The notes under the pieces are model-generated. The model was given only the letters and a program-made list of their open reading frames with translations. It was not told the DNA's origin and ran no database searches. The position numbers and the translations under genes were made by a program. A DNA stretch of 64,000 nucleotides from Nevskiales bacterium (GTDB taxonomy: Bacteria; Pseudomonadota; Gammaproteobacteria; Nevskiales; JBOICV01). The stretch spans positions 24,708 through 88,707 of the forward strand of contig JBOICV010000092.1 of assembly GCA_050740255.1 (NCBI GenBank). Reading direction: 5' to 3'. Shown here one piece after another: positions 1-64,000 of this stretch. How positions within the stretch are numbered: the stretch's first letter is position 1; every line of letters starts with the position of its first letter.

Positions 1-90
1 CAGCGCCGCCGGGACGAAGTAGCACTGCGCCGGCTGCTCGCCGAACTGCGTGACAGCGGCCGCGTGCTGGTGCGCGAAGAACTCGAATGA
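1..90 (+). CDS. 3' end of an unidentified CDS (partial; continues upstream of the window)
   Basis: Frame 1 is open from base 1 (..DEVALRRLLAELRDSGRVLVREELE*). Its TGA (88-90) overlaps the next ATG (87-89) as ATGA, a typical coupled junction. Confidence 0.4.
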   Translation, partial: QRRRDEVALRRLLAELRDSGRVLVREELE

Positions 91-1271
91 ACAGCCTACT
101 CCGCGTCCTGACGCTGGGACTGCTGTTGTTCAACCAGGTTCCGGCTCAGGCGCACAGCCGCGGCACTTCTTATTCCTTCTGGACGATAGACGACGCTGGT
201 GCCGACGTGCGGGTGCGCGTATCGCAACTGGAGTTGACGCGTCTGCAACTCGACCCGAGCTTCACGCCAGGCTACACCGACGAAGTGGGTTCCCGCGCGA
301 TAAACGACGTTCAGCTTTGGTCGGCTGCCGGACGGTGTACCGCTTCAGCTCCCAAGCTGATTGCTGGAGAGGACGGCTGGCTCAATCTGCGCTGGCGGCT
401 GAAGTGTGCAAGCTCGCAGGATTTGACCATCCGCAGCCAATTGCTGCACGAGGTCGCGCCTTCGCACTTGCATTTCGTACGCGTCACGTTGCCGGATGGC
501 GAACTGCGTCAACGCGTGCTCACCTATGCCGAGCCCGCGATGGAATTGGATATGCCACAGGCAAGTGCGCCGGCATCGCTCGGGCGTTATGCAGCGCTGG
601 GTATCGAGCACATTCTGAGTGGCTGGGATCATCTGGCCTTTGTGCTTGCCCTGATTCTGCTGGCAGCGAGCCTGCGCGAGGTGGCGGTGGTCGCAACCGG
701 CTTCACTCTCGCTCACAGCCTTACGCTCGCAGCGGCGGTGCTCGGCTGGGTGCAAACCCGCGGCGAGGTGGTGGAGGCGCTGATTGGCTTTTCCATCGCG
801 CTGGTCGCGGCCGAGAATCTCTGGCTGCGTGCCGGCCGCGAGCGCTGGTTGCCCTGGGCGCTGAGTCTGGTCTTGGTCGCGCTCTGCCTGCTGGGCGTCA
901 CGCGCCTGCCGGCCGCCGTACTGCTGGGGCTGGCATTGTTCTCGCTCTGCCATTTTGCACTGCTGCAACAAACGCAACGCCCGGCGCGGTTACGCTTGGC
1001 GCTCGCCTTTGTTTTCGGTCTTGTGCATGGCTTCGGCTTCGCCGGCGTGATGGCAGAACTGAATCTGCCGGCGGGTCAGCTTGCCGTGGGACTATTGGGT
1101 TTCAACAGCGGTGTGGAGCTGGGGCAGCTTCTGGTGATTGCGCTGGTCTGGCCGGCATTGCGGCTGCTCGAACGCTGGCCGCAGGCGCGCCGGTGGCTGG
1201 GGGATGGCGGCTCCGCCGCGATCTGCGCGCTGGGCACATACTGGTTTTTGATACGCGGAATTAGTTTGTAA
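87..1271 (+). CDS. HupE/UreJ-family membrane protein with an N-terminal periplasmic domain of about 170 aa
   Basis: 394-aa ORF with signal peptide MNSLLRVLTLGLLLFNQVPAQA. The polytopic C-terminal half carries the HupE/UreJ-type motif GIEHILSGWDHLAFVLALILL. Confidence 0.7.
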   Translation: MNSLLRVLTLGLLLFNQVPAQAHSRGTSYSFWTIDDAGADVRVRVSQLELTRLQLDPSFTPGYTDEVGSRAINDVQLWSAAGRCTASAPKLIAGEDGWLNLRWRLKCASSQDLTIRSQLLHEVAPSHLHFVRVTLPDGELRQRVLTYAEPAMELDMPQASAPASLGRYAALGIEHILSGWDHLAFVLALILLAASLREVAVVATGFTLAHSLTLAAAVLGWVQTRGEVVEALIGFSIALVAAENLWLRAGRERWLPWALSLVLVALCLLGVTRLPAAVLLGLALFSLCHFALLQQTQRPARLRLALAFVFGLVHGFGFAGVMAELNLPAGQLAVGLLGFNSGVELGQLLVIALVWPALRLLERWPQARRWLGDGGSAAICALGTYWFLIRGISL

Positions 1272-1286
1272 AAAATAGAGGGAGAG

Positions 1287-3500
1287 ATGAAAAAACTACT
1301 GATCGGTTTTGTCGCGGTCATAGCCGCACTCGTCGTGTTCGTCGCAGTTGACCACCGCGGCAAACTGGAGGAACCCGGGGAGATTACCCGCAGCGCTGTG
1401 CCGCCAGAGAGGGTAGCGCAGCGAAACGGCATGCGCGCCGGTAGCGACAAGCAGATCCTGTTCGGTGATCTGCACGTGCATACGACTTACTCAGTGGACG
1501 CGCACGCCTGGAGTATGCCGATATTCCACGGCGAGGGCGTGCATCCACCGGCCGAGGCTTGCGACTACGCGCGCTTCTGCTCCGATCTTGATTTCTGGGC
1601 CACCACTGAGCACGCCGAGTCGCTGACGCCGCGGCACTGGCGCGAGCTCAAGGAAACCGTCCGCCAGTGCAATGCCGTGGCCGGCGATCCGGCCAATCCT
1701 GATCTCGTCTCCTTTCTCGGCTGGGAGTGGACCCAGATGGGAAACACCGCCGAGGAGCACTACGGTCACAAGAACGTGATTTTCATGGATACCGAGGACG
1801 ACAAAGTGCCTGCCCGGCCGATCAGCGCGGGCGGCATAGCCGCGACCGCCATGCGCAACGCCGCCATTCCGTTCTGGCGCAATCTGGTCAGTCCCTATCT
1901 CGACTGGAGCAGCCGCCAGAGCCAGTTCAATCAGCAGTACAAGATGAAGGATCTCAAGGCGCAGCCGCTATGTCCCGATGGCCTTGCCGAGCGCGAAATG
2001 CCGGTTGATTGCGTCGAGTTTGCAGAAACGCCCAGGGAGCTGTTCGCCAAGCTCAACGACTGGGGCTTCGATGCGCTGGTGATTCCGCACGGCAACACCT
2101 GGGGTTATTACACGCCGCCGGGCTCAAGCTGGGACAAACAGTTGACGCGCGAGCAGCATGACCCCAAGCGACAGATGCTGATCGAAGTGTTCTCGGGCCA
2201 CGGCAACTCGGAGGAATTCCGCGACTGGCGCGAAGTGGCCTACGACGCGCAGGGCAATGCAGTCTGTCCCGAACCCACCGAGAATTACCTGCCGTCCTGC
2301 TGGCGCGCGGGCGAGCTGATACGTACGCGCTGTGGCGAACTCTCCACACAGGAGTGCGAGCAGCGCGTGACGACAGGGCAGCTTGACTATCTCGCGGCGG
2401 GACGTGCCGGGCATATCGTCATTCCGGGAGTGCAGCCGGACGACTGGCTTGACTCGGGCCAGTGCCGCGACTGTTATCTGCCGGCCTTCAACTTTCGGCC
2501 GAAAAGCTCAGTGCAGTACGCCGTGGCGCTCAGCAACTTTGATGAGCAGAACGAAGAAGGCAACGGTCCGCTGCGCTTTCGTTTTGGTTTCATTGCCTCC
2601 AGCGATAACCACTCCGCGCAGCCGGGCACCGGCTACAAGGAACTCGACCGCCAGGATAGCGCCGACGTATTCGGCCAGGACGGTGTGTTCAGGGACGGTT
2701 TCATAGACGCGGCCAAGGCCAAGGGCAGTGGCACGGAATCCGTGCCTTACGACCTGACCAGCGGCCGTTTCAACTTCATGCAAATCGCGGAAAGCGAGCG
2801 CCAGCAGTCGTATTTCTACACCGGCGGGCTGGTAGCGGTGCACAGCGCCGGGCGTAACCGCGAAGCGATCTGGGGCGCGATGAAGCGGCGTGAAGTTTAT
2901 GCCACCTCCGGCGAACGCATGCTGTTGTGGTTCGATTTACTGGGCGAGGGTGGGGTCACTGCACCGATGGGCTCGGAAGTCACGGGCGCCGGCGTTCCGC
3001 GTTTTCGCGTGCGCGCGGTAGGCGACTTCGAGCAGCTACCCGGCTGCCCGGAGCACAGCACGACCTCGCTGTCACCCAACCAGATCGCAGGCATCTGCCG
3101 CGGCGAGTGCTATAACCCGTCCGACACGCGCAAGACGATTGAACGCATCGAGGTTATCCGCATCCGCCCGCAGAACACGCCCGGCGAAAACATGGCCGAT
3201 CTGATCCAGGACCCGTGGCAGGTTTTCGCCTGCAGCGGCGATTCCAGCGGCTGCACGGTGGAGTTCGAGGATCCGGGTTTTGCGGCCGAAAACCGGGAAG
3301 TGATTTACTACGTGCGTGCGGTGGAGAAGGTCAGCGCCACCGTCAACGCCGGTAATCTGCGCTGCGAATACAACGAGCAAGGCGAGTGCATCGCGGTAAA
3401 ACCCTGCTTCGGTGATTCCCGCACGTCGGATAACGATGATTGCCTGGCGCCGGCCCCCGAGCGCGCCTGGTCGTCGCCGATTTTCGTGAAACCGTCGTAA
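1287..3500 (+). CDS. DUF3604 domain protein (PHP-like metal-dependent hydrolase fold), N-terminally membrane-anchored
   Basis: 737-aa ORF with RBS gagggagag upstream and an N-terminal TM segment LLIGFVAVIAALVVFVAV. It has the hallmark ILFGDLHVHTTYSVDAH motif and many paired Cys residues, consistent with an extracytoplasmic protein. Confidence 0.8.
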   Translation: MKKLLIGFVAVIAALVVFVAVDHRGKLEEPGEITRSAVPPERVAQRNGMRAGSDKQILFGDLHVHTTYSVDAHAWSMPIFHGEGVHPPAEACDYARFCSDLDFWATTEHAESLTPRHWRELKETVRQCNAVAGDPANPDLVSFLGWEWTQMGNTAEEHYGHKNVIFMDTEDDKVPARPISAGGIAATAMRNAAIPFWRNLVSPYLDWSSRQSQFNQQYKMKDLKAQPLCPDGLAEREMPVDCVEFAETPRELFAKLNDWGFDALVIPHGNTWGYYTPPGSSWDKQLTREQHDPKRQMLIEVFSGHGNSEEFRDWREVAYDAQGNAVCPEPTENYLPSCWRAGELIRTRCGELSTQECEQRVTTGQLDYLAAGRAGHIVIPGVQPDDWLDSGQCRDCYLPAFNFRPKSSVQYAVALSNFDEQNEEGNGPLRFRFGFIASSDNHSAQPGTGYKELDRQDSADVFGQDGVFRDGFIDAAKAKGSGTESVPYDLTSGRFNFMQIAESERQQSYFYTGGLVAVHSAGRNREAIWGAMKRREVYATSGERMLLWFDLLGEGGVTAPMGSEVTGAGVPRFRVRAVGDFEQLPGCPEHSTTSLSPNQIAGICRGECYNPSDTRKTIERIEVIRIRPQNTPGENMADLIQDPWQVFACSGDSSGCTVEFEDPGFAAENREVIYYVRAVEKVSATVNAGNLRCEYNEQGECIAVKPCFGDSRTSDNDDCLAPAPERAWSSPIFVKPS

Positions 3501-3507
3501 CTACTTT

Positions 3508-3541
3508 CCCCTCTCCCTCTGGGAGAGGGTACGGGTGAGGG
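3508..3541. repeat. REP-like palindromic element (CCCTCTCCC-tct-GGGAGAGGG + GGGTGAGGG tail)
   Basis: Perfect 9-nt inverted arms lie directly after the DUF3604 stop. Near-identical copies are at 22967-23002 and 35374-35407. Confidence 0.85.
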
Positions 3542-3627
3542 TTTTTCTACGTGTAGGGGAACGCGGCAAATCGCGCCGGGTCATAAGCTTCAGAGACGGT
3601 TGCGCCGCCCGACAAAGGAGGTAACGG

Positions 3628-4137
3628 ATGTTTCGCGATTACCTCAGGCTCATCACCTTTACCGGCGGGTTGCTCGTGGGCGTGCAGCTCCCATCCTTCG
3701 TTGATCAATACGAGAAGCGGGTGGATGCTCACTATGTTGAAGCGCAGCTGAATTTTGCCGGCTTCCAAGCGACCGCCGACCGCTACTTCGGCGGCGATGT
3801 GGAAGCGATGCTGCGCCATCACGATCAAAGCAGCGACCTGGTATTTCAAGACGAAGCCAAGGCCATCCGCTCCATCTGGCAGCGCCTGCAGATGCTGAAA
3901 GCCGAACAGGCCGCCATGAATCAAGACTTCGTGCGGCAGGTGTATCACCTGCTCGCTAACGCGAATACTGAATTACGGAACGAGACCCGCAGCGCCTACA
4001 GCTATACCGTATTGCTGACGATGGAAGCCATCGCTTCAGGTATCGCTGGTGGTTTCGTGACCGCGTTCAGCGTGGAGCTGGTCGTGCTGTTCTTGGGGGT
4101 CCTGTTTCTACCCGGTCCACGCGCTCGCCGGGTGTAG
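3628..4137 (+). CDS. Small membrane protein, DUF2937-like (family assignment from memory, tentative)
   Basis: 169-aa ORF with a strong RBS aaaggagg 6 nt upstream. TM segments occur at both ends, and the N-terminus reads LPSFVDQYEKRVDAH. Confidence 0.6.
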   Translation: MFRDYLRLITFTGGLLVGVQLPSFVDQYEKRVDAHYVEAQLNFAGFQATADRYFGGDVEAMLRHHDQSSDLVFQDEAKAIRSIWQRLQMLKAEQAAMNQDFVRQVYHLLANANTELRNETRSAYSYTVLLTMEAIASGIAGGFVTAFSVELVVLFLGVLFLPGPRARRV

Positions 4138-4243
4138 CTTGGTGTGATTGCGAATCGCCAAGACCTGCTTGACGAGGTGCTAGCTTGGGTCTAGTGTGAA
4201 ATAGTCACGCAGGAGATGTTCACAGAAACATCAAGGGGGTCTT

Positions 4244-4405
4244 GTGGGGAGATCGCGTTCTCGCGTTACGGCTTTACTGCTCATGCTGCTTGCAGCGACG
4301 CTGCTCTACGCCTGTGGCGGCGGTGGTAGCGACAATGACTTCCTCATGCCGCCCGCACTGACCTGGGACCAGGGTACCTGGGATAACGTCAGCTGGGCTC
4401 CATAA
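4244..4405 (+). CDS. Small putative lipoprotein (53 aa; below the ORF-track cutoff)
   Basis: GTG start with RBS aaggggg 4 nt upstream. Translation is VGRSRSRVTALLLMLLAATLLYACGGGGSDNDFLMPPALTWDQGTWDNVSWAP*, showing a basic n-region, a hydrophobic core and an LYAC lipobox-like cysteine. Confidence 0.5.
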   Translation: MGRSRSRVTALLLMLLAATLLYACGGGGSDNDFLMPPALTWDQGTWDNVSWAP

Positions 4406-4441
4406 CACCCTCTAAGTCCGGCCTTTCAACCGTTAAGGGAT

Positions 4442-5128
4442 ATGCAAATGAACAGGAAACTCATCGGCCTCACACTTTTTCTGGCCGCCGCGGCAGCTTA
4501 CGCGGCTTCCGTGCCTCACACTTTCCAGCCCAATACGCCGGCGCGCGCCCAAGAGGTGAACGCAAATTTCGCGGCCCTGGTGACGGCAGTGACCAGCCTC
4601 GAAAACCGCGTAGCGGCGCTGGAAAGCGGCGGGCCAGCTCCGACCGTCGCTTCGCTGGCCGGAACCTACAGTTACCAGAGCTTGGAAATGGGCGTGCAGC
4701 AGCTTGCGGGTGGCAGCGGACATCAGGGCGCGAGGGTGACGGGTTCCAGATTCGCCGGCACCGTCACGCTTAATGCCAACGGCACATTTACCGTTTCCAC
4801 CGCCGGCGACGACACCGTGGCGCAGGTGGATTCCTTTCAGGTGAGTGCGCACTTACACACGCTACCGCCGCCGAACTCCGGCAGCACCGGGACCACCCAG
4901 ACCAACGCAACCGACGCCGAGGTCGCCGTCAGTCGCGCAACCGATACTGATTCAGGCGGGGGAACCTGGACTCTCAATGCGGGAGAAGTCGTAGCTACTT
5001 CCACGGGCGGGGAAGTCACGCGTCTGCGCCCGGTTGCCGGAAAACTGCTCATAGGCGTGAACCGCGAGTTCAGTACCTCTGGTGATATCGAAGATATTTA
5101 CGTTCTGAGCATACTGGTCAAGCAGTAG
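4442..5128 (+). CDS. Secreted hypothetical protein with an N-terminal coiled-coil/collar-like segment
   Basis: 228-aa ORF with RBS taaggga and signal peptide MQMNRKLIGLTLFLAAAAAYA. The segment PARAQEVNANFAALVTAVTSLENRVAALE resembles fiber/collar N-termini. The rest is Thr/Gly/Ser rich. Confidence 0.65.
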   Translation: MQMNRKLIGLTLFLAAAAAYAASVPHTFQPNTPARAQEVNANFAALVTAVTSLENRVAALESGGPAPTVASLAGTYSYQSLEMGVQQLAGGSGHQGARVTGSRFAGTVTLNANGTFTVSTAGDDTVAQVDSFQVSAHLHTLPPPNSGSTGTTQTNATDAEVAVSRATDTDSGGGTWTLNAGEVVATSTGGEVTRLRPVAGKLLIGVNREFSTSGDIEDIYVLSILVKQ

Positions 5129-5145
5129 CGCTTCGCCATAGTCTC

Positions 5146-5475
5146 GTGCCAGGACGAGCGATGCAGGCTATAGAAAACCGCGCCGTACAGGCGGAACGGT
5201 TCTGGCGGCAAGGGGATGCCGCAAAATCCATCGCCGATCTCGATGCCGCTTACCGGGCCTATACCAGCGCCCATGATTTGATTACCGACTGCGCCAAGTT
5301 GCATATGCGGGCGCATCAAAAGCTGCGGGAAATAAACTGCCTCCGCGGCAGTAGCGAGCGATACACGGACAATATTCTTCTGTTTCTCGCACCTCTAGGC
5401 GTATTCGAGCTGCTGGCATTCATCTTCAAATCCAAAGTAGGAAGCTCCGAGCTGTGCCGGCGCACGGCGAACTGA
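5146..5475 (+). CDS. Hypothetical small protein with a C-terminal hydrophobic segment (weak call; start 5146 GTG or 5161 ATG)
   Basis: It is the only sizeable ORF in this interval. No recognisable motif was found, and the 3' part looks AT-richer than the surroundings. Confidence 0.3.
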   Translation: MPGRAMQAIENRAVQAERFWRQGDAAKSIADLDAAYRAYTSAHDLITDCAKLHMRAHQKLREINCLRGSSERYTDNILLFLAPLGVFELLAFIFKSKVGSSELCRRTAN

Positions 5476-5545
5476 GCGGAGTACAGCTCGTCTGATTGCA
5501 CGTTCAGTTGCACTGATCCGCCATCCCAGCACCGTCTCCCGCGCT

Positions 5546-6019
5546 GTGCGGGCCATTGAGGTACAGCTCCGCGTGCAGCACGGCGGGGTCTTGTCGCTGA
5601 GTTATCAGCTTGTAGGCGACCTCACCCGGTTGCGTATCCCCGAAACACGGCCGCCACGCCGTGCTGACCAGCTTTGGCGGCACTCTTGCTTCGAAGCCTT
5701 CGTTCGCCAGGCTGGGCAACCCGCTTACCGCGAATACAATTTTGCGCTCTCGCGCGAATGGGCGGCGTATGGTTTTCGCAGATACCGCGAAGGCATGCAG
5801 CCGCTAGAAGCGCCTGATCCTGCGATCGTCGCGCGTAGTGCAGGCGAGCGGCTGGAGCTTGACGCAGTCATCCAGATAAAGGATTTTTTGGCCCTGCAAC
5901 TGGGGCTTGCCGCTGTCGTAGAAGAGCTAGATGGAACCATTTCCTACTGGGCGCTGTTGCATCCACTCGGCAAACCGGACTTCCATCACCCGGATACGCT
6001 GGCTGTGGAGCTTCGATAG
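5546..6019 (+). CDS. DOMON-like domain protein (start uncertain; the frame stays open upstream to about 5462 with no canonical start)
   Basis: The sequence LWRHSCFEAFV..YREYNFALSREWAAYGF is typical of proteobacterial DOMON-like proteins. The 5546 start is GTG. Confidence 0.55.
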   Translation: MRAIEVQLRVQHGGVLSLSYQLVGDLTRLRIPETRPPRRADQLWRHSCFEAFVRQAGQPAYREYNFALSREWAAYGFRRYREGMQPLEAPDPAIVARSAGERLELDAVIQIKDFLALQLGLAAVVEELDGTISYWALLHPLGKPDFHHPDTLAVELR

Positions 6020-6054
6020 CGGCGCATGCCTTATTCTTGATCTTTCCAAAATGG

Positions 6055-6074
6055 ATGCCGGCTTCCGCCGGCAT
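6055..6074. repeat. Perfect 8-bp-stem hairpin ATGCCGGC-ttcc-GCCGGCAT after the DOMON-like gene
   Basis: Inverted repeat read directly from the sequence. It has no T-tract, so it is not called an intrinsic terminator. Confidence 0.5.
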
Positions 6075-6103
6075 GACGGACAAGAGAGGGTTCGATAAAA
6101 GCA

Positions 6104-7309
6104 ATGAAGTTCGGTATTGATCGCCTGCTGGAAGATGCCGCGTTGCGCAAACCGCTCGCGGGCCGCCGTATCGGTTTGCTGGCACATCCGGCTTCGGTGA
6201 CGCGTGATCTGGCGCACTCGCTCGATGCACTGGCAGGGCTGAAGGGCATCAATCTAACTGCCGCTTTCGGTCCGCAACACGGACTGCGCGGCGACAAGCA
6301 GGACAATATGATCGAGTCGCCGGATTTCCGCGATCCGGTGCATGGCATCCCGGTATTCAGCCTTTACGGCAAGCTGCGCCGGCCCTCCGCGGAGATGATG
6401 GGCAGCTTCGATGTATTGCTGGTGGATTTGCAGGACCTCGGCTGCCGTATCTACACCTTCATAACGACTTTGCGCTACGTGCTGGAGGAAGCGGCTAGGC
6501 ATGGCAAGACGGTATGGGTGCTTGATCGGCCCAATCCTGCCGGACGACCGGTGGAGGGCTTGAAGCTGCGCGCGGGCTGGGAGAGTTTCGTCGGCGCCGG
6601 GCCGCTGCCAATGCGTCACGGTCTGACGATGGGCGAGCTGGCGCAATGGTTCGTGCGCACACTCAAGCTCGACGTGGAATGTAATGTGGTGACGATGCAA
6701 GGCTGGCAGCCGGCGCGGACACCGGGCTACGGTTGGCCGCTGGGCGAGCGTGCCTGGGTGAATCCGAGCCCGAATGCAGCCAACCTGTCCATGGCGCGCT
6801 GCTATGCGGGTACGGTAATGCTCGAGGGTACGACACTATCCGAAGGCCGCGGCACCACGCGTCCGCTGGAGTTGTTCGGGGCACCGGATCTGGAACCGCG
6901 TGCCTTGCTAGCTGCGATGGAATTGCTGGCTCCACAATGGATGCGCGGTTGCCGGCTGCGAGAGTGCTGGTTTGAGCCGACTTTCCACAAGCATTCCGGC
7001 AAGCTCTGTGCGGGAATTCAGATTCATGTCGAAGACGCGGCCTACGACCATGACGCCTTCCGGCCCTGGCGTCTGATGGCTCTGGCATTCAAGGCGCTGC
7101 GCAGATTACGTCCAGAGTACGAACTCTGGCGCGATTTCCCCTACGAATATGAGCGTGATCGGCTGGCGATTGACGTGATCAACGGCAGCGAGCTGTTACG
7201 CCAATGGGTGGACGATACTGCGGCTACACCCGCCGATCTGGATGCGCTCGCCGCCGCCGATGAAACGGCGTGGCGTGCAGAGCGTGAAGCACTGCTGTTG
7301 TACCGCTGA
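6104..7309 (+). CDS. DUF1343 family protein (NamZ-like exo-beta-N-acetylmuramidase)
   Basis: 401-aa ORF. The start MKFGIDRLLED..GRRIGLLAHPASV and the later DLQDLGCRIYTF and NPSPN segments match the DUF1343/YbbC pattern. Confidence 0.8.
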   Translation: MKFGIDRLLEDAALRKPLAGRRIGLLAHPASVTRDLAHSLDALAGLKGINLTAAFGPQHGLRGDKQDNMIESPDFRDPVHGIPVFSLYGKLRRPSAEMMGSFDVLLVDLQDLGCRIYTFITTLRYVLEEAARHGKTVWVLDRPNPAGRPVEGLKLRAGWESFVGAGPLPMRHGLTMGELAQWFVRTLKLDVECNVVTMQGWQPARTPGYGWPLGERAWVNPSPNAANLSMARCYAGTVMLEGTTLSEGRGTTRPLELFGAPDLEPRALLAAMELLAPQWMRGCRLRECWFEPTFHKHSGKLCAGIQIHVEDAAYDHDAFRPWRLMALAFKALRRLRPEYELWRDFPYEYERDRLAIDVINGSELLRQWVDDTAATPADLDALAAADETAWRAEREALLLYR

Positions 7310-7313
7310 CGCG

Positions 7314-7499
7314 ATGCAAGATCAGTTCCCCGTAATCTGCCCCTACTGCGGAGAGGCGCTGGAAATTTACCTCGAGCCGGACCTTGAGGGGAGTCTGGTT
7401 CAGGATTGCGAAGTCTGCTGCAACCCCTGGCAGGTCGAGGTGTGGACCGACGGCGATGAACGCCACATTTCGGTGGCGCGCGCCGACGGCTCGGAGTAG
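7314..7499 (+). CDS. CPXCG motif-containing cysteine-rich small protein
   Basis: 61 aa from the internal ATG 5 nt after the upstream stop: MQDQFPVICPYCGEALEIYLEPDLEGSLVQDCEVCCNPWQVEV. It has the CPYCG and CEVCC metal-binding pairs. Confidence 0.8.
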   Translation: MQDQFPVICPYCGEALEIYLEPDLEGSLVQDCEVCCNPWQVEVWTDGDERHISVARADGSE

Positions 7500-7772
7500 G
7501 GGCTACTAGCGCTTGCGCCGTTCCTCCGCAGCCTCTTCGGCCGCATCCTCGCGCCGTTCCTGCGTTTCTTCACGGCGCTCTTCCTCGGTTTCCGGAATCA
7601 CTGAGTCTTCCTGAGGAAACGTCAGAATAAGCGTTCATCGGTAAGCGCTGGCAGAATACATCGATTAGCGCCACCCATTCTTTGCAGGCGCCATCGGCCG
7701 CCGGCAGGCCTGGCTATTTGCAGTTCATCAGGCTCGCGCTACCTTAGCGCATTGAACGGATAGGGGAAGATT

Positions 7773-9398
7773 ATGCTGCAAGGCCAGATGATGGATACGC
7801 CGCTGCTGATTTCATCGCTGCTGGTGCACGCGGATAAGTATCACGGCGATACCGAAATCGTGTCGCGCACGATAGAGGGGCCAATCCATCGCTATACCTA
7901 CCGCGAGGCGCATAGCCGCACGCGCCAGCTCGCCAACGCACTGCTCAAGCTCGACGTGCAATCCGGCGAGCGCGTGGCGACCCTGGCCTGGAATGGTTAC
8001 CGCCACTTCGAGCTGTACTTCGGCGTCTCCGGCATCGGCGCGGTGGTGCACACGATCAATCCGCGCCTGCATCCGGAACAGATCGCATGGATTGCGAATC
8101 ACGCCGAAGACAAGTTCTTGTGCTTCGACATTACCTTCGCGCCCATCATCGAGAAAATCGCCGCGCTATGCCCACAGGTGCAGGGCTGGATCGCCATGAC
8201 CGATCGTGCGCACATGCCGGCGATCAAAGTGCCCAATCTTCTTTGCTATGAAGAGCTAATCGGGGCCGCATCCGATCAGTACGAATGGCCGGCCTTCGAC
8301 GAGCGCAGCGCCGCCTGCCTGTGCTACACCTCGGGCACGACCGGCAATCCCAAGGGCGTGCTGTATTCGCACCGCTCGACCATCCTGCACTCTTACGGCG
8401 TGTCGCTACCGGATGCGCTCGGCCTGTCGGCGCGCGAGGTGGTGCTGCCGGTGGTGCCGATGTTCCACGTCAGTGCCTGGACTCTTCCCTATCTGGGCGC
8501 GATGATCGGCTTCAAGCTGGTGTTTCCCGGCGCGGCGCTGGATGGTCCCAGCGTGTGCGAGTTGTTCGAGAACGAGCGCGTCACTTTCAGCGCCGGCGTG
8601 CCCACGGTCTGGCTGGCGGTACTCCAGCATTTGCAGAAAACCGGCAAGGCGCCCGCCCACCTCAAGCGCATGCTGGTCGGCGGCTCGGCCTGCCCGCCGG
8701 CGCTGATGCAGACCTTCAAGCGCGACTACGGTATTCAACTCATTCATGGCTGGGGCATGACGGAAATGTCGCCGCTTGGCACGGTCGGCACGCTGAAGTG
8801 CAAGCACCTGGAGTGGCCGGAGGAGCAGCGCTTCGCGGTGGAACTGAAGCAGGGCCGTCCACCGTTCGGAGTTGAACTCAAGATCACCGACGCGGAAGGC
8901 AGGGAATTGCCGCGCGACGGCAAGGCCCAGGGCGATCTGCTGGTGCGCGGGCCCTGGATCATCAAGAGCTACTTCAAGGTCGAGCAGAGCCCGCTGGTGG
9001 ACGGCTGGTTTCCCACCGGCGACGTCGCCACTCTGGATCCCGACGGTTTCATGGAGATCAAGGACCGCAGCAAGGACGTGATCAAATCCGGCGGCGAGTG
9101 GATCAGCTCGATTGATCTGGAGAACATTGCCATGTCGCATCCCGCGGTGGCCATGGCCGCGGTGATCGGCGTGCCGCATGCCAAGTGGGACGAGCGGCCG
9201 CTGCTGATCGTGGTGAAGAAGCCCGGCCAGGAAGTCACGCGCGAGGCGCTACTGAAGTTCTACGAAGGCAAGATCGCCAAGTGGTGGCTGCCGGACGATG
9301 TCGCTTTTGTGGAGGCCTTGCCGCTGGGTGCGACCGGCAAGGTGCAGAAAATCAAACTGAGAGAGCAGTTCCGCGAGCACAAGCTGCCCGGGGTCTGA
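7773..9398 (+). CDS. Long-chain fatty acid--CoA ligase (AMP-dependent synthetase/ligase family)
   Basis: 541 aa with RBS ggggaag. It carries the AMP-binding motif [12 protein letters not shown] and later GWGMTE and TGD..DGF..I.DRSKD motifs. Confidence 0.9.
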
Positions 9399-9404
9399 TT
9401 GGAT

Positions 9405-10436
9405 TTAAGTCTTGGTGACGCTCTCTATCCCGCCACGCAGCAGATAAGCTTCCAGACCCTGCTTCGACAGCAGGAAGGTCGCGGTTGAGCTGTTGCGGCC
9501 GTCCTTGCAGAACAGCACGTAGGGTTTGCCGTCCGGCAGCGACGACAGACGCGTGCGCAGAATCGGGAAGGGGATGTTCACGCTGCCTTCGATTCGGTCG
9601 TTGGCGACTTCATTCGGCATCCGTACATCCAGCCACTGACCGCCCTTCGCCACCAAATCCTTGGCTTGCTGGAAGCTGACTTCCGGAATCAGCGGCGCCT
9701 TGAGCAGCGCGATGAAATCGGGTTTCGCCAGTTTCATCAACTTGCCGTCGGTCAGCATGCGCACAGTGGCGTTGCGCACACTGCCGGAGATGAGTGCGTC
9801 CTCGCCGAAGCAGGAGCCGGGGCCGAATTCGGCCAGTTTGATCGGCTGCGCCAGATTGGGCGCTTCACGCTCGACCACCACCTTGCCGCGCGCGATGACG
9901 AAGAAGCAATCGCCTTCCGTGCCCTGTTTGATGACGACGTCGCCCGCCTTCATATCCGATGCCTGCATCTTCATGAACACGGTTTGCAGCTTGGCCGGGG
10001 GGACGCGGCCGAAGCCGCGCGTCGCGAGAAAATTGGACATCCAGTCGGCGGCGGGTTCGGACGCTTCCAGGCGCCCGACTTCCATGCTGCTGGGCTGATC
10101 CCAGGAGAGCACCGAACTCAGCAGTTGTGAATCCACCTGCAGCAGGCGCACGTCGCCCGACGCGCGGGCATCGTACGTGCTGGGTACTTCGTGCGGAAAG
10201 GGATGCAGGCCCTTGGCCTTGTCCGTACCCAGCGTGAGCTTGAGTTTGCCGTCGCCACTGAGCAATTCAACCTGGCCTTCCAGCACGTACAGGGTGTCGT
10301 ACACCGACTCGCCGATGCGGAAGATGAAACTGCCCGACTTGAAGTGCCGCGTCTGCAAGCCCTTGGCCATGGCTTGCATGCCCTTGGGGCTGAGCGTGTT
10401 CAGCGGGTGGAGATTTTTGAGTAAGTCGGCGTCCAT
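9405..10436 (-). CDS. Two cyclic-nucleotide-binding domains fused to a C-terminal rhodanese domain
   Basis: 343 aa. It has two CAP_ED-like segments (GDGKLKL.. and [22 protein letters not shown]). The C-terminus [29 protein letters not shown] carries a rhodanese active-site Cys loop. Confidence 0.8.
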
Positions 10437-10542
10437 GGATCGCGTATCAATTCACGCGTGAGTTTAACCCAATGCGCGCGCGAGGTAACGCGTTTTGCAA
10501 GCGGATGGCGAGGGGTTAGTGCCTGGGTTAGAGTCTGCGGAT

Positions 10543-12804
10543 ATGGCTTCAAATCCCACCCTGCGTCGGGCGCTGCAATTCAGCAGCAAATATCTGGTGC
10601 GTATCGCCATCAGCCTCGTGCTCGCATCAGTGTTTTTGGCGCATAGCGTTGGCTTGCTGAGCTGGGGTATTCTCACTGCGATCGAAAACCAGTTGTACGA
10701 CGCGCGCGTGCGGGTATCCATGCCGCTGACCACGGATCCGCGCGTGGTGATCGTGGACATAGACGACAAGAGTCTCGCCGCCGAAGGCCAGTGGCCCTGG
10801 TCGCGCGACAAGCTGGCGCGGCTGATGGATTTATTGTTCGACAAATATGGCGCGCGCCTGGTCGGCTTCGACGTGGTGTTCGCGGAGCGCGACCGTATCG
10901 GCGGCCGTCTCGGCGACTTCGTCGAGCAGTTACGCGCGCAGCTTCCGCCCGAGCAGCGGCCGCTGCTGGAACAGGCACTGAACCAGGGGGCGGCGGACGC
11001 GGCGACCGACCCGCAGTTCGCGCGCTCGCTCGGCAATCGTGCGGTACTGCTGGGTTATAGCTTTAAGGCCCAGCTGCAACCCGGCGAACCGGCCGAGGTG
11101 GGCAGCCTGCCGGCGGGGCTATTCGATTTCAGTGAACTCAAGCCGGCGCCGGCGGTGCCGCAAGCCCTCGGCTATGTCGGCAATCTGGCGATATTGCAGG
11201 AGGCCGCGCTGGGTGGCGGCTACTTCGACAATCCGATGGTGGATGAGGACGGCGTGTTCCGCCGCGTGCCGCTGTTTCAGGAGTTCCAGGGCAAGCTATA
11301 CCCCTCCATCGCGATGGCGATGACGCGGATTTATCTGGGCAAACCGGAAATCAAGTTCGACTTCGAAGGCGCCGGCGCACAAGCGCGGCTGACCCATGTG
11401 CGTCTGGGTGAACGGCGCCTGCGTACCGACCCGCATAGTGCAGTGCTAGTGCCGTTTCGCGGGCCACAACGCACTTTTCCCTTTGTTTCCGCCACCGATG
11501 TGCTGAACGAGAGCGCCAAGATTGACACCCTGTTCGACACCATGGTGCTGATCGGTGCCACCGCGCCGGGTTTGCTCGATCACCGCGTCACGCCGATCGC
11601 GCATATCTATGCGGGCGTCGAGGTGCACGCCAACGTGATCTCGGCGCTGCTGGACAACAAGCTATGGTCCTACCCAGCCAGCAACCTGCTGTACGAGACG
11701 ACCGCGCTGTTTGCGATCGGGCTCATTCTGGCCTTCGCCTTGCCGTATTTCTCGGTATTGGCCGGCGCCGGCCTGCTGGTGGGGCTGATTATGCTCAGCG
11801 TATTCATCAACCTCTTGCTGTGGTACGGCACGCGCACGGTGCTGCCGTTGGCGTCGCCGGTGATTTACGCGATTCTCTGCACCATGATGCAGATGACCTA
11901 CGGCTTTTTCGTCGAAATGCGCGGGCGTCGCCGTCTGGGTCAGATGTTCGGCCAATACATCCCCTCGGAAGTGGTGGCGGAGCTCGACCGGCTCGGCAAG
12001 GAAATCTCGCTCGAAGGCGAGAGCCGCGAGATGACGGTGCTGTTCTCCGATATCCGCAACTTCACGCCCATCGCCGAGCGGCTGCAACCCAGGGAACTCA
12101 CCGCGCTGATCAACGAATTCCTCACCCCTTTGACGCGCACCATCCACGCCAACCGCGGCACCATAGACAAATACATGGGCGACGCGGTCATGGCCTTCTG
12201 GGGCGCGCCGCTGACGGACGAGCAGCATGCGCTGCATGCCGTGGAAGCGGCGCTCGATATGGTCGAGGTCATGCGTACGCTGCGGGCCGATTTCGCCAAT
12301 CGCGGACTGCCGGAACTCAATATTGGCATCGGCATCAATACCGGTCCCATGATCGTCGGCAATATGGGCTCGGAGTTTCGTGTCGGCTATACCGTGATGG
12401 GCGATGCAGTAAATTTGGGCTCGCGGCTGGAAGGTCTATCCAAGCAGTACGACACGGGCATCGTGGTCGGCGAAGCGACGGTCATTAAAGTGGCGGGTTT
12501 TCGCTTCCGCGAACTGGATCGGGTGCGCGTCAAGGGCAAGCTCGAACCGATCAGCATCTTCGAGCCGATCGGTCCGGAGAACAAGCTCGCCGAGCGCCGC
12601 CGCGCCGAACTGGAAGCCTATGAACGCGCGTTGGCGCTATACCGCGACAACGACTGGGACGGTGCGGGGCAGGCGTTCGAGATGCTGAGCATGACTTATG
12701 CCGGTGCGGGCCTGTACCGCATCTACACCGGACGTTGCGCGTTTTACCGCTCGCATCCGCCGCCGCCAAGCTGGGACGGGGTGTTCTCCTACACCACCAA
12801 ATAA
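10543..12804 (+). CDS. CHASE2 sensor domain-containing class III adenylate/guanylate cyclase
   Basis: The ORF track starts at a TTG (10495); the first ATG (10543) gives MASNPTLRR.. The protein has a periplasmic CHASE2-like region (VVIVDIDDKSLAAEGQWPWSRD), three or more TM helices, then a cyclase core (MTVLFSDIRNFTPIAE..GDAVMAFWGAP..GYTVMGDAVNLGSRLE). Confidence 0.9.
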   Translation: MASNPTLRRALQFSSKYLVRIAISLVLASVFLAHSVGLLSWGILTAIENQLYDARVRVSMPLTTDPRVVIVDIDDKSLAAEGQWPWSRDKLARLMDLLFDKYGARLVGFDVVFAERDRIGGRLGDFVEQLRAQLPPEQRPLLEQALNQGAADAATDPQFARSLGNRAVLLGYSFKAQLQPGEPAEVGSLPAGLFDFSELKPAPAVPQALGYVGNLAILQEAALGGGYFDNPMVDEDGVFRRVPLFQEFQGKLYPSIAMAMTRIYLGKPEIKFDFEGAGAQARLTHVRLGERRLRTDPHSAVLVPFRGPQRTFPFVSATDVLNESAKIDTLFDTMVLIGATAPGLLDHRVTPIAHIYAGVEVHANVISALLDNKLWSYPASNLLYETTALFAIGLILAFALPYFSVLAGAGLLVGLIMLSVFINLLLWYGTRTVLPLASPVIYAILCTMMQMTYGFFVEMRGRRRLGQMFGQYIPSEVVAELDRLGKEISLEGESREMTVLFSDIRNFTPIAERLQPRELTALINEFLTPLTRTIHANRGTIDKYMGDAVMAFWGAPLTDEQHALHAVEAALDMVEVMRTLRADFANRGLPELNIGIGINTGPMIVGNMGSEFRVGYTVMGDAVNLGSRLEGLSKQYDTGIVVGEATVIKVAGFRFRELDRVRVKGKLEPISIFEPIGPENKLAERRRAELEAYERALALYRDNDWDGAGQAFEMLSMTYAGAGLYRIYTGRCAFYRSHPPPPSWDGVFSYTTK

Positions 12805-12857
12805 CCAGCGCCGCTAGGCTAAACTGGCGCGAACCTGATAAGAATTCCCGCGCAAGC

Positions 12858-14750
12858 ATGGCGCAAACACAGGCGCTGGCGTTCATCGCCAAGCTTCCCC
12901 GATCCGCCAAGATCATCATCCTGATCGGGCTGGACGCGGTGCTTTTGCCGCTCGCCCTGTACCTGGCCTATGTATTGCGGCTGGGTCAATGGTTGCCGTC
13001 CATGCTGCCGCCCTGGTGGCTGTGGCCGCTGACGGCGCTATCCGCGATTCCTCTGATGTATGCGCAAGGTGTGTACGATGCCGTAGTGCGGTATCTGCGC
13101 TCGCCCACGCTGATCCTCATCGTGCAAAGCCTCGGCGTGAGCACCTTGCTGCTGGTGGCGCTGGTGTTCCTGTTCTCCAGCAACCGCGAGGTGCCGCGCT
13201 CGGTGCTGCCCCTGTATCTGGTGTTATCCACACTGCTGGTGTGCGCCAGCCGGCTGGCGGCGCGCGGCATGCTGGTGCCGGCGCGGCGCGCGCGGCGTTT
13301 GGCGCGTCCGGTGGCGATTTATGGCGCCGGCATCGCCGGCCGGCAACTGGCCTCGGCGCTGGAACATCATCATGATCTCAGTCCGCGCCTGTTTTTCGAT
13401 GACAGCCGCGAACTGCAGGGCCGCGTCGTGCAGGGTTTGCGCGTGCACGCTCCCGCCGAGCTGGACGCGCTGATCGAGCGCCACGGACTGACCGACGTAC
13501 TGCTGGCAATTCCATCCTTGCCGCGCTCGCGCCAGCGCGAAATTTTCAATTTTCTCGACTCGCGTCCGGTCAAGGTGATGGTGATGCCGAGCATGACCGA
13601 CGTCGCGCGCGGCCAAGTGACCGTCAGCGATCTGCGCGAGGTGCAGATCGAAGACATCCTGGGGCGCGAACCGGTGGTGCCGGATTCCACCCTGCTGCAC
13701 CTGTGCATCACCGGCAAAGCGGTCATGGTGACCGGCGCCGGCGGTTCGATCGGAGCGGAGCTGAGCCGGCAAATCGTCAAGCTGACGCCGAGCAAGCTGG
13801 TGCTGTTCGAGCAATCGGAGCTGGCGTTATACGAAGTCGAGCGTGAGCTGCGGCAGCGCCTGCCGGACGGCAGCGCACTGGTCAGCGTGCTGGGCAATGT
13901 ACAGGAGCAGGGCGCGGTCGAGGCGGCGCTGCGCGCGCATGCCGTGCAGACGGTTTATCACGCGGCGGCTTACAAGCATGTGCCGCTGGTCGAGCACAAT
14001 CCCTTTGAAGGCGTGCTCAACAATACCTTCGGCACACTGGCGGCGGCGCAGGCCGCGCGGGCCGCGGGCACAGAAACTTTTGTGCTGATCTCCACCGACA
14101 AGGCGGTGCGGCCGACCAATGTCATGGGCGCCAGCAAACGTCTGGCTGAAATGGCCTTGCAGGCCATGGCGCAGGCGGGGCCGGCGCCGCCGGGACCGAC
14201 GACAGTGTTCTCGATGGTGCGTTTCGGCAATGTGCTGGGTTCTTCGGGTTCGGTGGTGCCCTTGTTCCGCGAGCAAATCCACCGTGGCGGGCCGGTGACG
14301 ATCACGCATCCGGACATGGTGCGTTACTTCATGACCATCCCCGAGGCCGCGCAGCTTGTTATTCAGGCCGGCGCGATGGGCCGCGCCGGCGAGGTGTTCG
14401 TGCTCGATATGGGCGAACCCGTCAAGATTCTGGACTTGGCGCGCCGCATGATTCGCCTGTCGGGTTTGACCCTGCGCGATACCGAACATCCCGACGGCGA
14501 TATCGGCATCAGCTTCACCGGCGTGCGTCCGGGCGAGAAGCTGTTCGAAGAACTGCTGATCGCCGCCACCGATGTGCCGACCCGGCATCCGCGCATTCTC
14601 TGCGCCCAGGAGGCCTTCTGGCCCTGGGAGCGGCTGGCGCCGTATCTGGAAAAGCTGCGCCAGGCCATTAGCGATCAGGACGCGGCGCGGCTGCGCGCTT
14701 TGCTCGGTGAGGCGGTCAGCGGTTACCTCAATCCGCTTGAAACGAACTGA
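12858..14750 (+). CDS. Polysaccharide biosynthesis protein, CapD/WbpM/PglF-type membrane-bound NDP-sugar 4,6-dehydratase/epimerase
   Basis: The internal ATG gives MAQTQALAFIAKLPRSAKIIILIGLD.., followed by 4 TM helices. It has the Rossmann motif VTGAGGSIGAEL and the later FVLISTDKAVRPTNVMGASKR segment. Confidence 0.9.
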   Translation: MAQTQALAFIAKLPRSAKIIILIGLDAVLLPLALYLAYVLRLGQWLPSMLPPWWLWPLTALSAIPLMYAQGVYDAVVRYLRSPTLILIVQSLGVSTLLLVALVFLFSSNREVPRSVLPLYLVLSTLLVCASRLAARGMLVPARRARRLARPVAIYGAGIAGRQLASALEHHHDLSPRLFFDDSRELQGRVVQGLRVHAPAELDALIERHGLTDVLLAIPSLPRSRQREIFNFLDSRPVKVMVMPSMTDVARGQVTVSDLREVQIEDILGREPVVPDSTLLHLCITGKAVMVTGAGGSIGAELSRQIVKLTPSKLVLFEQSELALYEVERELRQRLPDGSALVSVLGNVQEQGAVEAALRAHAVQTVYHAAAYKHVPLVEHNPFEGVLNNTFGTLAAAQAARAAGTETFVLISTDKAVRPTNVMGASKRLAEMALQAMAQAGPAPPGPTTVFSMVRFGNVLGSSGSVVPLFREQIHRGGPVTITHPDMVRYFMTIPEAAQLVIQAGAMGRAGEVFVLDMGEPVKILDLARRMIRLSGLTLRDTEHPDGDIGISFTGVRPGEKLFEELLIAATDVPTRHPRILCAQEAFWPWERLAPYLEKLRQAISDQDAARLRALLGEAVSGYLNPLETN

Positions 14751-14842
14751 GCTGGCCCCCATATAAGGTGTAAGGCTGGACCGCCGGCTTGGCGCTATAC
14801 TCCCGCGCCGTCTGTGAGTCTGACCGGGTTTCGAGAAGTTTT

Positions 14843-15187
14843 ATGCCTATTTACGAGTACCACTGCCGCAGTTGCGGTACGGAAACAGAAAAGCTGCAGC
14901 GTCTTGGCGCGGCTGATTTAACCGAATGCCCGGCCTGTCATCAGCCGAGTCTGGAGCGAACGGTGTCGGCCGCAGGCTTTCGCCTCAAAGGCGGCGGCTG
15001 GTACGAGACCGACTTCAAGAGCGCGAGCAAGAAAAACGTCGCCGGCGATAGCGAGGCCAAACCCGCTGGCGCGGAAAAAACCGAAAAAGCGGAAAAACCC
15101 GAAAAAACCGAGAAGGCTGTGCCCGCTGCTGCCGCTACGACCGACAGCAGCAAACCCGCCACCGGCTCGGGCGCCAGCGCGGCCTGA
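14843..15187 (+). CDS. FmdB-family zinc-ribbon protein with a Lys/Glu-rich C-terminal tail
   Basis: MPIYEYHCRSCGTETEKLQRLGAADLTECPACH is the canonical FmdB N-terminus, and GGGWYETDFKS follows it. Confidence 0.85.
   Translation: MPIYEYHCRSCGTETEKLQRLGAADLTECPACHQPSLERTVSAAGFRLKGGGWYETDFKSASKKNVAGDSEAKPAGAEKTEKAEKPEKTEKAVPAAAATTDSSKPATGSGASAA
15074..15118 (+). repeat. 5 x 9-nt tandem repeat inside the FmdB-like gene (encodes EKT-EKA-EKP-EKT-EKA)
   Basis: The sequence reads GAAAAAACC GAAAAAGCG GAAAAACCC GAAAAAACC GAGAAGGCT directly. Confidence 0.8.
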
Positions 15188-15199
15188 GTTTCCGAGCCT

Positions 15200-15847
15200 A
15201 TGACTGACCTGTCCCCAGCCAGCCTGTGGGGGCGACGCGGCGCGATAGCGGTGCTGTTGCGCAAATGGGCGATTGCCGGCCTGGTCGTCTGGATTCCACT
15301 CGGCGTCACCCTGTTGGTGCTGCGTTTCTTCATCAAGACGCTGGACGCCAGCCTGCTGCTGATTCCTGCCGCGATACGACCCGATATTCCGGGTCTGGGC
15401 ATCCTTTTATCCCTCGTGCTGGTGCTGGGCACCGGCGCGCTGGCCGCCAACTTTATCGGCGGTCAATTGCTGCAGTGGGCGGAAGAACTGCTCGACCGCG
15501 TACCCCTGGTGCGTTCGATTTATAGCGGCATGAAGAAGCTGGCCGAGACGCTGTTCTCCAAGGGTTCCGCTTCTTTCCGCCAACCCATTCTGATTCAGTA
15601 TCCCTGCAAGGGTGTGTGGAGCGTCGCCTTCATCACCGGCCAACCGATTCCGGAAGCCGAAGCAAGAATCGGCAAGAAGCTGGTAACGGTGTACGTGCCG
15701 ACCACGCCCAATCCGACCTCCGGTTTTGTCGTGCTGGTGCCCGCGGATGAAGTGGTGCACCTCGACATGAGCGTCGAGGCCGCGATGAACCTGATTATTT
15801 CTCTGGGCGTGGTGACACCCGAGTCCAAGAGCCTGGGCCAGCTATAG
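15200..15847 (+). CDS. DUF502 domain-containing membrane protein
   Basis: 215 aa with an N-terminal pair of TM helices. The segment [32 protein letters not shown] is typical of DUF502. The FmdB-DUF502-aspS order is a common proteobacterial arrangement. Confidence 0.8.
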
Positions 15848-15963
15848 CAGCAGGTTTTACCTGCACAGACGAGCTATCGCGCGCAGGCGCGCTCCTACAT
15901 CTTCTATCCCCGGCGCGCCGGCGCCGCTACAATGCGCGGCTCGGATTCCATCCTCTCCCGATC

Positions 15964-17739
15964 ATGCGTTCCCACTACTGTGGCGAAGTCACCGCCGCCC
16001 TGACCGGTCAGCACGTCACGGTCGCCGGCTGGGTGCACCGCCGCCGCGACCATGGCGGGGTGATCTTCATTGACCTGCGTGACCGCGAAGGCCTGCTGCA
16101 ACTCGTGTTCGATCCAGACCAGGCCGAGCTGTTCGCCCAGGCCGAACGCTTGCGCAACGAATACGTGATCAGCGTGGAAGGTGTAGTGCGCCCGCGCCCG
16201 GCCGGTACCGAGAACGCCAGGCTCAAGACCGGCCAGGTGGAAGTGGCGGCCGCGCGGCTCGAGTTGCTCAACCGTTCGGAGCCGGTGCCTTTCCAGCTCG
16301 ACGACGACACGGTCGGCGAGGAAACGCGGCTGCGCTTCCGCTACGTGGATTTGCGGCGGCCGCAGATGCAGAAAAACCTGCGCCTGCGCCATGCAATCAT
16401 CAAACGCATGCGTAATTACATGGATGAGCACGGCTTTGTCGATGTCGAAACGCCGATACTCACCCGCGCCACTCCCGAAGGCGCGCGCGACTATCTGGTG
16501 CCCAGCCGCAACCAGCCGGGTCATTTCTTCGCCCTGCCGCAGTCGCCGCAACTGTTCAAGCAGTTGCTGATGATGTCGGGGCTGGATCGCTACTACCAGA
16601 TCGCACGCTGTTTCCGGGATGAGGATCTCAGAGCCGACCGCCAGCCGGAATTCACCCAGCTCGATATTGAGACCAGTTTCCTGTCCATGCAGGAAATCAT
16701 GGCCGTCATCGAGGGCCTGGTGCGGGACTTGTTTCAGGCCGTCCTCGGCGTGGACCTTGGCGTCTTGCCGCATATGTCTTATGCCGAGGCGATGCTGCGC
16801 TACGGTTCCGACAAACCCGACCTGCGCAACCCGCTGGAGCTAGTGGAGATAAGGGAACGGGTCAAGGACGTGGACTTCAAGGTTTTTGCCACTCCCGCCA
16901 ACGATCCCAAGTGCCGCGTGGCGGCCTTGCGCGTTCCAAACGGCCGCGAAAAACTCTCGCGCGGCCAGATTGATGCCTGCACCGAATTCGTCAAGCAATA
17001 CGGCGCCAAGGGTCTGGCCTACATCGTGGTTAACGACAAGGCCAAGGGACGAGACGGCTTGCAATCGCCCATCGTCAAGAATCTGCACGACCAGGCCCTC
17101 GCGGGGATATTGGAAGCCACCGGCGCGCAGGATGGCGACGTGATTTTCTTCGGCGCCGATAAATTCAGAGTCGTCTGTGATGCGCTCGGCGCGCTGCGGC
17201 TGAAGCTGGGACAGGAGCTGGGTGTCACCGCCGGCGGCTGGCGCGCCTTGTGGGTGGTGGACTGGCCCATGTTCGAGTGGGACGACCAACACCATGGCTG
17301 GGTGTCGCTGCACCATCCGTTCACCGCGCCGAAAATCGGCGCAGCCGAGGAGTTGCAGAACAATCCGGGTGAGGTGCTGTCCCAGGGCTATGACATCGTG
17401 CTGAACGGCACTGAGTTGGGCGGCGGCTCGGTGCGTATTCACCAGCCCGAGCTGCAGCAGGCGGTGTTCAATCTGCTGGGCATAGCTCCAGAGGAGCAAC
17501 AGGAGAAATTCGGTTTTCTGCTGGAGGCGCTCAGCTACGGCGCACCGCCGCACGGCGGCCTGGCAATCGGCATTGACCGGCTGGTGATGCTGATGGCCGG
17601 TGCGCAATCCATCCGTGAAGTCATCGCCTTCCCCAAAACCCAGAGCGCGAGCTGCCTGCTGACGGCTGCACCCGGTAAAGTTGACCCGAAGCAGTTGCGC
17701 GAGCTGGGTCTGCGTTTGCGCGAGCCGCCGACGGGTTAG
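15964..17739 (+). CDS. aspS: Aspartate--tRNA ligase
   Basis: 591 aa. It starts [32 protein letters not shown] and has class II motifs [18 protein letters not shown] and [16 protein letters not shown]. Confidence 0.97.
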
Positions 17740-17804
17740 GCGCTGATGGGCAATATGTCCTTATAGTAGATACTGGTCACCTATTCGGTTGGAGAGTCGC
17801 AGTC

Positions 17805-19697
17805 ATGCTGCAAGTTTCGTCAGTGCGAATAAGTGTGTTCGCTGTGGTGCTGGCCGCCTTGGCGGGCTGCGATGCCGATCTGGGGGAGGGCAACCGTCTG
17901 GAACGGGTCAGGCTCGAAGCTGTGTTTGCCGATCCCACACTGGAGCTGGAAACGCTCAGCACCGGTGAGACCAAGGCGAAGGCGTCGCGCTGTTTTCGCA
18001 GCGCCATTTCCGCCGTCGGCACCTTCAGCGACGGCAGCCGTGAGAACCTGAGCGGACGTGCCAACTTTAGCAGCAGCGATCCCGCCGTGATCCGCGTCAG
18101 CAACGGCGACGAGCGGGATGCGGACAACAACAGGCTGGGCCGCGGCGTCATCACGCCGGTGGGCGCGGTCGGCAGCAAGGCCACGATTGCCGTCGAGTTC
18201 CTTGGCCTGCGCGCCGAAGCGGAGGTGACGGTTCAGGACGCCCGCCTGGATATTTCACCACCCGCACTGGAGATGGCCTTCGGTACAACCCAGCTGCTGA
18301 CGGCGCTGGGGTTGATTGATCGCCGCCTGGTGGTATCGGCTGCCGGCAGCGTGACCTGGTCCGTGGTCAATGCCGGCGCGGCCGAAGCGACCATCGATTC
18401 CGTCACCGGCCTGCTGACCGCCACCAAGGGTGGATCGGCCGCAAGCGACCAGATCGTGGTGAAGGCGGATCCGCGCATCACCGACTGTGACGGCTTCGCC
18501 GCGCAATTGAGTGTGCGCATCAATAACCGCGTGTTTGACCGGCTCGAGTTGCGTACCGAGCACCTCGGCAACAATCCCGATCCCTTGCTGCAACGGCCGC
18601 TGAGTCAGGAGGGTCTGCGCGTCTTCGGCGTGGACGAAAGCGGCGGCAGCATCCTGTTCGAGCAAGACCTGTCGGCAAACATCGCGCGCAATCAGGTGAA
18701 CGCGATTACCAACAACACCGAGCAAGTGCTGGTGGCCGAAGACCCGGACACGCCGGGTTCGACCACGACTATCGCCGGCTTCCTTTTGAGCGATGTCATC
18801 ACGGTGCTCACCGGAACACCGGCCAGCGAACTCACGACAGACGACGCGCGTCTGCGCATTCGCTTTGACCAGGACACGAGCGATACCGCCCGTCTCGAAC
18901 GAAGCTTTATCGTGCGCGTACCCCGGATCGCCTTGTCGCGGCTGCAGATTCAGCCGGCGACGCGCAGCTTGTTTCCGGGCACCAGCGTAACGTTCACGGT
19001 GGCGGGCACTTACACGGACAGCAGCACTCAGGACCTGACCCGCAATGTCAGTTGGAGCACCAGCGATACCAACATCTCGGGCATCGGCAACCCGGCGCTG
19101 CGTGACGCTTTTGCCAGCGCCAGCGTGGATGCGGCGAACGGCAGCGTGACGGTGGATGCGCAGCGCACCGATCCTGTTACCGCTGCACTCATCAAAGCGT
19201 CGGACAGTAGCGGTGGCGCCACGCTCACCGTCAGCAACCAGCTTGCTTCATTCACCATCGAGCCGGCGAGCGGTACTGTGCCGGAAGGACGGCAGTTGGC
19301 TTTGCGCGCCGTCGGCAGCAACGGCCAGGATTTGACCAACTCGGTGATCTGGACTTCGCAGAACCCCGCCGGCGCGGTGGTGGACAACCTCTTCCCCAAC
19401 ATCGGTGTGGCCACCGGCGTGAGCACGAGCGGTTCACCGGTCATCATCAACGCGCGTCTGTTTCGTGAAACCAGCGCCGGCGTAACCACCGACCTTAGTG
19501 CGACTGCCAGCGTTACAGTGCAGCCCGCCGGGACGGCTGGTGCGGGTGGCAGCGGTGGTGCCGGTGGCACCGGCGGGAGCGCTGGTGCAGGGGGTACGGG
19601 CGGTAGCGGCGGTAGTGGTGGAACCGGCGGCAGTGGTGGAACGGGTGGCGGCGGTGGCCTCCTCTGCATCCCGCCGCTGCTCCCGATCGGCTGCTGA
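17805..19697 (+). CDS. Lipoprotein with repeated bacterial Ig-like (Big_2-type) domains, a Gly-rich linker and a short Cys-bounded C-terminal motif
   Basis: RBS ggagag and lipobox LAALAGC. At least four segments follow the pattern V.W.S....A.V...G.VT. The C-terminus reads AGTAGAGGSGGAGGTGGS..GGGGGLLCIPPLLPIGC*. Confidence 0.8.
   Translation: MLQVSSVRISVFAVVLAALAGCDADLGEGNRLERVRLEAVFADPTLELETLSTGETKAKASRCFRSAISAVGTFSDGSRENLSGRANFSSSDPAVIRVSNGDERDADNNRLGRGVITPVGAVGSKATIAVEFLGLRAEAEVTVQDARLDISPPALEMAFGTTQLLTALGLIDRRLVVSAAGSVTWSVVNAGAAEATIDSVTGLLTATKGGSAASDQIVVKADPRITDCDGFAAQLSVRINNRVFDRLELRTEHLGNNPDPLLQRPLSQEGLRVFGVDESGGSILFEQDLSANIARNQVNAITNNTEQVLVAEDPDTPGSTTTIAGFLLSDVITVLTGTPASELTTDDARLRIRFDQDTSDTARLERSFIVRVPRIALSRLQIQPATRSLFPGTSVTFTVAGTYTDSSTQDLTRNVSWSTSDTNISGIGNPALRDAFASASVDAANGSVTVDAQRTDPVTAALIKASDSSGGATLTVSNQLASFTIEPASGTVPEGRQLALRAVGSNGQDLTNSVIWTSQNPAGAVVDNLFPNIGVATGVSTSGSPVIINARLFRETSAGVTTDLSATASVTVQPAGTAGAGGSGGAGGTGGSAGAGGTGGSGGSGGTGGSGGTGGGGGLLCIPPLLPIGC
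19534..19658 (+). repeat. GGN-codon low-complexity tract (Gly-rich linker) within the Ig-like lipoprotein gene
   Basis: About 40 consecutive codons are mostly GGN/AGC/ACC with internal near-repeats (ggtagtggtggaaccggcggc / agtggtggaacgggtggcggc). Confidence 0.8.
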
Positions 19698-19767
19698 ACG
19701 CCGCGTCTTGTTCGCGGGTCTATAATTTACAGATGAAATTGGCTCAGGCCGTACCGCAGGTGCTGTG

Positions 19768-20877
19768 ATGGCTCAGCCCGCGCTGGCGATTCAGGAATAC
19801 AGCCTGCTGGACGACGACGAATGCGATGGCCGCATCGTCGCCGCCAAGCGCGCGCTGGGCAAGCGCGTGGTTATTCTGGGTCATCACTACCAGCGTGACG
19901 AGGTGTTCAAGCACGCCGATTTCACCGGCGACTCACTCAAGCTTTCACGCCAGGCGGCCAGGACCGACGCCCAGTACATCGTCTTCTGCGGTGTGCACTT
20001 TATGGCCGAGGTGGCGGATATCCTTTCGCGTCCCGAGCAGATTTCGATCCTGCCGGATCTTGCCGCCGGCTGCTCCATGGCCGACATGGCGAATCTGCGC
20101 AACGTCGAGCGCGCCTGGCGTGAACTGGGCGAGGTTTTGAATCCGGACGAGACCATCACCCCGGTCACCTACATCAATTCCGCCGCCGACCTCAAGGCCT
20201 TCTGCGGCCGTCACGGTGGCGTCGTCTGCACCTCGAGCAATGCCACCCAGGTGCTCGAATGGGGCTTCACCCAGCGCGACAAGGCCCTGTTCTTCCCGGA
20301 TCAGCACCTGGGCCGCTGGAGCGGCCACAAGATGGGCATTCCACTCGAGCAAATGGTCACCTGGGACTATGACAAGCCACAAGGCGGTCTCAGCGCCGAC
20401 GAAATCAGACAGGCAAAAATCATTCTGTGGAAGGGGTTTTGCTCCGTGCACCAGATGTTCCATCCCGAACACGTGGACAACTTCAAGCAAGAGCATCCGG
20501 AAACGATCGTCATCAGCCATCCGGAAAATGCTTTCGCAGTGTGCCGCAAATCCGACTACGTCGGCTCGACGGAATACATATTGAAGACCGTGCGCGCGGC
20601 CAAGCCCGGCACACGCTGGCTGGTCGGCACCGAGCTCAATCTCGTGAACCGCTTGCATAACGAGATGAAACCAAAAGGCGTAATGGTGCATTTCATGTCG
20701 CCGGTGGTGTGCATGTGCTCAACCATGTTCCGCACCGATCCGCAGCATCTGGCATGGACGCTGGAAAATCTGGCGGAAGGCAAGCCGGTGAATGAGATCA
20801 AGGTGCCGGAGCCGGATGCGAGTCAGGCGCGTCTGGCTTTGCAGCGCATGCTGGACGTCTCGCCGCCCGCGGACTGA
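19768..20877 (+). CDS. nadA: Quinolinate synthase
   Basis: The start is MAQPALAIQEY..VILGHHYQRDEVFKHADFTGDSLKLS; a GTG at 19765 is an alternative start. Cluster-ligand Cys contexts (CGVHFM, CTSSNA, CSVH) are present. Confidence 0.93.
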   Translation: MAQPALAIQEYSLLDDDECDGRIVAAKRALGKRVVILGHHYQRDEVFKHADFTGDSLKLSRQAARTDAQYIVFCGVHFMAEVADILSRPEQISILPDLAAGCSMADMANLRNVERAWRELGEVLNPDETITPVTYINSAADLKAFCGRHGGVVCTSSNATQVLEWGFTQRDKALFFPDQHLGRWSGHKMGIPLEQMVTWDYDKPQGGLSADEIRQAKIILWKGFCSVHQMFHPEHVDNFKQEHPETIVISHPENAFAVCRKSDYVGSTEYILKTVRAAKPGTRWLVGTELNLVNRLHNEMKPKGVMVHFMSPVVCMCSTMFRTDPQHLAWTLENLAEGKPVNEIKVPEPDASQARLALQRMLDVSPPAD

Positions 20878-20965
20878 CTCATCCTAAAAGCTGACCCGCA
20901 TCGCTGCCTAACCCTGTACGCTTTCCGTATCAGCCCATTCCCGGTTTAATCCATCCAGAGGTTGT

Positions 20966-21586
20966 ATGAGCGAGCCCGTCTCGAAGAATATTTATGCCCA
21001 TCAAGGCAAGATCACCCGCGCCGACCGCGAGCGGGTCAATAGCCATCGCGGCCTTACGCTGTGGTTCACCGGACTGTCCGGCTCCGGCAAGTCCACCATC
21101 GCCGTGGCGCTGGAGGAAGCCTTGTTCGAACGCGGTTGTCGCACTTACATTCTCGATGGCGACAATGTCCGCTTTGGTTTGAACAAGGATCTCGGTTTTT
21201 CACCCGAGCATCGCGTGGAAAACATCCGCCGTATCGGCGAGGTGTCCAAGCTGTTCCGTGAAGCCGGCGTGATCAATCTGGTTGCCTTCATCTCGCCGTA
21301 TCGCTCCGAGCGCGATCTCGCGCGCAGCCTGAGCACGGACGGCGATTTCATCGAGATTTACGTGGATGCCGCGCTGGACGTCTGCGAGCAACGCGACCCG
21401 AAGGGTCTGTACAAGAAGGCGCGGGCCGGGCAAATCCCCGAATTCACCGGCATCAGCGCGCCCTATGAGGCGCCGCTCAAGCCGGAAATCCATCTGCATA
21501 CCGATAAGGCGACGGTCGCCGAGAACGCCCAGACGATTCTCGATTATCTGCGGTCCAAGGGCTATATCGCCCCTGCCGCCAGGTAA
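20966..21586 (+). CDS. cysC: Adenylyl-sulfate kinase
   Basis: 206 aa with P-loop GLTLWFTGLSGSGKSTIA and the LDGDNVRFGLNKDLGFS and FISPYRSER segments. Confidence 0.95.
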   Translation: MSEPVSKNIYAHQGKITRADRERVNSHRGLTLWFTGLSGSGKSTIAVALEEALFERGCRTYILDGDNVRFGLNKDLGFSPEHRVENIRRIGEVSKLFREAGVINLVAFISPYRSERDLARSLSTDGDFIEIYVDAALDVCEQRDPKGLYKKARAGQIPEFTGISAPYEAPLKPEIHLHTDKATVAENAQTILDYLRSKGYIAPAAR

Positions 21587-21606
21587 GCCCACTAGCGCTA
21601 GTGGGC
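21587..21606. repeat. 20-bp perfect palindrome GCCCACTAGC|GCTAGTGGGC immediately after the cysC stop
   Basis: Read directly from the sequence. No T-tract follows, so its function (terminator, protection hairpin or binding site) is open. Confidence 0.6.
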
Positions 21607-21668
21607 CGCTCTGCGGCGGGGTGGGGACTCAGCTAAAATAGCCGCCCTTCGCCTTGCGGAGTGCCGCG

Positions 21669-22961
21669 ATGTACCAGAATTCCCCGCGCCTGAACGATTA
21701 CGATCCACAGATCGCTGCTGCGCTCAAGTCTGAGCTTGCGCGCCAGGAAGCGCATATCGAGCTGATCGCCTCCGAAAATTACGTGAGCCCGGCGGTGCTG
21801 GAAGCACAGGGTTCGGTACTGACCAACAAGTACGCGGAGGGTTATCCCGGCAAACGCTATTACGGCGGCTGTGAGCATGTGGATGTGGCCGAAACGCTGG
21901 CGATCGAGCGCGTCAAACAGCTCTTCGACTGCGACTACGCCAATGTGCAAGCGCACTCCGGCGCGCAGGCCAATGCCGCGGTATTCATGGCGCTATGTAC
22001 GCCCGGTGACACCGTGATGGGCATGAATCTGGCGCAGGGCGGCCATCTGACTCACGGCAATCCTGCGAATTTCTCCGGCAAGCATTACAAAATCATTCCT
22101 TATGGCCTGAACGATAAGGGCTATATTGACTACGACGAGATGGAGCGCATCGCGCTGGAAACCAGGCCGAAAATGCTGATTGGCGGTTTCTCGGCCTACT
22201 CGCGCGTGAAAGACTGGAAGCGCATGCGTGAAATTGCCGACAAAGTCGGCGCCTGGTTCTGGGTGGATATGGCGCATGTCGCCGGATTGATCGCAGTCAA
22301 TGAGTATCCAACGCCGCTGCCGCATGCTCATGTAGTGACTTCCACCACGCATAAGACCCTGCGTGGTCCGCGTGGCGGCATCATTCTGTCCAAAGGTCAG
22401 GGCGAAGAGTTCAACAAAAAACTGAACTCGGCTGTTTTCCCCGGCGTACAGGGCGGACCGCTGATGCATGTCATCGCCGCCAAAGCAGTGGCATTCAAGG
22501 AAGCGCTGGAACCCGAGTTCAAAGCCTACCAGCAGCAAATCAGAAAGAACGCGCGCGCACTGGCGCAGGTCTTTCTTGACCGCGGTTTTAAAGTGGTGTC
22601 CGGCGGCACCGACAACCACTTGTTCCTGCTCGACCTCGTGGCCAAGAACGTGACCGGCAAGGACGCGGAAGCCGCCTTGGGCCGCGCGCATATCACGGTC
22701 AACAAGAACTCCGTGCCGAATGATCCCAAGTCGCCGTTTGTCACATCCGGTTTGCGCCTGGGTTCGCCCGCGTGCACCACGCGCGGCTTCAAGGAAGCCG
22801 AAATGACGCAGGTGGGCAACTGGATTGCGGACATCGTTGACGCGATGAGTGCGGGTGGTGACGTTGACGGGATTCTCACGCGTGTGCGCGGCGAAGCGGA
22901 AAAGCTCTGCGCGCGTTTCCCGGTATACGGTGCGAAAGCATCCGCCCGCGCCGCCGCTTAG
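21669..22961 (+). CDS. glyA: Serine hydroxymethyltransferase
   Basis: The first ATG gives [58 protein letters not shown]. The PLP-Lys context [14 protein letters not shown] is present. Confidence 0.97.
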
Positions 22962-22966
22962 CTTTT

Positions 22967-23002
22967 TTCCCTCTCCCTCTGGGAGAGGGGCAGGGGTGAG
23001 GG
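22967..23002. repeat. REP-like palindromic element (same family as 3508-3541)
   Basis: The sequence ttCCCTCTCCCtctGGGAGAGGGgcaGGGGTGAGGG lies directly after the glyA stop. Confidence 0.85.
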
Positions 23003-23044
23003 CGCTTCTCATGCAATTCTCAACAGCGGCCCTGGTTCCGTGAC

Positions 23045-23554
23045 ATGTTCTGCCCCTTTTGTGGTGCGCAGGATACTCGCGTCATTGATACCCGTTTAGC
23101 GGCTGAGGGTCATCAGGTACGCCGTCGCCGAGAATGCTCTGCTTGCAGTGAGCGCTTCACCACTTTCGAGAACGCGCAATTGGTGATGCCGGCCATCCTC
23201 AAGCGCGACGGCAACCGCGAACCCTTCAATGAACCCAAGCTCAGGACGGGTATGGAGCGGGCCTTGTACAAACGTCCGGTGCCGGCCGAGGCGCTGGACG
23301 ATGCGCTCGATCACATACGACATCGTCTGCGCACCTATGGTGAGCGCGAAGTGCCGGCGCGCACCCTGGGCGAATGGGTCATGCAGGAGTTGCGCGCGCT
23401 GGATCAGGTGGCGTTCGTGCGTTTTGCGTCGGTGTACCGGCAGTTCGCCGACGTCAATGCCTTCCGCGAGGAAATCGAACGCTTGCAGCAGACGCCGGAC
23501 CCGGAAGTGCGCCGGCGCCAATTGCCGCTGATCTCGGGCGACGATGAGCGATAA
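23045..23554 (+). CDS. nrdR: Transcriptional repressor NrdR
   Basis: It begins with the zinc ribbon [34 protein letters not shown] and continues into an ATP-cone. Confidence 0.97.
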
Positions 23555-24680
23555 GGCAGCAGATGCGCGCTTCATGGCGCGCGCTTTGGAATTGGCACAG
23601 CACGGGCTTTACACCACCCACCCCAATCCACGCGTCGGCTGCGTGCTGGTCAAAAACGGCGAGATTGTCGGTGAAGCCTGGCACGAACGCGCCGGTGAGC
23701 CGCACGCCGAGGTGCTCGCACTGCGCGCTGCGGGAGAGCAGGCGAAAGGCGCAACCGCTTACGTCACGTTGGAACCCTGCTGCCATCAGGGGCGTACCGG
23801 TCCGTGTACCGATGCCCTAATCAAGGCTGGCGTGACGCGTGTGATCGCGGCCATGCAGGACCCCAACCCGAAAGTAGCCGGCGGCGGCTTGGCGACATTG
23901 CGCGATACGGGGATCGGCGTTGAAAGCGGTCTGATGCAGGCGCAGGCCGAGTCGCTGAATCGCGGCTTCATCAGCCGCATGCGCCGACAGCGGCCCTGGG
24001 TCCGGCTCAAGCTGGCGATGAGCCTGGATGGCCGCACCGCTGCGGCCAATGGCGAAAGCCGCTGGATCACCGGTGAGCTGGCGCGGGAAGACGTGCATAG
24101 GCTGCGCGCTGAGTGCGGTGCGGTACTTACCAGTTCGGCGACGGTGCTGGCCGATGATCCTTCATTGACCGTGCGCAGTTTTTCTCTCCCTCCCCCCGGT
24201 GGGGAGGGGTTAGGGAAGGGGGGAGTCTTGATTCGGCAACCTGACCGGATTGTGCTGGATGCAAGGCTACGGGTGCCCGCCAGCGCAAAAGTCTGGGCAC
24301 CTGGGGCGCGCCGCTTCGTGCTTACGAGTGATCCGGATAAATCCGGAAGTCACGGCCCCGAAGTGCAAACCCTGCGCATTGCCGCGCAAGCCGGCCGGCT
24401 GGATCTCCGCCAGGCCCTGGCGACGCTAGCCGCATTCGAGATCAACGAGATATTGGTCGAATGCGGCCCGCGCCTGGCTGGTGCACTTCTGCAGGCGAAG
24501 CTCGTGGATGAGCTGACTATCTACGTCGCCCCCATCCTGTTGGGCGATAAGGCGCCGGGTTTGGCGCACTTGCCGGATGTTCAATCGCTGGCGCAACAGC
24601 TCGCGTTTCAAGTCACCGATGTCCGTGCTTTTGGCTCGGACTGGCGCATCATCGCGACTCCTCGCACGCAAAGCGTGTGA
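23544..24680 (+). CDS. ribD: Bifunctional diaminohydroxyphosphoribosylaminopyrimidine deaminase / 5-amino-6-(5-phosphoribosylamino)uracil reductase
   Basis: 378 aa. It has the deaminase motif [21 protein letters not shown] and the reductase part [27 protein letters not shown]. Confidence 0.95.
24184..24225. repeat. REP-like palindromic element lying in frame inside ribD
   Basis: The sequence is CCTCCCC-ccggt-GGGGAGG followed by ttaGGGAAGGGGGGAG. It encodes ..[14 protein letters not shown].. between the conserved TVR and RQP segments. Confidence 0.75.
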
Positions 24681-24692
24681 GAGAATAACGCG

Positions 24693-25313
24693 ATGTTCAC
24701 CGGGATTATTCAGGCCGTCGGCCAACTGCGCGCGCGCGAAGCGCAGGACGTGGATGCGCGCCTGTCCATCGCCAGCAGCAAACTTGAGCTTGCCGGCGTC
24801 AAGTTGGGGGATAGCATTGCCGTCAATGGCGTTTGTCTGACGGTTACCCGGCTGGAGCATGACGGCTTCTGGGCCGATGTGTCTGCAGAAACCTTGCGAC
24901 TCACGACGCTCGGCCAACTTGCAGTCGGCGCCGCTCTGAATCTGGAGAAAGCGCTGACGCTCAACCAGCCGCTGGGCGGACATTTGCTGAACGGGCATGT
25001 GGACGGGCTCGGCCAGGTGGTGAGCATCACCCCCGAGGGCCGCTCGCTGCAGATGGAGTTCGCCGCTCGGGACAGCCTGGCGCGGTATATCGCGCGCAAG
25101 GGTTCGATCGCGATTGATGGTGTCAGCCTCACCGTCAATCAAGTGCAGGGCCGCCGGTTCAGCGTCAATCTGGTGCCGCACAGCTTGCAGGAAACCAGCT
25201 TCGGCGCGCTCACCCTCGGCGCCTCGGTGAATCTGGAAGTGGATTTGCTGGCACGTTATCTGGAGCGCCTGTTCGAAGGGCAGTTGAGCACACGGCCCGG
25301 CCATGCTGCTTAA
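24693..25313 (+). CDS. ribE: Riboflavin synthase (alpha chain; B. subtilis nomenclature ribE, E. coli ribC)
   Basis: It starts MFTGIIQAVGQL and contains the duplicated lumazine-binding repeats GDSIAVNGVCLTV and GSIAIDGVSLTV. Confidence 0.95.
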   Translation: MFTGIIQAVGQLRAREAQDVDARLSIASSKLELAGVKLGDSIAVNGVCLTVTRLEHDGFWADVSAETLRLTTLGQLAVGAALNLEKALTLNQPLGGHLLNGHVDGLGQVVSITPEGRSLQMEFAARDSLARYIARKGSIAIDGVSLTVNQVQGRRFSVNLVPHSLQETSFGALTLGASVNLEVDLLARYLERLFEGQLSTRPGHAA

Positions 25314-26412
25314 CTCCATCGAGGAGGCGATCGACGATATGCGCCAGGGGCGCATGGTCGTGGTCATGGACGACGAGGATCGCGAGAACGAAGGCGATCT
25401 GATCATGGCCGCCAGTCACGCCCGCGCGGAAGATGTCAATTTCATGGCCCGCTATGGACGCGGACTGATCTGCCTGACCCTAAGCCGCGAGCGCTGCCGG
25501 CAGTTGCGCCTGCCCTTGATGGTGCGCGACAACGCGGACACCCACAAGACCAGTTTTACCATTTCGATTGAAGCGGCCGAGGGTGTGACCACCGGTATCT
25601 CCGCCGCCGACCGCGCGCATACCATTCGCACGGCCGTGCATCCGGACGTGCGGCCGGAAGACCTGGTGCAGCCGGGACATGTTTTTCCGCTGATGGCGCA
25701 GCCGGGCGGTGTGCTCGCGCGCGCCGGGCATACGGAGGCGGGCTGCGATCTGGCCAGGCTCGCGGGGCTGGAACCGGCGGCGGTGATTGTCGAAATCCTG
25801 AATGAAGACGGTTCCATGGCGCGCCGCCCCGATCTGGAGCGATTCGCCGAGGCGCACCAGCTCAAGCTGATCACGATCGCGGATCTGATCCGCTACCGCG
25901 TCGCCAATGAACACACCGTGGTCCGTTGCGCGGAGGCGCAGGTGAATACGGAGTTCGGCGAATTCCGCCTGGTGTCTTATGAAGACGAGGTGGACCGTGC
26001 GGTGCATCTCGCCATGGTCAAGGGCAAGTTGCAGCCCGAGCAGGCGCAGTTGGTGCGGGTGCACATCCGCAACACGCTGTCCGATGTGATTGGCGTGGAG
26101 CACCCCAGCTTCTCCTGGCCGTTGCGGCGCGCGCTGCAGCGGGTGGCGGAAGAAGGGCAGGGCGTGGTGGTGCTGTTGCGCAAACCCGAAACGCCGCGCG
26201 ATCTGGTCAGCCGGATCGAGGAATTGCAGGGTGCGCCTGACGAGGAGGCACATGATTCCGACGAGGGCCGCGTGCTGCGCACTTACGGCATCGGCGCACA
26301 GATTCTCAAAGATCTCGGCGTGCGCAAGATGCGCGTGCTGTCGGCGCCGAAACGAATGCACGCGATTTCCGGCTTCGGGCTGGAAGTCACCGAATATGTA
26401 GCTTGTGATTAG
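25303..26412 (+). CDS. ribBA: Bifunctional 3,4-dihydroxy-2-butanone-4-phosphate synthase / GTP cyclohydrolase II
   Basis: 369 aa with the DHBP synthase segments [24 protein letters not shown] and a C-terminal GCHII-like half. Confidence 0.93.
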
Positions 26413-26414
26413 CC

Positions 26415-26945
26415 ATGCGCGATTCCGCCCTTAAAAACAAATTGCAGTCGCCCGACCTGAACAGCTTGCTAAGCCTCAAGCATCTGCAAGGTGATTCCAA
26501 CGCGCGCAATCTGCGCTTCGCACTGGTCGCGACGCAGTGGTATGAAGTGATTCTGGACAATTTACTGGCCGGCGCCGTGGCGACGCTCAAGGAATGCGGC
26601 GCAGCAGAGCGCGATGTGACCCTGATCCGCGTGCCCGGCGCTTTCGAGTTGCCGCTGGTGCTGGATCAGTTGGCGGCGAGCAAGCGCTTTCACGCGCTGA
26701 TTGCACTCGGTTGCGTGATTCGCGGCGGCACGCCGCATTTTGAATACGTGGCTGGGGAATGCGCACGCGGCATAGCGGCTGTCAGTCTGAAATATGCGGT
26801 GCCGGTTTCCTTCGGCGTGCTCACCTGCGACACGCTCGCTCAAGCCGAAGAGCGCGCCGCGCCCGGGCCGCACAACAAGGGCCGTGAATCCGCTTTAGCT
26901 GCGGTGCAAATGGCTTCGCTATTGAGCAAGCTGCGTCATGTCTGA
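26415..26945 (+). CDS. ribH: 6,7-dimethyl-8-ribityllumazine synthase (N-terminus about 17 aa longer than usual; a TTG at 26466 is an alternative start)
   Basis: The sequence LRFALVATQWYEVILDNLLAGAV..VPGAFELP..ALGCVIRGGTPHFEYVA is typical. The ATG lies 2 nt after the ribBA stop. Confidence 0.9.
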   Translation: MRDSALKNKLQSPDLNSLLSLKHLQGDSNARNLRFALVATQWYEVILDNLLAGAVATLKECGAAERDVTLIRVPGAFELPLVLDQLAASKRFHALIALGCVIRGGTPHFEYVAGECARGIAAVSLKYAVPVSFGVLTCDTLAQAEERAAPGPHNKGRESALAAVQMASLLSKLRHV

Positions 26946-27396
26946 AGCTGCGATCGCCGCCCCCCCTGCGGGCAATAACCGCCACAAGGCCCGCTGCCTG
27001 GCGCTGCAGGCGCTTTATCAGCATCAGCTCAATGGCCTGTCCCTTGGCGAGTTGCTCAATCAGTTTTTGCGCGGGAAAGAAATGGATCGCGCCGATCGTG
27101 AGTATTTTAGCCGCCTGGTTGGCGGGGTGATGGAGCACGAGGGCGAACTGGTCATGGCCTTCGCGCGCTATCTCGACCGGCCGCTGACCCAGCTTGACCC
27201 GGTTGAGCGCGCGGTGCTGCTGATCGGCAGTTTCGAGTTGCTGCACTGCCCGGAACTGCCCTACCGCGCGGCGATCAACGAAGCCGTGCAGCTGGCCAAG
27301 ATTTATGGCGCCAGCGAAGGCCATAAGTACGTCAATGGCATCATGGATCGCCTTGCGCGCCAGGCGCGCGCCGTGGAACTGGCGGCGGCGCCGTAA
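26938..27396 (+). CDS. nusB: Transcription antitermination factor NusB
   Basis: 152 aa with RHKARCLALQALYQ.. and AINEAVQLAKIYG..YVNGIMDR. It overlaps ribH by 8 nt. Confidence 0.95.
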   Translation: MSEAAIAAPPAGNNRHKARCLALQALYQHQLNGLSLGELLNQFLRGKEMDRADREYFSRLVGGVMEHEGELVMAFARYLDRPLTQLDPVERAVLLIGSFELLHCPELPYRAAINEAVQLAKIYGASEGHKYVNGIMDRLARQARAVELAAAP

Positions 27397-27427
27397 ATTC
27401 ACCGCATCTTCCGGGCGGGCCGCCGCA

Positions 27428-28516
27428 GTGACCAACGAATTTGAGATTATCCGCCGCTACTTCCAGCGGCCCCCTAAGCGTCCGGACGTAGTGCTGGGTT
27501 CGGGCGATGACGCGGCGCTGTTGCAGCCGCCGCCCGGCATGCTGCTGGCTGCGACGACCGATACGCTGGTGGCGGGCCGGCATTTCCACGACGACTGGCC
27601 GGCGGCCGATATCGGCTGGCGGGCGCTGGCGGTGAATCTGAGCGATCTGGCGGCGATGGGTGCGCAACCCGCCTGGTTTACCTGCGCATTAACGGTCCCT
27701 GAAGCGGATGAAAAATGGCTCGCCGGGTTCGCTCAAGGCCTGTTTGAACTTGCGGCGCAATACCCGCTGGATCTGGTCGGCGGCAATCTAAGCTGCGGAC
27801 CGCTCAGCATCACGATTCAGGCTCTGGGGTTCGTAGCGGCAGAGAAAGCGTTGCGGCGCGACGCGGCCCGACCCGGCGATCTGATCTGTGTGACCGGCAC
27901 GCTCGGCGATGCGAGCTTGGCCTTGCAATTGCTCGATACCCGCCCCCCCAACCCTCCTTCGACAAGCTCAGGACAGGCTCTCCCGCAAGGGGAGGGGGAA
28001 CAGAGTTTTTCTCCTCCTCGCGCGGAGGGTGTAAGTAAAAATCTCCCTCCCCCTCGTGGGGAGGGATTAAGGGAGGGGGGCGCAACAGATGCGCAGCTTA
28101 TCTATCTAACACAGCGCCTGCGCCGTCCCACCCCGCGCATCGCGGCCGGTTTGGCGCTGGCTGGCGTGGCGCATGCCGCGATAGATATTTCGGACGGCCT
28201 GGCGGCCGATTTGGGCCACGTGTTGGCCGCCAGTGGCGTCGGGGCTGAAATCCGCACCAACAAGCTCCCGATGTCTCCCGCGTTTGCACGCCTCGCGCCT
28301 CGCGCCTCGCGCCTCCCGCTACAACTTTCCGGCGGCGACGATTACGAGCTATGTATCTGCCTGCCGCAGGATAAACTAGCCGCCGTGCAGGCCCGCTTGA
28401 ATGTGCCGCTGACCGTTATTGGTGCGGTCACAGCTACAGCGGGACTGCGCGATCTAAGCACTCCGGGAGGTCAACGCCTGACACCGGCGGGTTACGACCA
28501 CTTTCCCAATATATGA
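27428..28516 (+). CDS. thiL: Thiamine-monophosphate kinase carrying an internal repeat-derived insertion of about 40 aa
   Basis: The GTG start gives VTNEFEIIRRYFQRP..LGSGDDAALL..TDTLVAGRHF..AVNLSDLAAMGA. The track ORF from 27305 overlaps nusB and is too long. Confidence 0.9.
   Translation: MTNEFEIIRRYFQRPPKRPDVVLGSGDDAALLQPPPGMLLAATTDTLVAGRHFHDDWPAADIGWRALAVNLSDLAAMGAQPAWFTCALTVPEADEKWLAGFAQGLFELAAQYPLDLVGGNLSCGPLSITIQALGFVAAEKALRRDAARPGDLICVTGTLGDASLALQLLDTRPPNPPSTSSGQALPQGEGEQSFSPPRAEGVSKNLPPPRGEGLREGGATDAQLIYLTQRLRRPTPRIAAGLALAGVAHAAIDISDGLAADLGHVLAASGVGAEIRTNKLPMSPAFARLAPRASRLPLQLSGGDDYELCICLPQDKLAAVQARLNVPLTVIGAVTATAGLRDLSTPGGQRLTPAGYDHFPNI
27940..28082. repeat. Composite of three REP-like hairpin units lying in frame inside thiL
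   Basis: Three units are visible. Unit 1 is CTCTCCC-gcaag-GGGAGGG. Unit 2 is a CTCCTC..GGAGGG unit. Unit 3 is a perfect 9-bp TCCCTCCCC-ctcgt-GGGGAGGGA plus attaaGGGAGGGGGG. A ccttcgacaagctcaggacagg stretch precedes them. Confidence 0.8.
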
Positions 28517-29076
28517 ACCTGAACCGACTCGTCGTGCGTCCTCAGCCCCACGTCGTCCTGCGCGATCCGGTGCATCTGCTCGCTTTCGGTTTTGGCGCGG
28601 GGCTTGCACCCAAGGCGCCGGGTACTTTCGGCACCCTGGTTGCGGTGCCGCTGTTCCTGTTGTTGTATTGGCTGCCGCTCTGGCTTTATCTCGCGATAGT
28701 CGCGGCTTTGTTTGGCGTCGGCGTCTGGCTTTGCGGTGAAAGTGCCCGCCGGCTCGGTACCCATGATCATCCCGGCATCGTCTGGGATGAGATTGTCGGT
28801 TTTCTGATCACGATGCTACCGGTCACGCCCGGCTTGCTCGGCGCGTTGACACCCGCGCCGCTGTGGTTCTGGCTGCTGGTAGGTTTCGGCGCTTTTCGCG
28901 CTTTCGACATCACCAAACCGGCCTTCATCCGCCGTGCCGACGCGCAGGTGAGCGGCGGTCTGGGCATCATGCTGGACGACGTTCTGGCCGGCGTCTGCGC
29001 GGCCGCGGTACTGGTGCTGATGACGCTGCCGACCGTGCTGTTTATTCCACCGCTGCCCTTGCCGGCGGGACCTTGA
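28513..29076 (+). CDS. pgpA: Phosphatidylglycerophosphatase A
   Basis: The sequence PVHLLAFGFGAGLAPKAPGTFGTLVAVP..HDHPGIVWDEIVG is typical. It overlaps the thiL stop as ATGA. Confidence 0.9.
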   Translation: MNLNRLVVRPQPHVVLRDPVHLLAFGFGAGLAPKAPGTFGTLVAVPLFLLLYWLPLWLYLAIVAALFGVGVWLCGESARRLGTHDHPGIVWDEIVGFLITMLPVTPGLLGALTPAPLWFWLLVGFGAFRAFDITKPAFIRRADAQVSGGLGIMLDDVLAGVCAAAVLVLMTLPTVLFIPPLPLPAGP

Positions 29077-29088
29077 TAGAACGGACGC

Positions 29089-29982
29089 TCAGGCCACTTC
29101 GGCCAGAAAGCGCTTGATTCTGTCCGCCACCGCTTCGGGATGCTCATGCATGAAGCAGTGCCCGCCGGGCACGTTCTCGGCGCGAATATGTGGGTTGGCG
29201 CACACCGCGCGCTGGATGCTCGGCGCCATGAAGGGGTAGCTTTGCGCGCCGTGCAGAATGAGCACCGGGCACTGGAGCTGGCGGATCGCGCGCCAGGTGT
29301 TCCAGGGCGGCCGTGCGAACAAGGCCGACTCCAGCCACGGTGGACAGCGTAATTCCATCCTGCCGTCAGCGTGTTCACGCAGTGCGTGAGCGACATAGCA
29401 CTCCAGCGCCTCGTCCGGCCAGCCTTTGAAAATGCCGCGCTGATGCAGCCCCTGCCACGCCGCAGCACGTGACGGCCACTCTGCACGCCGCTTGAGCGAA
29501 CGTTTGACCAGCGGATTGAAACGCGACGTGATGAAGCACATGCCAAACAACAACAGCGGCGGCAGGAAGATAGGATCAAGCAGCACCAGTGCTTTGAAGC
29601 GCTGCGGTTCGCGCGCCGCCATCAAGGCATGAACATAGCCGCCATAGCTGTGTCCAACGCCGACAATGTCACGGCCCGGCGTATTCAGTGGATGAGCCGC
29701 CAGCGCATGCAGTGCCCGCTCGGCGGTGGCGTGGGGTCCTAGATACTTATCGCCCACCTCGCTTGCGCCGTGCCCCTGCACGTCGTGGAGAATTAACGCG
29801 GCCTCATCCTGTAGCAGGCGCAGAAACGTCCAGTAGGCACCGCCGCAAAAACCGGTGCCGTGGATGAAGTGCAGTAGTGGCTTGCCGGGGTGCTCACAGT
29901 AACGCCCTAGCAGGCGTGGACCGCGATCATCGGCATAAGTCCAGTTCTGGGTAAGCGCGCAGTATTCTTCGGCAGGTCGCAT
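29089..29982 (-). CDS. Alpha/beta-fold hydrolase
   Basis: 297 aa from MRPAEEY. It has the oxyanion segment LLHFIHGTGF, the nucleophile elbow GVGHSYGG and a C-terminal GGHCFMHEHPE. The track's 540-aa version runs on antisense through cysS. Confidence 0.8.
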   Translation of the reverse strand: MRPAEEYCALTQNWTYADDRGPRLLGRYCEHPGKPLLHFIHGTGFCGGAYWTFLRLLQDEAALILHDVQGHGASEVGDKYLGPHATAERALHALAAHPLNTPGRDIVGVGHSYGGYVHALMAAREPQRFKALVLLDPIFLPPLLLFGMCFITSRFNPLVKRSLKRRAEWPSRAAAWQGLHQRGIFKGWPDEALECYVAHALREHADGRMELRCPPWLESALFARPPWNTWRAIRQLQCPVLILHGAQSYPFMAPSIQRAVCANPHIRAENVPGGHCFMHEHPEAVADRIKRFLAEVA

Positions 29983-30093
29983 GGGAGCGGAGAAAAGCGG
30001 CCAGCCTAGCGGCGGGTGTCGTAGCGCACAAGCGCGCTCACGAGAAACGACCTGCACATGCGTAAAATACCCGCTTTCGTGTCCACCCAGACC

Positions 30094-31482
30094 ATGCTGC
30101 AAATTCATAATAGCCTGACCGGCGCAAAGCAAGCCTTCACTCCGATCGAGGGCAGGAAGGTTCGCATCTACGTCTGCGGCGTCACCGTGTATGACTACTG
30201 CCATCTCGGCCACGCACGCTTTCTGGTCGTATTTGACGTCGTCACGCGCTATCTGCGCGCGCGCGGCTACGACGTCACCCACGTCCGCAACATCACCGAT
30301 ATCGATGACAAAATCATCAAGCGCGCGAACGAGCAGCAACGCGGCTGGCAGGGGCTGACGCGCGAGTTCATCGAGAAATTCCACGAAGATGCCGCAGCAC
30401 TGGCAATCCTGCCGCCGGATCAGGAGCCGCGCGCGACCGAGCACATTCCGCAAATCGTCGCGATGATTGAACGGCTGATCGCGCGCGGCCATGCCTACGT
30501 GGGTGACAACCACGACGTCTACTACGACGTGCGCAGCTTCCGGGATTACGGCCGGCTCTCGGGCAAGAATGTGGACGATTTGCGCGCTGGCGCGCGCGTC
30601 GAGGTTAACGAGACCAAACGCGATCCGCTGGATTTCGTGCTGTGGAAAGCCGCCAAACCCGGTGAGCCGAGCTGGGATTCGCCCTGGGGACCCGGCCGGC
30701 CCGGCTGGCATATCGAGTGCTCAGCCATGGCCACCCACTGCCTTGGCGACCATTTCGACATCCACGGCGGCGGCCTCGATCTCAAATTTCCGCATCACGA
30801 GAACGAAATCGCGCAGAGCGAGGGCGCGACCGGCAAGCACTTCGTCAATCTGTGGATGCACAACGGCTTTGTGCAGGTGAACGCAGAGAAGATGTCGAAG
30901 TCGCTCGGAAACTTCTTCATCATCCGCGACGTACTCAAGCATTTCCGCGCCGAGGAAATCCGCTACTTCATCACCTCCAGCCATTACCGCAGTCCGCTGG
31001 ACTACTCGGATCAGCATATGCGCGCCGCGCGCGCAGCGCTGGCGCGGCTTTATACAGCCTTGCGGGGTCTGTCGGTGGGCACGCCCGCCGCAAATGAGCC
31101 GTATACCGCAGGTTTCGACGCGGCGATGGACGATGATTTCAACACGCCGGAGGCGGTCGCGGTGCTGTTCGACATGGCGCACGAGATCAACCGGCTTAAA
31201 TCCGAACAGCCCAAAGAGGCGGCGGCGCTTGGCGCGGTCTTGCGCAAGCTCGGCGGGATTCTCGGTCTGCTACAGCAGAATGCGGAGGCTTATTTCACGG
31301 CCAGCGCCGACGGCGGCCCTGGCGCCGAGCAGATCGAGAGCCTGATTGCTGCGCGGCTCACCGCGCGGATGGCGCGCGACTATGCCGAAGCGGATCGCAT
31401 TCGCGACGAGCTCGTCAAGCGGGGTATCCGCTTGGAGGACGGCCCGAAGGGTACGACCTGGAGTCGGGTAACGGGTACCTGA
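30094..31482 (+). CDS. cysS: Cysteine--tRNA ligase
   Basis: It starts [30 protein letters not shown] (HIGH motif) and later has the KMSKS motif. Confidence 0.97.
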
Positions 31483-31551
31483 ACGTCAGGGAACCTTTGC
31501 CAGGCCTCGCTGCCGATTAGATCCCGCGATTTGAGCAGGCACTTTGGTTCC

Positions 31552-31950
31552 ATGCGTATTGGACAGCTCGCAAAGACCGCTTGCGTCGGTGTGGAGACCA
31601 TCCGTTACTACCAGCGCATCGGTCTGTTTCCGAATCCACCCAAGCCCTATGGCGGCACACGTCACTACGATGCAGCGGGTCTCGTGCGACTGCGCTTCAT
31701 CCGCCGCGCGCAAGGGTTGGGGTTCTCGCTGGAGGAGATTCGCGCCCTGCTGGAACTTTCGCGTGAAGACTGCGCCGACGTGCAACGGCTCGCGACCCGC
31801 AAGCTCGACCTGGTGCGCGGCAAAATCAAGGACCTCAAACGCATGGAAACGGCGCTCAAGGGTACGCTGGCGCGCTGCCGGACACGTCGCCGGCACGCTC
31901 CCTGTCCCATCATCGAAACACTCGCCGAGGCTGATGACAGCACCACTTGA
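31552..31950 (+). CDS. merR: Hg(II)-responsive MerR-family transcriptional regulator
   Basis: It has the HTH MRIGQLAKTACVGVETIRYYQRIGL, the Cys in SREDCADV, and a C-x8-C pair (ARCRTRRRHAPCPIIETL) at the spacing of MerR Cys117/Cys126. Confidence 0.88.
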   Translation: MRIGQLAKTACVGVETIRYYQRIGLFPNPPKPYGGTRHYDAAGLVRLRFIRRAQGLGFSLEEIRALLELSREDCADVQRLATRKLDLVRGKIKDLKRMETALKGTLARCRTRRRHAPCPIIETLAEADDSTT

Positions 31951-31978
31951 CTCCGTACCCCAGTACGGCGTTTAGGCT
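31947..31978 (+). promoter_or_regulatory. MerR operator / PmerT-type promoter
   Basis: The -35 TTGACT (31947-31952) overlaps the merR stop codon. The dyad CCGTAC-ccca-GTACGG spans 31953-31968. A 19-nt spacer precedes TTAGGC (or 20 nt to TAGGCT). The Tn501 arrangement is TTGACT-N19-TAAGGT with TCCGTAC-N4-GTACGGA. Confidence 0.8.
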
Positions 31979-32008
31979 GGACGCGTCCCCTGGCAACTGG
32001 AGACGCAG

Positions 32009-32353
32009 ATGCAGGATCGCAGCAAAACCTGGTTATCCCTCGGCGTAGTGGGCGCAGTCGGTGCATCCCTGTGCTGTACCTTGCCGCTGCTGCTCGTCAT
32101 GGCCGGTTTGGGCGGAGCCTGGCTTGGGACTTTGCAGCTGTTTGCACCCTTCCGGCCGGCCTTTATCCTGTTCGCGTTCGCCGCGCTGGCCGTCGCGGGG
32201 TGGCAGATTTTCCGCACAGCGCCGGCCTGCGAGGCAGAGCAGGTTTGTGTGGAGCCTGCGTTGCAGCGACGGCGCAAAGGGATATTTCTGGGCGTGACTG
32301 CCTTGGTCGTCGCACTGATTGCTAGCCCCTATCTGGTCGCATATCTGGGGTGA
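32009..32353 (+). CDS. merT: Mercuric ion transporter MerT
   Basis: 114 aa with three TM helices. It has the vicinal Cys pair in TM1 (GASLCCTLPLL) and the cytoplasmic-loop pair C-x5-C (APACEAEQVCVEP). Confidence 0.85.
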   Translation: MQDRSKTWLSLGVVGAVGASLCCTLPLLLVMAGLGGAWLGTLQLFAPFRPAFILFAFAALAVAGWQIFRTAPACEAEQVCVEPALQRRRKGIFLGVTALVVALIASPYLVAYLG

Positions 32354-32670
32354 AAGCCATGAAATCCGCCATTCACGCCCTGCTGCTGATGTTGGTGGTG
32401 CTAGCGCCCGTGCGAGTGTTCGCCGCCGACCGCTGGGTGCGGCTATCCGTGCCGGACATGAACTGCCCGGCCTGCCCGGTAACGGTGCGCAAAAGCCTCG
32501 AACGCGTGACCGGCGTGGAAGTGCAATCGGTGGACCTCAAGTCCAAAACAGCGGTCGTGCTGATTCGCGATGACCGTGTGACCGACGCCGCGCTAACCCA
32601 GGCCACCGCCGGCGGCGGCTACCCCTCTGTCGTCGTTCCGGAGAACATCTATGAATCTGACCGCCATTGA
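32350..32670 (+). CDS. merP: Periplasmic mercury-binding protein MerP (HMA domain)
   Basis: It has a signal peptide and the motif VPDMNCPACPVTVRKSLERV. The GTG overlaps the merT TGA; an ATG at 32359 is an alternative start. Confidence 0.85.
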   Translation: MKAMKSAIHALLLMLVVLAPVRVFAADRWVRLSVPDMNCPACPVTVRKSLERVTGVEVQSVDLKSKTAVVLIRDDRVTDAALTQATAGGGYPSVVVPENIYESDRH

Positions 32671-33034
32671 TCCCGCGCTCGGCCAGATGGGCGAATTTGC
32701 CAGGGCCACCGGCAACGTCACCGCGCCAGTGCAGAAGCTGCGCGAGATGACGCTCTTGCGCGATGGCGCGCTACCGGCGCGCATCAAGACGCTCGCGGCC
32801 TTGCTGTGGGCTGTTTCCAGCCGCTGCGAGCCCTGTATCAAGTTCTATGCGCAAAAGGCGCGAGAGCTGGGGGCGAGCGATGCCGAGTTGGGCGAGATGC
32901 TCGCGCTTGCACCCACGATGGGCGCTTGCGTGGCGGAGATGTGGGCACTAAAAGCCTTCGCCGCGGCAAAGAATCCAACCGAAGCAAACCAACCACCTAA
33001 AGGAGATGACAATGCTGAAACCTGCTGCGTATGA
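32651..33034 (+). CDS. Carboxymuconolactone decarboxylase (AhpD-like) family protein with a CxxC motif and a C-terminal Cys-Cys
   Basis: 127 aa with RBS ggag. The sequence LPARIKTLAALLWAVSSRCEPCIKFYAQKARELGASDAEL matches the CMD/AhpD core. The tail reads ..GDDNAETCCV*. Confidence 0.7.
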   Translation: MNLTAIDPALGQMGEFARATGNVTAPVQKLREMTLLRDGALPARIKTLAALLWAVSSRCEPCIKFYAQKARELGASDAELGEMLALAPTMGACVAEMWALKAFAAAKNPTEANQPPKGDDNAETCCV

Positions 33035-33512
33035 TTTCTTCCGCGGATTTCTCGTCGTCGCGCTGATGTTGCTGGCGCATTCCGCGCTGGCTGCACCGAA
33101 AGCCGTAGCGGAATTGACCCTGAACTATCAGAAGTCGGCGGACCGGCAGATGTCCGATGGCGGACATCTATTTGCTCGATGCCAGTACCTTGGCTCGGGC
33201 GATGGCACAGCGACCGGGGCCATTGCCGGCCGCGTCGGCTGGGATTTGCACGAGGATCAGTCACGCGACGACCTGCACCCGACCCAGTTCCGCGGCTTCA
33301 TCGAGCGTGACGGCAAGCGCCATCCGTTCCAGATCATTGGCGTGTTTACGCCGGAACCCGGCCAGCCGATCCGTCGCTGGAAGCTCACCGGGACCATCGT
33401 TTTTGATGACAACGCACTCTTCACCGGCCAGCATGCCCCCGTAACCGGTTACGTTGAAACCGGAAGCTGGAAGCATCGCTACACTGTGCTGGTGGACAGT
33501 GACGTCAACTAA
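33012..33512 (+). CDS. Secreted protein of unknown function (mer-operon member)
   Basis: An ATG lies 6 nt after a strong RBS aaggag. The signal peptide is MLKPAAYDFFRGFLVVALMLLAHSALAAP. No motif was recognised. It overlaps both neighbouring genes. Confidence 0.65.
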   Translation: MLKPAAYDFFRGFLVVALMLLAHSALAAPKAVAELTLNYQKSADRQMSDGGHLFARCQYLGSGDGTATGAIAGRVGWDLHEDQSRDDLHPTQFRGFIERDGKRHPFQIIGVFTPEPGQPIRRWKLTGTIVFDDNALFTGQHAPVTGYVETGSWKHRYTVLVDSDVN

Positions 33513-34137
33513 GTGCGTGGCCCGTATCCTGAGCCTGTTCCCGAAGCTGGATAATGCAGCTCAGCGCCTTTCGCTTGCGCTGTACCGCCAGCTGGCTCGG
33601 GGCGAACCGGTATCCACAACCCGACTCGCCGCCGCCGTTGATCGCGACGCATCAGCGGTAAGCGAGCAATTAAGCCAATGGCCCGGCGTGTTTTACGACG
33701 AGCAGGGTGCCGTGATCGGCTACTGGGGCTTGAGTATCCACCCGATGGCGCACCGGTTTCGGGTTAACGGTCGCAATCTCTACACCTGGTGCGCGTGGGA
33801 CAGCCTGTTCATCCCCGAGTTGCTTGGCGAGACGGCGCACGTTGAGTCGTTCTGCCCGGTGACGCGGACACCCATCCGGCTCACCGTCACGCCGCAAGGC
33901 GTCGAAGACCTACAGCCAGCAACCGCAGTGATGTCGCTGATGCTGCCGGCCCACAGCAGCGTGATGTCGGACATCGCCGCACGCTTCTGCCACTACGTAC
34001 ACTTCTTTGAATCCGCGAACGCTGCAACGCGTTGGCTGCCCGAGAACCCCTCAACAATGGTTGTCGGAGTCGGGGAAGGGTTCGAGCTGGGGCGAATGAA
34101 GAACGACATTCAGTATCTTGACCAAGCGTTAGCCTGA
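33499..34137 (+). CDS. merB: Organomercurial (alkylmercury) lyase MerB (start GTG 33499 or GTG 33517)
   Basis: The catalytic contexts RNLYTWCAWDSLFIP (Cys96/Asp99 equivalent) and ARFCHYVHFFES (Cys159 equivalent) are present. The N-terminus LALYRQLARGEPVS resembles MerB. Confidence 0.85.
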   Translation: MTSTKCVARILSLFPKLDNAAQRLSLALYRQLARGEPVSTTRLAAAVDRDASAVSEQLSQWPGVFYDEQGAVIGYWGLSIHPMAHRFRVNGRNLYTWCAWDSLFIPELLGETAHVESFCPVTRTPIRLTVTPQGVEDLQPATAVMSLMLPAHSSVMSDIAARFCHYVHFFESANAATRWLPENPSTMVVGVGEGFELGRMKNDIQYLDQALA

Positions 34138-34174
34138 TCTCCGGGGACCGCGCATTTACTGTTTCTATAGCTCG

Positions 34175-35029
34175 TCAGCAATTGCGCCGTTCGCAGGCGA
34201 ACAGTGTGGCATTCAGTAGCATGGCGATCGTCATCGGTCCGACGCCGCCGGGTACCGGGGTTATCCAACCCGCGCGGGATCTCGCAGCATCGAATTCCAC
34301 ATCGCCGATCAGTCGTCCGTCGGAGTCGCGGTTGATGCCGACGTCAATCACGACTGCGCCCGGTTTTATCCACGCCCCTTTCACAAACTCGGGCTTACCG
34401 ACGCCGGCCACAACGATGTCGGCTTGCGCGACGATGTCCGCTAGATCGCGGGTCTTGCTATTGCAGATCGTGACCGTCGCGTCGGCCAGCAGCAGTTCCA
34501 GGGCCATCGGCCGCCCGACGATATTGGACGCCCCCACCACCACCGCGCGCGCGCCGCGAGTGGCGACGCCGGTGGTTTCTATCAGCTTCATCACACCATA
34601 AGGCGTGCAAGGGCGCAGCAGCGGACGCTTCTGCGCCAGCCGGCCGAAATTAAATGGATGAAAGCCGTCCACATCTTTATCCGGCCGGATGCGCTCCAAC
34701 ACATGCTCAGCGTTGATGTGTGCAGGCAGCGGTAGCTGCAGCAGAATGCCATCCACGGTTTCATCTGCGTTAAGCCGGTCAATTTCGGCCAGCAGTTCGA
34801 CCTCGGTCAGTGAGGCGGGCCGATGCAATACTTGCGAGCGAATTCCGACTTCGGCGCAGGCTTTGTGCTTGTTGCGCACGTAAATCTCGGACGCTGGATT
34901 CTCGCCAAACAGAATGACGGTCAAGCCCGGGGCACGCTGGCCGGCACGCAGGCGCGCGTCAATGCGCTGCTTGATGCCGGCACGAAGACTGGCAGCGATG
35001 GCCTTACCGTCTATCAGTTGGGCGGGCAC
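34175..35029 (-). CDS. folD: Bifunctional methylenetetrahydrofolate dehydrogenase / methenyltetrahydrofolate cyclohydrolase
   Basis: The GTG start gives (M)[15 protein letters not shown].., for 284 aa. It has the segments ILLQLPLP and [17 protein letters not shown]. Confidence 0.95.
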
Positions 35030-35089
35030 GGGAGTGGCTAAGCATCGGATTCGGGCCGTATTTTCGCATGTTTCGCGCAGCACATTTCA

Positions 35090-35119
35090 TTGACCCGCCC
35101 GCCCGCTGGAGCGTATTAT
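35090..35119 (+). promoter_or_regulatory. Candidate sigma70 promoter for the tRNA cluster
   Basis: TTGACC (35090-35095), an 18-nt spacer, then TATTAT (35114-35119). A GC-rich discriminator tcgcgccc follows, about 50 nt upstream of tRNA-Pro. Confidence 0.55.
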
Positions 35120-35168
35120 TCGCGCCCTTGCGCGGGCAGGAAGCTCGGGTTGTAGAGGAGTCGATATT

Positions 35169-35245
35169 CGGGGTGTAGCGCAGCCTGGTAGCGCACCTGC
35201 CTTGGGCGCAGGTGGTCGGAGGTTCAAATCCTCTCACCCCGACCA
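35169..35245 (+). tRNA. tRNA-Pro (anticodon TGG)
   Basis: The cloverleaf was folded by hand: acceptor CGGGGTG/CACCCCG, anticodon arm CCTGC-CTTGGGC-GCAGG, T-loop TTCAAAT, encoded CCA. Confidence 0.95.
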
Positions 35246-35269
35246 GCAAGCTTAGAATATGCGGCATCC

Positions 35270-35346
35270 GTGCCCGTAGCTCAGTTGGATAGAGCAACGG
35301 CCTTCTAAGCCGTAGGTCGCAGGTTCGACTCCTGCCGGGCACGCCA
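35270..35346 (+). tRNA. tRNA-Arg (anticodon TCT)
   Basis: Acceptor GTGCCCG/CGGGCAC, anticodon arm ACGGC-CTTCTAA-GCCGT, T-arm GCAGG-TTCGACT-CCTGC, encoded CCA. Confidence 0.95.
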
Positions 35347-35373
35347 GAATTTTATGAGGAGCGATTTTCCTTA

Positions 35374-35407
35374 TCCCCTCTCCCTTTGGGAGAGGATGGG
35401 TGAGGGT
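35374..35407. repeat. REP-like palindromic element between tRNA-Arg and tRNA-His
   Basis: The sequence is tCCCCTCTCCCtttGGGAGAGGatGGGTGAGGG, the same family as 3508 and 22967. Confidence 0.8.
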
Positions 35408-35411
35408 CAAT

Positions 35412-35488
35412 GGTGGCCGTAGCTCAGTTGGTAGAGTCCCGGATTGTGATTCCGGTTGTCGCGGGTTCGAGCCCCGTCGGTCACCCCA
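35412..35488 (+). tRNA. tRNA-His (anticodon GTG, with the extra 5' G-1)
   Basis: G-1 plus acceptor GTGGCCG/CGGTCAC, anticodon arm CCGGA-TTGTGAT-TCCGG, encoded CCA, then a T6 run. Confidence 0.95.
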
Positions 35489-35586
35489 TTTTTTGTGTTA
35501 CGCAGGCGCGCGTTACATTAAAATGCGCGCCCCTGTTGGATGTTTTGGCACAGGATGTGCCAACGCGAAGGCCTGGCCTGAGCGAA

Positions 35587-35616
35587 GGCAATCGAAAATG
35601 ACATTTTTCGATTGCC
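35587..35616. repeat. Perfect 12-bp-stem hairpin GGCAATCGAAAA-tgacat-TTTTCGATTGCC in the tRNA-His/tRNA-Lys spacer
   Basis: Read directly from the sequence. The 171-nt spacer also holds three shorter hairpins (GCGCGC..GCGCGC, TGGCAC..GTGCCA, GCCGTG..CACGGC). Confidence 0.7.
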
Positions 35617-35659
35617 GTGGCGGCACGGCGGCAGGATGCCCCGTCGCCGCGGCAGAAAT

Positions 35660-35735
35660 GGGCCGTTAGCTCAGTTGGTAGAGCAGGAGACTCTTAATCT
35701 CTTGGTCGTAGGTTCGACTCCTACACGGCCCACCA
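35660..35735 (+). tRNA. tRNA-Lys (anticodon CTT)
   Basis: Acceptor GGGCCGT/ACGGCCC, anticodon arm GGAGA-CTCTTAA-TCTCT, T-arm GTAGG-TTCGACT-CCTAC, encoded CCA. Confidence 0.93.
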
Positions 35736-35789
35736 CTTTCCGCGGTTACCAACTTCCAAGTTATTCTGAGAAGCGGCCTTACGGCCGCA

Positions 35790-35894
35790 TTGGTCGTAGG
35801 TTGCTCGTCTCATCCCTGAGACGAGTCCTATGGACTCGCTACGCTCGCTCGGTTTTGCTCCCGGCAAAACCGTCGACTCCTACACGGCCCACCA
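35790..35894 (+). pseudogene. Duplicated 3' portion of tRNA-Lys (variable loop to CCA) interrupted in the T-loop by a 71-nt insert
   Basis: TTGGTCGTAGGTT (35790-35802) and CGACTCCTACACGGCCCACCA (35874-35894) are identical to 35702-35735. No 5' acceptor strand was found upstream. The downstream flank ctttcctcggtt mirrors ctttccgcggtt after the intact tRNA. Confidence 0.75.
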
Positions 35895-35908
35895 TTACTT
35901 TCCTCGGT

Positions 35909-37513
35909 TCATCGGTTTACGGGGGTGGCGAGTCCGCCGGTAGGCGCGGCGGCGGCGCCGAGGTACTTATGTTCGATGGCGAGCGGGTCCAGGCGGCGAA
36001 ACCAGATATCGAACCCGATCTGCAGATAAAGAATGACTTCGCGCCAGCGCCGGGCGTAAGCCTCCAGCAGACGCCACCGAAATAGCCGGTGTAACGGAAT
36101 CAACTCGTACTCGTACAGCTTCAACAGCAGGTTGAAAAGCTGCATGCGCCGCAAGTCGTGCTGTTGTACGCGATAAATGACGCGTTTGCTTATGCTCATG
36201 TGCGCAAACATCCTGGACCGCATGGCGTGCTGGAACAAAGCGGCCGAGGAAAAAAAGCGCAGCATGCGTTGACCGGCAGGGTCTTCGGCCAGCTCCTCGA
36301 CTTTGCCCCGCGGTAGGTCGTAGCGGAAATAACGCTGGCTGGCGCCCGACTTGAGCACGAACAGCAGCGGTGTCTGCCGGAACATCAGGCGCAGAGGCCA
36401 AGGCACAGCGCGCGTGAATTTGGCGAAATACTCGGCTATCGGCGGCAAGGATACCTGCGTCTTGTCTTCCTTTAACTGGGCGTCGCGCAGCTTGTCCTGG
36501 ATTTGCAACCGGTACTCCGCCAGGTGGCGCTCGCGCTGGCTGAAATAATCGTGCGACTGCAAAGTGAAGCCCAGTTTTTCATCCCAAGAGTCGCCGCTGA
36601 TCATCGTAACGACTTCGGTTACAGGTACGCCGGCCTGCTGGTTTGCGAGTTCTGCAAAGTCACGCGCTACGGTGTCCGGTGTCTGGATGTGGAGGTTGTA
36701 GTGATAGGTATCGGCATGCAGATGACAGTGATTGCTGGCGAAGGGGATCGCGTAACGCGGTTTGATGTTATTTGCAAACGCGGCAAACAGTTCGCTATAC
36801 CGCGTCGGATCATCAGCGTATATATTTACCGCATCGGTGAACTCGTAGCACAATCTGTCATTAGCCGAGCTGTGGCTGCGCAGCAGGAAATCCACGCGCG
36901 GGTGGCGTTCCTTCAACTGCTTAAGCGGTAGGCCCATCAGTTTGGAGTCGTTGGCGTTCAGCACGACCTGCTGCCCCGCTTCGATAACCAGCGCGCTGTC
37001 GGTGGTCGGCAGGAAGTGATAAGAGCTGACCCGGAAATCCGGAGCGATTGGAAAGCACCCGCCGTGGGGCAGTTCAATCACCTGATCGAATTTCATCCCG
37101 TGCAAGTCGTCGCGCATGCGCGTGAAATGATCTTTTGGGATGACAACCGGAGTGTTGCGCGGAAATTTGCGCAAGCTCGGCCCGTGAAAATGATCCCAGT
37201 GGAGGTGGGTCAGGAAGATATAGTCGGGTCGCAGGCTTTCGAGCAACTGTGGCGACACCGGCGGATAGTTCCACCACGAGCGCCAGTAGCAACTGCCCAC
37301 CAGCCAGGGATCGATCAGAATTTGCCTGCCTGCGTGCTCGAGCAGCAGGCCCGCATGAGACAGAATCGTAAATTTCACTGCGCCGACAAATCCGGTCCTT
37401 ATAGAATCGTTAATGATACTGCGTACACCGGCATTTAACGGCCTGTTAATGACGGGGCCGATGCGAGATGCGCCGCGAACGCTGCCGAAGTCCCGAAAAG
37501 CCTGACTTGGCAC
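35909..37513 (-). CDS. MBL-fold metallo-hydrolase with a C-terminal region of about 250 aa of unknown function (start GTG 37513 or GTG 37378)
   Basis: It has the segment KFTILSHAGLLLEHAGRQILIDPWL and the HxHxDH motif FLTHLHWDHFHG. The C-terminal half has no motif I recognise. The gene looks less GC-rich than its neighbours by eye. Confidence 0.75.
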   Translation of the reverse strand: MPSQAFRDFGSVRGASRIGPVINRPLNAGVRSIINDSIRTGFVGAVKFTILSHAGLLLEHAGRQILIDPWLVGSCYWRSWWNYPPVSPQLLESLRPDYIFLTHLHWDHFHGPSLRKFPRNTPVVIPKDHFTRMRDDLHGMKFDQVIELPHGGCFPIAPDFRVSSYHFLPTTDSALVIEAGQQVVLNANDSKLMGLPLKQLKERHPRVDFLLRSHSSANDRLCYEFTDAVNIYADDPTRYSELFAAFANNIKPRYAIPFASNHCHLHADTYHYNLHIQTPDTVARDFAELANQQAGVPVTEVVTMISGDSWDEKLGFTLQSHDYFSQRERHLAEYRLQIQDKLRDAQLKEDKTQVSLPPIAEYFAKFTRAVPWPLRLMFRQTPLLFVLKSGASQRYFRYDLPRGKVEELAEDPAGQRMLRFFSSAALFQHAMRSRMFAHMSISKRVIYRVQQHDLRRMQLFNLLLKLYEYELIPLHRLFRWRLLEAYARRWREVILYLQIGFDIWFRRLDPLAIEHKYLGAAAAPTGGLATPVNR

Positions 37514-37626
37514 ACACTTGGCTTATCCCTATACTGAATTTCGGTGCCAGGAGTGCCTAGGGTGCGCGGGCGTAGATCTGCGTGCCAGGGGTGATAATCG
37601 GGATTACGGATTTTGGGAGGAGAGCA

Positions 37627-38088
37627 ATGCAATCGTTGAAATGGGGGATCGGGACCTTGCTGGCGGCGCTGACGCTTGCGGCGCAAGCCGGCACACCGCT
37701 GCAGCTTGAACCGCAGATGGGTTTTTATGTCACCCGGTATTTCGGCGCCACGGCTGCTGTGCCGACGGAATTCGGTTTTCAGTTCAACTATCGCGATACG
37801 ACCGGATATGCCTACCCGGCGTATGGATTCAACAGCCGGCCGGCCTTGCTGGATCTGCGCTTCAATAGCGGCGGCGTGACGGCGCTGAACATCTCTGGCG
37901 TCAATGCATTGATGCCGACCTACGTGCTCGGTCAGGACGAGGGCGCGGAAGACGGTGACGGGTTCCTAAGCAATATCAACTGGGGCCTGGTAGGCATGGT
38001 CGCGCTAGGCGGCGGTATTTACTATGCGTCGGAAAATTATCGCGATGATCGGGAAGATGATCGCGCACGCGCGCAGGGCGGCGGCTAG
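37627..38088 (+). CDS. Secreted/membrane-anchored hypothetical protein
   Basis: The ATG follows the RBS gggaggag. The signal peptide is MQSLKWGIGTLLAALTLAAQA. It has a C-terminal TM segment WGLVGMVALGGGIYYA and an acidic/basic tail. Confidence 0.6.
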   Translation: MQSLKWGIGTLLAALTLAAQAGTPLQLEPQMGFYVTRYFGATAAVPTEFGFQFNYRDTTGYAYPAYGFNSRPALLDLRFNSGGVTALNISGVNALMPTYVLGQDEGAEDGDGFLSNINWGLVGMVALGGGIYYASENYRDDREDDRARAQGGG

Positions 38089-38308
38089 CCCATATCGCGG
38101 AGGCAATACCCAGCCGGAGCTGCTTTGATTCCGCTCGGTCAAACAACGGGGTGAATCCCGGTTGCCCGCCGCGGCTTGTTAGAGAATACTCAGGCTCATC
38201 GGCTTGGGTTTAGAATGTGTTGAGGCCAGGACAGGCCATGAACAAGATGTAACCGCACTGACCGCCGTCTGTATATCTTGTATCTTGCATATAAGGAATC
38301 TGGGGATT

Positions 38309-39397
38309 ATGAATACCGCAAATCATCTGCAACGCGTTCTCCTATTGGCGCTCACTCTGGGCATCGCACCGCTGGCCGTGGCGCAGGAAGAGGAAGCAGC
38401 AGATAGTGGCGGCGATGACGCTGCCGCCGCGTCCGGCGAGATTGACGACCGCACCTATATCGGCGTGCTCGGCGGGCTGACCGAGCCGGACAGCGATCGA
38501 CCACAGGACTACGACGATGCCTATACGCTATCCATCATCGTCGGCTCGCAGAAGTCCGAAAAGCTGAATACCGAGTGGAATCTCAGCTACAGCACCTTCG
38601 AATACAGCATCGGCGTGATCGAGTTCGCCCATGACTTCCAGGTCAATATCGGTTACGACATTCTTTATTTCCTGAACCGCGATGGCTGGGCGCCCTTTGG
38701 CCTGGCCGGCGTGGCGCTGACCCACGACGCACGTCAGACGTCCGATTCCCAGCACGCCAGCGTCAACGTCGGCGCGGGTGTGATCAAGCCGTTCAACGAC
38801 CACGGCGCGGCGTTCCGCGCCGAAGCCCGTTATCTCTACCATTTCGATGACAAAGACGGCAACGACGATCCGGCCGACATCCGTTTGGTGGCGGGCATCA
38901 CCGTGCCGCTTACGGCCAAGCCGGTCCCGCTGCCTCCGCCCCCACCGCCCCCCACCGCGGTTGATAGCGACGGCGACGGCGTGGTGGATGAGAAAGACAA
39001 GTGCCCCGGCACGCTGGCCGGCGTGAAGGTGGACGGCGATGGCTGCGCCGTGCCGCAGGTGCTCAAGCTGAACGGCGTGAGCTTCGACTTCGATTCGGTG
39101 CGCGTCGGCAAGAACGCCCGCACCATCCTGGATGAGGTGAGCGAAGGCATCAAAGGCCAGCCCAGCATGCAGGTCGAAATCGCCGGTCATACCGACAACT
39201 ACGGCGATGAAACCTACAACCAGCAGTTGTCCGAGCGCCGTGCCAAAGCGGTGCGCGACTATCTGGTGGAAAAAGGTGCGCCGGACGCCAACTTCACCTC
39301 CAAGGGTTATGGCGAAGCAGAGCCGGTGGTGGCGAATGACACCGAGGACGGGCGCGAAGAGAATCGTCGCGTCGAGTTCCGCATCCTGTCGCAATAA
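38309..39397 (+). CDS. OmpA-family outer-membrane protein with a Pro-rich hinge and thrombospondin type-3-like Asp repeats
   Basis: The ATG follows the RBS aaggaa. The signal peptide ends LAVAQ. It contains PLPPPPPPPT, DSDGDGVVDEKDKCPGT, and the OmpA_C motifs GHTDNYGDETYNQQLSERRA and NRRVEFRI. Confidence 0.9.
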   Translation: MNTANHLQRVLLLALTLGIAPLAVAQEEEAADSGGDDAAAASGEIDDRTYIGVLGGLTEPDSDRPQDYDDAYTLSIIVGSQKSEKLNTEWNLSYSTFEYSIGVIEFAHDFQVNIGYDILYFLNRDGWAPFGLAGVALTHDARQTSDSQHASVNVGAGVIKPFNDHGAAFRAEARYLYHFDDKDGNDDPADIRLVAGITVPLTAKPVPLPPPPPPPTAVDSDGDGVVDEKDKCPGTLAGVKVDGDGCAVPQVLKLNGVSFDFDSVRVGKNARTILDEVSEGIKGQPSMQVEIAGHTDNYGDETYNQQLSERRAKAVRDYLVEKGAPDANFTSKGYGEAEPVVANDTEDGREENRRVEFRILSQ

Positions 39398-39415
39398 TTA
39401 TCAGGACTACGACAT

Positions 39416-39886
39416 ATGAATACAGCAATGCTTCGCAAGCTCGCAGCGGTCGCTATCGCGGCCGTTGCACTGAGTCTCAACGCCTGCCATTCGACCGATA
39501 CTGAGGGTGGAATTGATCCGACTCAGCCCGGTGGCGGTCCTGGCGCCGGCGGCGGGCAAGGTGGCTGTCCGCCCGGCAGCGTTTTGAACGGCGCACAATG
39601 CACGGTCACCGATCTGGTGGATGAGCTGGCCGAGGTACTGGCGGGCACACCGCTGGAAGGCTTCATTCAGTGCCTGGATCCCACCGTGAACGACCTGGCG
39701 GAAGGGCCAGATGTGCTGCTGCAGGCGCTGTTGGACGCGCTCGCTAACCAGGCCGCGGATCCCGCTGCCGTTACGGACGCGGCGACTGCTTTAGCGGACG
39801 CGCTGACGTCCTTGACTGTAAACGTACCTAATCTGCTGCTTGCTTTGACCGGTGATCCGGCGGCGATTGCCGCGTGCACCACCTGA
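39416..39886 (+). CDS. Lipoprotein of unknown function, as delimited by an in-frame TGA
   Basis: Lipobox VALSLNAC, a Gly/Pro-rich linker, then an Ala/Leu/Asp-rich helical region. It ends ..DPAAIAACTT*. Confidence 0.7.
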   Translation: MNTAMLRKLAAVAIAAVALSLNACHSTDTEGGIDPTQPGGGPGAGGGQGGCPPGSVLNGAQCTVTDLVDELAEVLAGTPLEGFIQCLDPTVNDLAEGPDVLLQALLDALANQAADPAAVTDAATALADALTSLTVNVPNLLLALTGDPAAIAACTT

Positions 39887-40108
39887 GGTGGTAGTGGAGG
39901 GGGCGGTGGTGGTGGTACAACTCCCCCGTTTGATGCCAGCGCGCTCTGCGCCGTTCCCGTGTTGGATCCGGCCATCGTAGGTGCTGCAGGCGGTTCCTGC
40001 ACTGGCGGTCCTGGCGGCGGTGCAACCCCGGTGGAGCCGACCGCGTTGTGCGCGATACCGTCACTTGGACCGGCGCTTGCCGGCATCGCAGGCGTGACCT
40101 GCCCGTAA
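39887..40108 (+). other. 74-codon open extension in the same frame as the preceding lipoprotein gene (readthrough segment or recently truncated C-terminus)
   Basis: It translates to GGSGGGGGGGTTPPFDASALCAVPVLDPAIVGAAGGSCTGGPGGGATPVEPTALCAIPSLGPALAGIAGVTCP*. There is no internal start codon with an RBS. The terminator follows this segment, not the TGA. Confidence 0.55.
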
Positions 40109-40125
40109 ACCGCAAAAGCTTGCGA

Positions 40126-40156
40126 GAAGGCCCCGCTTGCGGGGCCTTCTTTTTTT
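40126..40156 (+). terminator. Rho-independent terminator
   Basis: The sequence is GAAGGCCCCGC-tt-GCGGGGCCTTC followed by T7, a perfect GC-rich stem 18 nt after the TAA at 40106-40108. Confidence 0.9.
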
Positions 40157-40234
40157 GCCGACAAAGGACTGCGTGATTCACAAGCCTACGCAACTCGCTT
40201 AGGCTGAACGCTGATATCTGCTGTCAAAGTCCTC

Positions 40235-41341
40235 ATGCGCCGAATGTTCTTCGTAGCCGCGCTCCTGCTGCTGATTACAGGACTTGCCGGCTATAAATTT
40301 TTTTACTCCCGCACGCCGGCCGCCGCCGCGCCGCCGGCGGCGTCAAACGCGGCGCAGCTTGCCGCCGGCCGCCCGGTCATACCGGTTGAAACTGCCCAAG
40401 TGCTACAGGACAGGCTGCGCGACAGCGTGACCGTAGTGGCGGCGCTGACGGCAAACGAAGCCGTGGTGATTCGGCCGGAAATCGCGGGTCGCATTGAGGC
40501 GATGGCCTTGCGCGAAGGCCAGCCGGTGACACGCGGCAGCTTATTGATTCAACTCGATGACGCCATTACCGCCGCCGAACTGGCACAGGCCGCCGCCGGC
40601 GAGGAACGCGCACAGCGCCTGCGCGACGGCGGCCGCAAGTTGGTCGGACAAGGCTATATCAGCGCCACTGAAATGGACCGGCTGGAAACCGAACTCAAAC
40701 TGGCCGAGGCGAACCGCAAGCTCGCCCAGGCGCGACAGGACAAAACCAGGATTTACGCGCCGTTCGCCGGTCAGCTCGGCTTGCGCCAGGTCAGCGTGGG
40801 CGACTACGTCACGCCGGGCCAGAGTCTGGTCAACCTGGATGATCTCGCCAGTCTCAAGGTGGATTTCCGTGTGCCGGAAACCTATCTTGCGGCGCTCAGC
40901 GTCGGACAGACGATCGAGTTGGAGGTGGACAGCTTTCCAGGTGTGCGCTTCACCGGCGAGGTTTACGCCCTGGATCCGCAAATTTCCGCGGCGGACCACA
41001 GCGTCGCCCTGCGAGCGCGCGTGCCGAATCCGGCCGGACAACTGCGACCCGGCCTGTTCGCCCGCGTGAATCTGCTGCTGGCGGAGCGGGCCAACGCACT
41101 ACTTATTCCGGAGCAGGCGGTGTTGCCGCAGGGTGACGGCAATTTCGTGTATCGCGTGCAGGACGGGCAGGTGAATCTGACCGCCGTCACGCTCGGCCAG
41201 CGGCGTCCCGGCCAGGTCGAGGTGTTAAGCGGTCTGCAGCTTGGCGATACGGTCGTGACGTCCGGCCAGCAAAAGCTCATCGACGGCGTGCCGGTCGCGC
41301 CAGTGGCCGTACCGCCGTCGGCTCCCCGCGCAGCGCCCTGA
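40235..41341 (+). CDS. Efflux RND transporter periplasmic adaptor (membrane fusion protein)
   Basis: 368 aa with an N-terminal anchor. It has the lipoyl/hairpin/beta-barrel pattern (IRPEIAGRI..L.QLDD, coiled coil, IYAPFAGQLG..V..G.YV). Confidence 0.9.
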   Translation: MRRMFFVAALLLLITGLAGYKFFYSRTPAAAAPPAASNAAQLAAGRPVIPVETAQVLQDRLRDSVTVVAALTANEAVVIRPEIAGRIEAMALREGQPVTRGSLLIQLDDAITAAELAQAAAGEERAQRLRDGGRKLVGQGYISATEMDRLETELKLAEANRKLAQARQDKTRIYAPFAGQLGLRQVSVGDYVTPGQSLVNLDDLASLKVDFRVPETYLAALSVGQTIELEVDSFPGVRFTGEVYALDPQISAADHSVALRARVPNPAGQLRPGLFARVNLLLAERANALLIPEQAVLPQGDGNFVYRVQDGQVNLTAVTLGQRRPGQVEVLSGLQLGDTVVTSGQQKLIDGVPVAPVAVPPSAPRAAP

Positions 41342-41345
41342 ATCA

Positions 41346-44300
41346 ATGCGCCTACCGGAACTGTGCATCGAGCGTCCGGTCTTCGCCTGGGTGCTGAGCC
41401 TGGTGGTCTTGCTGTTGGGAGTGATCGCCTACCAGCGCCTCACGGTGCGCGAGTACCCCAACATCGATCCGCCGGTGGTGACCGTGACCACCCGCTATCC
41501 GGGCGCAAGTGCGGAGATCATCGAAAGCCAGGTCACGCAGGTGCTGGAAGAGTCTTTGGGCGGTATCGAAGGGATCGACTTCATGTCCTCGATCAGCCGC
41601 GAAGAGCAGAGCCAGATTACCGTGACGTTTCTCTTGAGCCGCGATGCCGATGCTACCGCGAGCGATGTGCGCGACCGTGTCAGCCGGGTACGCCGTGCGC
41701 TGCCGGAGGAAATAGACGATCCGGTGATCGAGAAGGTCGAGGCGGACGCGCAGCCGATCATGTTCCTGGCTTTTTCCAGCAACCGGCACACGCCACTGGA
41801 TCTCAGCGATATCGCCGACCGCCGCGTCAAAGACCGCCTGCAAACGCTACCGGGCGTGGCGCAGGCGCGTATCTTCGGCCAACGCCGCTACTCCATGCGC
41901 ATCTATCTCAACCCCGAGCGTCTGGCGGCGCACAGCCTGACGGTGCAGGACGTCGAGACGGCGCTCAGCGCCCAGAATCTGGAGGTGCCCGGCGGCCGAA
42001 TCGAGGGCGCGCAACGCGAATTCACGGTGTTGTCGGAAACCGACTTGCGCAGTAAAGAACAGTTCGATGCCTTGATTCTGCGCGACAGCCGCAGTGCCAA
42101 CGGCGGCTATCTGGTGCGCCTCAGCGATGTCGGGCGCGCCGAGCTGGGTGCGGAAGACGAACGGGTGTTGGCGCGCCTGAATGGCAAGACGGCGGTGGCG
42201 CTGGGCGTGATCAAACAATCCACCGCCAATCCGCTGGAAGTCTCGCAGGCGGTGCGCGCAGAGCTGCCCCGGATCACCAAACTGCTGCCCGAGGGCATGC
42301 AGGTCGAGGTCGCGCGCGACACCGCGGTATTTATCGAGCAGTCCATTGCCAATGTTTACGAGACCATCGCGGAAGCGGTAGCGCTGGTGATACTGATCAT
42401 TTTCTTTTTTCTGCGTTCCTTGCGCGCGACGCTGATTCCGCTGGTGACGATTCCGGTGTCGCTGATCGGCGCCTGCGCCGTCATGTATGCGCTCGGCTTC
42501 AGCCTCAACACGCTAACGCTGCTGGCGCTGGTGCTCGCGATCGGGCTGGTGGTGGACGACGCGATCGTCATGCTCGAAAACATCCACCGGCATATCGAGC
42601 AGGGCAGCACCCGGCGCGAGGCGGCGATACGCGGCAGCCGCGAAATCGGCTTTGCGATCATCGCCATGACGCTAACGCTGGTGGCGGTATTCATTCCGGT
42701 AGGGTTTCAGGAGGGCACCACCGGCAAATTGTTCACCGAATTCGCCTGGACCCTGGCCGGCGCCGTGCTGGTTTCCGGTTTCGTCGCGCTGACGCTATCG
42801 CCGATGATGTGCTCACGGCTGCTGCGCGAGCACGAGCGACACGGCGCCATTTACAACCGCATCGAAGCTTTGATCCAGGGTACGACCGTGGGCTATCGCC
42901 GCCTGCTGGGCGCCGGTCTGCGCCGGCCCTTGCTGGTACTGGCGGTCGGCCTTGGGGTCGCCGCGACCGGCGCGGGCCTGTTCCGCCTGCTCAAAAGCGA
43001 ACTGGCGCCGGCGGAAGATCAGGGCTCGATCATCGGTTTTCTGTCCGGGCCTGAAGGCGCCACCATCGAGTACATGGACGCATCCATGCGCAAGGTCGAG
43101 GCGATTTATGCGGCGGTCCCGGAGATTCGTAACTATTTCGTCGTAGTGGGCAACCCGGTCATCACCAACGGGATTTCCTTCGCCAATCTCACGCCCTGGC
43201 AGACTCGTGAGCGTACCCAGCAAGAGATTGCCCAGGAAATAACGCCAAAGATGTTCGGTGGCATTCCGGGCGTACGCGCATTCCCCACTGGCCGCCCGCC
43301 GCTGGGTCAGCCGGTGCGCTCGCTGCCGATCGGCCTGGTGGTGCAGACCACCGGCAGCTATGCCGAACTCGACCAGAGCATGCAGGCGCTGCTGCAGCGC
43401 CTGCAGTCCAACCCGGGGCTGATCAATCCGGATACCGACCTGAAACTGAACAAACCGCAGCTGCGCGTAACGCTGGATCGCGAAAAGGTCGCGATACTGG
43501 GCGTCAGCGTGGCAACTATCGGCCGCACGCTGGAAACCCTGCTGGGTGGCCGCAAGCTGACCCGCTTCAAACGTGAAGGCGAGCAGTACGACGTTATCGT
43601 CCAGCTCGATCGCGTGGACCGGCGCAATCCGAACGATCTGGCGCGCATTTACGTGCGCGGCGCACAAGGTATGGTGCAGCTCGCCAACCTGGTGCAGCTG
43701 CGAGAAACGGTCGCGCCGCGTGAACTGAATCACTTCGACCAGTTGCGCGCGGCCACCCTGACGGCAGGGCTTGCGCCCGGCTATTCGTTGGGCGAGGCGC
43801 TGGACTTCGTCGAGGCTGCGGCCGCTGAAGTGCTGCCCGATAACGCTCGTGTGGACTTCTCGGGTCTGTCGCGCGAGTTTAAACAATCCAGTGCCAGTCT
43901 CTGGATCACCTTCGGTCTGGCACTGGCGTTCATCTATCTGGTGCTGGCGGCGCAGTTCGAAAGTTTTCTCGATCCGCTGATTATTCTGCTGACCGTACCC
44001 CTGTCCATCGCCGGCGCGCTGCTGGCGCTCAAGCTCAGTGGCGGCACGCTCAACATCTATAGCAAGGTCGGCCTGGTCACGCTGATCGGTCTCATTACGA
44101 AGCACGGTATTCTCATCGTCGAGTTTTCCAACCAGTTGCGTGCGCAGGGGCGGTCGCTGCTCGACGCGGTGACGGAAGCCGCGGTGCTGCGGCTGCGACC
44201 CATTCTGATGACGACCGGCGCGATGGTGCTGGGTGCGCTGCCGCTGGCGGTGGCCAGCGGCGCCGGCGCCGAGAGCCGCCAGGAAATCGGCTGGGTCATC

Positions 44301-44402
44301 GTCGGCGGCCTCCTGGTCGGTACGCTGTTCACCCTATTCGTAATACCGGTCGCGTACAGCCTGCTGGCGCGCTTCCACCAGCCAGCTCTGCGCAGTACTT
44401 GA
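41346..44402 (+). CDS. Efflux RND transporter permease (AcrB/MdtB-type)
   Basis: 1018 aa. It starts LPELCIERPVFAWVLSLVVLLLG and has the 12-TM/two-large-loop architecture and the segment LALVLAIGLVVDDAIVMLENI. Confidence 0.95.
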   Translation: MRLPELCIERPVFAWVLSLVVLLLGVIAYQRLTVREYPNIDPPVVTVTTRYPGASAEIIESQVTQVLEESLGGIEGIDFMSSISREEQSQITVTFLLSRDADATASDVRDRVSRVRRALPEEIDDPVIEKVEADAQPIMFLAFSSNRHTPLDLSDIADRRVKDRLQTLPGVAQARIFGQRRYSMRIYLNPERLAAHSLTVQDVETALSAQNLEVPGGRIEGAQREFTVLSETDLRSKEQFDALILRDSRSANGGYLVRLSDVGRAELGAEDERVLARLNGKTAVALGVIKQSTANPLEVSQAVRAELPRITKLLPEGMQVEVARDTAVFIEQSIANVYETIAEAVALVILIIFFFLRSLRATLIPLVTIPVSLIGACAVMYALGFSLNTLTLLALVLAIGLVVDDAIVMLENIHRHIEQGSTRREAAIRGSREIGFAIIAMTLTLVAVFIPVGFQEGTTGKLFTEFAWTLAGAVLVSGFVALTLSPMMCSRLLREHERHGAIYNRIEALIQGTTVGYRRLLGAGLRRPLLVLAVGLGVAATGAGLFRLLKSELAPAEDQGSIIGFLSGPEGATIEYMDASMRKVEAIYAAVPEIRNYFVVVGNPVITNGISFANLTPWQTRERTQQEIAQEITPKMFGGIPGVRAFPTGRPPLGQPVRSLPIGLVVQTTGSYAELDQSMQALLQRLQSNPGLINPDTDLKLNKPQLRVTLDREKVAILGVSVATIGRTLETLLGGRKLTRFKREGEQYDVIVQLDRVDRRNPNDLARIYVRGAQGMVQLANLVQLRETVAPRELNHFDQLRAATLTAGLAPGYSLGEALDFVEAAAAEVLPDNARVDFSGLSREFKQSSASLWITFGLALAFIYLVLAAQFESFLDPLIILLTVPLSIAGALLALKLSGGTLNIYSKVGLVTLIGLITKHGILIVEFSNQLRAQGRSLLDAVTEAAVLRLRPILMTTGAMVLGALPLAVASGAGAESRQEIGWVIVGGLLVGTLFTLFVIPVAYSLLARFHQPALRST

Positions 44403-44406
44403 AGCC

Positions 44407-45264
44407 ATGCTGTCGTATCGACATGGTTTTCACGCCGGCAATTTTGCGGACGTATTCAAGCACGCGCTCCTGCTGGAACTGATCGCGGCGCTCAAACGCA
44501 AAGACGCCGCGTTCTTCGTACTGGACACCCATGCCGGCGCCGGTCTTTACGACCTGCGCTCCGTGCATGCGCAGCGACTACGCGAATTCGACACCGGCAT
44601 CGGGCGCTTGTGGCAGACTGAAACGCTGCCGCAGGAGTTGCTCTTGTATCGGGACCTGGTGCGCAGTTTCAATCCGACAGGACAACTGCGCAGCTACCCG
44701 GGGTCGCCCCTGTTGCTGCAGCGCGTGTTGCGTCCGCAAGATCGGCTGGCGCTGGCGGAACTGCATCCAACCGATCATGCCAATCTGGAGCAGGCGATAC
44801 GGGTCCGGCCCGGCGTGGAGCTGCGGCATGAAGACGGGCTGGCCGTGGCGCGCGCACTCATGCCGCCCCCGGAGAACCGGGGGCTGGTCTTTATTGATCC
44901 CCCCTATGAACTGCAACGCGAATGGCGGCAGGTCGTGAAGACAGTGCAGGAAATCCACCGCCGCTGGCGCGGCGGCATGCTGGCGATCTGGTATCCCTTA
45001 CTACCGGGCCGCAGCGCCAGCACATTCGTGCAGGGCCTGGCGGCGCTGGCGATTCCCAAGACGCTGGCCGCCGAGATCGAGGTCGGCGCGGTGCGCGGCT
45101 CGCATGGCATGTACGGCTGCGGCGTGGCCGTCATCAATCCGCCTTGGCAGCTCGATACCTGGCTCGGCGGATTGTTGCCGTCGTTGATGAATCTGCTCGC
45201 AGTGGAGTCGCCGCGCTGGCGCCTGAACTGGTTGGTCGCAGAAAAAATATCCAAGGCGCATTGA
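44407..45264 (+). CDS. rlmJ: 23S rRNA (adenine2030-N6)-methyltransferase
   Basis: It starts MLSYRHGFHAGNFADVFKHALL and later has the segment FIDPPYE. Confidence 0.9.
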   Translation: MLSYRHGFHAGNFADVFKHALLLELIAALKRKDAAFFVLDTHAGAGLYDLRSVHAQRLREFDTGIGRLWQTETLPQELLLYRDLVRSFNPTGQLRSYPGSPLLLQRVLRPQDRLALAELHPTDHANLEQAIRVRPGVELRHEDGLAVARALMPPPENRGLVFIDPPYELQREWRQVVKTVQEIHRRWRGGMLAIWYPLLPGRSASTFVQGLAALAIPKTLAAEIEVGAVRGSHGMYGCGVAVINPPWQLDTWLGGLLPSLMNLLAVESPRWRLNWLVAEKISKAH

Positions 45265-45316
45265 CCGAAGGCGCAGATTCACCCCAGACTTCGCGCCAGG
45301 CGGAGGAGGGGAAGAT

Positions 45317-46696
45317 ATGAATCTGGTCACGGCGATGGTGCTGGGCTACGTCGGCCTGCAGCTCCTGTTCGGTTTTTTCTTCATGCGTACTATCAAGACC
45401 GAGCAGGATTATCTGCTCGCGGGGCGCACGCTTGGGCCGGGCCTGGTCATGTTCTCGGTGTTCGCGACCTGGTTCGGCGCCGAAAGCTGCATCGGCTCTA
45501 CGGGCGAGGCGTACTCCAGCGGTCTGGTCGGCACCAGCGTTGACCCTTTTGGCTACGCGAGCTGTGTGATTGTGCTGGGGCTGCTGCTGGCGGTGCCGCT
45601 GTGGAAGATGGGACTCACCACTTTGGCGGACCTGTTCCGCCTGCGTTATGGCAAGGGCGTGGAGCGGCTCGCGGCCGTGATCATGATTCCGACGTCCCTG
45701 CTGTGGGCCGCGGCGCAGGTGCGCGGCTTCGGCCAGGTGCTCGCGGCATCGTCGGACCTCGACCCGGTCGTTTCGATGGCGATCGCCGCGACGGTGGTCA
45801 TCGTTTACACCACGGTCGGCGGCATGCTGGCCGACACCTACTCGGATTTTCTGCAGGGCATCGTGATGGTGCTCGGACTGGTGCTGACGGGCGTACTGGT
45901 CATGCAAGGCGGTGGTTGGGAGGCTTTGGCGCAAGTGCCCGCGGAACGGCTGAGCTTCAAGCCCGAAGGCACGCCCTGGCTGGAGGTGCTGGAAACCTGG
46001 TCGGTACCCATACTCGGTTCGTTGGTAGCGCAGGAATTGATCTCGCGCGTCATCTCGGCGCGCAGCCCGCAGGTCGCGCGCAACGCCACGGTCGCGGCCG
46101 GCGTCATGTATCTGTGCATCGGCCTGATACCGGTCAGCCTGGGCTTGGCGGCGGCGACGCTGCTGCCGGGCGTCGCGGAATCCGAACAGGTCATCACCCT
46201 GCTGGCGCAGAAGTATCTGCCGCAGTGGGTTTATATTCTGTTCATCGGCGCGCTGGTCTCGGCTATTCTGTCTACGGTCAACACCACGCTGTTGGTCTGC
46301 GGCTCCCTGACCGCGCACAATCTGGTGCTGCCGTTCCGGCCGCAGGCGAGCGAACGCCAGAAAATTGCCTATAACCGGGTCGCGGTGGTCGCTTACGGCA
46401 TCCTGGCCTTCATCATCGCGCTGAGCAGCGAGAGCGTATATTCGCTGGTAGAGCTGGCGTCCAGTCTCGGCTCCTCGGGTTTGCTGGTTTGCGTGCTGTT
46501 CGCGTTATTCGCCAAGGGTTGGGGTGGACGGCTACCGGCTTATGCGTCGCTGATCGCAGGTCTCGCGGTGTTTGTCGTCGCGGACTTTGTGTTGGAAGCC
46601 GACTATCCCTTCCTCGCCTCGATCGTGGCTGCCTTGCTGGCCTACCTGAGTTTTGCCCCTTTCGGCGCGCGCACAATGGCGCCGGCCGCGGCGTAA
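45317..46696 (+). CDS. Sodium:solute symporter family transporter
   Basis: 459 aa and polytopic. It has the segment DYLLAGRTLGPGLVMFSVFATWFGAESCIGSTG. Confidence 0.85.
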   Translation: MNLVTAMVLGYVGLQLLFGFFFMRTIKTEQDYLLAGRTLGPGLVMFSVFATWFGAESCIGSTGEAYSSGLVGTSVDPFGYASCVIVLGLLLAVPLWKMGLTTLADLFRLRYGKGVERLAAVIMIPTSLLWAAAQVRGFGQVLAASSDLDPVVSMAIAATVVIVYTTVGGMLADTYSDFLQGIVMVLGLVLTGVLVMQGGGWEALAQVPAERLSFKPEGTPWLEVLETWSVPILGSLVAQELISRVISARSPQVARNATVAAGVMYLCIGLIPVSLGLAAATLLPGVAESEQVITLLAQKYLPQWVYILFIGALVSAILSTVNTTLLVCGSLTAHNLVLPFRPQASERQKIAYNRVAVVAYGILAFIIALSSESVYSLVELASSLGSSGLLVCVLFALFAKGWGGRLPAYASLIAGLAVFVVADFVLEADYPFLASIVAALLAYLSFAPFGARTMAPAAA

Positions 46697-46802
46697 TATC
46701 GTTTTCGCTCCACTATTGCGCTGACGCTTGGTCTAAAATCGCGCCATTATTTCGCTGCTTCCGGCTGACTCCAGTTTGTTCATATATTTTTCAAGGGTCC
46801 AG

Positions 46803-48377
46803 GTGATTCCGCGCGTATTAAGACTCGTCTCCTGCCTGGCATTGGCCGCGGCGGCCAGCAACGCGCAGGCCGCGCCGCAGGATTTCCCGCGGCCCGCGGC
46901 GCTGCAACCGCAAGTGGAGTTCTGGAAGAAGATCTTTGGCGTTTATTCCAGCCAGCAAATCGTTTTTCACGACGACCGCTATCCCAACAAAATCCTCAAA
47001 GTCCTGGATTTTCGGCCGCTGGCGGCGGCCGGGGCGTCCAATATCGAAATTGAGCGGCGCATGCGCACCGAGGAGAAGCGCGCCAGGGCGAAGTTGCAGA
47101 ACATGCTGTGGCGCGTGCACAAAGGCGAAGCGGACCTGACTGCAGAAGAGCTACGGCTGCGCCAGCTTTTCGCCGAGGTGCCGGGGCGTAACCGCTATGT
47201 GCTGGCGCAGGGACGCATCCGTAGCCAGCGCGGATTAAAGGAAAAGACCCGCAACGCGGTGATGATTTCCGGCCGGTATATGGCGCGCATGGAAGCGGTA
47301 TTTCGCAGCTATGGCCTGCCCACCGAGTTGACGCGCATTCCGTTTGTGGAATCCAGTTTCAACGTGAAGGCCTATTCCAAAGTCGGCGCCGCGGGCATGT
47401 GGCAGTTCATGCCGTCCTCTGCCCGCATCTACATGCGTCTGAACGAAGTGGTGGATGACCGCCGTGATCCGTGGCTGTCCACGGAAGCGGCGGCCAGGCA
47501 CTTGCGCGACGATTACGCTGCGCTGCAGGACTGGGGACTGGCGGTCACAGCCTATAACCATGGCCGCAGCGGCGTGGCCAAGGCTGCGCGCATTGCCGGC
47601 AGCCGCAATATCGCCGACATCGTGCGGCGTTACAGCAGCCGTACTTTCGGGTTCGCATCACGCAATTTCTACGCCGAATTCCTGGCGGCAATGGACGTTG
47701 AGCGCAACTACATTCAATACTTCGGCCCGCTGCGGCGTGAGCCTTTGCAGTATTTCGACGAGGTCAGCACCCAGCACTACGTGAATTTCCCGACGCTGGC
47801 GCGTCTCGCCGGCGTGTCGACCGAGCACTTCCACGAACTCAACCCCGCATTCCATCCGCACGTGGCCAGCGGCCGGCTGCGGGTACCGCCGCAAACCCGT
47901 CTGCGCGTGCCGCCGGGACGCGCGGCCAGCTTCCAGTCGCAGTACGCAAGTCTGGGACCGCAGTATTTGTTTTCGGCGCAACAGCACTACTACGCCAGCC
48001 ACCGCGTGCGGCGCGGCGAAACCCTGGGCGGTATCGCGCGCCGCTATGGCAGCAGTACCGCATCAATCCAGGCTGCCAATGGGCTGCGCAAGAATGGCCG
48101 GCTACGTATTGGCACAACGCTGAAGATTCCACCGCGGGACGCACGTGCGGTGCAGACCGCTTCCGCGCCCGCCAAGGCGAAACCGGCAACTTCAACGGCC
48201 AAGTCAGCCTCGGCGCAGTCTCAGGCGAAGTATCGCTCTCACCGCGTGCAATCCGGTCAGACCCTGCACGGCATCGCCCGCCGTTACGGCACCAATGTCC
48301 GTTCGATCCAGGCCGCCAACTCGATGTCGGACTCGCGCATCAAGCCGGGGCAGGTGCTGAAAATCCCTGCCAGCTAG
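46803..48377 (+). CDS. Lytic transglycosylase (SLT domain) with two C-terminal LysM domains
   Basis: GTG start (the track begins at TTG 46776). The signal peptide ends SNAQA. It has the SLT catalytic region FVESSFNVKAYSKVGAAGMWQFMPSSA and two LysM repeats (HRVRRGETLGGIARRYG, HRVQSGQTLHGIARRYG). Confidence 0.85.
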   Translation: MIPRVLRLVSCLALAAAASNAQAAPQDFPRPAALQPQVEFWKKIFGVYSSQQIVFHDDRYPNKILKVLDFRPLAAAGASNIEIERRMRTEEKRARAKLQNMLWRVHKGEADLTAEELRLRQLFAEVPGRNRYVLAQGRIRSQRGLKEKTRNAVMISGRYMARMEAVFRSYGLPTELTRIPFVESSFNVKAYSKVGAAGMWQFMPSSARIYMRLNEVVDDRRDPWLSTEAAARHLRDDYAALQDWGLAVTAYNHGRSGVAKAARIAGSRNIADIVRRYSSRTFGFASRNFYAEFLAAMDVERNYIQYFGPLRREPLQYFDEVSTQHYVNFPTLARLAGVSTEHFHELNPAFHPHVASGRLRVPPQTRLRVPPGRAASFQSQYASLGPQYLFSAQQHYYASHRVRRGETLGGIARRYGSSTASIQAANGLRKNGRLRIGTTLKIPPRDARAVQTASAPAKAKPATSTAKSASAQSQAKYRSHRVQSGQTLHGIARRYGTNVRSIQAANSMSDSRIKPGQVLKIPAS

Positions 48378-48424
48378 ACCCCGCGCGGCTGACGGGAACC
48401 CATCGGGTATAATTCGCGCCCCTA

Positions 48425-48535
48425 AATAAAGACGCGCAGCGTCCTTGTCCTCCCTCCCCTTGAGGGAGGGGTAGCGCGCAGCATCCTTATGCTCTCTCCC
48501 CGCTTGCGGGGAGAGAATAGAGCGAGGGGCAGGAT
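48425..48535. repeat. Two tandem composite REP-like units upstream of tRNA-Leu
   Basis: The units are ataaagaCGCGCAGCgTCCTTgTCCTCCCTCCCCttgaGGGAGGGG and tagCGCGCAGCaTCCTTatgCTCTCTCCCCgcttgcGGGGAGAG. Each has a GCGCAGC-TCCTT leader plus a palindrome. Confidence 0.8.
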
Positions 48536-48541
48536 TTCCGT

Positions 48542-48626
<85 letters not shown>

Positions 48627-48628
48627 GA

Positions 48629-48705
48629 AGATAAAGACGCGCAGCGGCCTTATCCTCCCTCCCCTTGAGGGAGGGAGAAGAGGGAGGGGTAGGGCGCAGC
48701 GGCAA
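48629..48705. repeat. Composite REP-like unit downstream of tRNA-Leu (direct repeat of 48425-48470)
   Basis: ataaagacgcgcagcgGccttAtcctccctccccttgagggaggg matches the upstream copy with 2 mismatches over 44 nt. GGTAGGGCGCAGC follows, against GGTAGCGCGCAGC upstream. Confidence 0.8.
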
Positions 48706-48730
48706 TGATATATACAGTCAGAGGCTGAGC

Positions 48731-50098
48731 ATGGAAGTTTCCGTGATATCCCCCGGCGGGCTGGAACGCCGTATGAAGGTGCAGTTGCCCGCTGAGCAGG
48801 TCGAGCAGGCTGTTTCGGAGCGCATCCGCCGCATCGGCAACCGCGCACGCATACCTGGATTTCGTCCGGGCAAGGCACCGCTGCCGGTGCTGCAACAGCG
48901 TTTTGGCGCTCAGGCGCGCGAAGAGGCGGTAGGCGAGCTGATTCAGAACAGCTATGTCGACGCGCTGCAAAAATCCGAGCTGAGGCCGGCGGGACAACCC
49001 AGCATCGAGCTGCCGCAGGCGCCGCTGTCGGGTCAGGCGCTGGAATACACCGCGGTGTTCGACGTCTATCCGCAGATCGAACTGAAAGCCCTTGATCAGA
49101 TCGAGGTGCAAAAACCGCAAGTGGAGATAACCGACGCGGATGTAGAGCGCGTGATCACCTCGCTGCGTCAGCAGCACAAGACTTATTGCGTGGTGGAGCG
49201 CGCCAGCGTTGCGGACGACCAGCTCAAGATTGATTTTGCGGGCCTGCTGGACGGCCAACCCTTCAACGGCAACAGCGCCCAGGACTTCGAGTTGGTGCTG
49301 GGCGCCGGTCGCTTGCTCAAATCAATGGAAAATTCGCTGGTTGGCCGCAAAGCCGGCGAAAGCTATAGCGTGGACGTGGATTTCCCGGCCGACTACCCGG
49401 CCGAGCACCTCAAGGGCAAGCGCGCGGTGTTCGCCATCACGGTGAAGCAGGTGACGGAGCCGGTGTTGCCGGCGCTGAGCGATGAATTCTTGAAAACCGT
49501 CGGTGTCATCGAGGGCGGGGCAACGGCGTTGCAGGCCAAAATCCATACGTCGCTGACGCGTCAGGCGGAGAAGACGGTACAGGGCCGGCTCAAGGAACAA
49601 GTGCTGGAACAATTGCTCAAACGCAATCCGCTCGACTTGCCGCGCGGCCTGGTGGCGCAGGAACTTGCGCGTATGCGGCAGGAGGCGCTGGGCCGCCTGC
49701 CGCCACGCATGCAGCGCGAACTGGGTAAAGACGGCAGCCGGCTTGCGGAATTGCTGCCGGAGGACAGTTTCCGCGAGGGCGCGCGCCGCCGCGTGGCGCT
49801 GGGTCTTTTGGTCGGTGAAGTGATCAAGTCGCGCAAGCTGGAGCTGGATCGCAGCCGCCTGGAGCAAAGCCTGGCGGGGCTGGCCGCTGACTATGACAAG
49901 CCGGATGACGTGATCCGCTACTACCGCGCCAATCCGCAGCTCATGCAGGGCGTCGAAGCGATGGTTATGGAAGAACAGGTGGTTGAGAGCCTGCTGGCCG
50001 GCGCACAGATCAAGCACCAGGCCAGCAGTTTCGAGGAATTGATGCGGCCGCCGCATGGCGCGCCCGGACATCAGCACGGCCCCGACTGCGACCACTGA
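48731..50098 (+). CDS. tig: Trigger factor
   Basis: The internal ATG gives MEVSVISPGGLERRMKVQLPAEQV..IPGFRPGKAP. The track start at 48665 reads through the repeat. The tail is His-rich. Confidence 0.95.
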   Translation: MEVSVISPGGLERRMKVQLPAEQVEQAVSERIRRIGNRARIPGFRPGKAPLPVLQQRFGAQAREEAVGELIQNSYVDALQKSELRPAGQPSIELPQAPLSGQALEYTAVFDVYPQIELKALDQIEVQKPQVEITDADVERVITSLRQQHKTYCVVERASVADDQLKIDFAGLLDGQPFNGNSAQDFELVLGAGRLLKSMENSLVGRKAGESYSVDVDFPADYPAEHLKGKRAVFAITVKQVTEPVLPALSDEFLKTVGVIEGGATALQAKIHTSLTRQAEKTVQGRLKEQVLEQLLKRNPLDLPRGLVAQELARMRQEALGRLPPRMQRELGKDGSRLAELLPEDSFREGARRRVALGLLVGEVIKSRKLELDRSRLEQSLAGLAADYDKPDDVIRYYRANPQLMQGVEAMVMEEQVVESLLAGAQIKHQASSFEELMRPPHGAPGHQHGPDCDH

Positions 50099-50256
50099 AA
50101 GCTGCTGCGGCGGACGATGACTTTGTCGCGGACGGGCTCAACATCCTCATGAACCGGCACAAGTTCACTCCGGTGTTTCGCGCCGCCCGCTTCGCGTTCT
50201 CGCCCAGCTCACAACGCTTTCAGTAATAATAGGGTCGTCAGACTTTGAGGCCATCC

Positions 50257-50916
50257 ATGACATTTCGCCGCAGTGAGCTTGAGGAATACCTTGCCCGCGC
50301 CCAGCATCCCCAGGCGCAACACTTGGTTCCGATGGTGGTTGAGCAAACCCCGCGGGGCGAGCGCGCCTTCGACATCTATTCGCGCCTGCTGAAGGAGCGC
50401 GTGGTGTTCATCGTCGGGCCGGTGGAAGACCACATGGCCAACCTGGTCGTCGCTCAATTATTGTTTCTCGAGTCCGAGAATCCGGACAAGGACATCAATC
50501 TGTATATCAACTCACCGGGCGGCGTAGTCACGGCGGGTCTGTCCATTTACGACACCATGCAGTTCATCCGGCCGGACGTCTCGACCATTTGCGTAGGTCA
50601 GGCGGCCAGCATGGGCGCGATACTGCTGGCAGCGGGCAAGAAGGGTAAGCGTTTCGCGTTACCGCATTCACGCATCATGGTGCACCAGCCGCTGGGCGGT
50701 TTCCAAGGGCAGGCCAAGGATGTCGAGATTCACGCCAGGGAAATCCTGCAAATGCGCGACCGCTTGAACAAGCTACTGATCGAGCACACCGGGCAAACGC
50801 TGGAGCGGATCGAGAGAGACACCGACCGCGATTACTTCATGAGCGGGGCCGAAGCCAAGACTTACGGCCTGGTGGATGAGGTCTTGCTCACGCGCAAGAC
50901 CCCGCGCGCCGCCTAA
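50257..50916 (+). CDS. clpP: ATP-dependent Clp protease proteolytic subunit
   Basis: It has the segments [29 protein letters not shown], the catalytic Ser context GQAASMGA, and MVHQP. Confidence 0.97.
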
Positions 50917-51024
50917 GCTGGGCCGGTCGTCGCTACTGCAACAAGCACCTGTTCGGACCTAGCTGAACTTTTCCCTGCGTTTCCCGGCCTAAGTTCTTGT
51001 ACGCCACTGGCGACGGCCCGAATT

Positions 51025-51053
51025 TTGCGTCCGTCCAGCGACATGGTATATAA
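51025..51053 (+). promoter_or_regulatory. Candidate sigma70 promoter for clpX
   Basis: TTGCGT (51025-51030), a 16-17-nt spacer, then TATATAA (51047-51053), lying in the 198-nt clpP-clpX spacer. Confidence 0.4.
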
Positions 51054-51114
51054 GGATTGCATACCGGGGAGGCGAGGGCGTCCCGACCGGCGGTCTGGAG
51101 CTACGGGATAGGGC

Positions 51115-52389
51115 ATGAGTAACGAAACGCGCGGTAGCAACGGTAAGGTCCTGCACTGCTCTTTCTGCGGCAAGAGCGAACACGAGGTGCGCAAGCTGAT
51201 TGCGGGCCCGTCCGTGTTCATCTGCGACGAGTGCGTCGAGCTGTGCAACGACATCATCCGCGAAGAGCTGCAGGCGAAACCTGCGCACAAGGGTCTGCCC
51301 AAGCCCAACGAGATCCGCAAGGTGCTGGATGACTACGTCATCGGCCAGGAACGCGCCAAGAAGATTCTGGCGGTGGCGGTATACAACCACTATAAGCGCC
51401 TGCACGCGAAGCCCGCGACCAGCGAAGACGTCGAACTGTCCAAGAGCAATATCCTGCTGATCGGCCCGACCGGCAGCGGCAAGACGCTGCTGGCCGAAAC
51501 GCTGGCGCGCTTGCTGGACGTGCCCTTCGCAATAGCGGACGCCACCACGCTGACCGAAGCGGGTTATGTCGGCGAGGACGTGGAAAACATCATCCAGAAG
51601 CTGCTGCAGAAATGCGATTACGACATCGAGAAAGCGCAGCGCGGCATCGTCTACATTGACGAAATCGACAAGATTTCGCGCAAGAGCGAGAACCCCTCCA
51701 TCACGCGCGACGTGTCCGGCGAGGGCGTGCAGCAGGCCTTGCTCAAGCTGATTGAAGGCACCATTGCCAGCGTACCGCCGCAGGGCGGGCGCAAGCACCC
51801 GCAGCAGGAATTCCTGCAGGTGGACACGCGCAGCATTCTGTTCATCTGCGGCGGCGCTTTCTCCGGCCTGGAGAAGATCATCGCGCGCCGCTCGGCGCCC
51901 GGCGGCATTGGCTTCAAGGCCGATGTGAAGGGCAAGGACGACGCGCGCAAGATCGGCGAGATCCTGATGGATGTCGAGCCGGAGGATTTGATCAAGTACG
52001 GGCTGATCCCGGAGTTCGTGGGCCGTCTGCCGGTGGTGGCGACGCTCGAAGAGCTCGACGAGAAGGCGCTGGTCTCGATTCTGACCGAGCCGAAAAACGC
52101 GCTGACCAAGCAGTATTCGCGCCTGTTTCAGATGGAAGGTTGCGGCCTCGAGTTCCGGCCTGACGCGCTGGGCGCCATCGCCAAGAAGGCGAAGGAGCGC
52201 AAGACCGGCGCGCGCGGCCTGCGCACCATCGTCGAGAACATCCTGCTGGACGTGATGTATGAATTGCCGATGATGCAGAACGTCTCGAAGGTGGTGGTGG
52301 ACGAAGCCGTGGTGAAAGGCGACTCCAAGCCGCTGATCGTCTATCAGAACAACGAACCGCATCTGGCGGCGGTAGGCGATAGCAAGTAG
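51115..52389 (+). CDS. clpX: ATP-dependent Clp protease ATP-binding subunit ClpX
   Basis: It has the zinc ribbon [29 protein letters not shown], Walker A GPTGSGKT and the segment IVYIDEIDK. Confidence 0.98.
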
Positions 52390-52483
52390 CGCCTTAGCCG
52401 TCGCTGCGCGCCGCCGGGGCCGGTTCCCTCGTCGAAACGGCTCCGCTTGAGCGGCGAATCTGCGGCTGTCAATAGGCGGCCCG

Positions 52484-52513
52484 CTTGAAATGCCCCGCCG
52501 CCGCCTCCATTTA
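52484..52513 (+). promoter_or_regulatory. Candidate sigma32 (heat-shock) promoter for lon
   Basis: cccgCTTGAAA (52484-52490), a 14-nt spacer, then CTCCATTTA (52505-52513), against the consensus CTTGAAA-N13-15-CCCCATnT. It lies 35 nt upstream of the lon ATG. Confidence 0.55.
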
Positions 52514-52547
52514 GTATCATCACCCTTACTCCAGCCGTGAGGTCTCG

Positions 52548-54938
<2,391 letters not shown>

Positions 54939-54992
54939 CGTCATAAAAGTTGAGCGTGTCGAATACGCGCAAAACTTTTTTTGCGTAATCTG

Positions 54993-55022
54993 TTGACGTA
55001 TTTGGAAAGCGCTTGGTATAAC
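54993..55022 (+). promoter_or_regulatory. Candidate sigma70 promoter for hupB
   Basis: TTGACG (54993-54998), an 18-nt spacer, then TATAAC (55017-55022). Confidence 0.5.
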
Positions 55023-55186
55023 ACGCTCCGGCATTGCGTCACGTCGTACGAAGCGGCTTGTTCCGGCGCAAAACCCATCGCGCCGAGGAGTCCGTTGGCG
55101 GGGCTCCATATGGGCCTGGAGCGCGTAGGGTCAGAGGGTTTCTTTTTTGGTTTTGTAGTTTCTGTGCAAGAAGGGGGAGTTAGCGC

Positions 55187-55459
55187 ATGAACAAATCCGA
55201 TTTGATCGAAGCCGTTTCCAAGGTCGCCGATCTGTCCAAGGCTGAGGCCGGGCGGGCGGCTGACGCGGTCTTCGATGCCATCACCAAGGCACTAAAAAAG
55301 GGCCAGAAGGTAGCGCTGGTCGGCTTTGGCACGTTCCAGGTGCGCAGCCGCAAAGCGCGCAAAGGGCGTAACCCGAAAACCGGAGCGGCAATCAGTATCA
55401 AAGCCAGCAAAGCGCCGGGTTTTAAGGCTGGCAAGGGCCTGAAGGACGCTGTAAACTAG
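55187..55459 (+). CDS. hupB: DNA-binding protein HU
   Basis: It starts [11 protein letters not shown].. and has [24 protein letters not shown] is gggggag. Confidence 0.97.
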
Positions 55460-55508
55460 CGCGCCTTCTGGGGCCGCGGAGCGCCAAGACCCGATTGACG
55501 GCCGCGAC

Positions 55509-55584
55509 GGGTGCTTAGCTCAGCTGGTAGAGCGTCGCCCTTACAAGGCGAATGTCGGCGGTTCGATCCCGTCAGCACCCACCA
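55509..55584 (+). tRNA. tRNA-Val (anticodon TAC)
   Basis: Acceptor GGGTGCT/AGCACCC, anticodon arm TCGCC-CTTACAA-GGCGA, T-loop TTCGATC, encoded CCA. Confidence 0.95.
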
Positions 55585-55645
55585 GTACGCTTTTTCGAAA
55601 GGGCGCGACAGGGATGTCGCGATCTTTTACAGGGATGTAGATACT

Positions 55646-55722
55646 GGAGTGGTAGTTCAGTTGGTTAGAATACCGGCCTGTCACGCCGGGGGTCGCGGGT
55701 TCGAGTCCCGTCCACTCCGCCA
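55646..55722 (+). tRNA. tRNA-Asp (anticodon GTC)
   Basis: Acceptor GGAGTGG/CCACTCC, anticodon arm CCGGC-CTGTCAC-GCCGG, T-loop TTCGAGT, encoded CCA. Confidence 0.95.
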
Positions 55723-55739
55723 TATCGATCGTTAAGAAA

Positions 55740-55763
55740 GGGCGCCGTTCGGCGCTTTTTTTA
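55740..55763 (+). terminator. Rho-independent terminator after tRNA-Asp
   Basis: The sequence is GGCGCC-gttc-GGCGC followed by T8. Confidence 0.75.
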
Positions 55764-55794
55764 TGCTTGAAAATTGCTCTACAGGTGCTTCGAG

Positions 55795-57717
55795 ATGCTA
55801 CAGACCCTGCGTGATCGTCTGACCGGCCCGATTGCCATCGGCATCGTCGCTATCATCGCCGTGCCGTTTGCCTTCTGGGGCATCGATTCCTATCTGCGCA
55901 CGCCGACCAACCCGAAGGTTGCCGAGGTGGGCGATCAGGAGATCAGCCGGGTACAGTTGCAACGCGCCTATGATCAGAGTTATCAGCGCTTGCAGGAGCT
56001 GCTGGGCGGGAATGTACCGCCCGGCATGATCGAGCCGGAGAAGTTCCGTCGCGGCGTGCTGGACAACCTCATTCAGGAAACCCTGCTGGCGCAGCACGTG
56101 CGGGCGGAAGGCTACCGGGTGGGCAACGAAGCCGTTGCCGCCACGCTGCGCCGGCAAAGCGCTTTTACCAAGGACGGTGCGTTCTCGCCCGAACAGTATC
56201 GCGCCGCGCTGGCGCGCGCTGGCTATACCCCTTCGGGCTACGAAGCGGAGCTGCGTCAAGGCCTGGCGATAGACCAGTTACAGGGCGCGCTTAATGCCAC
56301 CAGCGTGGTGACGGAGCGCGATGTGGACAGCGCCTGGCGCCTGGCGAAACAACAGCGCGAGACCCGCTACCTGCTATTCAGCGCCGCCCGCTACCACGCC
56401 GAGGCGGTAATCGAGGCCAAGGACATCGAGGCACGCTACCAGCGCGAGGCCGACAAGTACCGCACGCCCGAGCGCATCAAACTGCTGTACGTCGAGCTTG
56501 ACCGCGAACGGCTGGCGCCGATCACGGCGCCGGCGAACGCCGTGCTCAAGACGCTATATGAAACCGAAAAGCAGGCGCGCTTTGCCAAGCCTGAACAACG
56601 GCATGCGCGGCATATCCTGCTGCGCGTGGCGGATCAAAGTCAGGAAGCCGCGATCAAAAGCAAGCTTGACGACCTGGCCCGGCAAGTTGCCGCAGGCGCT
56701 GATTTTACAGCGCTCGCGCTGACTCACTCCGAAGACAGCGGCTCCCGCAGCAAGAGCGGCGAGCTTGACTGGGTCGGCCGTGGCGTGATGGTGCCGGAAT
56801 TCGAGCAAGCACTGTTTGCCCTGAGTAAGGGCGAGACCAGTCCGCCCGTGCGCACCGAATTCGGCTGGCATTTGATCCGTCTGATCGACGTCAAACCCGA
56901 GCGGATCGAGCCCTTCGACTCGGCCAGCGTGCAAGCGGAGCTGCTGAAACTTTACCGCAGCCGCGAGGCGGAGGAGCGTTACAAGCAGCTCTCGAAACGC
57001 ATGGATGAGCTGGCCTTTGATGAACCCAGCTCGCTGGAGCCGGTAGCCCGCGCGTTAAATGCCAGCGTGCAGACCACCGACTGGATTACGCGCGACGCGG
57101 GGCTGGGTATCGGTGAGTTGCCGGCGGTGCGCGAAGCGGCTTTCACGGAGAGTGTGCTGAAGGATGGCGAGAACAGCGCGCCGATCAATCTGGGCCCCAT
57201 GCGCCAGGCGGTGTTGCGGCTGGCGGAGCATGAGCCGGCGCGGCAGCGCCCGCTGGCCGAAGTCGAAGCCGAGATCCGCCAGCAGTTGACTACCGAACGC
57301 GGCCGCGCCCGCGCTGCGCAACAAGCGGCGGCGGCGTTGACCGCCGCGCGCGGCGGCGAAGACTTAATAGCGCTGGCGCAAGGCCTCGGCGTGCCGCTGC
57401 AGCAACCCGGCTGGCTGCAGCGCGAAGCGGTGGAGGGGCAGGGTCTCGATCCGGCACTGCTCGCCGGCCTGTTCGCGATCCCGCGGCCCAGCGGCGGACG
57501 GCCCGCAGTGGCGCTGGTGGAGCTGAAGGACGGCGACCAGGCGCTGGTGGCGCTCAGTGCGGTGCGGGATGCGGATGCGGCGGCGGCGGATCCGGCGGCG
57601 CGCGCGGCCTTGAAGGGACAATTGGAAGCGGCTGCCGGCGCGCAGGAGTTCCGGGCCTATATGGATGGGTTGCGAGAGGAACTTGACGTAACAATCTACC
57701 CCGATCAGTTGCAATAA
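55795..57717 (+). CDS. ppiD: Periplasmic chaperone / peptidyl-prolyl isomerase PpiD (SurA N-terminal-domain family)
   Basis: It starts MLQTLRDRLTGPIAIGIVAIIAVPFAFWGIDSY (N-terminal anchor) and has a parvulin-like segment ARHILLRV..GELDWVGRGVMVPEFEQALF. Its position after hupB matches E. coli. Confidence 0.9.
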   Translation: MLQTLRDRLTGPIAIGIVAIIAVPFAFWGIDSYLRTPTNPKVAEVGDQEISRVQLQRAYDQSYQRLQELLGGNVPPGMIEPEKFRRGVLDNLIQETLLAQHVRAEGYRVGNEAVAATLRRQSAFTKDGAFSPEQYRAALARAGYTPSGYEAELRQGLAIDQLQGALNATSVVTERDVDSAWRLAKQQRETRYLLFSAARYHAEAVIEAKDIEARYQREADKYRTPERIKLLYVELDRERLAPITAPANAVLKTLYETEKQARFAKPEQRHARHILLRVADQSQEAAIKSKLDDLARQVAAGADFTALALTHSEDSGSRSKSGELDWVGRGVMVPEFEQALFALSKGETSPPVRTEFGWHLIRLIDVKPERIEPFDSASVQAELLKLYRSREAEERYKQLSKRMDELAFDEPSSLEPVARALNASVQTTDWITRDAGLGIGELPAVREAAFTESVLKDGENSAPINLGPMRQAVLRLAEHEPARQRPLAEVEAEIRQQLTTERGRARAAQQAAAALTAARGGEDLIALAQGLGVPLQQPGWLQREAVEGQGLDPALLAGLFAIPRPSGGRPAVALVELKDGDQALVALSAVRDADAAAADPAARAALKGQLEAAAGAQEFRAYMDGLREELDVTIYPDQLQ

Positions 57718-57727
57718 CGATGCGGGA

Positions 57728-58528
57728 CTATTCGCCGCCGGGAGCGCCCGCCGCGGCCATTCCCATGATGCTATAGCCGGCATCGACATAAACGATCTCG
57801 CCGGTGATGCCGGAGGCGAGGCTGGAACAAAGGAAGGCGGCTGCATTGCCGACCTCGTCGATGCGCACGTTGCGTTTCAGCGGCGCAATCTGCTCGGCGC
57901 TCGCAAGCATGCCGCGAAAACCCTTGATACCGGCCGCGGCCAATGTCTTGATCGGCCCGGCTGAGATGGCATTGACGCGAATGCCTTCGGCGCCCAGTTC
58001 CGCCGCCATGAAACGCACATTGGCTTCAAGGCTGGCTTTGGCCGGCCCCATGACGTTGTACATGGGTACGGCCCGCTCGGCACCCAGATAAGTCAGCGTC
58101 AGCAAGGCAGCTTCGCGCCCCTGTAACAAGGCGCGTGCGGCCTTGGCCAGCGCGGCAAAGCTGTAGGCGGAGATGTCGTGCGCAATCGCGTAGCCCTCGC
58201 GCGTGACCGTTTCCAGATAGCCGCCCGCCAGCAGTTCGCGCGGCGCGTAGCCAATGGAATGCACCAGAATGTCCAGCCCGCTCCAACGCTGCTGGATCGC
58301 AGCCATTACGGCGTCGATCTCGGCGTCGCGGGTGACATCGCAGGGCAGGACGAAGTCGGAGCCACATTCCGCAGCCATGTCCACTACGCGCTCTTTGAGT
58401 TTTTCGCCTTGATAGGTAAACACCAGCTCAGCGCCTTCGCGGCGAAAGGCTTGTGCGATACCCCATGCAATCGAGCGGGTGCTGGCCAGGCCCGTTATTA
58501 ACGCCTTCTTACCGGCAAGAAAACCCAT
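57728..58528 (-). CDS. fabI: Enoyl-[acyl-carrier-protein] reductase (NADH) FabI
   Basis: It starts [27 protein letters not shown] and has the segments [21 protein letters not shown] and [14 protein letters not shown]. Confidence 0.96.
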
Positions 58529-58584
58529 GCCTCATGTCCTATGCGAGGAGTGAAGCGCGTATTGTAAAGAGTTGGGGGGCTTGC

Positions 58585-60147
58585 TTACAGAGACGCGCGG
58601 CGGCGCTCGCGGGGCAGCAGTAGTTTTAGTTTTAAGCCGGGCGCCAGGACCGCTTGCTGTGCGAGTCCGTTCCAGGCGCAGATTCCGGCGACGTCCAAAC
58701 CGAAGCGTTTGGCGATTGTGACCAGACTCTCGCCTTCGCCGACGGTATACACCACCCCCGTGAAGCTGGGCGGCTGATGCGGTGGTTCCTGCAGCCATAG
58801 GGTGAGTTGCCGGCCCGGCTTCAGCGGGCTGTCCGGTTGCAGACCGTTCCAGGCCGCCAGCCGGCGGATGCTGACGTAGTGTTTGCGTGAAATATCCCAC
58901 AGCGAGTCACCGGCCTGCACGGTGTAGCTGAAACGCCGCGCCGCCTCGGGCGCTTTGGCCACGGCGACTTTCAGCGGCTGTGCTCTATTCTTGGCGGAGC
59001 TTTCGACTGGTGCGTTGCGCGCGGCTGCCAGTCGGGCGTTTTCCGGCAGACGCAAACTCTGCGTCAGCCGTTTCGCCGCCGCCTGCGGCAGATAAAGATA
59101 GTGCGGGCCAGCGGGATCGGTGCCGGTCCGCTTAAGCGCGGGGTTGGTCAGCTGCAAATCGGCCAGGCTCAGACCGGCGAGGGCCGCCGCCTGAGCCAAG
59201 GGGGTCGGACCGGCCAGGGGCACCTGCACTAGTTGCGCGCGGTTCGGTAGCGGCGGCAAGTCCACACCATACTGCTGCGGCGTGGCAATCAACTCCGCCA
59301 GCCCGAGTAAATTCGGTACATAACGCTGCGTTTCCCGGGGCAATTTAAGCTGCCAGAAATCCCTCCCGTGTTTGGCAGCAGACATGGCCTTGTCTACACG
59401 TCCTTCGCCGGCGTTGTAAGCCGCCAGCGCCAGCAACCAGTCGCCGCTGAAGCGCCGATGCAGAAATTGCAGATAGTCCAACGCGGCCTCGGTGGCGGCG
59501 CGGGTATCCAGACGGCCGTCATACCACGGCGTACTCCTCAAACCCCAGTGCAGCGCCGTGCCCGGCATGAATTGCCACAAACCCGCGGCATGACGCGGCG
59601 AATAGGCGAAAGGGTTGTAGTGGCTTTCCACGGCTGGCACCAGCGCCAGTTCCAGCGGCAGTTTGCGCGCTTCAAGCTCAACCAGGATGTCGTATAGAAA
59701 CGGCTCGGCCCGCGCCAGCATCCGGCGAGTCGAGCGGCGATGCGCGCTGTAGCGGCGCGCAAACCGTTGTACTTCCGGATGACGGTGCCCACTCAGGGTG
59801 AAACCGCGAGTCAGCCGCGGCCAGATAGTCGCCTCACCCTTACCCAAAGAATGCGGGGTAGGCGGGGCCGCAGGCGCCGCCGCTTTGACCGCTATTTCGG
59901 AGGGTGTAGGCGGCTGCGGCTTTGGCGCCGCGCTCGGCTCGGGCGCCGAGTCCGCGCTTAGCGCGGGCGGCGGCGCCGGCGGATCCTCCGGCGGCAGCAG
60001 CGGCACCTTGGTGACGAGCAGCGGGCTTGGCGTGAGACTAATCGCCAAGGCGCCTGAGTCCTTGACCAACTGCGGCGAGCAGGCCGATACAAATGGACCT
60101 AGTGCCAGCGCGACGCTGAGCTGCCGGAGTCTGCGTTTGCGCGTCAT
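58585..60147 (-). CDS. mltD: Membrane-bound lytic murein transglycosylase D-like lipoprotein with LysM domains
   Basis: Lipobox PFVSAC. It has the SLT region VPAVESHYNPFAYSPRHAAGLWQFMPGTA and C-terminal LysM repeats (YTVQAGDSLWDISRKH, YTVGEGESLVTIAKRF). Its position next to gloB matches E. coli. Confidence 0.88.
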   Translation of the reverse strand: MTRKRRLRQLSVALALGPFVSACSPQLVKDSGALAISLTPSPLLVTKVPLLPPEDPPAPPPALSADSAPEPSAAPKPQPPTPSEIAVKAAAPAAPPTPHSLGKGEATIWPRLTRGFTLSGHRHPEVQRFARRYSAHRRSTRRMLARAEPFLYDILVELEARKLPLELALVPAVESHYNPFAYSPRHAAGLWQFMPGTALHWGLRSTPWYDGRLDTRAATEAALDYLQFLHRRFSGDWLLALAAYNAGEGRVDKAMSAAKHGRDFWQLKLPRETQRYVPNLLGLAELIATPQQYGVDLPPLPNRAQLVQVPLAGPTPLAQAAALAGLSLADLQLTNPALKRTGTDPAGPHYLYLPQAAAKRLTQSLRLPENARLAAARNAPVESSAKNRAQPLKVAVAKAPEAARRFSYTVQAGDSLWDISRKHYVSIRRLAAWNGLQPDSPLKPGRQLTLWLQEPPHQPPSFTGVVYTVGEGESLVTIAKRFGLDVAGICAWNGLAQQAVLAPGLKLKLLLPRERRRASL

Positions 60148-60148
60148 A

Positions 60149-60955
60149 TCAGACGGCGGGTGCTTTGAACTGATCCTTCCAGCGCCGCAAGCCCGCGAAA
60201 GTCTCTATCTCGTCGCTTACCGTGCGGCCGAGCTGCTCGCTCACCGCGGCCTGCACGTCGGCATGGGCACAGCGCAGAAAAGGATTGCAGGCTTGTTCGT
60301 CTGCCAGCGTTGAGGGCAGGCTGGGTTGCCCGCGGTCGCGCAAGCGCCGCACGGCCGCCAGTTTTTGCGCCACTGCTACATTGTCCGGCTCCACCACGCG
60401 CGCGAACTGGAGGTTCGCCAGAGTGTACTCATGGCCGCAAAAAATCTGCGTCGCGGGCGGCAGCGCGGCCAGTCGGCTAAGCGAGCTGTGCATCATCGCC
60501 GGCGTGCCTTCGAACAGTCGGCCGCAGCCGGCGCTGAACAGGGTGTCGCCGCTGAACAGCCAGCCGTGGCCGTAGAAAGCGATCGCGCCGAGGGTGTGGC
60601 CCGGCACATGCACAACATCGAAACTGAGACCCAGTGCGTCGATCGTGAATTGTTCGCCCCCCTGCAGCGGATGGCTGAGGCCGGGGATCGGCGCGCGTTC
60701 CTGCGCGGGACCGTAGACCGGCACAGCGTGCTCGCGCAGCAATTCAGCGATGCCGCCGGTGTGATCCCAGTGATGATGCGTAATGAGCACGGCGGCGAGT
60801 TCCGCCTGCTGCGCCCGTAACCAAGCGCGCACCGCCGCAGCCTCGCCGGGATCCACCACGGCGAACCGGCGTGCCTCCTCTCCTCTCCCGCGCAACGCCC
60901 AGATATAGTTATCATGCAGTGCAGGTATCGCCTCGGGGCAGACTCCATGCTGCAT
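60149..60955 (-). CDS. gloB: Hydroxyacylglutathione hydrolase (glyoxalase II)
   Basis: It starts MQHGVCPEAIPALHDNYIWAL and has the metal motif THHHWDHTGG and the segment GHEYT. A GTG at 60961 is an alternative start. Confidence 0.93.
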   Translation of the reverse strand: MQHGVCPEAIPALHDNYIWALRGRGEEARRFAVVDPGEAAAVRAWLRAQQAELAAVLITHHHWDHTGGIAELLREHAVPVYGPAQERAPIPGLSHPLQGGEQFTIDALGLSFDVVHVPGHTLGAIAFYGHGWLFSGDTLFSAGCGRLFEGTPAMMHSSLSRLAALPPATQIFCGHEYTLANLQFARVVEPDNVAVAQKLAAVRRLRDRGQPSLPSTLADEQACNPFLRCAHADVQAAVSEQLGRTVSDEIETFAGLRRWKDQFKAPAV

Positions 60956-61030
60956 ACGCACCTATACTGGTGAGCGGGCGAAGCAACGTCAATCGCATTT
61001 TTCACCAGGCCTCTTGCCAAAGTTTCTGTC

Positions 61031-61789
61031 ATGCGCTACGCCGCCGACGAACTCATCCAAACCTTGACCGGTCCGCGTGGCCGGCTATTGCTCGCGCGCG
61101 AGCGGCGCGAGCTGCAAAGCCTGCTGCCGCAGCTCACCGGTTACCGTTTCGTGCAAATCGGTTGCTGGAACGGTTTGCAGGAATGGCTGGGCAAGGCGCT
61201 GCAGGCGGAGGGCGGCCGCGTACAGTACTGGACGGTGGCGGCCCGCGCCGCCGACGGCGTGCACGTCTGCGCCGAGCCGGAGCGCTTGCCGATAGCGAGC
61301 CAAAGTGTGGATGCGGTGTTTCTGCCGCACAGCCTGGAGCAGGCCGCTTCCTCGCACCGGCTGTTGCGCGAAGTGGATCGCATTCTATGCCCGCATGGGC
61401 AATTGATCGTGCTCGGCTTCAACCCCTTAAGTCCCTGGAGTCTGGCGCGACGTCTGCAACAGCTGCTGCGGCGCCAGCTTCAGGCGAGCCGCTTTTATGG
61501 GGCCGCGCGCGTCGGCGACTGGCTCGGTTTGCTCGACTATGAAGTGCAGGAACTGCGGCGCTTCGGCAGTTTCTGGAACGGCCCGGGCGGGCGGGCGGTG
61601 AATTCACGCTGGGCTGAAAGGCTGACGGCGCCCCTGGCGCAAGCCTACGTCATTTTCGCGCGCAAACGCGTCGTGCCGCTTACACCCGCGCGACCGCGCT
61701 GGCGGCAACTGCCCAAGATCGGCGCGGTGGCCATGCCGGAGGCGCGCGTATCTCGCGCCAGCCGTGCGCATTTGAGACTGGTTAAGTGA
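61031..61789 (+). CDS. Class I SAM-dependent methyltransferase (YafS-like by position)
   Basis: 252 aa. It lies between gloB (divergent) and rnhA, as yafS does in E. coli. It has the segments [12 protein letters not shown] and [21 protein letters not shown]. Confidence 0.75.
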
Positions 61790-62253
61790 AAGACCCAGTA
61801 AAAGACGTGGTCATTCACACGGATGGCGCCTGCAGCGGCAATCCGGGCCCCGGGGGTTGGGGCGCAGTGCTGGAGTACAACGGCCGCCGCCGCGAGCTGA
61901 AAGGCGGCGAGCCGGCCACCACCAACAATCGCATGGAGTTGATGGCCGCGATTCAGGCGCTAACGGCCTTGCGCGAGCGTTGTCAGGTCCTGCTTTATAC
62001 CGATTCGAATTATGTCCGGTTGGGTATTACGGAATGGTTGCCTGCCTGGAAGGCGCGTGGCTGGAAAACCGCGGGCAAGGCGCCGGTGAAGAATGTGGAC
62101 CTGTGGCAGCGACTGGACGCTCTGGCGCAAAGCCACGACGTGGTGTGGCGCTGGGTCAAGGGCCATAGCGGCGACGTCAACAATGACCGCGCGGACGAGT
62201 TGGCCCGCAGCGCGATCATGGAACTGCAGCAGCGTGCCGCCGTGGGGGCGTGA
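61786..62253 (+). CDS. rnhA: Ribonuclease HI
   Basis: It has the segments [33 protein letters not shown] and [17 protein letters not shown]. It overlaps the upstream stop as GTGA. Confidence 0.96.
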
Positions 62254-62969
62254 GCATGCGGCAAATCGTGCTGGATACCGAGACCACCGGCCTCGAAGTG
62301 GCGCTGGATCACCGGATCATCGAAATCGGCTGCGTTGAGTTGCGGCATCGCCGCCAGAGCGGCAATAACTTTCACGTCTATATCAATCCCGAGCGCGAAA
62401 TCGACGCCGGCGCGGTGGCGGTGCATGGCATCACCAATGCGTCGCTGGCCGACAAGCCACAATTCGCTGACGTCGCTGCTGAGCTGCTGCGCTATCTCGG
62501 CGAGGCGGAGCTGATTATCCACAATGCCAGCTTCGACCTGGGCTTTCTGAATGCGGAGTTGCGGCGCGCCGGGGTGCAAAGTCCCGCACTCGAAACGCGC
62601 TTGAAAGTGATCGACACTTTAGCGCTGGCGCGGCAACTGCATCCGGGTCAGAAGAACTCGCTGGATGCCTTGTGCAAGCGTTATACCGTGGATAACTCGC
62701 GCCGTGAATTCCACGGCGCGTTGCTCGATGCGCAGTTGCTGGCGGAGGTGTATCTGGCCATGACCGGCGGCCAGACCGCCATGAGCCTGGATGACGCTAC
62801 CGCGGCGCAGCTCAGCGCCGGTGAGAGTGTGGCGGCCTTGCTCGGCCGCCTGGGCAGACGGCCGCCCATTGTCGAGCCCAACGCAGCCGAGTTGGCCGAA
62901 CATCAGCGGCGTCTGCAGGCGATCGAGCAGGCCAGCGAGGGGAATTGCCTGTGGCTGCATCCAGCGTAA
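62250..62969 (+). CDS. dnaQ: DNA polymerase III subunit epsilon (3'-5' proofreading exonuclease)
   Basis: It has Exo[12 protein letters not shown], the segment [12 protein letters not shown], and Exo[17 protein letters not shown]. Confidence 0.96.
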
Positions 62970-62971
62970 GC

Positions 62972-64000
62972 CTAAGTTCGCTTCAAACTACGCCGTAGCC
63001 CGGCGATTTCGCGCGCGAATTCCGGCGCCTGGGGCACATGACCGCTTTGTGCGGATTGCAAGTAGCGCAATCTCACATAGTAGTCACGCACCCGCGCCAA
63101 AGCTTCGGCCTGTGCCGGATAGTGCGCGATTAGGCGCCTGGTGAAATTCAGCGGACCTTCACCCGGGGCGCGGATGAGTCCGCGCCGCGCTAACCATTGG
63201 CAGTAGCGCTGCCACTCGCGCTGCACCGGATCGGGATGCGGACGCGGTCGTAGCTGCCACAACTGAAACGCGCCCAACGCGCCGGCCACCGTTACCAGCA
63301 GGACCGTGAGCACGAGCACCATCTGGCCCCAGTCGCGCAGGCCGAAGCGCCGCAGAAAATCAGCCTGGCGCTCGGGTCCGTAAGCCAGCACTAAGCCATT
63401 CCAGTTGGCGTTAAGCCAGTCCCAGCGCGCCGCCACCCAGAGACTCAAGCTCGCCCGGCTCCAGCCGAGGCCCGGCAGGCGTTCGCCGCTGGCGGCGAGC
63501 GCGCTTTCGATGCCCAGCTCGATGCGTGACGGTGCGACCGCGGCGGTGGGATCAATGCGTACCCAGCCGCGGCCTGCCAGCCACACCTCGCTCCAGGCGT
63601 GCGCATCCGACTGCCGCACGACCATATAACCGCCCACTTGGTTGATTTCACCGCCCTGGTAGCCGGTAACCACGCGCGCGGGAATACCCGCGGCGCGCAT
63701 CAGCGCGGTGAAGCTGCTCGCGTAGTGCTCGCAGAAACCACGCCGCGTCTCGAACAGGAAATCATCCACGCTGTGGGCCCCCAGCGGCGGCGGCTCCAGC
63801 GTGTAGAAAAATTCCTGCTCCCGGTACATGCGCAGAACCCGCTCGATGAGTTGCTCATCGGATAGTCCCTCGCCGCGGAGTTGCTGCGCGAACTCGTAGC
63901 TGCGCGGGTTGCGGTTGCGCGGCCAGCGGATGCTCAGTTCGCGCACCGCTTCCGGCAGTTCGGGCTGTAGCACATAACTCGAATAGGACGTCAGCCGGTA
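62972..64000 (-). CDS. Transglutaminase-like (TgpA-type) membrane protein, C-terminal part (5' end lies beyond the window)
   Basis: The frame is open to base 64000. It has the catalytic Cys context RRGFCEHYASSFTALMRAAGIPARVVTGY, the segment SDAHAWSEVW, a TM helix and a C-terminal tail. Confidence 0.85.
   Translation of the reverse strand, partial: YRLTSYSSYVLQPELPEAVRELSIRWPRNRNPRSYEFAQQLRGEGLSDEQLIERVLRMYREQEFFYTLEPPPLGAHSVDDFLFETRRGFCEHYASSFTALMRAAGIPARVVTGYQGGEINQVGGYMVVRQSDAHAWSEVWLAGRGWVRIDPTAAVAPSRIELGIESALAASGERLPGLGWSRASLSLWVAARWDWLNANWNGLVLAYGPERQADFLRRFGLRDWGQMVLVLTVLLVTVAGALGAFQLWQLRPRPHPDPVQREWQRYCQWLARRGLIRAPGEGPLNFTRRLIAHYPAQAEALARVRDYYVRLRYLQSAQSGHVPQAPEFAREIAGLRRSLKRT

Follow-up and report, generated by a model that had tools for sequence, protein, structure and literature searches.

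The thiL locus and its in-frame insert

The analysed window, a 64-kb stretch of a metagenome-assembled genome, holds a thiamine-phosphate kinase gene (thiL, 27428-28516, forward strand), which was recognized by its open reading frame, its homologs and the Pfam domains AIRS and AIRS_C, and around which the order ribD-ribE-ribBA-ribH-nusB-thiL-pgpA is kept. The alignment with relatives favours the GTG at 27428 as start codon, yielding a product of 362 aa. The original prediction had given 363 aa versus 325 aa in E. coli; the greater length stands and the count becomes 362, while the open reading frame and the ThiL peptide quoted at the time are both present in the sequence. All columns that are invariant among 63 ThiL sequences are retained in the insert-bearing protein (78/78), and the exact long protein was found on a single contig.

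The extra DNA comprises 142 bases (27941-28082, forward strand), lies in frame and adds around 44 residues, the element as a whole encoding approximately residues 172-219. It has the form of two triplex motifs inverted head to head, and its termini constitute a perfect 8-bp inverted repeat, CGCCCCCC (27941-27948) and GGGGGGCG (28075-28082). An in-frame insertion of some 40 aa had been proposed, and the alignment with E. coli ThiL indeed leaves a gap of 41 residues at exactly this place; in the comparison with PDB entry 3mcq, query residues 176-219 are unmatched, with a clean interruption between residues 174 and 175 of the chain. The position coincides exactly with the junction of AIRS and AIRS_C. 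The GC3 of the insert is 0.49, versus 0.70 outside it, and the rare codon TTA is used within it. An intein or intron was considered and rejected, as the insert lacks such features and is simply open in frame.

The AlphaFold model of the protein has a mean pLDDT of 88.9, and superposition of its core on solved structures of ThiL gave target-normalised TM-scores of 0.93-0.94. Residues ~172-220 have a pLDDT of 44-66 and no secondary structure in the model, and are flanked by helices at 161-171 and 221-232. Mapping the insert onto a structure, as had been suggested, thus places it in a predicted disordered loop that joins the two domains of ThiL; according to the model, the loop should be tolerated and the core fold undisturbed.

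Anatomy of the insert and related copies in the window

Three hairpins had been described within the insert and three are found, at 27980-27994 (5-bp stem), 28012-28029 (5-6 bp stem) and 28044-28066 (perfect 9-bp stem, TCCCTCCCC/GGGGAGGGA), but the units to which they belong are not equivalent. Unit 3 (28044-28080, forward strand) is an intact class-II triplex motif, composed of the Y-arm TCCCTCCCC, the loop CTCGT, the R-arm GGGGAGGGA, the loop TTA and the mirror R-arm AGGGAGGGG(GG). Its three arms show perfect mirror symmetry with nine perfect triads and conform to the definition of a triplex motif, in which a pyrimidine arm is followed directly by its purine complement and then by a mirror image of the latter, the stems measuring 8 nt or more and the loops 1-6 nt; the same unit also constitutes a canonical G-quadruplex motif. 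Unit 2 (28001-28038, forward strand) contains the weak hairpin at 28012-28029 and resembles an incomplete tandem duplicate of unit 3: the direct-repeat family D1 relates 28011-28035 to 28047-28071, which are 80% identical and lie 36 nt apart. Around ten codons of the unit-2 region are missing from the relative L001, so that they were either duplicated in this genome or lost in L001.

Unit 1 (27941-27999, reverse strand) reads on the forward strand as a C-tail CCCCCCCAACCCTCC, a 21-mer and the hairpin CTCCC-GCAAG-GGGAG, and appears to be a reverse-oriented triplex motif that has degenerated, judging from its architecture and from the comparison with the relative L002. The 21-mer, TTCGACAAGCTCAGGACAGGC (27958-27978, forward strand), fills the second loop of the unit. 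Exact copies of it occur in more than 120 metagenome contigs, with a GC content of 33 to 72% among the matches listed. The composite layout of C-tail, 21-mer, Y-arm, loop and R-arm recurs in 6 of the 125 listed 21-mer matches, all in unrelated metagenome contigs (L134, L139, L140, L154, L183 and L203). No Rfam family matched the 21-mer, nor did any in the 15 carrier contigs that were scanned, and neither the 21-mer nor the exact unit was encountered in the literature searched.

When folded with programs that consider Watson-Crick pairs only, the single units were no more stable than dinucleotide shuffles (z-scores from +0.4 to -1.4), because the composition alone already yields strong stems, and the whole insert folded as DNA was equally unremarkable (z-score -1.4). 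In the minimum-energy fold of the RNA the two ends of the insert pair with each other (z-score -3.1), and this, together with the head-to-head arrangement of the units, corresponds to the inverted pairing of REPINs. As the folding energies of the units do not exceed those of shuffled sequences, the case for an above-chance element rests on motif counts. The pattern CCCTCCCC-N3-12-GGGGAGGG was observed twice versus 0.01 expected and CCTCC-N3-12-GGAGG seven times versus 0.61 expected; complete three-arm triplex motifs occur six times in the 64 kb and never in 100 simulations. The unit also recurs at more than 119 loci in other genomes.

An nhmmer profile made exclusively of copies from other phyla (119) recovered the thiL unit (28042-28079) with an E-value of 4.3e-9 and a second unit, within ribD, with an E-value of 2.5e-9. 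The similarity to the repeat family is therefore significant, and the intergenic copies of the window share the three-arm design. The element, first labelled 'REP-like', is a member of the BoxC/PIT/TM family of intrastrand triplex motifs (PMC4666352) and not a generic REP. The exact TM_ECO consensus, CCCTCNCCC-N3-6-GGGNGAGGG-N3-GGGNGAGGG, is matched by the intergenic copy at 3509-3541 only, whereas the thiL and ribD units form a GGGGAGGG-TTA subfamily (CCCCTCCCC / GGGGAGGG-TTA-GGGGAGGGG). At gathering thresholds Rfam returned only tRNAs for the whole window, with sub-threshold noise in the insert region. No GTAG or CGTC tag is present in the thiL insert; GTAG does follow the intergenic hairpins at ~48470 and ~48686. 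A Pfam scan of 50 ORFs of the window, a 64-kb part of the genome, recovered no transposase, RAYT or integrase. A comparison with insert-free relatives revealed no direct repeat flanking the insert, so that the element fails as a MITE for want of a target-site duplication, despite its 8-bp inverted repeat. The TRIP1 repeats of E. coli were checked as well and are unrelated to the thiL element.

The six complete motifs of the window include four intergenic copies and two that are translated in frame, in thiL and ribD. The ribD unit (24184-24226, forward strand, within the CDS 23544-24680) had been overlooked in the original prediction, whose account of copies inside coding sequences thus lacked a fourth one. 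It has a single mismatch in the third arm and uses the same frame as the thiL unit, and both specify the peptide LPPPxGEGLxxGG; in other genomes, copies are read in different frames and also in the opposite orientation. All intergenic copies were recorded on the forward strand. One lies at 3509-3541, 9 nt past a stop codon, another at 22969-23002, 8 nt past the glyA stop codon, a third at 35377-35406 between two tRNA genes, and the fourth at 48654-48694, following tRNA-Leu and preceding tig. The region upstream of tRNA-Leu contains two relatives that consist of the hairpin only, at 48449-48470 and 48493-48516 (together 48449-48516). In 6/6 complete motifs the G-arms are on the sense strand of the flanking genes, and all canonical G-quadruplex motifs of the 64 kb fall within the triplex-motif family. 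The thiL described is the one of this 64-kb window, and the genome may have a second one elsewhere.

Variation among relatives and the nature of the insert

L004, which with an amino-acid identity of 87% over 8 genes is the closest relative, lacks the insert, and so do L005, L006, all Solimonas and Nevskia homologs, E. coli ThiL and the ThiL chains of the PDB. Lineages without the repeat thus lack the segment, in line with the original prediction. Related inserts do occur at the same site in independent assemblies (L001; L002/L003), which argues against the artefact that had been raised as a possible objection. In L002/L003 the element is flipped and still in frame: the scores of this insert against those of the window and L001 were 90.5 and 107 when reverse-complemented versus 50 and 56 in forward orientation, with shuffled sequences at 19.7 +/- 5.3. 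The length differences between lineages at thiL are multiples of three throughout. The ribD unit is likewise missing from L004, and L002 and L003 bear a copy at the same site. Simple heptamer repeats (GGGACTC, GGGAGAC) occupy the same sites in thiL of L005 and in ribD of L001, and the distant homologs P0036 and P0050 carry unrelated insertions of 40-50 aa in the same ThiL loop. The insert is common to the most distant of the four lineages compared and missing from the nearest, a phyletic pattern that would fit a single ancient insertion only awkwardly. A sliding-window identity analysis against L001, L003 and L004 did not reveal a raised block around the insert that would mark a recombination tract. 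As the site is vacant in one lineage, filled in two others and bears the flipped element in yet another, the locus amounts to a natural experiment.

Substitutions were compared with L001, a relative with 74% identity in which the insert is also present. The proportion of synonymous differences (pS) is 0.128 in the insert versus 0.651 across the remainder of thiL (Fisher p=2.4e-8), a five-fold lower synonymous divergence that becomes ten-fold when expressed as corrected dS. The proportion of nonsynonymous differences (pN) in the insert is 0.128 as well, which gives a dN/dS of ~1. Purifying selection is strong on both sides of the insert, and in the downstream domain dN/dS is ~0.12-0.13 versus both L001 and L004. 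Since the downstream domain is constrained to this extent, the insert is read through, and the claim that the frame is preserved through all units is borne out, both by this value and by the multiple-of-three length difference of every lineage. The substitution pattern at this locus allows DNA-level constraint to be told from protein-level constraint and indicates that the insert evolves as a DNA element and not as a protein.

On the basis of these data it is likely that a short repeat without coding function came to lie in the part of thiL that specifies the flexible connection of the N-terminal AIRS domain to the C-terminal AIRS_C domain, where it is tolerated, read through and left to evolve as DNA. 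Its survival probably has three reasons: the length that it adds is divisible by three, the motif is free of stop codons in two of the three frames in either orientation, and its translation is rich in proline, glycine and glutamate and would form a disordered, solvent-exposed loop that leaves the fold undisturbed. Given a multiple-of-three length, stop-free frames and a harmless loop, we infer that the long enzyme is made and functional, the insert being presumably a neutral passenger. The insert would persist at the nucleotide level, whether by conservation of its DNA or by recurrent homogenisation that returns it to the consensus of the family, and probably destabilises the structure of its locus as its intergenic relatives do; the partial duplication here, the flip of the whole element in one lineage and its loss or absence in the closest one are the signs of that instability. 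In all likelihood the long ThiL is a normal enzyme with a harmless decoration, and should be annotated neither as a new domain nor as a pseudogene.

The low synonymous divergence of the insert could also mean that it has a function at the nucleic-acid level and is retained for a cis role of its structure. If the mRNA formed a hairpin or G-quadruplex at the domain boundary, this could make ribosomes pause in aid of co-translational folding or could tune thiL-pgpA expression; transcription or replication could also be influenced by a triplex or quadruplex that arises in the DNA, on the non-template strand. The location exactly at the AIRS/AIRS_C junction, the uniform sense-strand orientation of the G-arms, the confinement of the canonical G-quadruplex motifs of the window to this family and the conservation of the unit sequence across phyla are all compatible with such a role. 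The insert is, however, lacking in the closest relative and in almost every ThiL ortholog, the inverted element of one lineage puts the C-rich strand in the mRNA, and the same unit is found in unrelated positions of unrelated genes. In addition, published tests of PIT elements revealed neither promoter or terminator activity nor any effect in vivo, and a stable triplex was not seen by in vivo footprinting (PMC4666352). We therefore consider a retained cis role improbable.

It is slightly less probable still that the segment arose in situ by slippage in an indel-prone, low-complexity linker, without the insertion of a pre-existing element and with only an incidental resemblance to the intergenic repeats. 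Variation of the loop length across ThiL proteins, as in P0036 and P0050, the heptamer repeats of the relatives and the appearance of unit 2 as a local duplication would all agree with slippage, but a profile made of copies from other phyla detects unit 3 and its ribD counterpart with E-values of ~1e-9, including the arm and the loop outside the search pattern, the composite layout of unit 1 with its exact 21-mer recurs in unrelated metagenomes, and the three-arm motif never appears in simulated sequence. Only the provenance from a metagenome-assembled genome and the presence of the exact protein on one contig speak for an assembly artefact or for a decaying thiL pseudogene in which the insert is untranslated; considering that independent assemblies have related inserts at this very codon position, that the frame and the invariant residues are intact, that selection is strong on either side of the insert and that the gene order is preserved, this is very improbable. 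The lodged and tolerated repeat thus remains the preferred reading.

Distribution of the unit and comparison with known repeat systems

Copies of the unit were found in Chloroflexota, Planctomycetota, Patescibacteria, Bacteroidota and Pseudomonadota. Among the 121 sampled copies from other phyla, 9 were in frame inside genes with Pfam domains on both sides, namely those for MetH, PBP4, ValRS, PSD1, SucC, TsaD, LeuRS, a sulfatase and HrpA. It is conceivable, though rather unlikely, that the triplex/quadruplex unit (CCCCTCCCC-loop-GGGGAGGGGTTAGGGGAGGGG) and the 21-mer together represent one pan-bacterial class, conserved nearly to the base in at least six phyla, for which essential genes, such as those for MetH, ValRS, LeuRS, TsaD, SucC and HrpA, are a regular in-frame habitat beyond this genome, where the nucleotides stay constant while the peptide drifts and where flips are frame-safe. 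Such a class would imply an undescribed, sequence-specific and widespread process of mobilisation or homogenisation. Should the conservation and the in-frame cases hold in a full census, then the question which process keeps a non-coding motif of 40 nt near-identical across these phyla becomes a testable one.

The parallel drawn originally with the RPEs of Rickettsia holds for the outcome, an in-frame insertion at a fold-compatible site of a functional gene, and is an analogy only. In both cases a palindromic repeat is translated in frame within housekeeping genes and tolerated as a peripheral segment, and both genic and intergenic copies occur. RPEs, however, measure ~100-150 bp and are restricted to Rickettsia, whereas the host of the thiL insert is a Nevskiales gammaproteobacterium and the triplex unit spans many non-rickettsial phyla, and no sequence relationship is claimed. 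Moreover, RPEs encode a conserved peptide, whereas that of the thiL insert does not seem to be conserved as protein (dN/dS ~1). In-frame REP insertions have been documented well beyond Rickettsia (PMC3733652), and cases in Wolbachia and Pseudomonas are among those cited in PMC4496055. The GTAG/CGTC-tagged REPs described by Di Nocera et al. 2013 include an intragenic minority that encodes 20-80 residues, also in tRNA synthetase genes, and these authors argued that intragenic REPs are neutral in loops and linkers (PMC3733652). Like the triplex copies, those REPs are short G/C-rich stem-loops that lie mostly between genes, just past stop codons, with a minority of intragenic dimers or clusters (PMC3733652); the thiL insert differs in that it lacks both tags and has a third mirror arm, and in that no RAYT gene was present among the 50 window ORFs scanned. 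The G-rich heptamer quadruplex repeats of the GGGNATC type, known from Xanthomonas and Nostoc and under-represented in coding regions (PMC4692102), share with the thiL element the capacity for G-quadruplex formation and the occurrence in a related gammaproteobacterial group, and heptamers occupy the ribD and thiL sites of L001 and L005; they are, however, simple tandem repeats without a complementary C-arm.

The closest counterparts, known from E. coli as well as other bacteria, are the motifs named BoxC, PIT (potential intrastrand triplex) and TM_ECO (Holder et al. 2015, PMC4666352, with the older BoxC and PIT studies cited there), which have the same succession of a C-rich arm, a loop of 3-6 nt, a complementary G-rich arm, a loop of 3 nt and a mirror G-rich arm. 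Like the elements of the window they are multi-copy, occur sometimes as tandem inverted pairs, at loci that are rearranged between close relatives, and have no known associated transposase; published work has tied the family to hypervariable loci (PMC4666352). The E. coli motif was reported as always intergenic (PMC4666352), whereas two of the six complete copies found here are translated in frame. Furthermore, the thiL and ribD units belong to another sequence subfamily that fails the exact TM_ECO pattern, and the second loop of unit 1 in thiL accommodates a module of 21 nt. Palindromic repeats that lie in frame were known before, and the thiL case adds one more, with unusual evolutionary details; with it, the BoxC/PIT triplex family joins the repeats that are able to live within coding sequence.

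A clean insertion at the domain junction of ThiL

The window belongs to a metagenome-assembled genome labelled Nevskiales bacterium, and an identical ThiL is present in the public record. Within the row nrdR-ribD-ribE-ribBA-ribH-nusB-thiL-pgpA every gene lies on the + strand, and the gene order around thiL is common to the relatives and E. coli. On the basis of an alignment with the relatives, thiL starts at the GTG at 27428 and stops at 28516, thus encoding 362 amino acids. In the region 27305-27427 the public annotation uses an upstream start (393 amino acids), which makes the gene overlap nusB, whereas the alignment favours GTG 27428. Further along, between cysS and folD, positions 31531-34137 encode MerR, MerT, an HMA-domain protein, a CMD-family protein, an ORF without a Pfam match and MerB. 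As cysS adjoins folD in the related locus L002, this mercury-resistance cluster looks like an inserted island.

The original prediction held that three palindromic units are translated in frame within thiL, and both the peptide and the DNA it quoted were found in the sequence as described. The extra segment (27941-28082) is a clean insertion of around 44 residues at the AIRS/AIRS_C domain junction: the 325-residue ThiL of E. coli shows a 41-residue gap at exactly this position, and in the alignment with solved ThiL 3mcq the query residues 1-175 and 220-359 abut at chain residues 174/175, which bears out the predicted extra length. The three hairpins could be located as well, at 27980-27994 (5-bp stem), 28012-28029 (5-6 bp stem) and 28044-28066 (perfect 9-bp stem), and the ends of the insert are formed by the inverted repeats CGCCCCCC (27941-27948) and GGGGGGCG (28075-28082). 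The interpretation as an in-frame palindromic-repeat insertion is supported, with the identity of the element made more precise below.

Across 63 aligned ThiL sequences 78 columns are invariant, and the protein keeps them all. Strong purifying selection acts on the domain that follows the insert (dN/dS around 0.12 versus related locus L001 and 0.13 versus L004, the nearest relative), and therefore in-frame read-through is required. The AlphaFold model is a confident one (mean pLDDT 88.9), and the fit of its core to solved ThiL structures gives target-normalised TM-scores of 0.93-0.94. Residues ~172-220, located between the helices 161-171 and 221-232, lack secondary structure and reach a pLDDT of 44-66; the translation of the insert is high in proline, glycine and glutamate. 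The insert is most likely a tolerated passenger in the interdomain linker.

Composition of the insert and membership of a triplex-type family

Unit 3 (28044-28080, + strand) consists of the pyrimidine arm TCCCTCCCC, the loop CTCGT, the purine arm GGGGAGGGA, the loop TTA and a third arm AGGGAGGGG that mirrors the first purine arm exactly. It has the design of the G/C-rich intrastrand triplex motif BoxC/PIT/TM_ECO, described from E. coli and over 260 further genomes with the pattern CCCTCNCCC-N3-6-GGGNGAGGG-N3-GGGNGAGGG (PMC4666352). Unit 1 (27941-27999) reads as a degenerate copy in the opposite orientation, in which a C-tail is followed by a long second loop, formed by the 21-mer TTCGACAAGCTCAGGACAGGC (27958-27978), and then by a short hairpin. 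Unit 2 (~28001-28038) shares 80% identity over 25 nt with its counterpart in unit 3, which lies at a distance of 36 nt, and around 10 codons of its region are missing from L001; it most likely arose by partial duplication of the local sequence. Taken as a whole, the insert is thus an inverted pair of triplex motifs, arranged head-to-head, whose middle is duplicated, and it is the complementarity of the outer arms that results in the terminal inverted repeat and in the end-to-end pairing of the RNA fold. Stop codons occur in only one of the three frames of the unit, in either orientation, because of the sequence around TTA/TAA.

The family is strongly over-represented in the window. CCCTCCCC-N3-12-GGGGAGGG was observed twice (0.01 expected), CCTCC-N3-12-GGAGG seven times (0.61 expected) and the complete three-arm motif six times, against none in 100 simulated sequences. 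The complete motifs, all on the + strand, are found within ribD (24188-24223), within thiL (28045-28080) and in intergenic regions (3509-3541, 22969-23002, 35377-35406 and 48654-48694). In all six the G-arms lie on the strand that is sense for the adjacent genes, a bias that may be caused by the direction of transcription or replication. The copy at 3509 matches the TM_ECO pattern exactly, and the thiL and ribD units belong to a sister subfamily. Together, the right arm and tail of the unit make up a canonical G-quadruplex motif. The + strand of the 64-kb window has five motifs of this kind, all within triplex-type units; the - strand has a single one, formed by the left end of the thiL insert. 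A direct repeat of ~50 nt (AAATAAAGACGCGCAGCG.CCTT.TCCTCCCTCCCCTTGAGGGAGGG) was observed on both sides of the tRNA-Leu gene (48542-48623), at 48425-48476 and 48630-48681, each copy holding one hairpin of the family.

A cross-phylum scan with the right half of the unit, using one genome per species, recovered at least 119 loci, in Chloroflexota, Planctomycetota, Alpha- and Gammaproteobacteria, Bacteroidota, Patescibacteria and others. The C-arm and loop, absent from the query, were present in nearly all foreign loci listed, and copies of the full unit CCCCTCCCC-loop-GGGGAGGGGTTAGGGGAGGGGG from many phyla agree nearly base for base (L007-L125). A profile made of foreign copies only recovered the units in ribD (24184-24222, E=2.5e-9) and thiL (28042-28079, E=4.3e-9). 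The exact 21-mer occurs in at least 120 metagenome contigs (L126-L245) with a GC content of 33-72%, among those listed usually inside larger palindromic repeats and in at least six with the composite layout of unit 1; it had no match in the literature searched and no Rfam family.

Divergence of the insert among relatives

Relatedness to the window was expressed as amino-acid identity over eight shared genes. The nearest relative, L004 (87%), has a thiL site without insert, as have L005 and L006. L002 and L003 (78%) carry an in-frame inverted pair in the opposite orientation that lacks the 21-mer (L002 4819-4898, L003 10531-10610), and L001 (74%) has the insert of the window minus the missing codons. 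Aligned with the window and L001 inserts, the L002/L003 insert scored 90.5 and 107 when reverse-complemented versus 50 and 56 forward (shuffle mean 19.7 +/- 5.3), and comparison with the reverse complement gave one 37-nt block with 36 identical positions. The better reverse-complement alignment indicates the same element at the same site, flipped with the frame kept open.

Between the window and L001, pS and pN are both 0.128 in the insert, versus 0.651 and 0.134 in the remainder of thiL; for the difference in pS, Fisher p=2.4e-8. The insert has a lower GC3 than the gene elsewhere (0.49 versus 0.70). The equal and low values imply that the insert evolves as a nucleotide-level element, owing to constraint at the DNA or RNA level, to homogenisation toward the consensus of the family, or to an origin later than the divergence of the host gene. 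A recombination tract was not found in the flanks. The distribution among the relatives could reflect a single old insertion that underwent inversion and losses, or else site-specific insertion on several occasions.

At sites occupied by a triplex-type unit in other lineages, in-frame, G-rich tandem heptamers were seen in L001 ribD ((GGGACTC)x7, within 5882-7021) and L005 thiL ((GGGAGAC)x4, within 519-1478), which resemble the quadruplex-forming heptamer repeats of Xanthomonas. The family has been tied to locus hypervariability (PMC4666352), and this fits both the changes at the thiL locus and the heptamers. L001 and L002 stem from one and the same public MAG (GCA_975200385.1), with two differing syntenic ribD-thiL-pgpA loci and ThiL proteins ~75% identical, which indicates a mixed bin.

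Copies within genes and relation to known repeats

ribD (23544-24680) holds one in-frame unit, at 24184-24226, and its reading frame is the one used in thiL; a unit is present at the same codon position in L002 and L003, and not in L004. Among the foreign copies listed, 18 of 121 lay 100 codons or more within an open frame. Ten of these were checked with Pfam, and nine proved to be real genes with domains flanking the unit on both sides: MetH (L016), a PBP4-type peptidase (L029), ValRS (L036), a PSD1 protein (L037), SucC (L044), TsaD (L047), LeuRS (L097), a sulfatase (L119) and HrpA (L124). In E. coli, on the other hand, the BoxC/PIT/TM_ECO family is reported as always intergenic (PMC4666352), unlike the thiL and ribD copies of the window.

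A RAYT-type REP, a MITE and an RPE were rejected as the class of the thiL insert, as it contains no GTAG/CGTC tag, comparison with the relatives revealed no target-site duplication, and Pfam analysis of 50 window ORFs yielded no transposase nearby.

In-frame palindromic repeats are established in Rickettsia (RPEs; PMC10969869) and, according to references in PMC4496055, in Wolbachia and Pseudomonas. GTAG/CGTC-tagged REPs occur in frame in many species, with clusters coding for 43-82 residues and tRNA synthetase genes among those affected (PMC3733652). The thiL case joins this established class of repeats translated in frame within tolerant loops. It goes beyond the known picture in its repeat type (triplex/quadruplex), the flip in place, the dN/dS of around 1 combined with a low dS, and the conservation of the unit and the 21-mer across phyla; these features leave the most likely reading of the thiL locus unchanged.

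Follow-up and report, generated by a model that had tools for sequence, protein, structure and literature searches.

The mer operon is a textbook, intensively studied system, and its accepted list of accessory genes is short (merC, D, E, F, G, H and others). In MerA, a C-terminal Cys pair (C558/C559 in Tn501 numbering) picks up Hg(II) and transfers it to a second, redox-active Cys pair that is buried, and NmerA normally does the job of handing Hg(II) to MerA. MerA-less merRTP clusters, also called 'truncated', are at present written off as relics or as importers and nothing more.

A different group of CxxC proteins is formed by the small AhpD-like/CMD proteins, such as lpg0406 of Legionella pneumophila (5DIK), TM1620 of Thermotoga (1P8C/1VKE) and RclX (7Y4R), which occur in antioxidant or aromatic-catabolism contexts. 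AhpD-like domains also occur in ArsM_AhpD_UU (NF041537), MduS (NF045649), the GSU3128 family (NF041047) and the arsenosugar-associated peroxidase-like family TIGR04169, which show repeated recruitment of AhpD-like CxxC/CxxU domains to metal and metalloid pathways; the AhpD-domain selenoprotein families among them are catalogue entries without a stated function (PMC13188914).

The closest described locus is the 'merRTΔP' cluster on plasmid pMOL30 of Cupriavidus metallidurans CH34 (Rmet_5990-5992). Descriptions of this cluster list merR, merT and ΔmerP only, with the mechanism given as 'HgTra' and the function as '?', and a CMD gene is not counted (PMC2864759; PMC6266692). The locus comprises merR, a mer operator, merT, a frameshifted merP and then an intact 124-aa CMD-fold protein (WP_011229335) ending in SCCQ. 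This protein is an orthologue (52% identity) of the one analyzed here, which we name CMD-CC, and the pMOL30 cluster is the same module as that found in the 64-kb stretch of DNA under study (hereafter, the window). We consider that CMD-CC is dedicated to mercury handling in the cytoplasm, is controlled by MerR and is based on the AhpD/CMD helical fold, a reading to which we assign a probability of about 0.6.

The mer operon of the window

The genes are tightly packed in the order merR, MerR operator-promoter, merT-merP-CMD-orf166-merB. merR (31552..31950, + strand) encodes an Hg(II)-responsive MerR-family regulator, whose top NCBIfam match is TIGR02051 (E=1.5e-41; 141.6 bits, cutoff 150.85) and which also matches Pfam MerR, MerR_1 and MerR-DNA-bind. 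The cysteines in EDCADV, LARCRT and APCPII stand at positions that we take to be the three Hg-binding ones. The start codons of merR (ATG 31552) and merP (ATG 32359) were taken from gene calls on an identical contig (L031). In the window, merR is co-directional with the operon, which is unusual; it is divergent at most homolog loci.

The MerR-type operator/promoter (31947..31978, + strand) was read directly from the sequence. Its -35 element TTGACT (31947-31952) overlaps the merR stop codon, and a perfect dyad, CCGTAC-N4-GTACGG (31953-31968), lies within a 19-20 nt spacer followed by the -10 element TTAGGC/TAGGCT; this arrangement resembles PmerT of Tn501. An identical perfect dyad is located between merR and merT at other CMD loci (L001, L003, L023, L027, L028, L035 and L036). 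At locus L041, where the CMD gene stands with merR only, the same operator/promoter is directly upstream of the CMD gene and drives it alone.

merT (32009..32353, + strand) encodes an inner-membrane Hg(II) importer with Cys-Cys in TM1 and a cytoplasmic-loop pair, CEAEQVC (Pfam PF02411, E=1.3e-26, 93 bits; 86 bits in NCBIfam, cutoff 150). merP (32359..32670, + strand) begins 5 nt past the merT stop and encodes a periplasmic Hg(II)-binding protein with a signal peptide and a CPAC metal site (TIGR02052, E=5.4e-24, 84.5 bits, cutoff 92.55; Pfam HMA also matches).

The CMD-CC ORF (32651..33034, + strand) encodes 127 aa, exactly as in the original prediction. Its ATG is preceded by a Shine-Dalgarno sequence, GGAGA, 6 nt upstream, and its start shares 20 nt with the 3' end of merP; CMD-CC is translationally coupled to merP. 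As the sequence has no signal peptide, the protein is predicted to be cytoplasmic. It is a single-domain protein, and its ORF contains no in-frame TGA.

Downstream of CMD-CC, orf166 (33012..33512, + strand) encodes a secreted protein of a family without a Pfam or NCBIfam match, and its Shine-Dalgarno sequence AGGAG (33001-33005) lies inside the CMD-CC tail-coding region. Only 25 homologs of orf166 were found. At L042 and L043, whose contexts are otherwise unlike, it again adjoins merB; orf166-merB is a separate module that travels together. A relationship of orf166 to the orf179 family, found in a sister clade of CMD-CC (see below), was rejected (BLASTP E=0.14). merB (33517..34137, + strand) encodes an organomercurial lyase (NF009710, E=1e-63, 214.5 bits, cutoff 193; Pfam MerB also matches) containing WCAWD and FCHYVHFF; its probable GTG start is 4 nt past the orf166 stop, in a frame open from 33454. 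The operon had been described as lacking MerA, and this is upheld for the entire 64-kb window, in which neither a tblastn match to a true MerA query nor the MerA active-site motif was found. The operon is chromosomal, with no GC anomaly and no mobile-element genes among the adjacent ORFs.

Fold and cysteine signature of CMD-CC

The assignment of CMD-CC to the CMD family is confirmed by a match of residues 30-104 to Pfam CMD PF02627 (E=4.2e-11; 43.1 bits, cutoff 23). The AlphaFold2 model (mean pLDDT 88.8) has eight helices with an all-helical core (residues 1-110), and the tail, with pLDDT of about 50 from about residue 113, is predicted to be disordered, in agreement with the flexible appearance noted originally for the segment carrying the terminal Cys pair. 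In Foldseek, the model matches 5DIK with a TM-score of 0.75 (query) or 0.85 (target) and an rmsd of 1.7 A, and also matches 1P8C, 1VKE and 2QEU; a profile comparison with 5DIK gives E=5e-13. CMD-CC thus shares superfamily and all-helical fold with lpg0406, TM1620 and RclX. The score against NCBIfam ahpD_dom TIGR00778 is a marginal miss (27.1 bits, cutoff 27.8).

Other assignments fit less well. The pathway context expected of PcaC (gamma-carboxymuconolactone decarboxylase) was not found: there are no pca genes among the flanking ORFs, the neighbors being mer genes, cysS and folD, and the solved decarboxylases 2AF7 and 4G9Q are weak matches only. The best NCBIfam matches are ArsM_AhpD_UU (E=9e-12) and MduS (E=3.5e-8), and the MduS match ends within two residues of the model C-terminus; however, the scores are far under the cutoffs (44.4 versus 510 bits and 32.8 versus 380 bits, respectively) and, unlike these selenoproteins, CMD-CC has no methyltransferase domain and no selenocysteine. 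There is no match to the HMA fold (Pfam PF00403), and the all-helical model places CMD-CC outside the MerP/NmerA family; a five-cysteine, all-alpha bundle contrasts with the ferredoxin-like beta-alpha-beta-beta-alpha-beta fold of HMA proteins with their two cysteines (GMxCxxC). CMD-CC may nevertheless work like NmerA, as the role proposed for it is likewise that of a small thiol protein that accepts Hg(II) and shuttles it among transporter, MerB and MerA core.

The five cysteines are distributed over three sites. C59-E-P-C62 (codons 32825..32836, + strand), within SSRCEPCIKFY (residues 56-66), is located at the N-terminus of helix 60-72 and is followed by Tyr66. Cys93 (codon 32927..32929, + strand), in the motif MG(A/G)CV(A/G)E, is a third core cysteine. 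The flexible C-terminal tail (about residues 111-127; 32981..33031, + strand), with the sequence ...NPTEANQPPKGDDNAETCCV, ends in the vicinal pair Cys125-Cys126 (codons 33023-33028).

Two mer-linked clades were compared: the window clade, with 120 listed homologs, and a sister clade, whose 925 proteins share the five-Cys signature and of which 118 were listed for motif counts. CxxC is present in 120/120 listed window-clade homologs, 117 of which have CEPC; in the two clades together, CEPC occurs in 232/238 listed members. All but about two of the 120 listed homologs have CC or CxC near the C-terminal end, a feature conserved in both clades, and conservation of the CC tail, a test preset in the original prediction, is thereby borne out. 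In the window-clade alignment, D7, P8, R31, K46, C59, P61, C62, Y66, E96, W98 and C125 are among the invariant residues, and C93 and C126 are nearly invariant. The original inventory of cysteines was correct for CEPC and the CC tail but overlooked the conserved Cys93, which is specific to the mer-linked clades: GCxGExW, which contains it, is present in 118/118 listed sister-clade members, whereas 5DIK (MGGGPS) and control CMD proteins lack this cysteine. Between WALKA and CC, the linker has a median length of 16-18 residues and is unconserved but rich in Ala, Ser, Gly, Glu, Asp and Pro. These cysteine features of the CMD-CC homologs are far beyond chance.

The residues required for AhpD catalysis show the opposite trend. 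At position +4 after CxxC, corresponding to the AhpD catalytic His, the mer-linked clades have Tyr in 237/238 and His in 0/238 listed members; alignment to lpg0406 (CPGCIGFH) supports the equivalence of Tyr66 to the catalytic His. The proton-relay Glu, located about 12 residues N-terminal to the first Cys, is found in 0/238 and is replaced by Thr47 in CMD-CC. In contrast, generic CMD matches retain the catalytic His in 52/64 and the Glu in 53/64 cases (about 82%), and control CMD proteins with CxxCxxxH have neither a CC tail nor mer neighbors. Thus, compared with small AhpD-like proteins, which are similar in size and have CxxC at the equivalent helix N-terminus, CMD-CC has lost Glu and His, has a fixed Tyr and a nearly fixed C-E-P-C, and has gained Cys93 and a disordered tail ending in CC; its context is a mer operon. 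In the reading that we favor, the fold no longer works as AhpD.

Both CMD-CC and MerA have a flexible C-terminal segment with a vicinal Cys pair among its final few residues. Unlike MerA, CMD-CC lacks a flavoprotein domain and sites for NAD(P)H or FAD, and the recipient Cys pair would be CxxC on a helical bundle instead of CxxxxC beside FAD. As sequence and fold are unrelated, the CMD-CC tail is an analogue, not a homologue, of the MerA tail.

Linkage to mer genes across genomes

The other preset test was whether homologs are randomly distributed with respect to mer genes, and the distribution is not random. In 23/26 species-representative genomes, the CMD gene has a merT within about 1 kb. 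The genomes span Alpha-, Beta- and Gammaproteobacteria, Bdellovibrionota/Oligoflexia and Planctomycetota, although the loci are phylogenetically non-independent, as plasmids and transposons spread the module. Metagenome contexts agree with this linkage, and in the sister clade, which shares only about 40-50% identity with the window clade, 4/5 sampled contexts are mer-linked. Orphan copies without mer genes account for 3/26 window-clade loci and 1/5 sister-clade contexts. The commonest order is merR-merT-merP-CMD without merA. Elsewhere merR is divergent or co-directional, the CMD gene follows merP or precedes merR, merF replaces merT, or merR and the CMD gene stand alone; that the arrangements differ between lineages argues for function over hitch-hiking. 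The linkage is to merR, merT and merP (or MerF), and linkage to merB is occasional, as merB is found at 0/26 window-clade genome loci. The MerTs encoded beside CMD genes have the TM1 CC in 26/26 cases and the cytoplasmic-loop Cys pair in 25/26.

merA is absent within about 6 kb of most CMD modules. At two loci (L032 and L048), the same operon encodes a true MerA, which lacks NmerA and keeps its own SCCAG or SCCAA end; the idea that the CMD tail replaces a missing C-terminal Cys pair of MerA was therefore rejected for true MerAs. Methylocella loci carry, just downstream, a glutathione-reductase/Lpd-like flavoprotein without a CC tail and a second merP; a similar flavoprotein is upstream at L037 and L030. 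In sister-clade operons, a thioredoxin-fold protein with eight cysteines is conserved. Several CMD loci are within copper or other metal islands, and no ahpC-like gene was found in the neighborhoods inspected.

The family comprises well over a thousand database sequences from many phyla, with hosts including C. metallidurans CH34, Ralstonia solanacearum, a Legionella pneumophila transposon and Nitrospira. R. solanacearum and Methylocapsa carry merRTP-CMD in intact form. Matches on 203 Klebsiella and 84 Escherichia plasmids were considered as hidden mer-linked copies; this was rejected for the one inspected, a generic CMD protein that has CxxCxxxH, lacks the tail and has no mer genes in its vicinity. 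The candidates orf4 and orf5 of pMR68 were likewise rejected as family members, one being a hypothetical protein and the other phosphoribosyl-AMP cyclohydrolase-like.

In the literature and model libraries searched, no paper or curated model describing the CMD-CC family was found, consistent with the original remark that no such mer component had been described. Functional literature on merT/merP with CMD or alkylhydroperoxidase, on AhpD with mercury or on Rmet_5989-5991 was not found either; the sole relevant item is 'merA-ahpD' in a passing gene list for Pseudomonas sp. SCT. The preprint of Haft and Gwadz does not mention MduS, ArsM, GSU3128, carboxymuconolactone or peroxidase. CMD-CC looks like an undescribed mercury-handling component.

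Possible roles of CMD-CC in Hg(II) handling

The most likely function of CMD-CC is that of a cytoplasmic acceptor, relay or sink of Hg(II) fed by MerT or MerF; we infer Hg(II) binding from cysteine chemistry and context, and infer likewise which way the metal is passed and where it ends up. Hg(II) would be brought to the cytoplasmic face of the membrane by MerP and MerT (MerF in some relatives). Cys125-Cys126, on a disordered tail of about 16 residues, would take Hg(II) from the cytoplasmic cysteines of the transporter by thiol ligand exchange, and the retention of the cytoplasmic Cys pair in partner MerTs supports such a hand-over. The tail might then swing Hg(II) to a core site consisting of Cys59, Cys62 and probably Cys93, where the metal would be held as a high-affinity multi-thiolate complex, shielded from other cellular thiols. 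The original prediction of an Hg(II) acceptor or relay for MerT/MerB thus fits the comparative data as far as the acceptor or relay is concerned. In the window, Cys125-Cys126 may also accept Hg(II) from MerB after C-Hg cleavage; as a general role, a dedicated MerB relay is not supported, given the 0/26 count of merB.

The destination of the metal might differ between modules. Where MerA is present, including the NmerA-less MerAs at L032 and L048, CMD-CC would pass Hg(II) to the C-terminal cysteines of MerA. Substitution for NmerA is an idea based on these two operons only, and NmerA-less MerAs also exist without a CMD-CC gene. In the many merRTP-CMD modules without merA, CMD-CC would be a sink or buffer of Hg(II), or would supply a MerA whose gene is located elsewhere. 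As most modules have no merA within about 6 kb, a pure relay has no visible recipient; against a sink, stoichiometric sequestration is an expensive defense against a metal that the cell actively imports. Expression of merTP by themselves in E. coli makes the cells hypersensitive to Hg.

If CMD-CC is a mer component, it adds a new player in Hg(II) trafficking, and MerA-less merRTP clusters may be complete functional modules. Whether such modules reduce, relay or hoard Hg(II) matters for environmental metagenomes, in which merA is the usual marker, and bears on bioremediation designs in which merT and merP are combined with an Hg sink in the cytoplasm. For fold evolution, a redox enzyme that lost its acid-base residues and gained metal-ligand cysteines and a MerA-like capture tail would be a clean example.

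Among the alternatives, a thiol-repair or antioxidant enzyme that is induced by mercury stress, and for which Hg binding is not the function, survives best, although it is unlikely. Such an enzyme would keep the cytoplasmic cysteines of MerT or other thiols reduced, or would remove peroxides arising under Hg stress. This corresponds to the 'redox partner' originally offered as an option, and is in keeping with a CxxC-containing member of the CMD/AhpD superfamily whose structural relatives lpg0406, TM1620 and RclX are annotated as antioxidant proteins. The option is weakened by the replacement of the catalytic Glu and His in every listed member, by the TIGR00778 score under the cutoff and by the neighborhoods without ahpC-like genes. 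Moreover, vicinal Cys residues on a disordered acidic tail, together with an extra core Cys, are a hallmark of soft-metal capture that catalytically intact generic CMD proteins lack.

Slightly less probable is a split or minimal MerA, in which the CC tail captures Hg(II) and the CxxC/Cys93 site reduces it to Hg(0) with two electrons from the CxxC dithiol, providing a MerA-independent route. The CxxC disulfide would be re-reduced by a housekeeping or neighboring flavoprotein disulfide reductase or by thioredoxin, for which the recycling of Mycobacterium tuberculosis AhpD through lipoamide and Lpd is a model. This reading would explain why the CMD gene occupies the slot after merP, the usual place of merA, in most merRTP-CMD modules, which are merA-less, and it accords with a parent fold that is a CxxC thiol-disulfide oxidoreductase, with the flavoproteins at the Methylocella (beside a second merP), L037 and L030 loci and with the 8-Cys thioredoxin-fold protein of sister-clade operons. 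However, both residues of the AhpD acid-base relay are gone, an adjacent reductase is missing at most loci, and, by our own estimate from textbook potentials, thermodynamics disfavor the reduction of an Hg(II)-dithiolate when a protein dithiol is the sole reductant. Retention of the CMD gene beside a true MerA at L032 and L048 also fits an accessory role better than replacement. A milder version would be a natural 'import-and-sequester' module, with CMD-CC as a dedicated multi-thiolate Hg(II) sink.

It is still less probable that the system handles a thiophilic metal other than mercury (Cd, Au, Ag, Cu(I) or Pb), the mer-like genes being divergent paralogues and the link to mercury secondary. 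MerR, MerT and MerP of the window do score slightly below the NCBIfam equivalog cutoffs (see above), several loci are in copper or other metal islands, and the title of one paper reports carriage of Cd by MerT-family transporters. Nevertheless, the MerR model outscores those of CadR/PbrR, ZntR and CueR by a wide margin, the operator is a classical mer dyad with a long spacer, and a true MerB or MerA is encoded in the same operon in the window and at L032 and L048.

Finally, although some copies are on plasmids or transposons and a few are orphans, a passenger gene without a metal role that rides on mer-carrying mobile elements is very improbable compared with the mercury-handling protein that we favor, as CMD-CC is operonic and translationally coupled, a MerR operator is directly upstream of it in L041, the linkage survives many gene orders, different transporters and the divergence of the two clades, the window copy has the chromosomal setting described above, and strong purifying selection acts on all five cysteines.

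The CMD-CC gene within a mer operon

The CMD gene at 32651-33034 (+) is a 127-codon open frame, and its translation reproduces exactly the 127-aa protein of the original prediction, with CEPC (in SSRCEPCIKFY, residues 56-66) and a C-terminal CC (...NPTEANQPPKGDDNAETCCV). GGAGA precedes the ATG with a spacing of 6 nt. Judged by profile scores, the neighbors of this gene are genuine mer genes: merR (31552-31950; top NCBIfam model MerR, 141.6 bits), merT (32009-32353; Pfam MerT, E=1e-26), merP (32359-32670; TIGR02052 MerP, 84.5 bits) and merB (about 33517-34137; 214.5 bits, exceeding the cutoff of 193). The 5' end of the CMD gene overlaps the 3' end of merP by 20 nt, and the gene junctions from merT through merB are 5, -20, -23 and 4 nt; thus, the CMD gene should be cotranscribed with merT and merP, and translational coupling is probable.

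Between the merR stop and merT, 31947-31978 reads TTGACT-CCGTACcccaGTACGGcgt-TTAGGCT, which is parsed as a -35 box, a -10 box and, in the 19-20 nt spacer between them, a classical MerR dyad; this promoter bears a close resemblance to Tn501 PmerT. In this region (31552-31978), merR and merT are codirectional, while most homolog loci have a divergent merR, and the -35 box overlaps the merR stop codon. The operon is flanked by cysS on one side and by a convergent gene (34175-35083) resembling folD in sequence on the other, with no GC anomaly at the operon and no mobile-element genes among the adjoining ORFs. MerA is absent from the whole 64-kb window, and the earlier statement that the operon lacks it holds.

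orf166 (33012-33512, +) encodes a secreted protein with a signal peptide, no match in Pfam or NCBIfam and merely 25 homologs. Two homologs (L042 6001-6498; L043 6001-6513) directly adjoin merB as in the window, although the three mer contexts are otherwise different, so that orf166 looks like an undescribed accessory protein associated with merB. Its position recalls merG, yet no MerG model matched it. Just past the apparent folD, four tRNA genes (Pro-TGG, Arg-TCT, His-GTG and Lys-CTT) are clustered at 35169-35735 (+). Translations of about 27800-28090, within the long ORF 27305-28516, and of about 35250-35410 contain repeated PPPRGEG-, PLPKGEG- and HEGEG-like strings, suggesting a short GC-rich repeat element with copies in or near genes.

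Linkage to mer genes across genomes

Query-derived peptide patterns applied to a single genome for each of 185,579 species yielded 26 loci, a sample unbiased by context because the patterns were taken from the CMD protein alone; neighbors were identified by tblastn, with the Mer proteins of the window as queries. In 23 of the 26 loci, merT is no more than about 1 kb away from the CMD gene, a non-random distribution, although the loci are not independent because the module is mobile. The commonest order is merR (divergent)-merT-merP-CMD. MerB, a partner considered in the original prediction, is not conserved (merB, 0/26); conservation is instead seen for MerR, MerT and MerP (or MerF). A true MerA is nearby at a single locus (L012), within a second merTPA operon. 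The three exceptions (L006, L008 and L025) are orphan copies that retain the tail, and a degraded CMD copy adjoins a transposase at L030.

The module occurs in several arrangements. Annotated examples are on Cupriavidus metallidurans CH34 pMOL30, the R. solanacearum megaplasmid and Methylocapsa pRX1. On a Tn3-type transposon of Legionella pneumophila, the order is CMD-merR-merT-merP-merA-DUF3330-merC; a subgroup with a CxC tail has merT-merP-CMD with convergent merR, and in one lineage an RND efflux system comes after CMD-merR-merT. One locus consists of merR-CMD alone, with a MerR promoter (TTGACT-ccgtacccgggtacggcgcg-TAGCCT) about 10 nt upstream of the CMD start; the same perfect dyad is also present between merR and merT at seven other loci. 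That mer linkage persists through so many rearrangements speaks for a functional connection.

The association extends to a sister clade. When 1.84 billion cluster representatives were searched with an HMM, only 8 clusters reached E<=1e-30, and a long series of generic CMD proteins came after them. Intermediate matches keep CEPC...Y, GC(V/P)GExWALKA and CC in an acidic tail, and their alignment used as a query returned 925 proteins, including those of Nitrospira and Acidobacteria; the full signature is present in 118 of 118 sister-clade proteins among the matches listed. Five contexts were sampled: merR-IS-Trx-like-merF-CMD-orf179 (L046/L047, Nitrospira), merR-orf92-merT-merP-cupredoxin-CMD-MerA-merB-orf179 (L048), merR-CMD-orf179 (L050), a MerT-HMA-MerB fusion with CMD four genes downstream (L052) and an orphan (L051). 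Four of the five are mer-linked, one with a different transporter.

Other proteins recur in these contexts. orf179 (L046 5417-5956; L048 7590-8129; L050 5390-5929) encodes a conserved 179-aa protein, two copies of which are 72% identical, that apparently carries a signal peptide and matches nothing in Pfam or NCBIfam; it is directly 3' of the CMD gene in L046 and L050 and past merA-merB in L048, and is unrelated to orf166. A 92-aa thioredoxin-fold protein with 8 cysteines in CPIC, CPSC and CC motifs (L046 4420-4698; L048 3248-3526; 75% identity) is encoded between merR and the transporter gene and may be a further thiol relay or redox partner. The 412-aa product of L052 1081-2319, adjoining an ArsR-type regulator, matches the MerT, HMA and MerB Pfam families and is apparently a triple fusion of transporter, chaperone and lyase.

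Although the fold family itself is known, the CMD-CC subfamily and its mer association have apparently escaped description. NCBI/JGI names for members are only "carboxymuconolactone decarboxylase family protein" or "AhpD family alkylhydroperoxidase". No NCBIfam model reached its cutoff with CMD-CC (TIGR00778 was narrowly missed); the best sub-cutoff matches were the AhpD domains of the ArsM_AhpD_UU and MduS selenoproteins, which are catalogued with no function given (PMC13188914). The literature search found no paper combining merT, merP and CMD, as the original prediction had supposed for this type of mer component; one genome paper mentions "merA-ahpD" in passing in a gene list. In the CH34 literature, the pMOL30 locus is "merRTΔP" with function "?", and the downstream gene is ignored (PMC2864759, PMC6266692). 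Here (L027 5714-5996), "ΔmerP" is a frameshift that leaves the signal peptide in one frame and an intact-looking HMA domain in another, with merT, the operator and the CMD gene each intact. The association is thus real and non-random, and CMD-CC is apparently a widespread, undescribed mer operon component, often in a merA-less merRTP-CMD module. Specialists in mercury resistance would probably not expect a common mer-linked gene to have been overlooked in model organisms.

Fold, cysteines and loss of AhpD catalytic residues

CMD-CC belongs to the Pfam CMD/AhpD family (43.1 bits; cutoff 23). An AlphaFold2 model built with 60 homologs is confident (mean pLDDT 88.8, pTM 0.79), with a predicted core of eight helices (residues 1-110) and a tail of pLDDT near 50 from about residue 113. 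Structures nearest to the core in Foldseek are small AhpD-like proteins, headed by Legionella lpg0406 (5DIK; TM-score 0.75 query/0.85 target, rmsd 1.7 Å) and followed by TM1620 and RclX; a profile search of PDB sequences gave the same result.

A search of 5.8 billion proteins found 145 homologs, including an identical sequence from a Nevskiales MAG. Among the best 120 of the 145, CxxC is present in all (CEPC in 117), and CC, or CxC in one subgroup, lies a few residues from the C-terminus in all but about two. Invariant residues in the 60-sequence alignment include D7, P8, R31, K46, C59, P61, C62, Y66, E96, W98 and C125, with C93 and C126 nearly invariant; C93 is a fifth conserved cysteine that the original prediction missed. 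The linker from the WALKA helix end to CC (median, 16 residues) is variable in both length and sequence, with abundant Ala, Ser, Gly, Glu, Asp and Pro. A conserved vicinal pair ending an unconserved, low-confidence linker looks like a flexible capture arm.

In canonical small AhpD-like proteins, the first Cys is preceded at a distance of 12 residues by Glu, and His is four residues after the second Cys (CxxCxxxH). In 64 generic CMD hits, this Glu is present in 53 and this His in 52, with Tyr at +4 in 7. In contrast, among the 238 listed members of the two mer-linked clades, both Glu and His are absent (0/238 each), +4 is Tyr in 237 and CxxC is CEPC in 232. Control CMD genes of Klebsiella and Acinetobacter plasmids have CxxCxxxH and lack Cys93, the tail and mer neighbors. 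These patterns indicate that the family no longer has the acid-base machinery and has acquired three additional cysteines; the AhpD/CMD fold named in the original prediction has lost the AhpD catalytic residues. This is consistent with a shift from redox catalysis to soft-metal ligation. A stress-repair or antioxidant role is weakened by the loss of Glu and His and the specific gain of the tail. The HMM search also returned P0151 (1161 aa) and P0156 (852 aa), each with six CMD domains in tandem, all of the canonical CxxCxxxH type.

Putative role in Hg(II) handling

As CMD-CC has no signal peptide, it is expected to be cytoplasmic. In the partner MerTs, TM1 retains its Cys-Cys pair (26/26) and the cytoplasmic loop its Cys pair (25/26), so that Hg(II) should reach the inner face of the membrane. 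We propose that the CC tail would take Hg(II) off the transporter by ligand exchange, and in the window might accept it from MerB as well; the metal would then move to a Cys59/Cys62/(Cys93) site, and CMD-CC would retain it or transfer it to MerA. The proposed Hg(II) acceptor or relay is favored by mer linkage and the conserved tail, but not in its MerB-centered form, and is inexpensive to test. True MerA is encoded in the same operon at L032 (Legionella; 547 bits on TIGR02053) and L048 (584 bits). Both MerAs lack the NmerA domain, which would fit an NmerA-like acquisition role for CMD-CC; they keep their own SCCAG/SCCAA ends, which excludes the CMD-CC tail as a substitute for that of MerA.

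Service to a different metal is unlikely: MerR is the best-scoring regulator model by a wide margin, the operator is that of mer, and the same operons encode true MerB or MerA. It is also improbable that CMD-CC is one part of a split MerA in MerA-independent reduction: the gene occupies the usual merA slot, at Methylocella loci it is accompanied by a second merP and a gene for a glutathione-reductase/Lpd-like flavoprotein that lacks a CC tail, and sister-clade operons encode the conserved 8-Cys protein, but the catalytic residues are gone, most loci have no reductase and the CMD gene is kept even beside MerA. That the gene is a mere passenger is very unlikely in view of mer linkage through many rearrangements and across the sister clade.

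In Methylocella, the region 3' of the CMD gene (L015 6449-9074; L016 and L017 are similar) contains a 222-aa ORF without a family, the second true merP (104 bits) and a gene for a flavoprotein of 447 aa that resembles glutathione reductase and MerA, has CALRGC at its active site, lacks a C-terminal Cys pair and scores under every NCBIfam cutoff. These genes may form a variant Hg or thiol redox module.

Follow-up and report, generated by a model that had tools for sequence, protein, structure and literature searches.

A second copy of the tRNA-Lys 3' end split by a small hairpin element, most likely an insertion in a leftover duplicate

The window analysed here, a stretch of 64,000 nt from a Nevskiales bacterium, carries a Pro-Arg-His-Lys tRNA cluster downstream of folD. 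The final gene of this cluster, encoding tRNA-Lys(CTT), is followed at a spacing of 54 nt by a second, split copy of its own 3' end (Table 1). A preliminary description of this DNA had stated that the last 34 nt of tRNA-Lys recur with a similar 3' flank and that the copy is broken within the T-loop by 71 nt (35803-35873). Both statements were confirmed, as a repeat of 34 nt of the tRNA and 12 nt of flank and as a break falling exactly between T55 and C56 (GGTT^CGACT). The copy is made up of two exact repeats, TTGGTCGTAGGTT and CGACTCCTACACGGCCCACCA, for which 0.05 and 0 matches, respectively, are expected by chance. With the insert excised, 46 of the 49 aligned positions are identical to the tRNA 3' end and its flank: 34 identical nt are followed by a 3-nt indel and then by ctttccGcggtt versus ctttccTcggtt. 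As the 12 nt of 3' flank are repeated together with the tRNA end, the duplication extends beyond the CCA. The GCGGCC-ttac-GGCCGC hairpin that had been reported to precede the insert is also present. The 173-nt region as a whole is more stable than shuffled sequences (z = -3.7), and the insert alone gives z = -4.5. Searches for tRNAs and Rfam families recognised the intact tRNA-Lys but not the second copy: ARAGORN and Rfam found no tRNA or other known RNA over 35736-35908, and Rfam in E-value mode returned nothing for the split unit, the gathering threshold giving tRNAs only.

Table 1. Features at the tRNA-Lys locus, in window coordinates.
Feature	Position	Strand	Evidence and remarks
tRNA-Lys(CTT)	35660-35735	+	ARAGORN; Rfam RF00005, 74.1 bits; source of the duplicated 3' end
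tRNA-Lys 3' flank, copy 1 (ctttccgcggtt)	35736-35747	+	Sequence, alignment
Hairpin GCGGCC-ttac-GGCCGC	35773-35788	+	Sequence, fold
Second tRNA-end copy, 5' piece (TTGGTCGTAGGTT)	35790-35802	+	Exact repeat; variable loop, T-stem 5' strand, T54-T55
71-nt insert, one copy of a dispersed hairpin mini-element	35803-35873	+	R1 and R2 matches
P1 hairpin, loop (CA)UCCC(UG)	35807-35822	+	Fold, covariation; extends over 35804-35825 here
P2 hairpin GAGUCC-UAU-GGACUC	35823-35837	+	Fold, alignment rows
P3 hairpin CGGUUUUGCU-CCC-GGCAAAACCG, loop GC-UCCC-GG	35850-35872	+	Fold, covariation
Second tRNA-end copy, 3' piece (CGACTCCTACACGGCCCACCA)	35874-35894	+	Exact repeat; rest of T-loop, T-stem 3' strand, acceptor 3' strand, ACCA
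tRNA 3' flank, copy 2 (ctttcctcggtt)	35898-35909	+	Sequence, alignment
MBL-fold hydrolase gene, convergent	35909-37513	-	Pfam, homologues, synteny; stop codon abuts the unit

The 71-nt insert, of which the window has no second copy, belongs to a widespread, low-copy family of hairpin repeats. Two models of the family, R1 and R2, match positions 35796-35873, a span that includes the GTAGGTT leader. Model R1, which had the window copy in its seed, scored the insert at 93.1 bits. Model R2, whose 11 source copies came from phages, E. coli and L018, with the window and the related locus L001 left out, scored it at 50.6 bits (E 8e-12), its sole match in the 64 kb, and scored units of L001 at 85.5 and 75.7 bits. 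Elements of the family typically measure 70-83 nt and form three or four hairpins, of which the loops are conserved and the stems covary. The 5' half of the consensus consists of a leader (G)GTT, G/A-TTCG, hairpin P1 with the loop CA-UCCC-UG, UCA, and hairpin P2 of the form CCCC-UNCG-GGGG; the 3' half often holds a further mini-hairpin, followed by CG(C/U)UC, hairpin P3 with an A/U-rich stem and the loop GC-UCCC-GG, and a final U. Both conserved loops are present in the window copy, CA-UCCC-UG at 35811-35818 and GC-UCCC-GG at 35857-35864. The window P2 occupies the place of the CCCC-UNCG-GGGG that follows UCA in most family members, but its sequence is different, and UCACCCC is absent from the window copy. 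All three stems named in the preliminary description exist in the folds, but the first two overlap by 4 nt and so cannot both be formed at full length simultaneously. In an alignment of 17 copies, which was model-fitted and to that extent favours structure, 97.7% of the pair cells hold standard pairs and 12 of 16 pairs have changed on both sides; the margin is large, as none of 500 shuffles matched it and sliding the partners by 1-3 columns brought pairing down to 27-47%. No transposase or recombinase tied to the family was found, nor were terminal inverted repeats or a clear target duplication, and the element, which is non-coding and brings no gene with it, would be non-autonomous. Copy numbers are low: the window has a single copy, and E. 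coli genomes carry a median of 1-2 for each type found there.

Members of the family are dispersed over phages, metagenomes and bacterial chromosomes. Searches with R1 and one IMG/VR pattern scan turned up ten strong copies, all in contigs of phages or prophages and none near a tRNA, and patterns for the 3' and 5' junctions likewise returned no tRNA-linked copy in viral contigs. Two groups of phage contigs (L041/L042 and L036/L043) carry the element flanked by a tail gene on one side and by the opening gene of the lysis cassette on the other, co-oriented with the tail and lysis genes and placed just ahead of a ribosome-binding site; the related phage AcaML1 is without the element. A junction pattern identified a clear homologue in JGI metagenomes (L018/L029); it occupies an intergenic region of 380 nt, has no tRNA within 13 kb and lacks a T-arm half behind it. 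At a further locus (L021/L023/L028), which also has no tRNA, 32 nt are identical to the window, corresponding to 12 nt of tRNA-derived leader and the first 20 nt of the insert. No copy scores high enough to reach the threshold of an Rfam family. RF02902 (AaHKsRNA22, Aggregatibacter sRNA 22) aligned over its full length to three copies on the opposite strand with 28.6-31.9 bits, against a gathering score of 39.8. When it is read antisense, its hairpins come in the order seen in the element, with the same sequences joining them, and it is probably a Pasteurellaceae relative of the element family, with the difference that every match is sub-threshold and antisense and that the window copy gave no match to it at E-values up to 10.

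BLAST with one phage copy led to two contexts in E. coli, an ERIC in the preT-yeiS intergenic region and the spacer between the rrnB terminators T1 and T2. The preT-yeiS ERIC contains an 80-nt family copy (57.4 bits) that is recognised by both models, is antisense to preT and yeiS, and is present in 649 of 5,426 complete E. coli genomes. Three alleles exist at this site, one with ERIC and element, one with ERIC alone (78 nt shorter), and one with neither. The ERIC-only allele reads TCTGCG-TT-CGCTC and the filled allele TCTGCG-(GGTT...GGATTTGT)-CGCTC; since the filled junction is GCG-GG-TT..., with 80 nt in place of TT, it does not represent a simple insertion after GTT. Interruptions or insertions of ~70 bp in the ERICs (IRUs) of enterobacteria, with good RNA folding kept, were reportedly described by Cromie, Collins & Leach in 1997 and by Sharp in 1997 (Mol Microbiol 24:1311-1315), two papers that PMC3696847 lists among its references. 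The E. coli preT-yeiS copy, a well-folding and polymorphic insert at an internal site, belongs to the family of the window insert, which differs in sitting in a tRNA-end duplicate and not in an ERIC.

The second E. coli context repeats the layout seen in the window. In rrnB of strain K-12, the T1-T2 interval holds a family copy (42.4 bits) in antisense orientation to the operon, and this copy divides a second 5S 3' end into GAGTAGG and AACTGCCAGGCATCAAAT on either side of 73 nt, where rrfB reads GAGTAGGGAACTGCCAGGCATCAAAT. This type of copy occurs in a median of two places per genome, and an uninterrupted second 5S end was found in none of the 5,426 E. coli genomes. The window and the rrnB spacer (the 'rrnB T1T2' cassette of vectors) thus share a common design, in which a stable-RNA gene is followed, after a short spacer, by a partial copy of its 3' end split by an element of the same family. 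They differ in that the element is antisense to the RNA gene in rrnB and sense in the window, that the left piece of the 5S copy is just 7 nt long, and that the tRNA-linked units vary from one relative to another, the rrnB arrangement being fixed in E. coli. Written on the element strand, the sites with an uninterrupted counterpart are GTAGGTT^CGAC in the tRNA, GCGTT^CGCT in the ERIC and GGCAGTT^CCCT in the 5S gene. The preliminary description had held that its finding would fail if the insert were simply a common genome-wide repeat inserted at random; the family is indeed widespread, but it is low-copy and its members lie at GTT^C in all three reference cases. Two known E. coli repeats were compared with the element and rejected: BoxC is 56 bp long and present in 22-32 copies (PMC2267715), against a median of 1-2 element copies per genome for each type searched, and RU-3 is REP-like (PMC2759123).

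Related loci show the tRNA-Lys unit in several states. Downstream of tRNA-Lys in L001 there are three units, each consisting of ...GGCCGCA, TTGGTCGTAGGTT, a hairpin insert and CGATCCCTACACGGCCCACCA. The insert of unit 1 is 71 nt long, unit 2 has two tandem inserts (73 + 93 nt) behind a single leader, the inner one being more decayed, and unit 3 ends at the stop codon of the MBL gene, as confirmed by the independent Logan contig L002. The 55-nt spacer that follows the tRNA reappears identically after unit 2, which points to recent remodelling of the array through recombination of its repeats. In the window unit as in each of the three L001 units, the 13-mer derived from the tRNA is preceded by GGCCGCA, which corresponds to the 3' arm of the upstream hairpin plus one A. 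The 7+13+21 nt on the tRNA side are identical in all four units, and the T-loop version of each unit agrees with the tRNA at its own locus (CGACTCC in the window, CGATCCC in L001). The inserts, by contrast, have diverged to ~75% (counted by eye), their hairpins being kept via compensatory changes. Two other relatives are without a unit: the tRNA abuts the MBL gene in L003, and L006 (MBL protein 83% identical) has an intact T-arm 36 nt before the MBL stop and no unit at the MBL-proximal end. One uninterrupted partial tRNA-Lys 3' copy follows the same Arg-His-Lys cluster in L011, such copies are also found downstream of the gene in L008, L009 and L013, and partial tRNA-Lys copies are arrayed in tandem in Rehaibacterium and Vulcaniibacterium. 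Spare copies are therefore common, and they occur without the element. An uninterrupted version of the window's second copy was not found in the relatives reached, and an exact 20-mer of the unit (GGCCGCATTGGTCGTAGGTT) had no match in GTDB species genomes or JGI metagenomes. A gapped pattern for a tRNA-Lys end split in the T-loop by 55-85 nt returned nine loci from GTDB genomes, none of them split: all were accounted for by tRNA-Lys genes lying next to one another, by stretches of N or by partial copies without an interruption. Neither the 173-nt region nor the L028 variant matched a plasmid in BLAST searches.

On the far side of the copy, the gene order is MBL hydrolase, hypothetical protein, OmpA-domain protein, hypothetical protein, RND MFP and AcrB-type pump. 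Pfam searches of the flanking ORFs detected FolD, MerB, the MBL hydrolase, OmpA and RND pump components only, and no integrase or recombinase near either repeat. The same gene order, which takes in the genes at 35909-40108 first called accessory-looking and those beyond, is found beside tRNA-Lys in L001 (MBL protein 73% identical) and L003 (65%), both related MAGs; the MBL hydrolase gene, being syntenic in relatives, is not island cargo. A partial MBL protein with 100% identity is listed under an uncultured Burkholderiales bacterium. The exact protein of this ORF had no database record, and further relatives sought via FolD homologues were on contigs that stop within the tRNA cluster or are non-syntenic. 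GC content shows a shallow dip only, from ~0.60 to 0.56. The proposed attL/attR island framing is not borne out, as a direct repeat is present but is accompanied by no integrase and no synteny break, with 54 nt between its copies. The related explanation that the split copy is a decayed attR/attL scar of an integrase-mediated tRNA-Lys island, with the 71 nt as an island remnant, appears improbable, even though several features agree with it. The repeat spans the variable loop to beyond the CCA, as identity blocks typically do at tRNA integration sites of the T-loop class, a sublocation class reportedly described by Williams 2002 (Nucleic Acids Res) and one whose integrases cross over in that loop. 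The break falls in the T-loop, GGCCGCA stands ahead of the 13-mer in all units as an element arm would, and the cluster is a hot spot in relatives, with a serine recombinase abutting tRNA-Pro in L075 and higBA between tRNA-His and tRNA-Lys in L003. Weighing against it, the 71 nt form a complete member of a family that is also found in ERIC, rrnB and phage late regions, the downstream genes are syntenic core genes, and site-specific integration in a T-loop would leave an intact T-loop at both junctions and not a single site interrupted by foreign sequence. The window therefore shares with the tRNA att sites of islands and prophages a direct repeat of the tRNA 3' end, from the variable loop past the CCA, and departs from them in having no integrase, cargo or synteny break and in a repeat that is split by an unrelated element. 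An att scar fails to account for the 71 nt, but may be the origin of the 34+12-nt duplicate.

It is likewise unlikely, though less so, that the unit is a functional small or cis-acting RNA co-transcribed with the tRNA operon. The T-stem halves, the acceptor 3' strand with its CCA, and the upstream GGCCG/CGGCC would then make up a minimal tRNA-like handle for release and stabilisation of the RNA by RNase P, RNase Z or exonucleases, and the UCCC loops would pair with G-rich sites (e.g., ribosome-binding sites) or bind protein. Such a role would be in keeping with the strong covariation, with P2 loops that are mostly UNCG on the sense strand, with the conservation of the loops over Beta- and Gammaproteobacteria and phages, and with the invariance of the tRNA-side nt in 4/4 units despite the divergence of the inserts. 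The element is also co-oriented with the tRNA operon with no terminator-like site between them, as it is co-oriented with, and directly before, the next gene in the L041/L042 and L036/L043 phages; a single-sequence fold can pair GGCCG with CGGCC, and the nearest Rfam family, RF02902, is an sRNA entry. The reading is weakened by the antisense orientation of the element in both E. coli contexts (to rrnB in K-12, where it lies beyond T1, and to preT and yeiS), by its polymorphic presence in E. coli, and by the absence of units from the close relatives L003 and L006. Moreover, the RF02902 matches are on the opposite strand, and the upstream GCGGCC/GGCCGC hairpin competes with the proposed acceptor pairing, which never varies and hence offers no covariation test. 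Downstream of E. coli tyrT, tandem units that each end with tRNA-Tyr 3' nt are reportedly co-transcribed and processed (rtT RNA, Rfam RF00391). The arrays of L001, Rehaibacterium and Vulcaniibacterium resemble these repeat units, but without any sequence relation or Rfam match, and the tyrT units show no T-loop break caused by a hairpin element. Two other RNA candidates were set aside: a hammerhead or other small ribozyme, for which the CUGA and GAAA core motifs are, by eye, not conserved among copies, and a CsrA/Rsm sponge on the minus strand (loops CAGGGAUG and CCGGGAGC), for which the orientation is inconsistent and which is kept as a remark only. A very improbable alternative is that insertion of the element and duplication of the gene end were one event, in which the element would home into the 3' parts of stable RNAs (the tRNA T-loop, the 5S 3' end) and the displaced 3' end, copied or carried along, would restore the gene, leaving an intact gene and a split copy. 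This would explain why the same composite is seen in two distant lineages with two different stable RNAs, why an uninterrupted spare copy was found in neither, why the T-arm of a unit always equals that of the local tRNA, and why L028 combines the tRNA-derived leader with the start of the window element at a tRNA-less locus. Most members (ERIC, phages, L018), however, have no duplicated flank, uninterrupted spare tRNA-Lys ends occur element-free in other taxa, no mechanism or enzyme is known, and the two cases may be coincidence if GTT^C in spare copies is a safe landing site. The composite has been seen with tRNA-Lys, in up to three units, and with 5S at E. coli rrnB, and it is on these two cases and L028 that the coupled event is based. 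That the arrangement of intact gene and split 3' copy is a designed product, either of enzyme-less homing with duplication or as a processing handle by which a structured UCCC-loop RNA would be cut from the transcripts of stable-RNA operons, is a rather improbable idea.

The option favoured by the evidence is one that the preliminary description had listed, namely a target for a small mobile insert. The split copy is most likely a leftover duplicate that received a small insertion, not a genomic-island edge; more specifically, a small non-autonomous hairpin element probably inserted at GTT^C within a copy of the tRNA-Lys end that was already there. The T-loop would offer this target as GGTT^CGA, and the landing site would be a spare, non-functional tRNA-Lys 3' end with its flank, just downstream of the real gene. 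An insertion in the working tRNA would be lost by selection, whereas one in the duplicate would be tolerated without cost. The duplicate itself may have arisen by a short tandem duplication or as an old att-type scar, and recombination between direct repeats would expand it to arrays or delete it, which would explain the three units in one relative and the lack of units in two others. The unrelated contexts of the family, the filled and empty ERIC alleles and the tandem double copy are indirect evidence for mobility, suggesting that the element moved by insertion and may prefer GTT^C as its target; the more decayed inner insert of L001 unit 2 fits repeated use of the same left-hand site. The duplication would have preceded the insertion; against this order, no uninterrupted copy turned up in either stable-RNA case.

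In its architecture the element is similar to REP/BIME sequences with their RAYT and to miniatures derived from IS200/IS605, types of element reportedly treated by Nunvar 2010, Ton-Hoang 2012 and Barabas 2008. Like these, it is short, hairpin-based and intergenic, has no terminal inverted repeats or target duplication, and sits on the 3' side of a short specific sequence and has, on one strand, hairpins close to either end; the GTAG just upstream of the window insert is reminiscent of the 5' tetranucleotide of REPs. The double insert of L001 unit 2 would similarly be comparable to the recognition of the site by the left side in IS200/IS605-type elements. The likeness is one of architecture, with no Y1 transposase linked to the element, and the element differs from REPs in its far lower copy number and in the conservation of loops, not stems. 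Compensatory stem changes and conserved loops suggest long-term selection on structure over recent copy-and-paste, and identical tRNA-side nt beside diverged inserts need gene conversion or selection, both of which are points against an insertion of this kind. The same holds for the lack of a linked enzyme, of inverted ends and of a target duplication, for the low copy number, and for the ERIC junction with its replaced TT. The present role of the window copy is most likely that of stable hairpins between the convergent tRNA operon and MBL gene, which would act as a barrier to read-through or to 3' exonucleases.

These results remove a false lead, as there is no island boundary at tRNA-Lys, and they imply for annotation that split copies of tRNA ends should not be called att sites without checking for the element. 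The odd scar of the window is instead linked to a little-studied element that also occurs in ERIC repeats and inside the heavily used terminator cassette of rrnB T1-T2. The window copy adds a member from a new lineage and context to a family already known at least through ERIC interruptions. This family is small and strongly structured and extends across Beta- and Gammaproteobacteria and phages, and no curated model captures it, making it a good test case for the spread and site choice of hairpin mini-elements. What deserves follow-up is the parallel between the two split ends, that of tRNA-Lys and that of 5S.

Duplicated tRNA ends could be identified at several tRNA genes. In the window, tRNA-Leu(TAG) is flanked on both sides by a 58-nt repeat, the copies of which (48413-48470 and 48618-48675) are 88% identical. 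Because the downstream copy begins within the last 9 nt of tRNA-Leu, the upstream copy looks, from its sequence, like a displaced tRNA-Leu end with its flank, including the CCTCCCTCCCC/GGGGAGGGAGG hairpin. In L001, the tRNA-Lys locus of a related MAG, both ends of tRNA-Arg are repeated: the 5'-terminal 19 nt recur ~120 nt upstream and the 3'-terminal 16 nt (CCTGCCAGGCGCGCCA) ~125 nt downstream, and the intervening sequence is rich in hairpins. A further contig, L074 (GCA_973686405.1, about 300-125, minus strand), carries, 5' of the complete tRNA-Pro gene, a second copy of its first 38 nt, which reaches as far as the anticodon. Copy and gene are separated by ~140 nt of sequence rich in GGA hairpins; the copy represents the 5' half of the tRNA, with its break in the anticodon loop. 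In three loci of other taxa, L008 (Rehaibacterium terrae), L009 (Vulcaniibacterium thermophilum) and L013, partial copies of tRNA-Lys(UUU) lie in tandem downstream of the gene with a period of ~69 nt (at least five copies in L009), and partial 5' copies are found upstream. Each array copy retains the T-arm, CCA and remnants of the anticodon stem, and the anticodon is missing.

Coordinates of hairpins, the tRNA-Leu gene and tRNA-Arg end duplicates
Feature	Locus	Strand	Position
REP-like hairpins	window		3505-3529, 22965-22989, 35372-35396; also 24185-24223, 28042-28080
Loop hairpins, tRNA-His/tRNA-Lys spacer	window	+	35539-35657
Loop hairpins, tRNA-Val/tRNA-Asp spacer	window		55609-55616 and 55630-55637
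tRNA-Leu(TAG)	window		48542-48626
tRNA-Arg end duplicates	L001	minus	12505-12487 and about 12160-12145
Mini-hairpin between P2 and P3	L062; window	antisense	366-378 (L062); 35839-35845 (window)

The tRNA spacers of the window also contain hairpins with CAGGAUG or CAGGGAUG loops on the tRNA strand, and hairpins of this kind are likewise present 5' of tRNA-Arg in L001, at 12422 and 12394. The His-Lys spacer gave a weak, sub-threshold match to RsmW, an Rsm-type sRNA family (20.7 bits, E 0.22, against a gathering score of 52). These hairpins are possibly binding sites for a CsrA-like protein, or processing hairpins.

Copies of the dispersed mini-element were found amid other repeats in two metagenome loci. 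At L018 (1927-2270) the copy is central to nested inverted repeats, CCTGTAAAGCCGCC/GGTGGCTTTACAGG within GGGTCTGTTGCCGTTT/AAACGGCAACAGACCC, which look like a larger MITE-like palindrome hit by the mini-element. At L028 (2891-2700, minus strand) the position of P3, the third stem, is occupied by CCATTTCG...CGAAATGG around ~100 nt of more hairpins, suggesting that inserts are nested inside the mini-element; a Pseudomonas-type REP (GTAGGAGCGAGCTTGCTCGCGAA) lies 250 nt beyond this copy. The strand signals of the mini-element are mixed: the antisense strand carries, between P2 and P3, GCGAAGC (E. coli rrnB and unit 1 of L001) or GCGTAGC (window), which corresponds to the d(GCGNAGC) mini-hairpin, unusually stable in DNA, whereas UNCG loops are favoured in P2 on the sense strand.

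Among the intergenic regions of the window, a REP-like hairpin, CCCTCTCCC-TCT-GGGAGAGGG, is repeated along with a second, related type, CCCTCCCC/GGGGAGGG. One REP-like hairpin sits in the tRNA-Arg/tRNA-His gap, and the motif recurs near 12560 in L001.

Toxin, mer and recombinase genes were also observed near the tRNA cluster in relatives. In L003, the corresponding locus of a second related MAG, a higB-type toxin and a partner gene are inserted in the tRNA-His/tRNA-Lys gap (11791-12496). L075, a contig of the same MAG as L001, has a mer operon (MerB, MerC, MerA-like) on the side of folD opposite tRNA-Pro; MerB is also encoded in the window (33454-34137). L075 further encodes a large serine recombinase of 590 aa (972-2809), whose gene ends no more than 12 nt from the 3' end of the folD-adjacent tRNA-Pro, and this abutment suggests that an integrated element lies between the tRNA-Pro and Arg-His-Lys genes of that genome.

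Follow-up and report, generated by a model that had tools for sequence, protein, structure and literature searches.

A probable recent nonsense mutation in a repeat-bearing lipoprotein gene of a Nevskiales bacterium

The locus

We present here the analysis of a lipoprotein gene with an in-frame TGA, located in a 64,000-nucleotide stretch of DNA (hereafter, the window) from a metagenome-assembled genome (MAG) of a Nevskiales bacterium. Coordinates are window positions unless another contig is named. The ORF (39416-39886, plus strand) starts with ATG at 39416 and encodes 156 amino acids, comprising a signal peptide, a lipobox, and a helical N-domain. Its N-terminus, MNTAMLRKLAAVAIAAVALSLNA followed by Cys24 (codon 39485-39487), represents the signal peptide and the lipobox L-N-A-C (..ALSLNA-C24); the Cys is invariant, and the orthologs have LTGC, LAGC, or LSGC at this site. 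Signal peptides and lipoboxes were called in the window protein and its orthologs by inspection of the sequences, not with a dedicated predictor, and on these features the product is a predicted bacterial lipoprotein that would serve as a substrate of Lgt and LspA. The N-domain contains four conserved cysteines (Cys51, Cys62, Cys86, and Cys154). NCBI lists the ORF in a 152-aa form (MGH8529518.1, ACRETN_06705) for a Nevskiales bacterium MAG, with the annotation 'hypothetical protein', and the window protein scored above threshold for no Pfam or NCBIfam family.

An earlier note, made from the sequence alone, had placed the end of the lipoprotein ORF at the TGA at 39884-39886, after ..AACTT, and had followed the same frame onward to a TAA at 40106-40108. 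Both sets of coordinates were confirmed, and the open run consists of 73 sense codons and the TAA. The premature, plus-strand TGA lies at the start of a poly-Gly linker, and the break point is the domain boundary where the N-domain gives way to that linker.

The 73 codons and their presumed ancestral TAA (39887-40108, plus strand) are treated here as a relic C-terminal coding region on the basis of homology and dN/dS values given below. The region contains a Gly-rich linker and two copies of a Cys-bounded motif, as the note had described, in the order GGSGGGGGGGTT, PPFDASALCAVPVLDPAIVGAAGGSC, TGGPGGGATPVEPTALCAIPSLGPALAGIAGVTCP. The linker GGSGGGGGGGTT (39887-39922, plus strand) lies 3' of the stop, aligns with the poly-Gly linkers of the orthologs, and includes a period-3 GGT tract at 39887-39916. 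The two repeat cores, both on the plus strand, are LCAVPVLDPAIVGAAGGSC (core 1, 39944-40000) and LCAIPSLGPALAGIAGVTC (core 2, 40046-40102). Core 2 matches the ortholog repeat consensus at 6 of 6 invariant positions. Position 8 of core 1 is Asp (codon GAT, 39965-39967), and the same position is Gly in all 20 of the 20 ortholog repeats; this is the sole deviation from the repeat consensus in the window and gives a slight hint that decay may have begun. The region terminates in ..GVTCP, the usual end of the family, with ..CP also ending P0006 and P0008-P0011.

No start codon of its own serves the extension, in agreement with the note. Separate expression from a GTG at 39959 was considered and rejected, since the product would lack the signal peptide that a Cys-rich module needs for export. 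Two minus-strand ORFs cover the region (39667-40164 and 39828-40193). They had been regarded as shadows of the plus-strand frame and have no support of their own, the coding evidence lying on the plus-strand frame.

An intrinsic terminator occupies 40124-40158 on the plus strand, with a 12-bp stem (8 GC pairs) at 40124-40151 and then a T-run. The GC-rich hairpin and T tract had thus been rightly located after the extension rather than after the TGA, and the site is the only plus-strand terminator-like one in 38000-41500. It follows the full-length stop TAA, which is the ancestral position, and an equivalent hairpin is found 3' of the ortholog stops in loci L002, L003, and L008.

Directly upstream, with 18 nt between the genes, is a gene for an OmpA-family peptidoglycan-binding protein (38204-39397, plus strand). 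Its listed TTG start is probably too far upstream, and the true start would be the ATG at about 38309, because the orthologs are 350-363 aa long and the signal peptide MNTANHLQRVLLLALTLGIAPLAVAQ begins there. The protein contains a poly-Pro tract and Asp-rich thrombospondin-type-3-like motifs, followed by an OmpA_C domain. The two genes are always paired, the OmpA-family gene preceding the lipoprotein gene in the window and in L001, L003, L008, L009, and L011. The MFP/RND efflux genes downstream in the window are not conserved partners; L009 has an RsmJ gene directly after the lipoprotein gene. A cluster of four tRNA genes (Pro-TGG, Arg-TCT, His-GTG, and Lys-CTT) is present at 35169-35735, about 4 kb upstream, and further tRNA genes lie at 48542 (Leu-TAG), 55509 (Val-TAC), and 55646 (Asp-GTC).

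A gene for a secreted protein is conserved 5' of the OmpA-like gene (window 37582-38088, L001 3153-3722, L009 1111-1716, and L003 714-1175). In L001 and L009, the secreted protein has a Gly/Ser linker and a tail that copies the lipoprotein tail of the same genome. The tail TTPISGECLPGDPTGMLCAP in L001 matches the lipoprotein remnant STPISGQCLPGTPSGMLCAP, and the tail GTPLDVVLDPVAGAAGGGLPAP in L009 matches GTPLDAVLGQLPAP of P0005, all four running to a stop codon. The copies in the window and L003 stop at ..AQGGG, without the tail. The pattern suggests concerted evolution of a C-terminal module shared by the genes on either side of the OmpA-like gene.

Comparison with orthologs

With the read-through translation as the query, four proteins cover 100% of its length, namely, P0001 (320 aa), P0004 (291 aa), P0005 (383 aa), and P0006 (254 aa). 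The TGA column of the alignment falls in the poly-Gly linker of all four. In every ortholog, Cys154 is followed by a Gly-rich linker (C-T-G-G-G-G.., C-V-A-G-P-G-G.., or C-V-N-G-G-G..), and the codons at the TGA position are GGN or AAY (Gly or Asn, mostly Gly) and never TGY; Cys occurs at this column in none of the aligned homologs. P0001, P0004, P0005, P0006, P0008-P0011, and P0018 all read through the linker into one to five repeats, and P0008-P0011 and P0018 have a single repeat and end in ..C-P. The earlier note had looked to orthologs for a decision between its explanations; they carry sense codons at the TGA position, followed by homologous repeats.

The openness of the 73-codon frame is weak evidence by itself and not beyond chance, as 24-26% of mono- and dinucleotide shuffles of the extension (38% G and 31% C) are also open over 73 codons. 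The extension is counted as real coding sequence because it is homologous to the C-termini of the orthologs. It shares 77% identity with residues 198-257 of P0004 over 60 residues (E 2e-18), and the identity of the N-domain is lower, at 63%. A GC3/frame-composition test is uninformative for the extension, in which the first two positions of the Gly, Pro, and Ala codons are G or C, and homology-based dN/dS was used in its place. Determined by the Nei-Gojobori method on codon alignments, with dS near saturation, dN/dS is 0.09-0.30 for the extension and 0.10-0.26 for the N-domain against the same orthologs. The extension thus evolved as coding sequence, under past purifying selection, for nearly all of its divergence, and from the match between its dN/dS and that of the N-domain the stop is probably recent. 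The ortholog sense codons and the matching dN/dS values support the first explanation offered in the note, a recent nonsense mutation truncating a longer protein.

Authenticity of the TGA

The same 156-aa product, residue for residue, is predicted from two Logan contigs, L012 (run SRR27067738) and L013 (run SRR27067739). L012 equals window positions 38745-41801 (3,057 nt) and L013 equals positions 38777-39891 (1,115 nt), each with 0 mismatches and with the TGA included. The runs represent separate libraries and assemblers but not independent populations; their accession numbers are consecutive, and they probably belong to the same study as the MAG. A literature search for SRR27067738 and SRR27067739 returned no match.

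A sequencing or assembly artefact would mean that the true codon is a sense codon (e.g., GGA) and that the gene is an intact 230-aa ORF. The window does come from a MAG, its TGA sits in a GGN-rich, inverted-repeat context of the kind that is prone to sequence-specific Illumina errors, and contig L013 stops 5 nt past the TGA. The MAG and the Logan assemblies of the two runs nevertheless agree base for base over 3,057 and 1,115 nt, and a consensus error common to both libraries and to different assemblers is unlikely. Random read or assembler error is excluded by the absence of mismatches in the assemblies of both runs, and systematic error at the TGA is unlikely on evidence that is at the assembly level. 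The break in L013 could hide heterogeneity, but low complexity is the likelier cause, because the poly-Pro tract in the OmpA-like gene is likewise where both L012 and L013 break at their starts. The sequencing error that the earlier note had listed among its options is thereby largely excluded, and we give an artefact very little chance. The window gene combines three marks of a nonsense allele, namely, sense codons in its orthologs, a homologous and constrained extension, and a real stop.

Recoding and read-through

Of 32 long, GC3-consistent ORFs in the window, 15 end in TGA, more than in any other stop codon, and UGA is therefore not reassigned in the manner of tables 4 and 25. Selenocysteine recoding would place Sec at the UGA, within a C-T-T-U motif, and yield the complete 230-aa protein. 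The UGA does stand three residues after the conserved Cys154, which is formally CxxU spacing, and the frame stays open after it, with homology to genuine coding sequence. Against this, the aligned ortholog residues are Gly or Asn in a low-complexity linker and never Cys, and relatives lose the same repeat region by other mutations. The earlier note had proposed a search for a SECIS-like hairpin downstream of the TGA. The fold of 39884-39950 has a minimum free energy of -24.6 kcal/mol, compared with a mean of -24.2 kcal/mol for shuffled sequences (z = -0.15), and shows nothing distinctive; it consists of pairing between G-runs and C-runs of the poly-Gly/Pro coding tract. No tRNA-Sec was found in the 64-kb window, and an Rfam scan of the whole window returned tRNAs only and no relevant family. 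Bacterial selenoprotein genes with UGA and SECIS, such as fdhF, resemble the window gene in the in-frame UGA, the open, coding-like frame, and the Cys three residues upstream. The window gene differs from them in having no Cys/Sec match in its homologs, no distinctive downstream hairpin, and a UGA positioned in a poly-Gly linker. The probability of selenocysteine insertion is in our judgment close to nil. Stop-codon recoding in general, which the earlier note had left open, finds no support, given the lack of an ortholog Cys, the z of -0.15, and the 15 of 32 long ORFs ended by TGA.

UGA is the leakiest bacterial stop codon. Functional or programmed read-through of a leaky UGA would give a major lipoprotein with the N-domain only and a minor full-length isoform. 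Such a product would be in keeping with an almost intact extension and a terminator placed after it, and the UGA lies in the loop of a small hairpin and adjoins a G-rich tract. That hairpin, ACCACC-UGA-GGUGGU, encloses the stop codon instead of lying 3' of it, and its stability is unremarkable (z = -1.4). Moreover, the TGA is kept in no relative, repeat 1 is mutated at an invariant Gly, and a recent mutation predicts an intact extension anyway. We regard programmed read-through as very improbable.

Origin of the stop

The explanation that we hold to be very probable is that the TGA at 39884-39886 is a real, recent nonsense mutation in a Nevskiales population and not a recoding signal. The ancestral gene would have encoded a lipoprotein of about 230 aa, with a lipobox-containing signal peptide, a helical four-Cys N-domain, a poly-Gly linker, and two repeats. 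The repeats would have been Cys-bounded, about 30 aa each, and helix-hairpin-helix-like, ending in ..GVTCP ahead of the TAA and terminator. A change in the first linker codons would then have produced the TGA, most simply from GGA by one G-to-T transversion. The window linker itself uses GGA; the alignment inside the poly-Gly run is ambiguous, and the exact ancestral codon is not fixed by it. Translation would now end after the N-domain and yield a 156-aa lipoprotein like the natural repeat-less relative P0003, and this truncated protein presumably still functions. The 73 downstream codons would be transcribed up to the old terminator and left untranslated, except by basal UGA read-through.

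A perfect inverted repeat, ACCACCT-G-AGGTGGT (39878-39892), is centred on the TGA, and the T of the TGA extends its arms from 6 to 7 bp. There are 86 such inverted repeats with 7-bp arms in the 64-kb window, making the combination of TGA and inverted repeat a modest coincidence. A quasi-palindrome or template-switch origin of the TGA would fit the extended palindrome and is possible; the repeat is equally explicable by the adjacent Thr (ACC) and Gly (GGT) codons.

The window gene resembles the ordinary nonsense alleles or early pseudogenes of bacterial envelope and surface proteins. These likewise have an in-frame stop, longer orthologs, an open homologous downstream frame, and a retained ancestral stop and terminator, and their 5' part may yield a functional truncated product. 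The window gene differs from them in that the break falls exactly at a domain boundary and the product is like P0003, and its family is uncharacterised and rare.

The family and its repeat module

The N-domain defines a small, rare, and uncharacterised lipoprotein family; among 1.84 billion proteins, 22 representatives match it at E up to 1e-3. In the more distant members of the family, the C-terminal region is of other kinds. Genome and metagenome scans for additional loci returned only distant relatives (L004, L005, and L006). L004 (positions 2557-4026) belongs to Sinimarinibacterium flocculans DSM 104150 and is the only relative found in the genome of a named strain, the others being from MAGs. 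Its mechanically called ORF is 489 aa long with an internal lipobox and has the N-domain motif GTPLEGVIQC in common; its C-terminal region is different, being long, Ala/Leu/Gly-rich, and terminated by a Cys pair. Neither of the orthologs P0004 and P0005 reached the threshold of any NCBIfam family.

The N-domain profile aligns with each of the CW_7 repeats of the phage Cpl-7 lysozyme (PDB 5i8l and 4cvd) around ..LANxxxDPxAVQD.., and the window gene adjoins a peptidoglycan-binding OmpA-family gene. The E-values are only 0.014-1.6 per repeat, and the summed E of 2e-9 overstates the match, since three near-identical repeats contribute to it. Pfam scans gave no CW_7 match. This weak resemblance may serve as a lead and is not evidence of membership.

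The repeat core comprises 19 residues, L-C-A-[IVL]-P-x-[LVI]-G-P-x-[LIV]-[VA]-x-x-x-G-x-x-C, with six invariant positions. The family core L-C-A-[IV]-P-x-[LV]-G-P-x-L-[VA]-x-A-A-G resembles the consensus of the helix-hairpin-helix motif (HhH; Pfam PF00633), as found in periplasmic ComEA. The repeat cores of P0005 score 33.9 bits against PF00633 (cut-off, 24). The window extension gave no match to PF00633 at E up to 10, and its repeats thus lie short of the gathering threshold for HhH membership. The family units also differ from HhH in that each is enclosed by two invariant Cys, which presumably form a disulfide staple, and in that Gly linkers lie between the units. In most family repeats, T, V, S, or A takes the place of the first Gly of the G-h-G hairpin, and the likeness to HhH is one of sequence and model only. 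In an AF2 model of ortholog P0006 (low confidence, pLDDT 56), the N-domain is helical and each repeat takes the form of a helix-turn-helix.

Repeat copies number 0 to 5 per protein among the relatives examined. P0036 and P0037 consist of a lipobox and three or four Cys-bounded repeats, without the N-domain, and the repeat array is therefore an autonomous module. The longest contig listed for P0037 is 2,003 nt, as for P0008. Repeats are also missing from the translated products of two other lineages. In L001 (MAG GCA_975200385.1), the gene ends in C-T-G-G-TGA, and a repeat remnant and tail, EAAGATCSGGGGGGSTPISGQCLPGTPSGMLCAP, continue to a stop in the +1 frame. The lesion has the form of a frameshifting deletion that begins in the linker and ends partway through a repeat. 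L014, a Logan contig from another run, carries the identical lesion, which was thus seen in two samples. A programmed +1 frameshift in L001 was rejected, as the remnant starts mid-repeat (EAAGATC..), just as a deletion would leave it. In L003, all repeats were removed by an in-frame deletion. Three lineages without translated repeats thus have three different lesions: a nonsense mutation (the window), a frameshifting deletion (L001/L014), and an in-frame deletion (L003).

Loci L002 (P0001) and L003 (P0003), which come from different samples, encode the same protein over the first ~90 codons and match in their 3' ends and terminators. They differ in a central segment of the N-domain, where L003 is window-like, and in their repeats (5 in L002 and 0 in L003). 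The pattern has the look of a mosaic or recombinant locus in a single species.

The repeat array fits a dispensable, mutationally unstable module, and selection for its loss is possible. In that case, the truncation would be one instance of the recurrent, advantageous removal of a dispensable, variable C-terminal array. The 0 to 5 repeats among relatives, the three kinds of lesion in three lineages, the purifying selection on the N-domain in all three repeat-less lineages, and the stand-alone repeats of lipoproteins P0036 and P0037 are consistent with such selection. The sample is small, however, at about 15 sequences, and repeat arrays are mutationally unstable anyway, so that recurrence needs no selection. 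We consider selected loss unlikely. A bolder idea, which we hold to be less probable still, is that the array is a separable envelope module that is often gained and lost, with the TGA as a selected 'off' state and residual UGA read-through that might supply a trace of full-length protein. Separability is proposed because of the 0 to 5 copies, the stand-alone P0036 and P0037, and the neighbouring gene product that copies the lipoprotein tail.

A recent nonsense mutation is still the reading that we prefer, and under it the annotated 152/156-aa 'hypothetical protein' would be a truncated allele. The window gene is removed as a candidate for stop-codon recoding or selenocysteine insertion, a negative result. 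What is mildly novel is confined to the uncharacterised family and to its variable repeat module. The comparison defines a small lipoprotein family with a variable, repeatedly lost repeat array, which is not surprising in itself and could be of interest to envelope biology.
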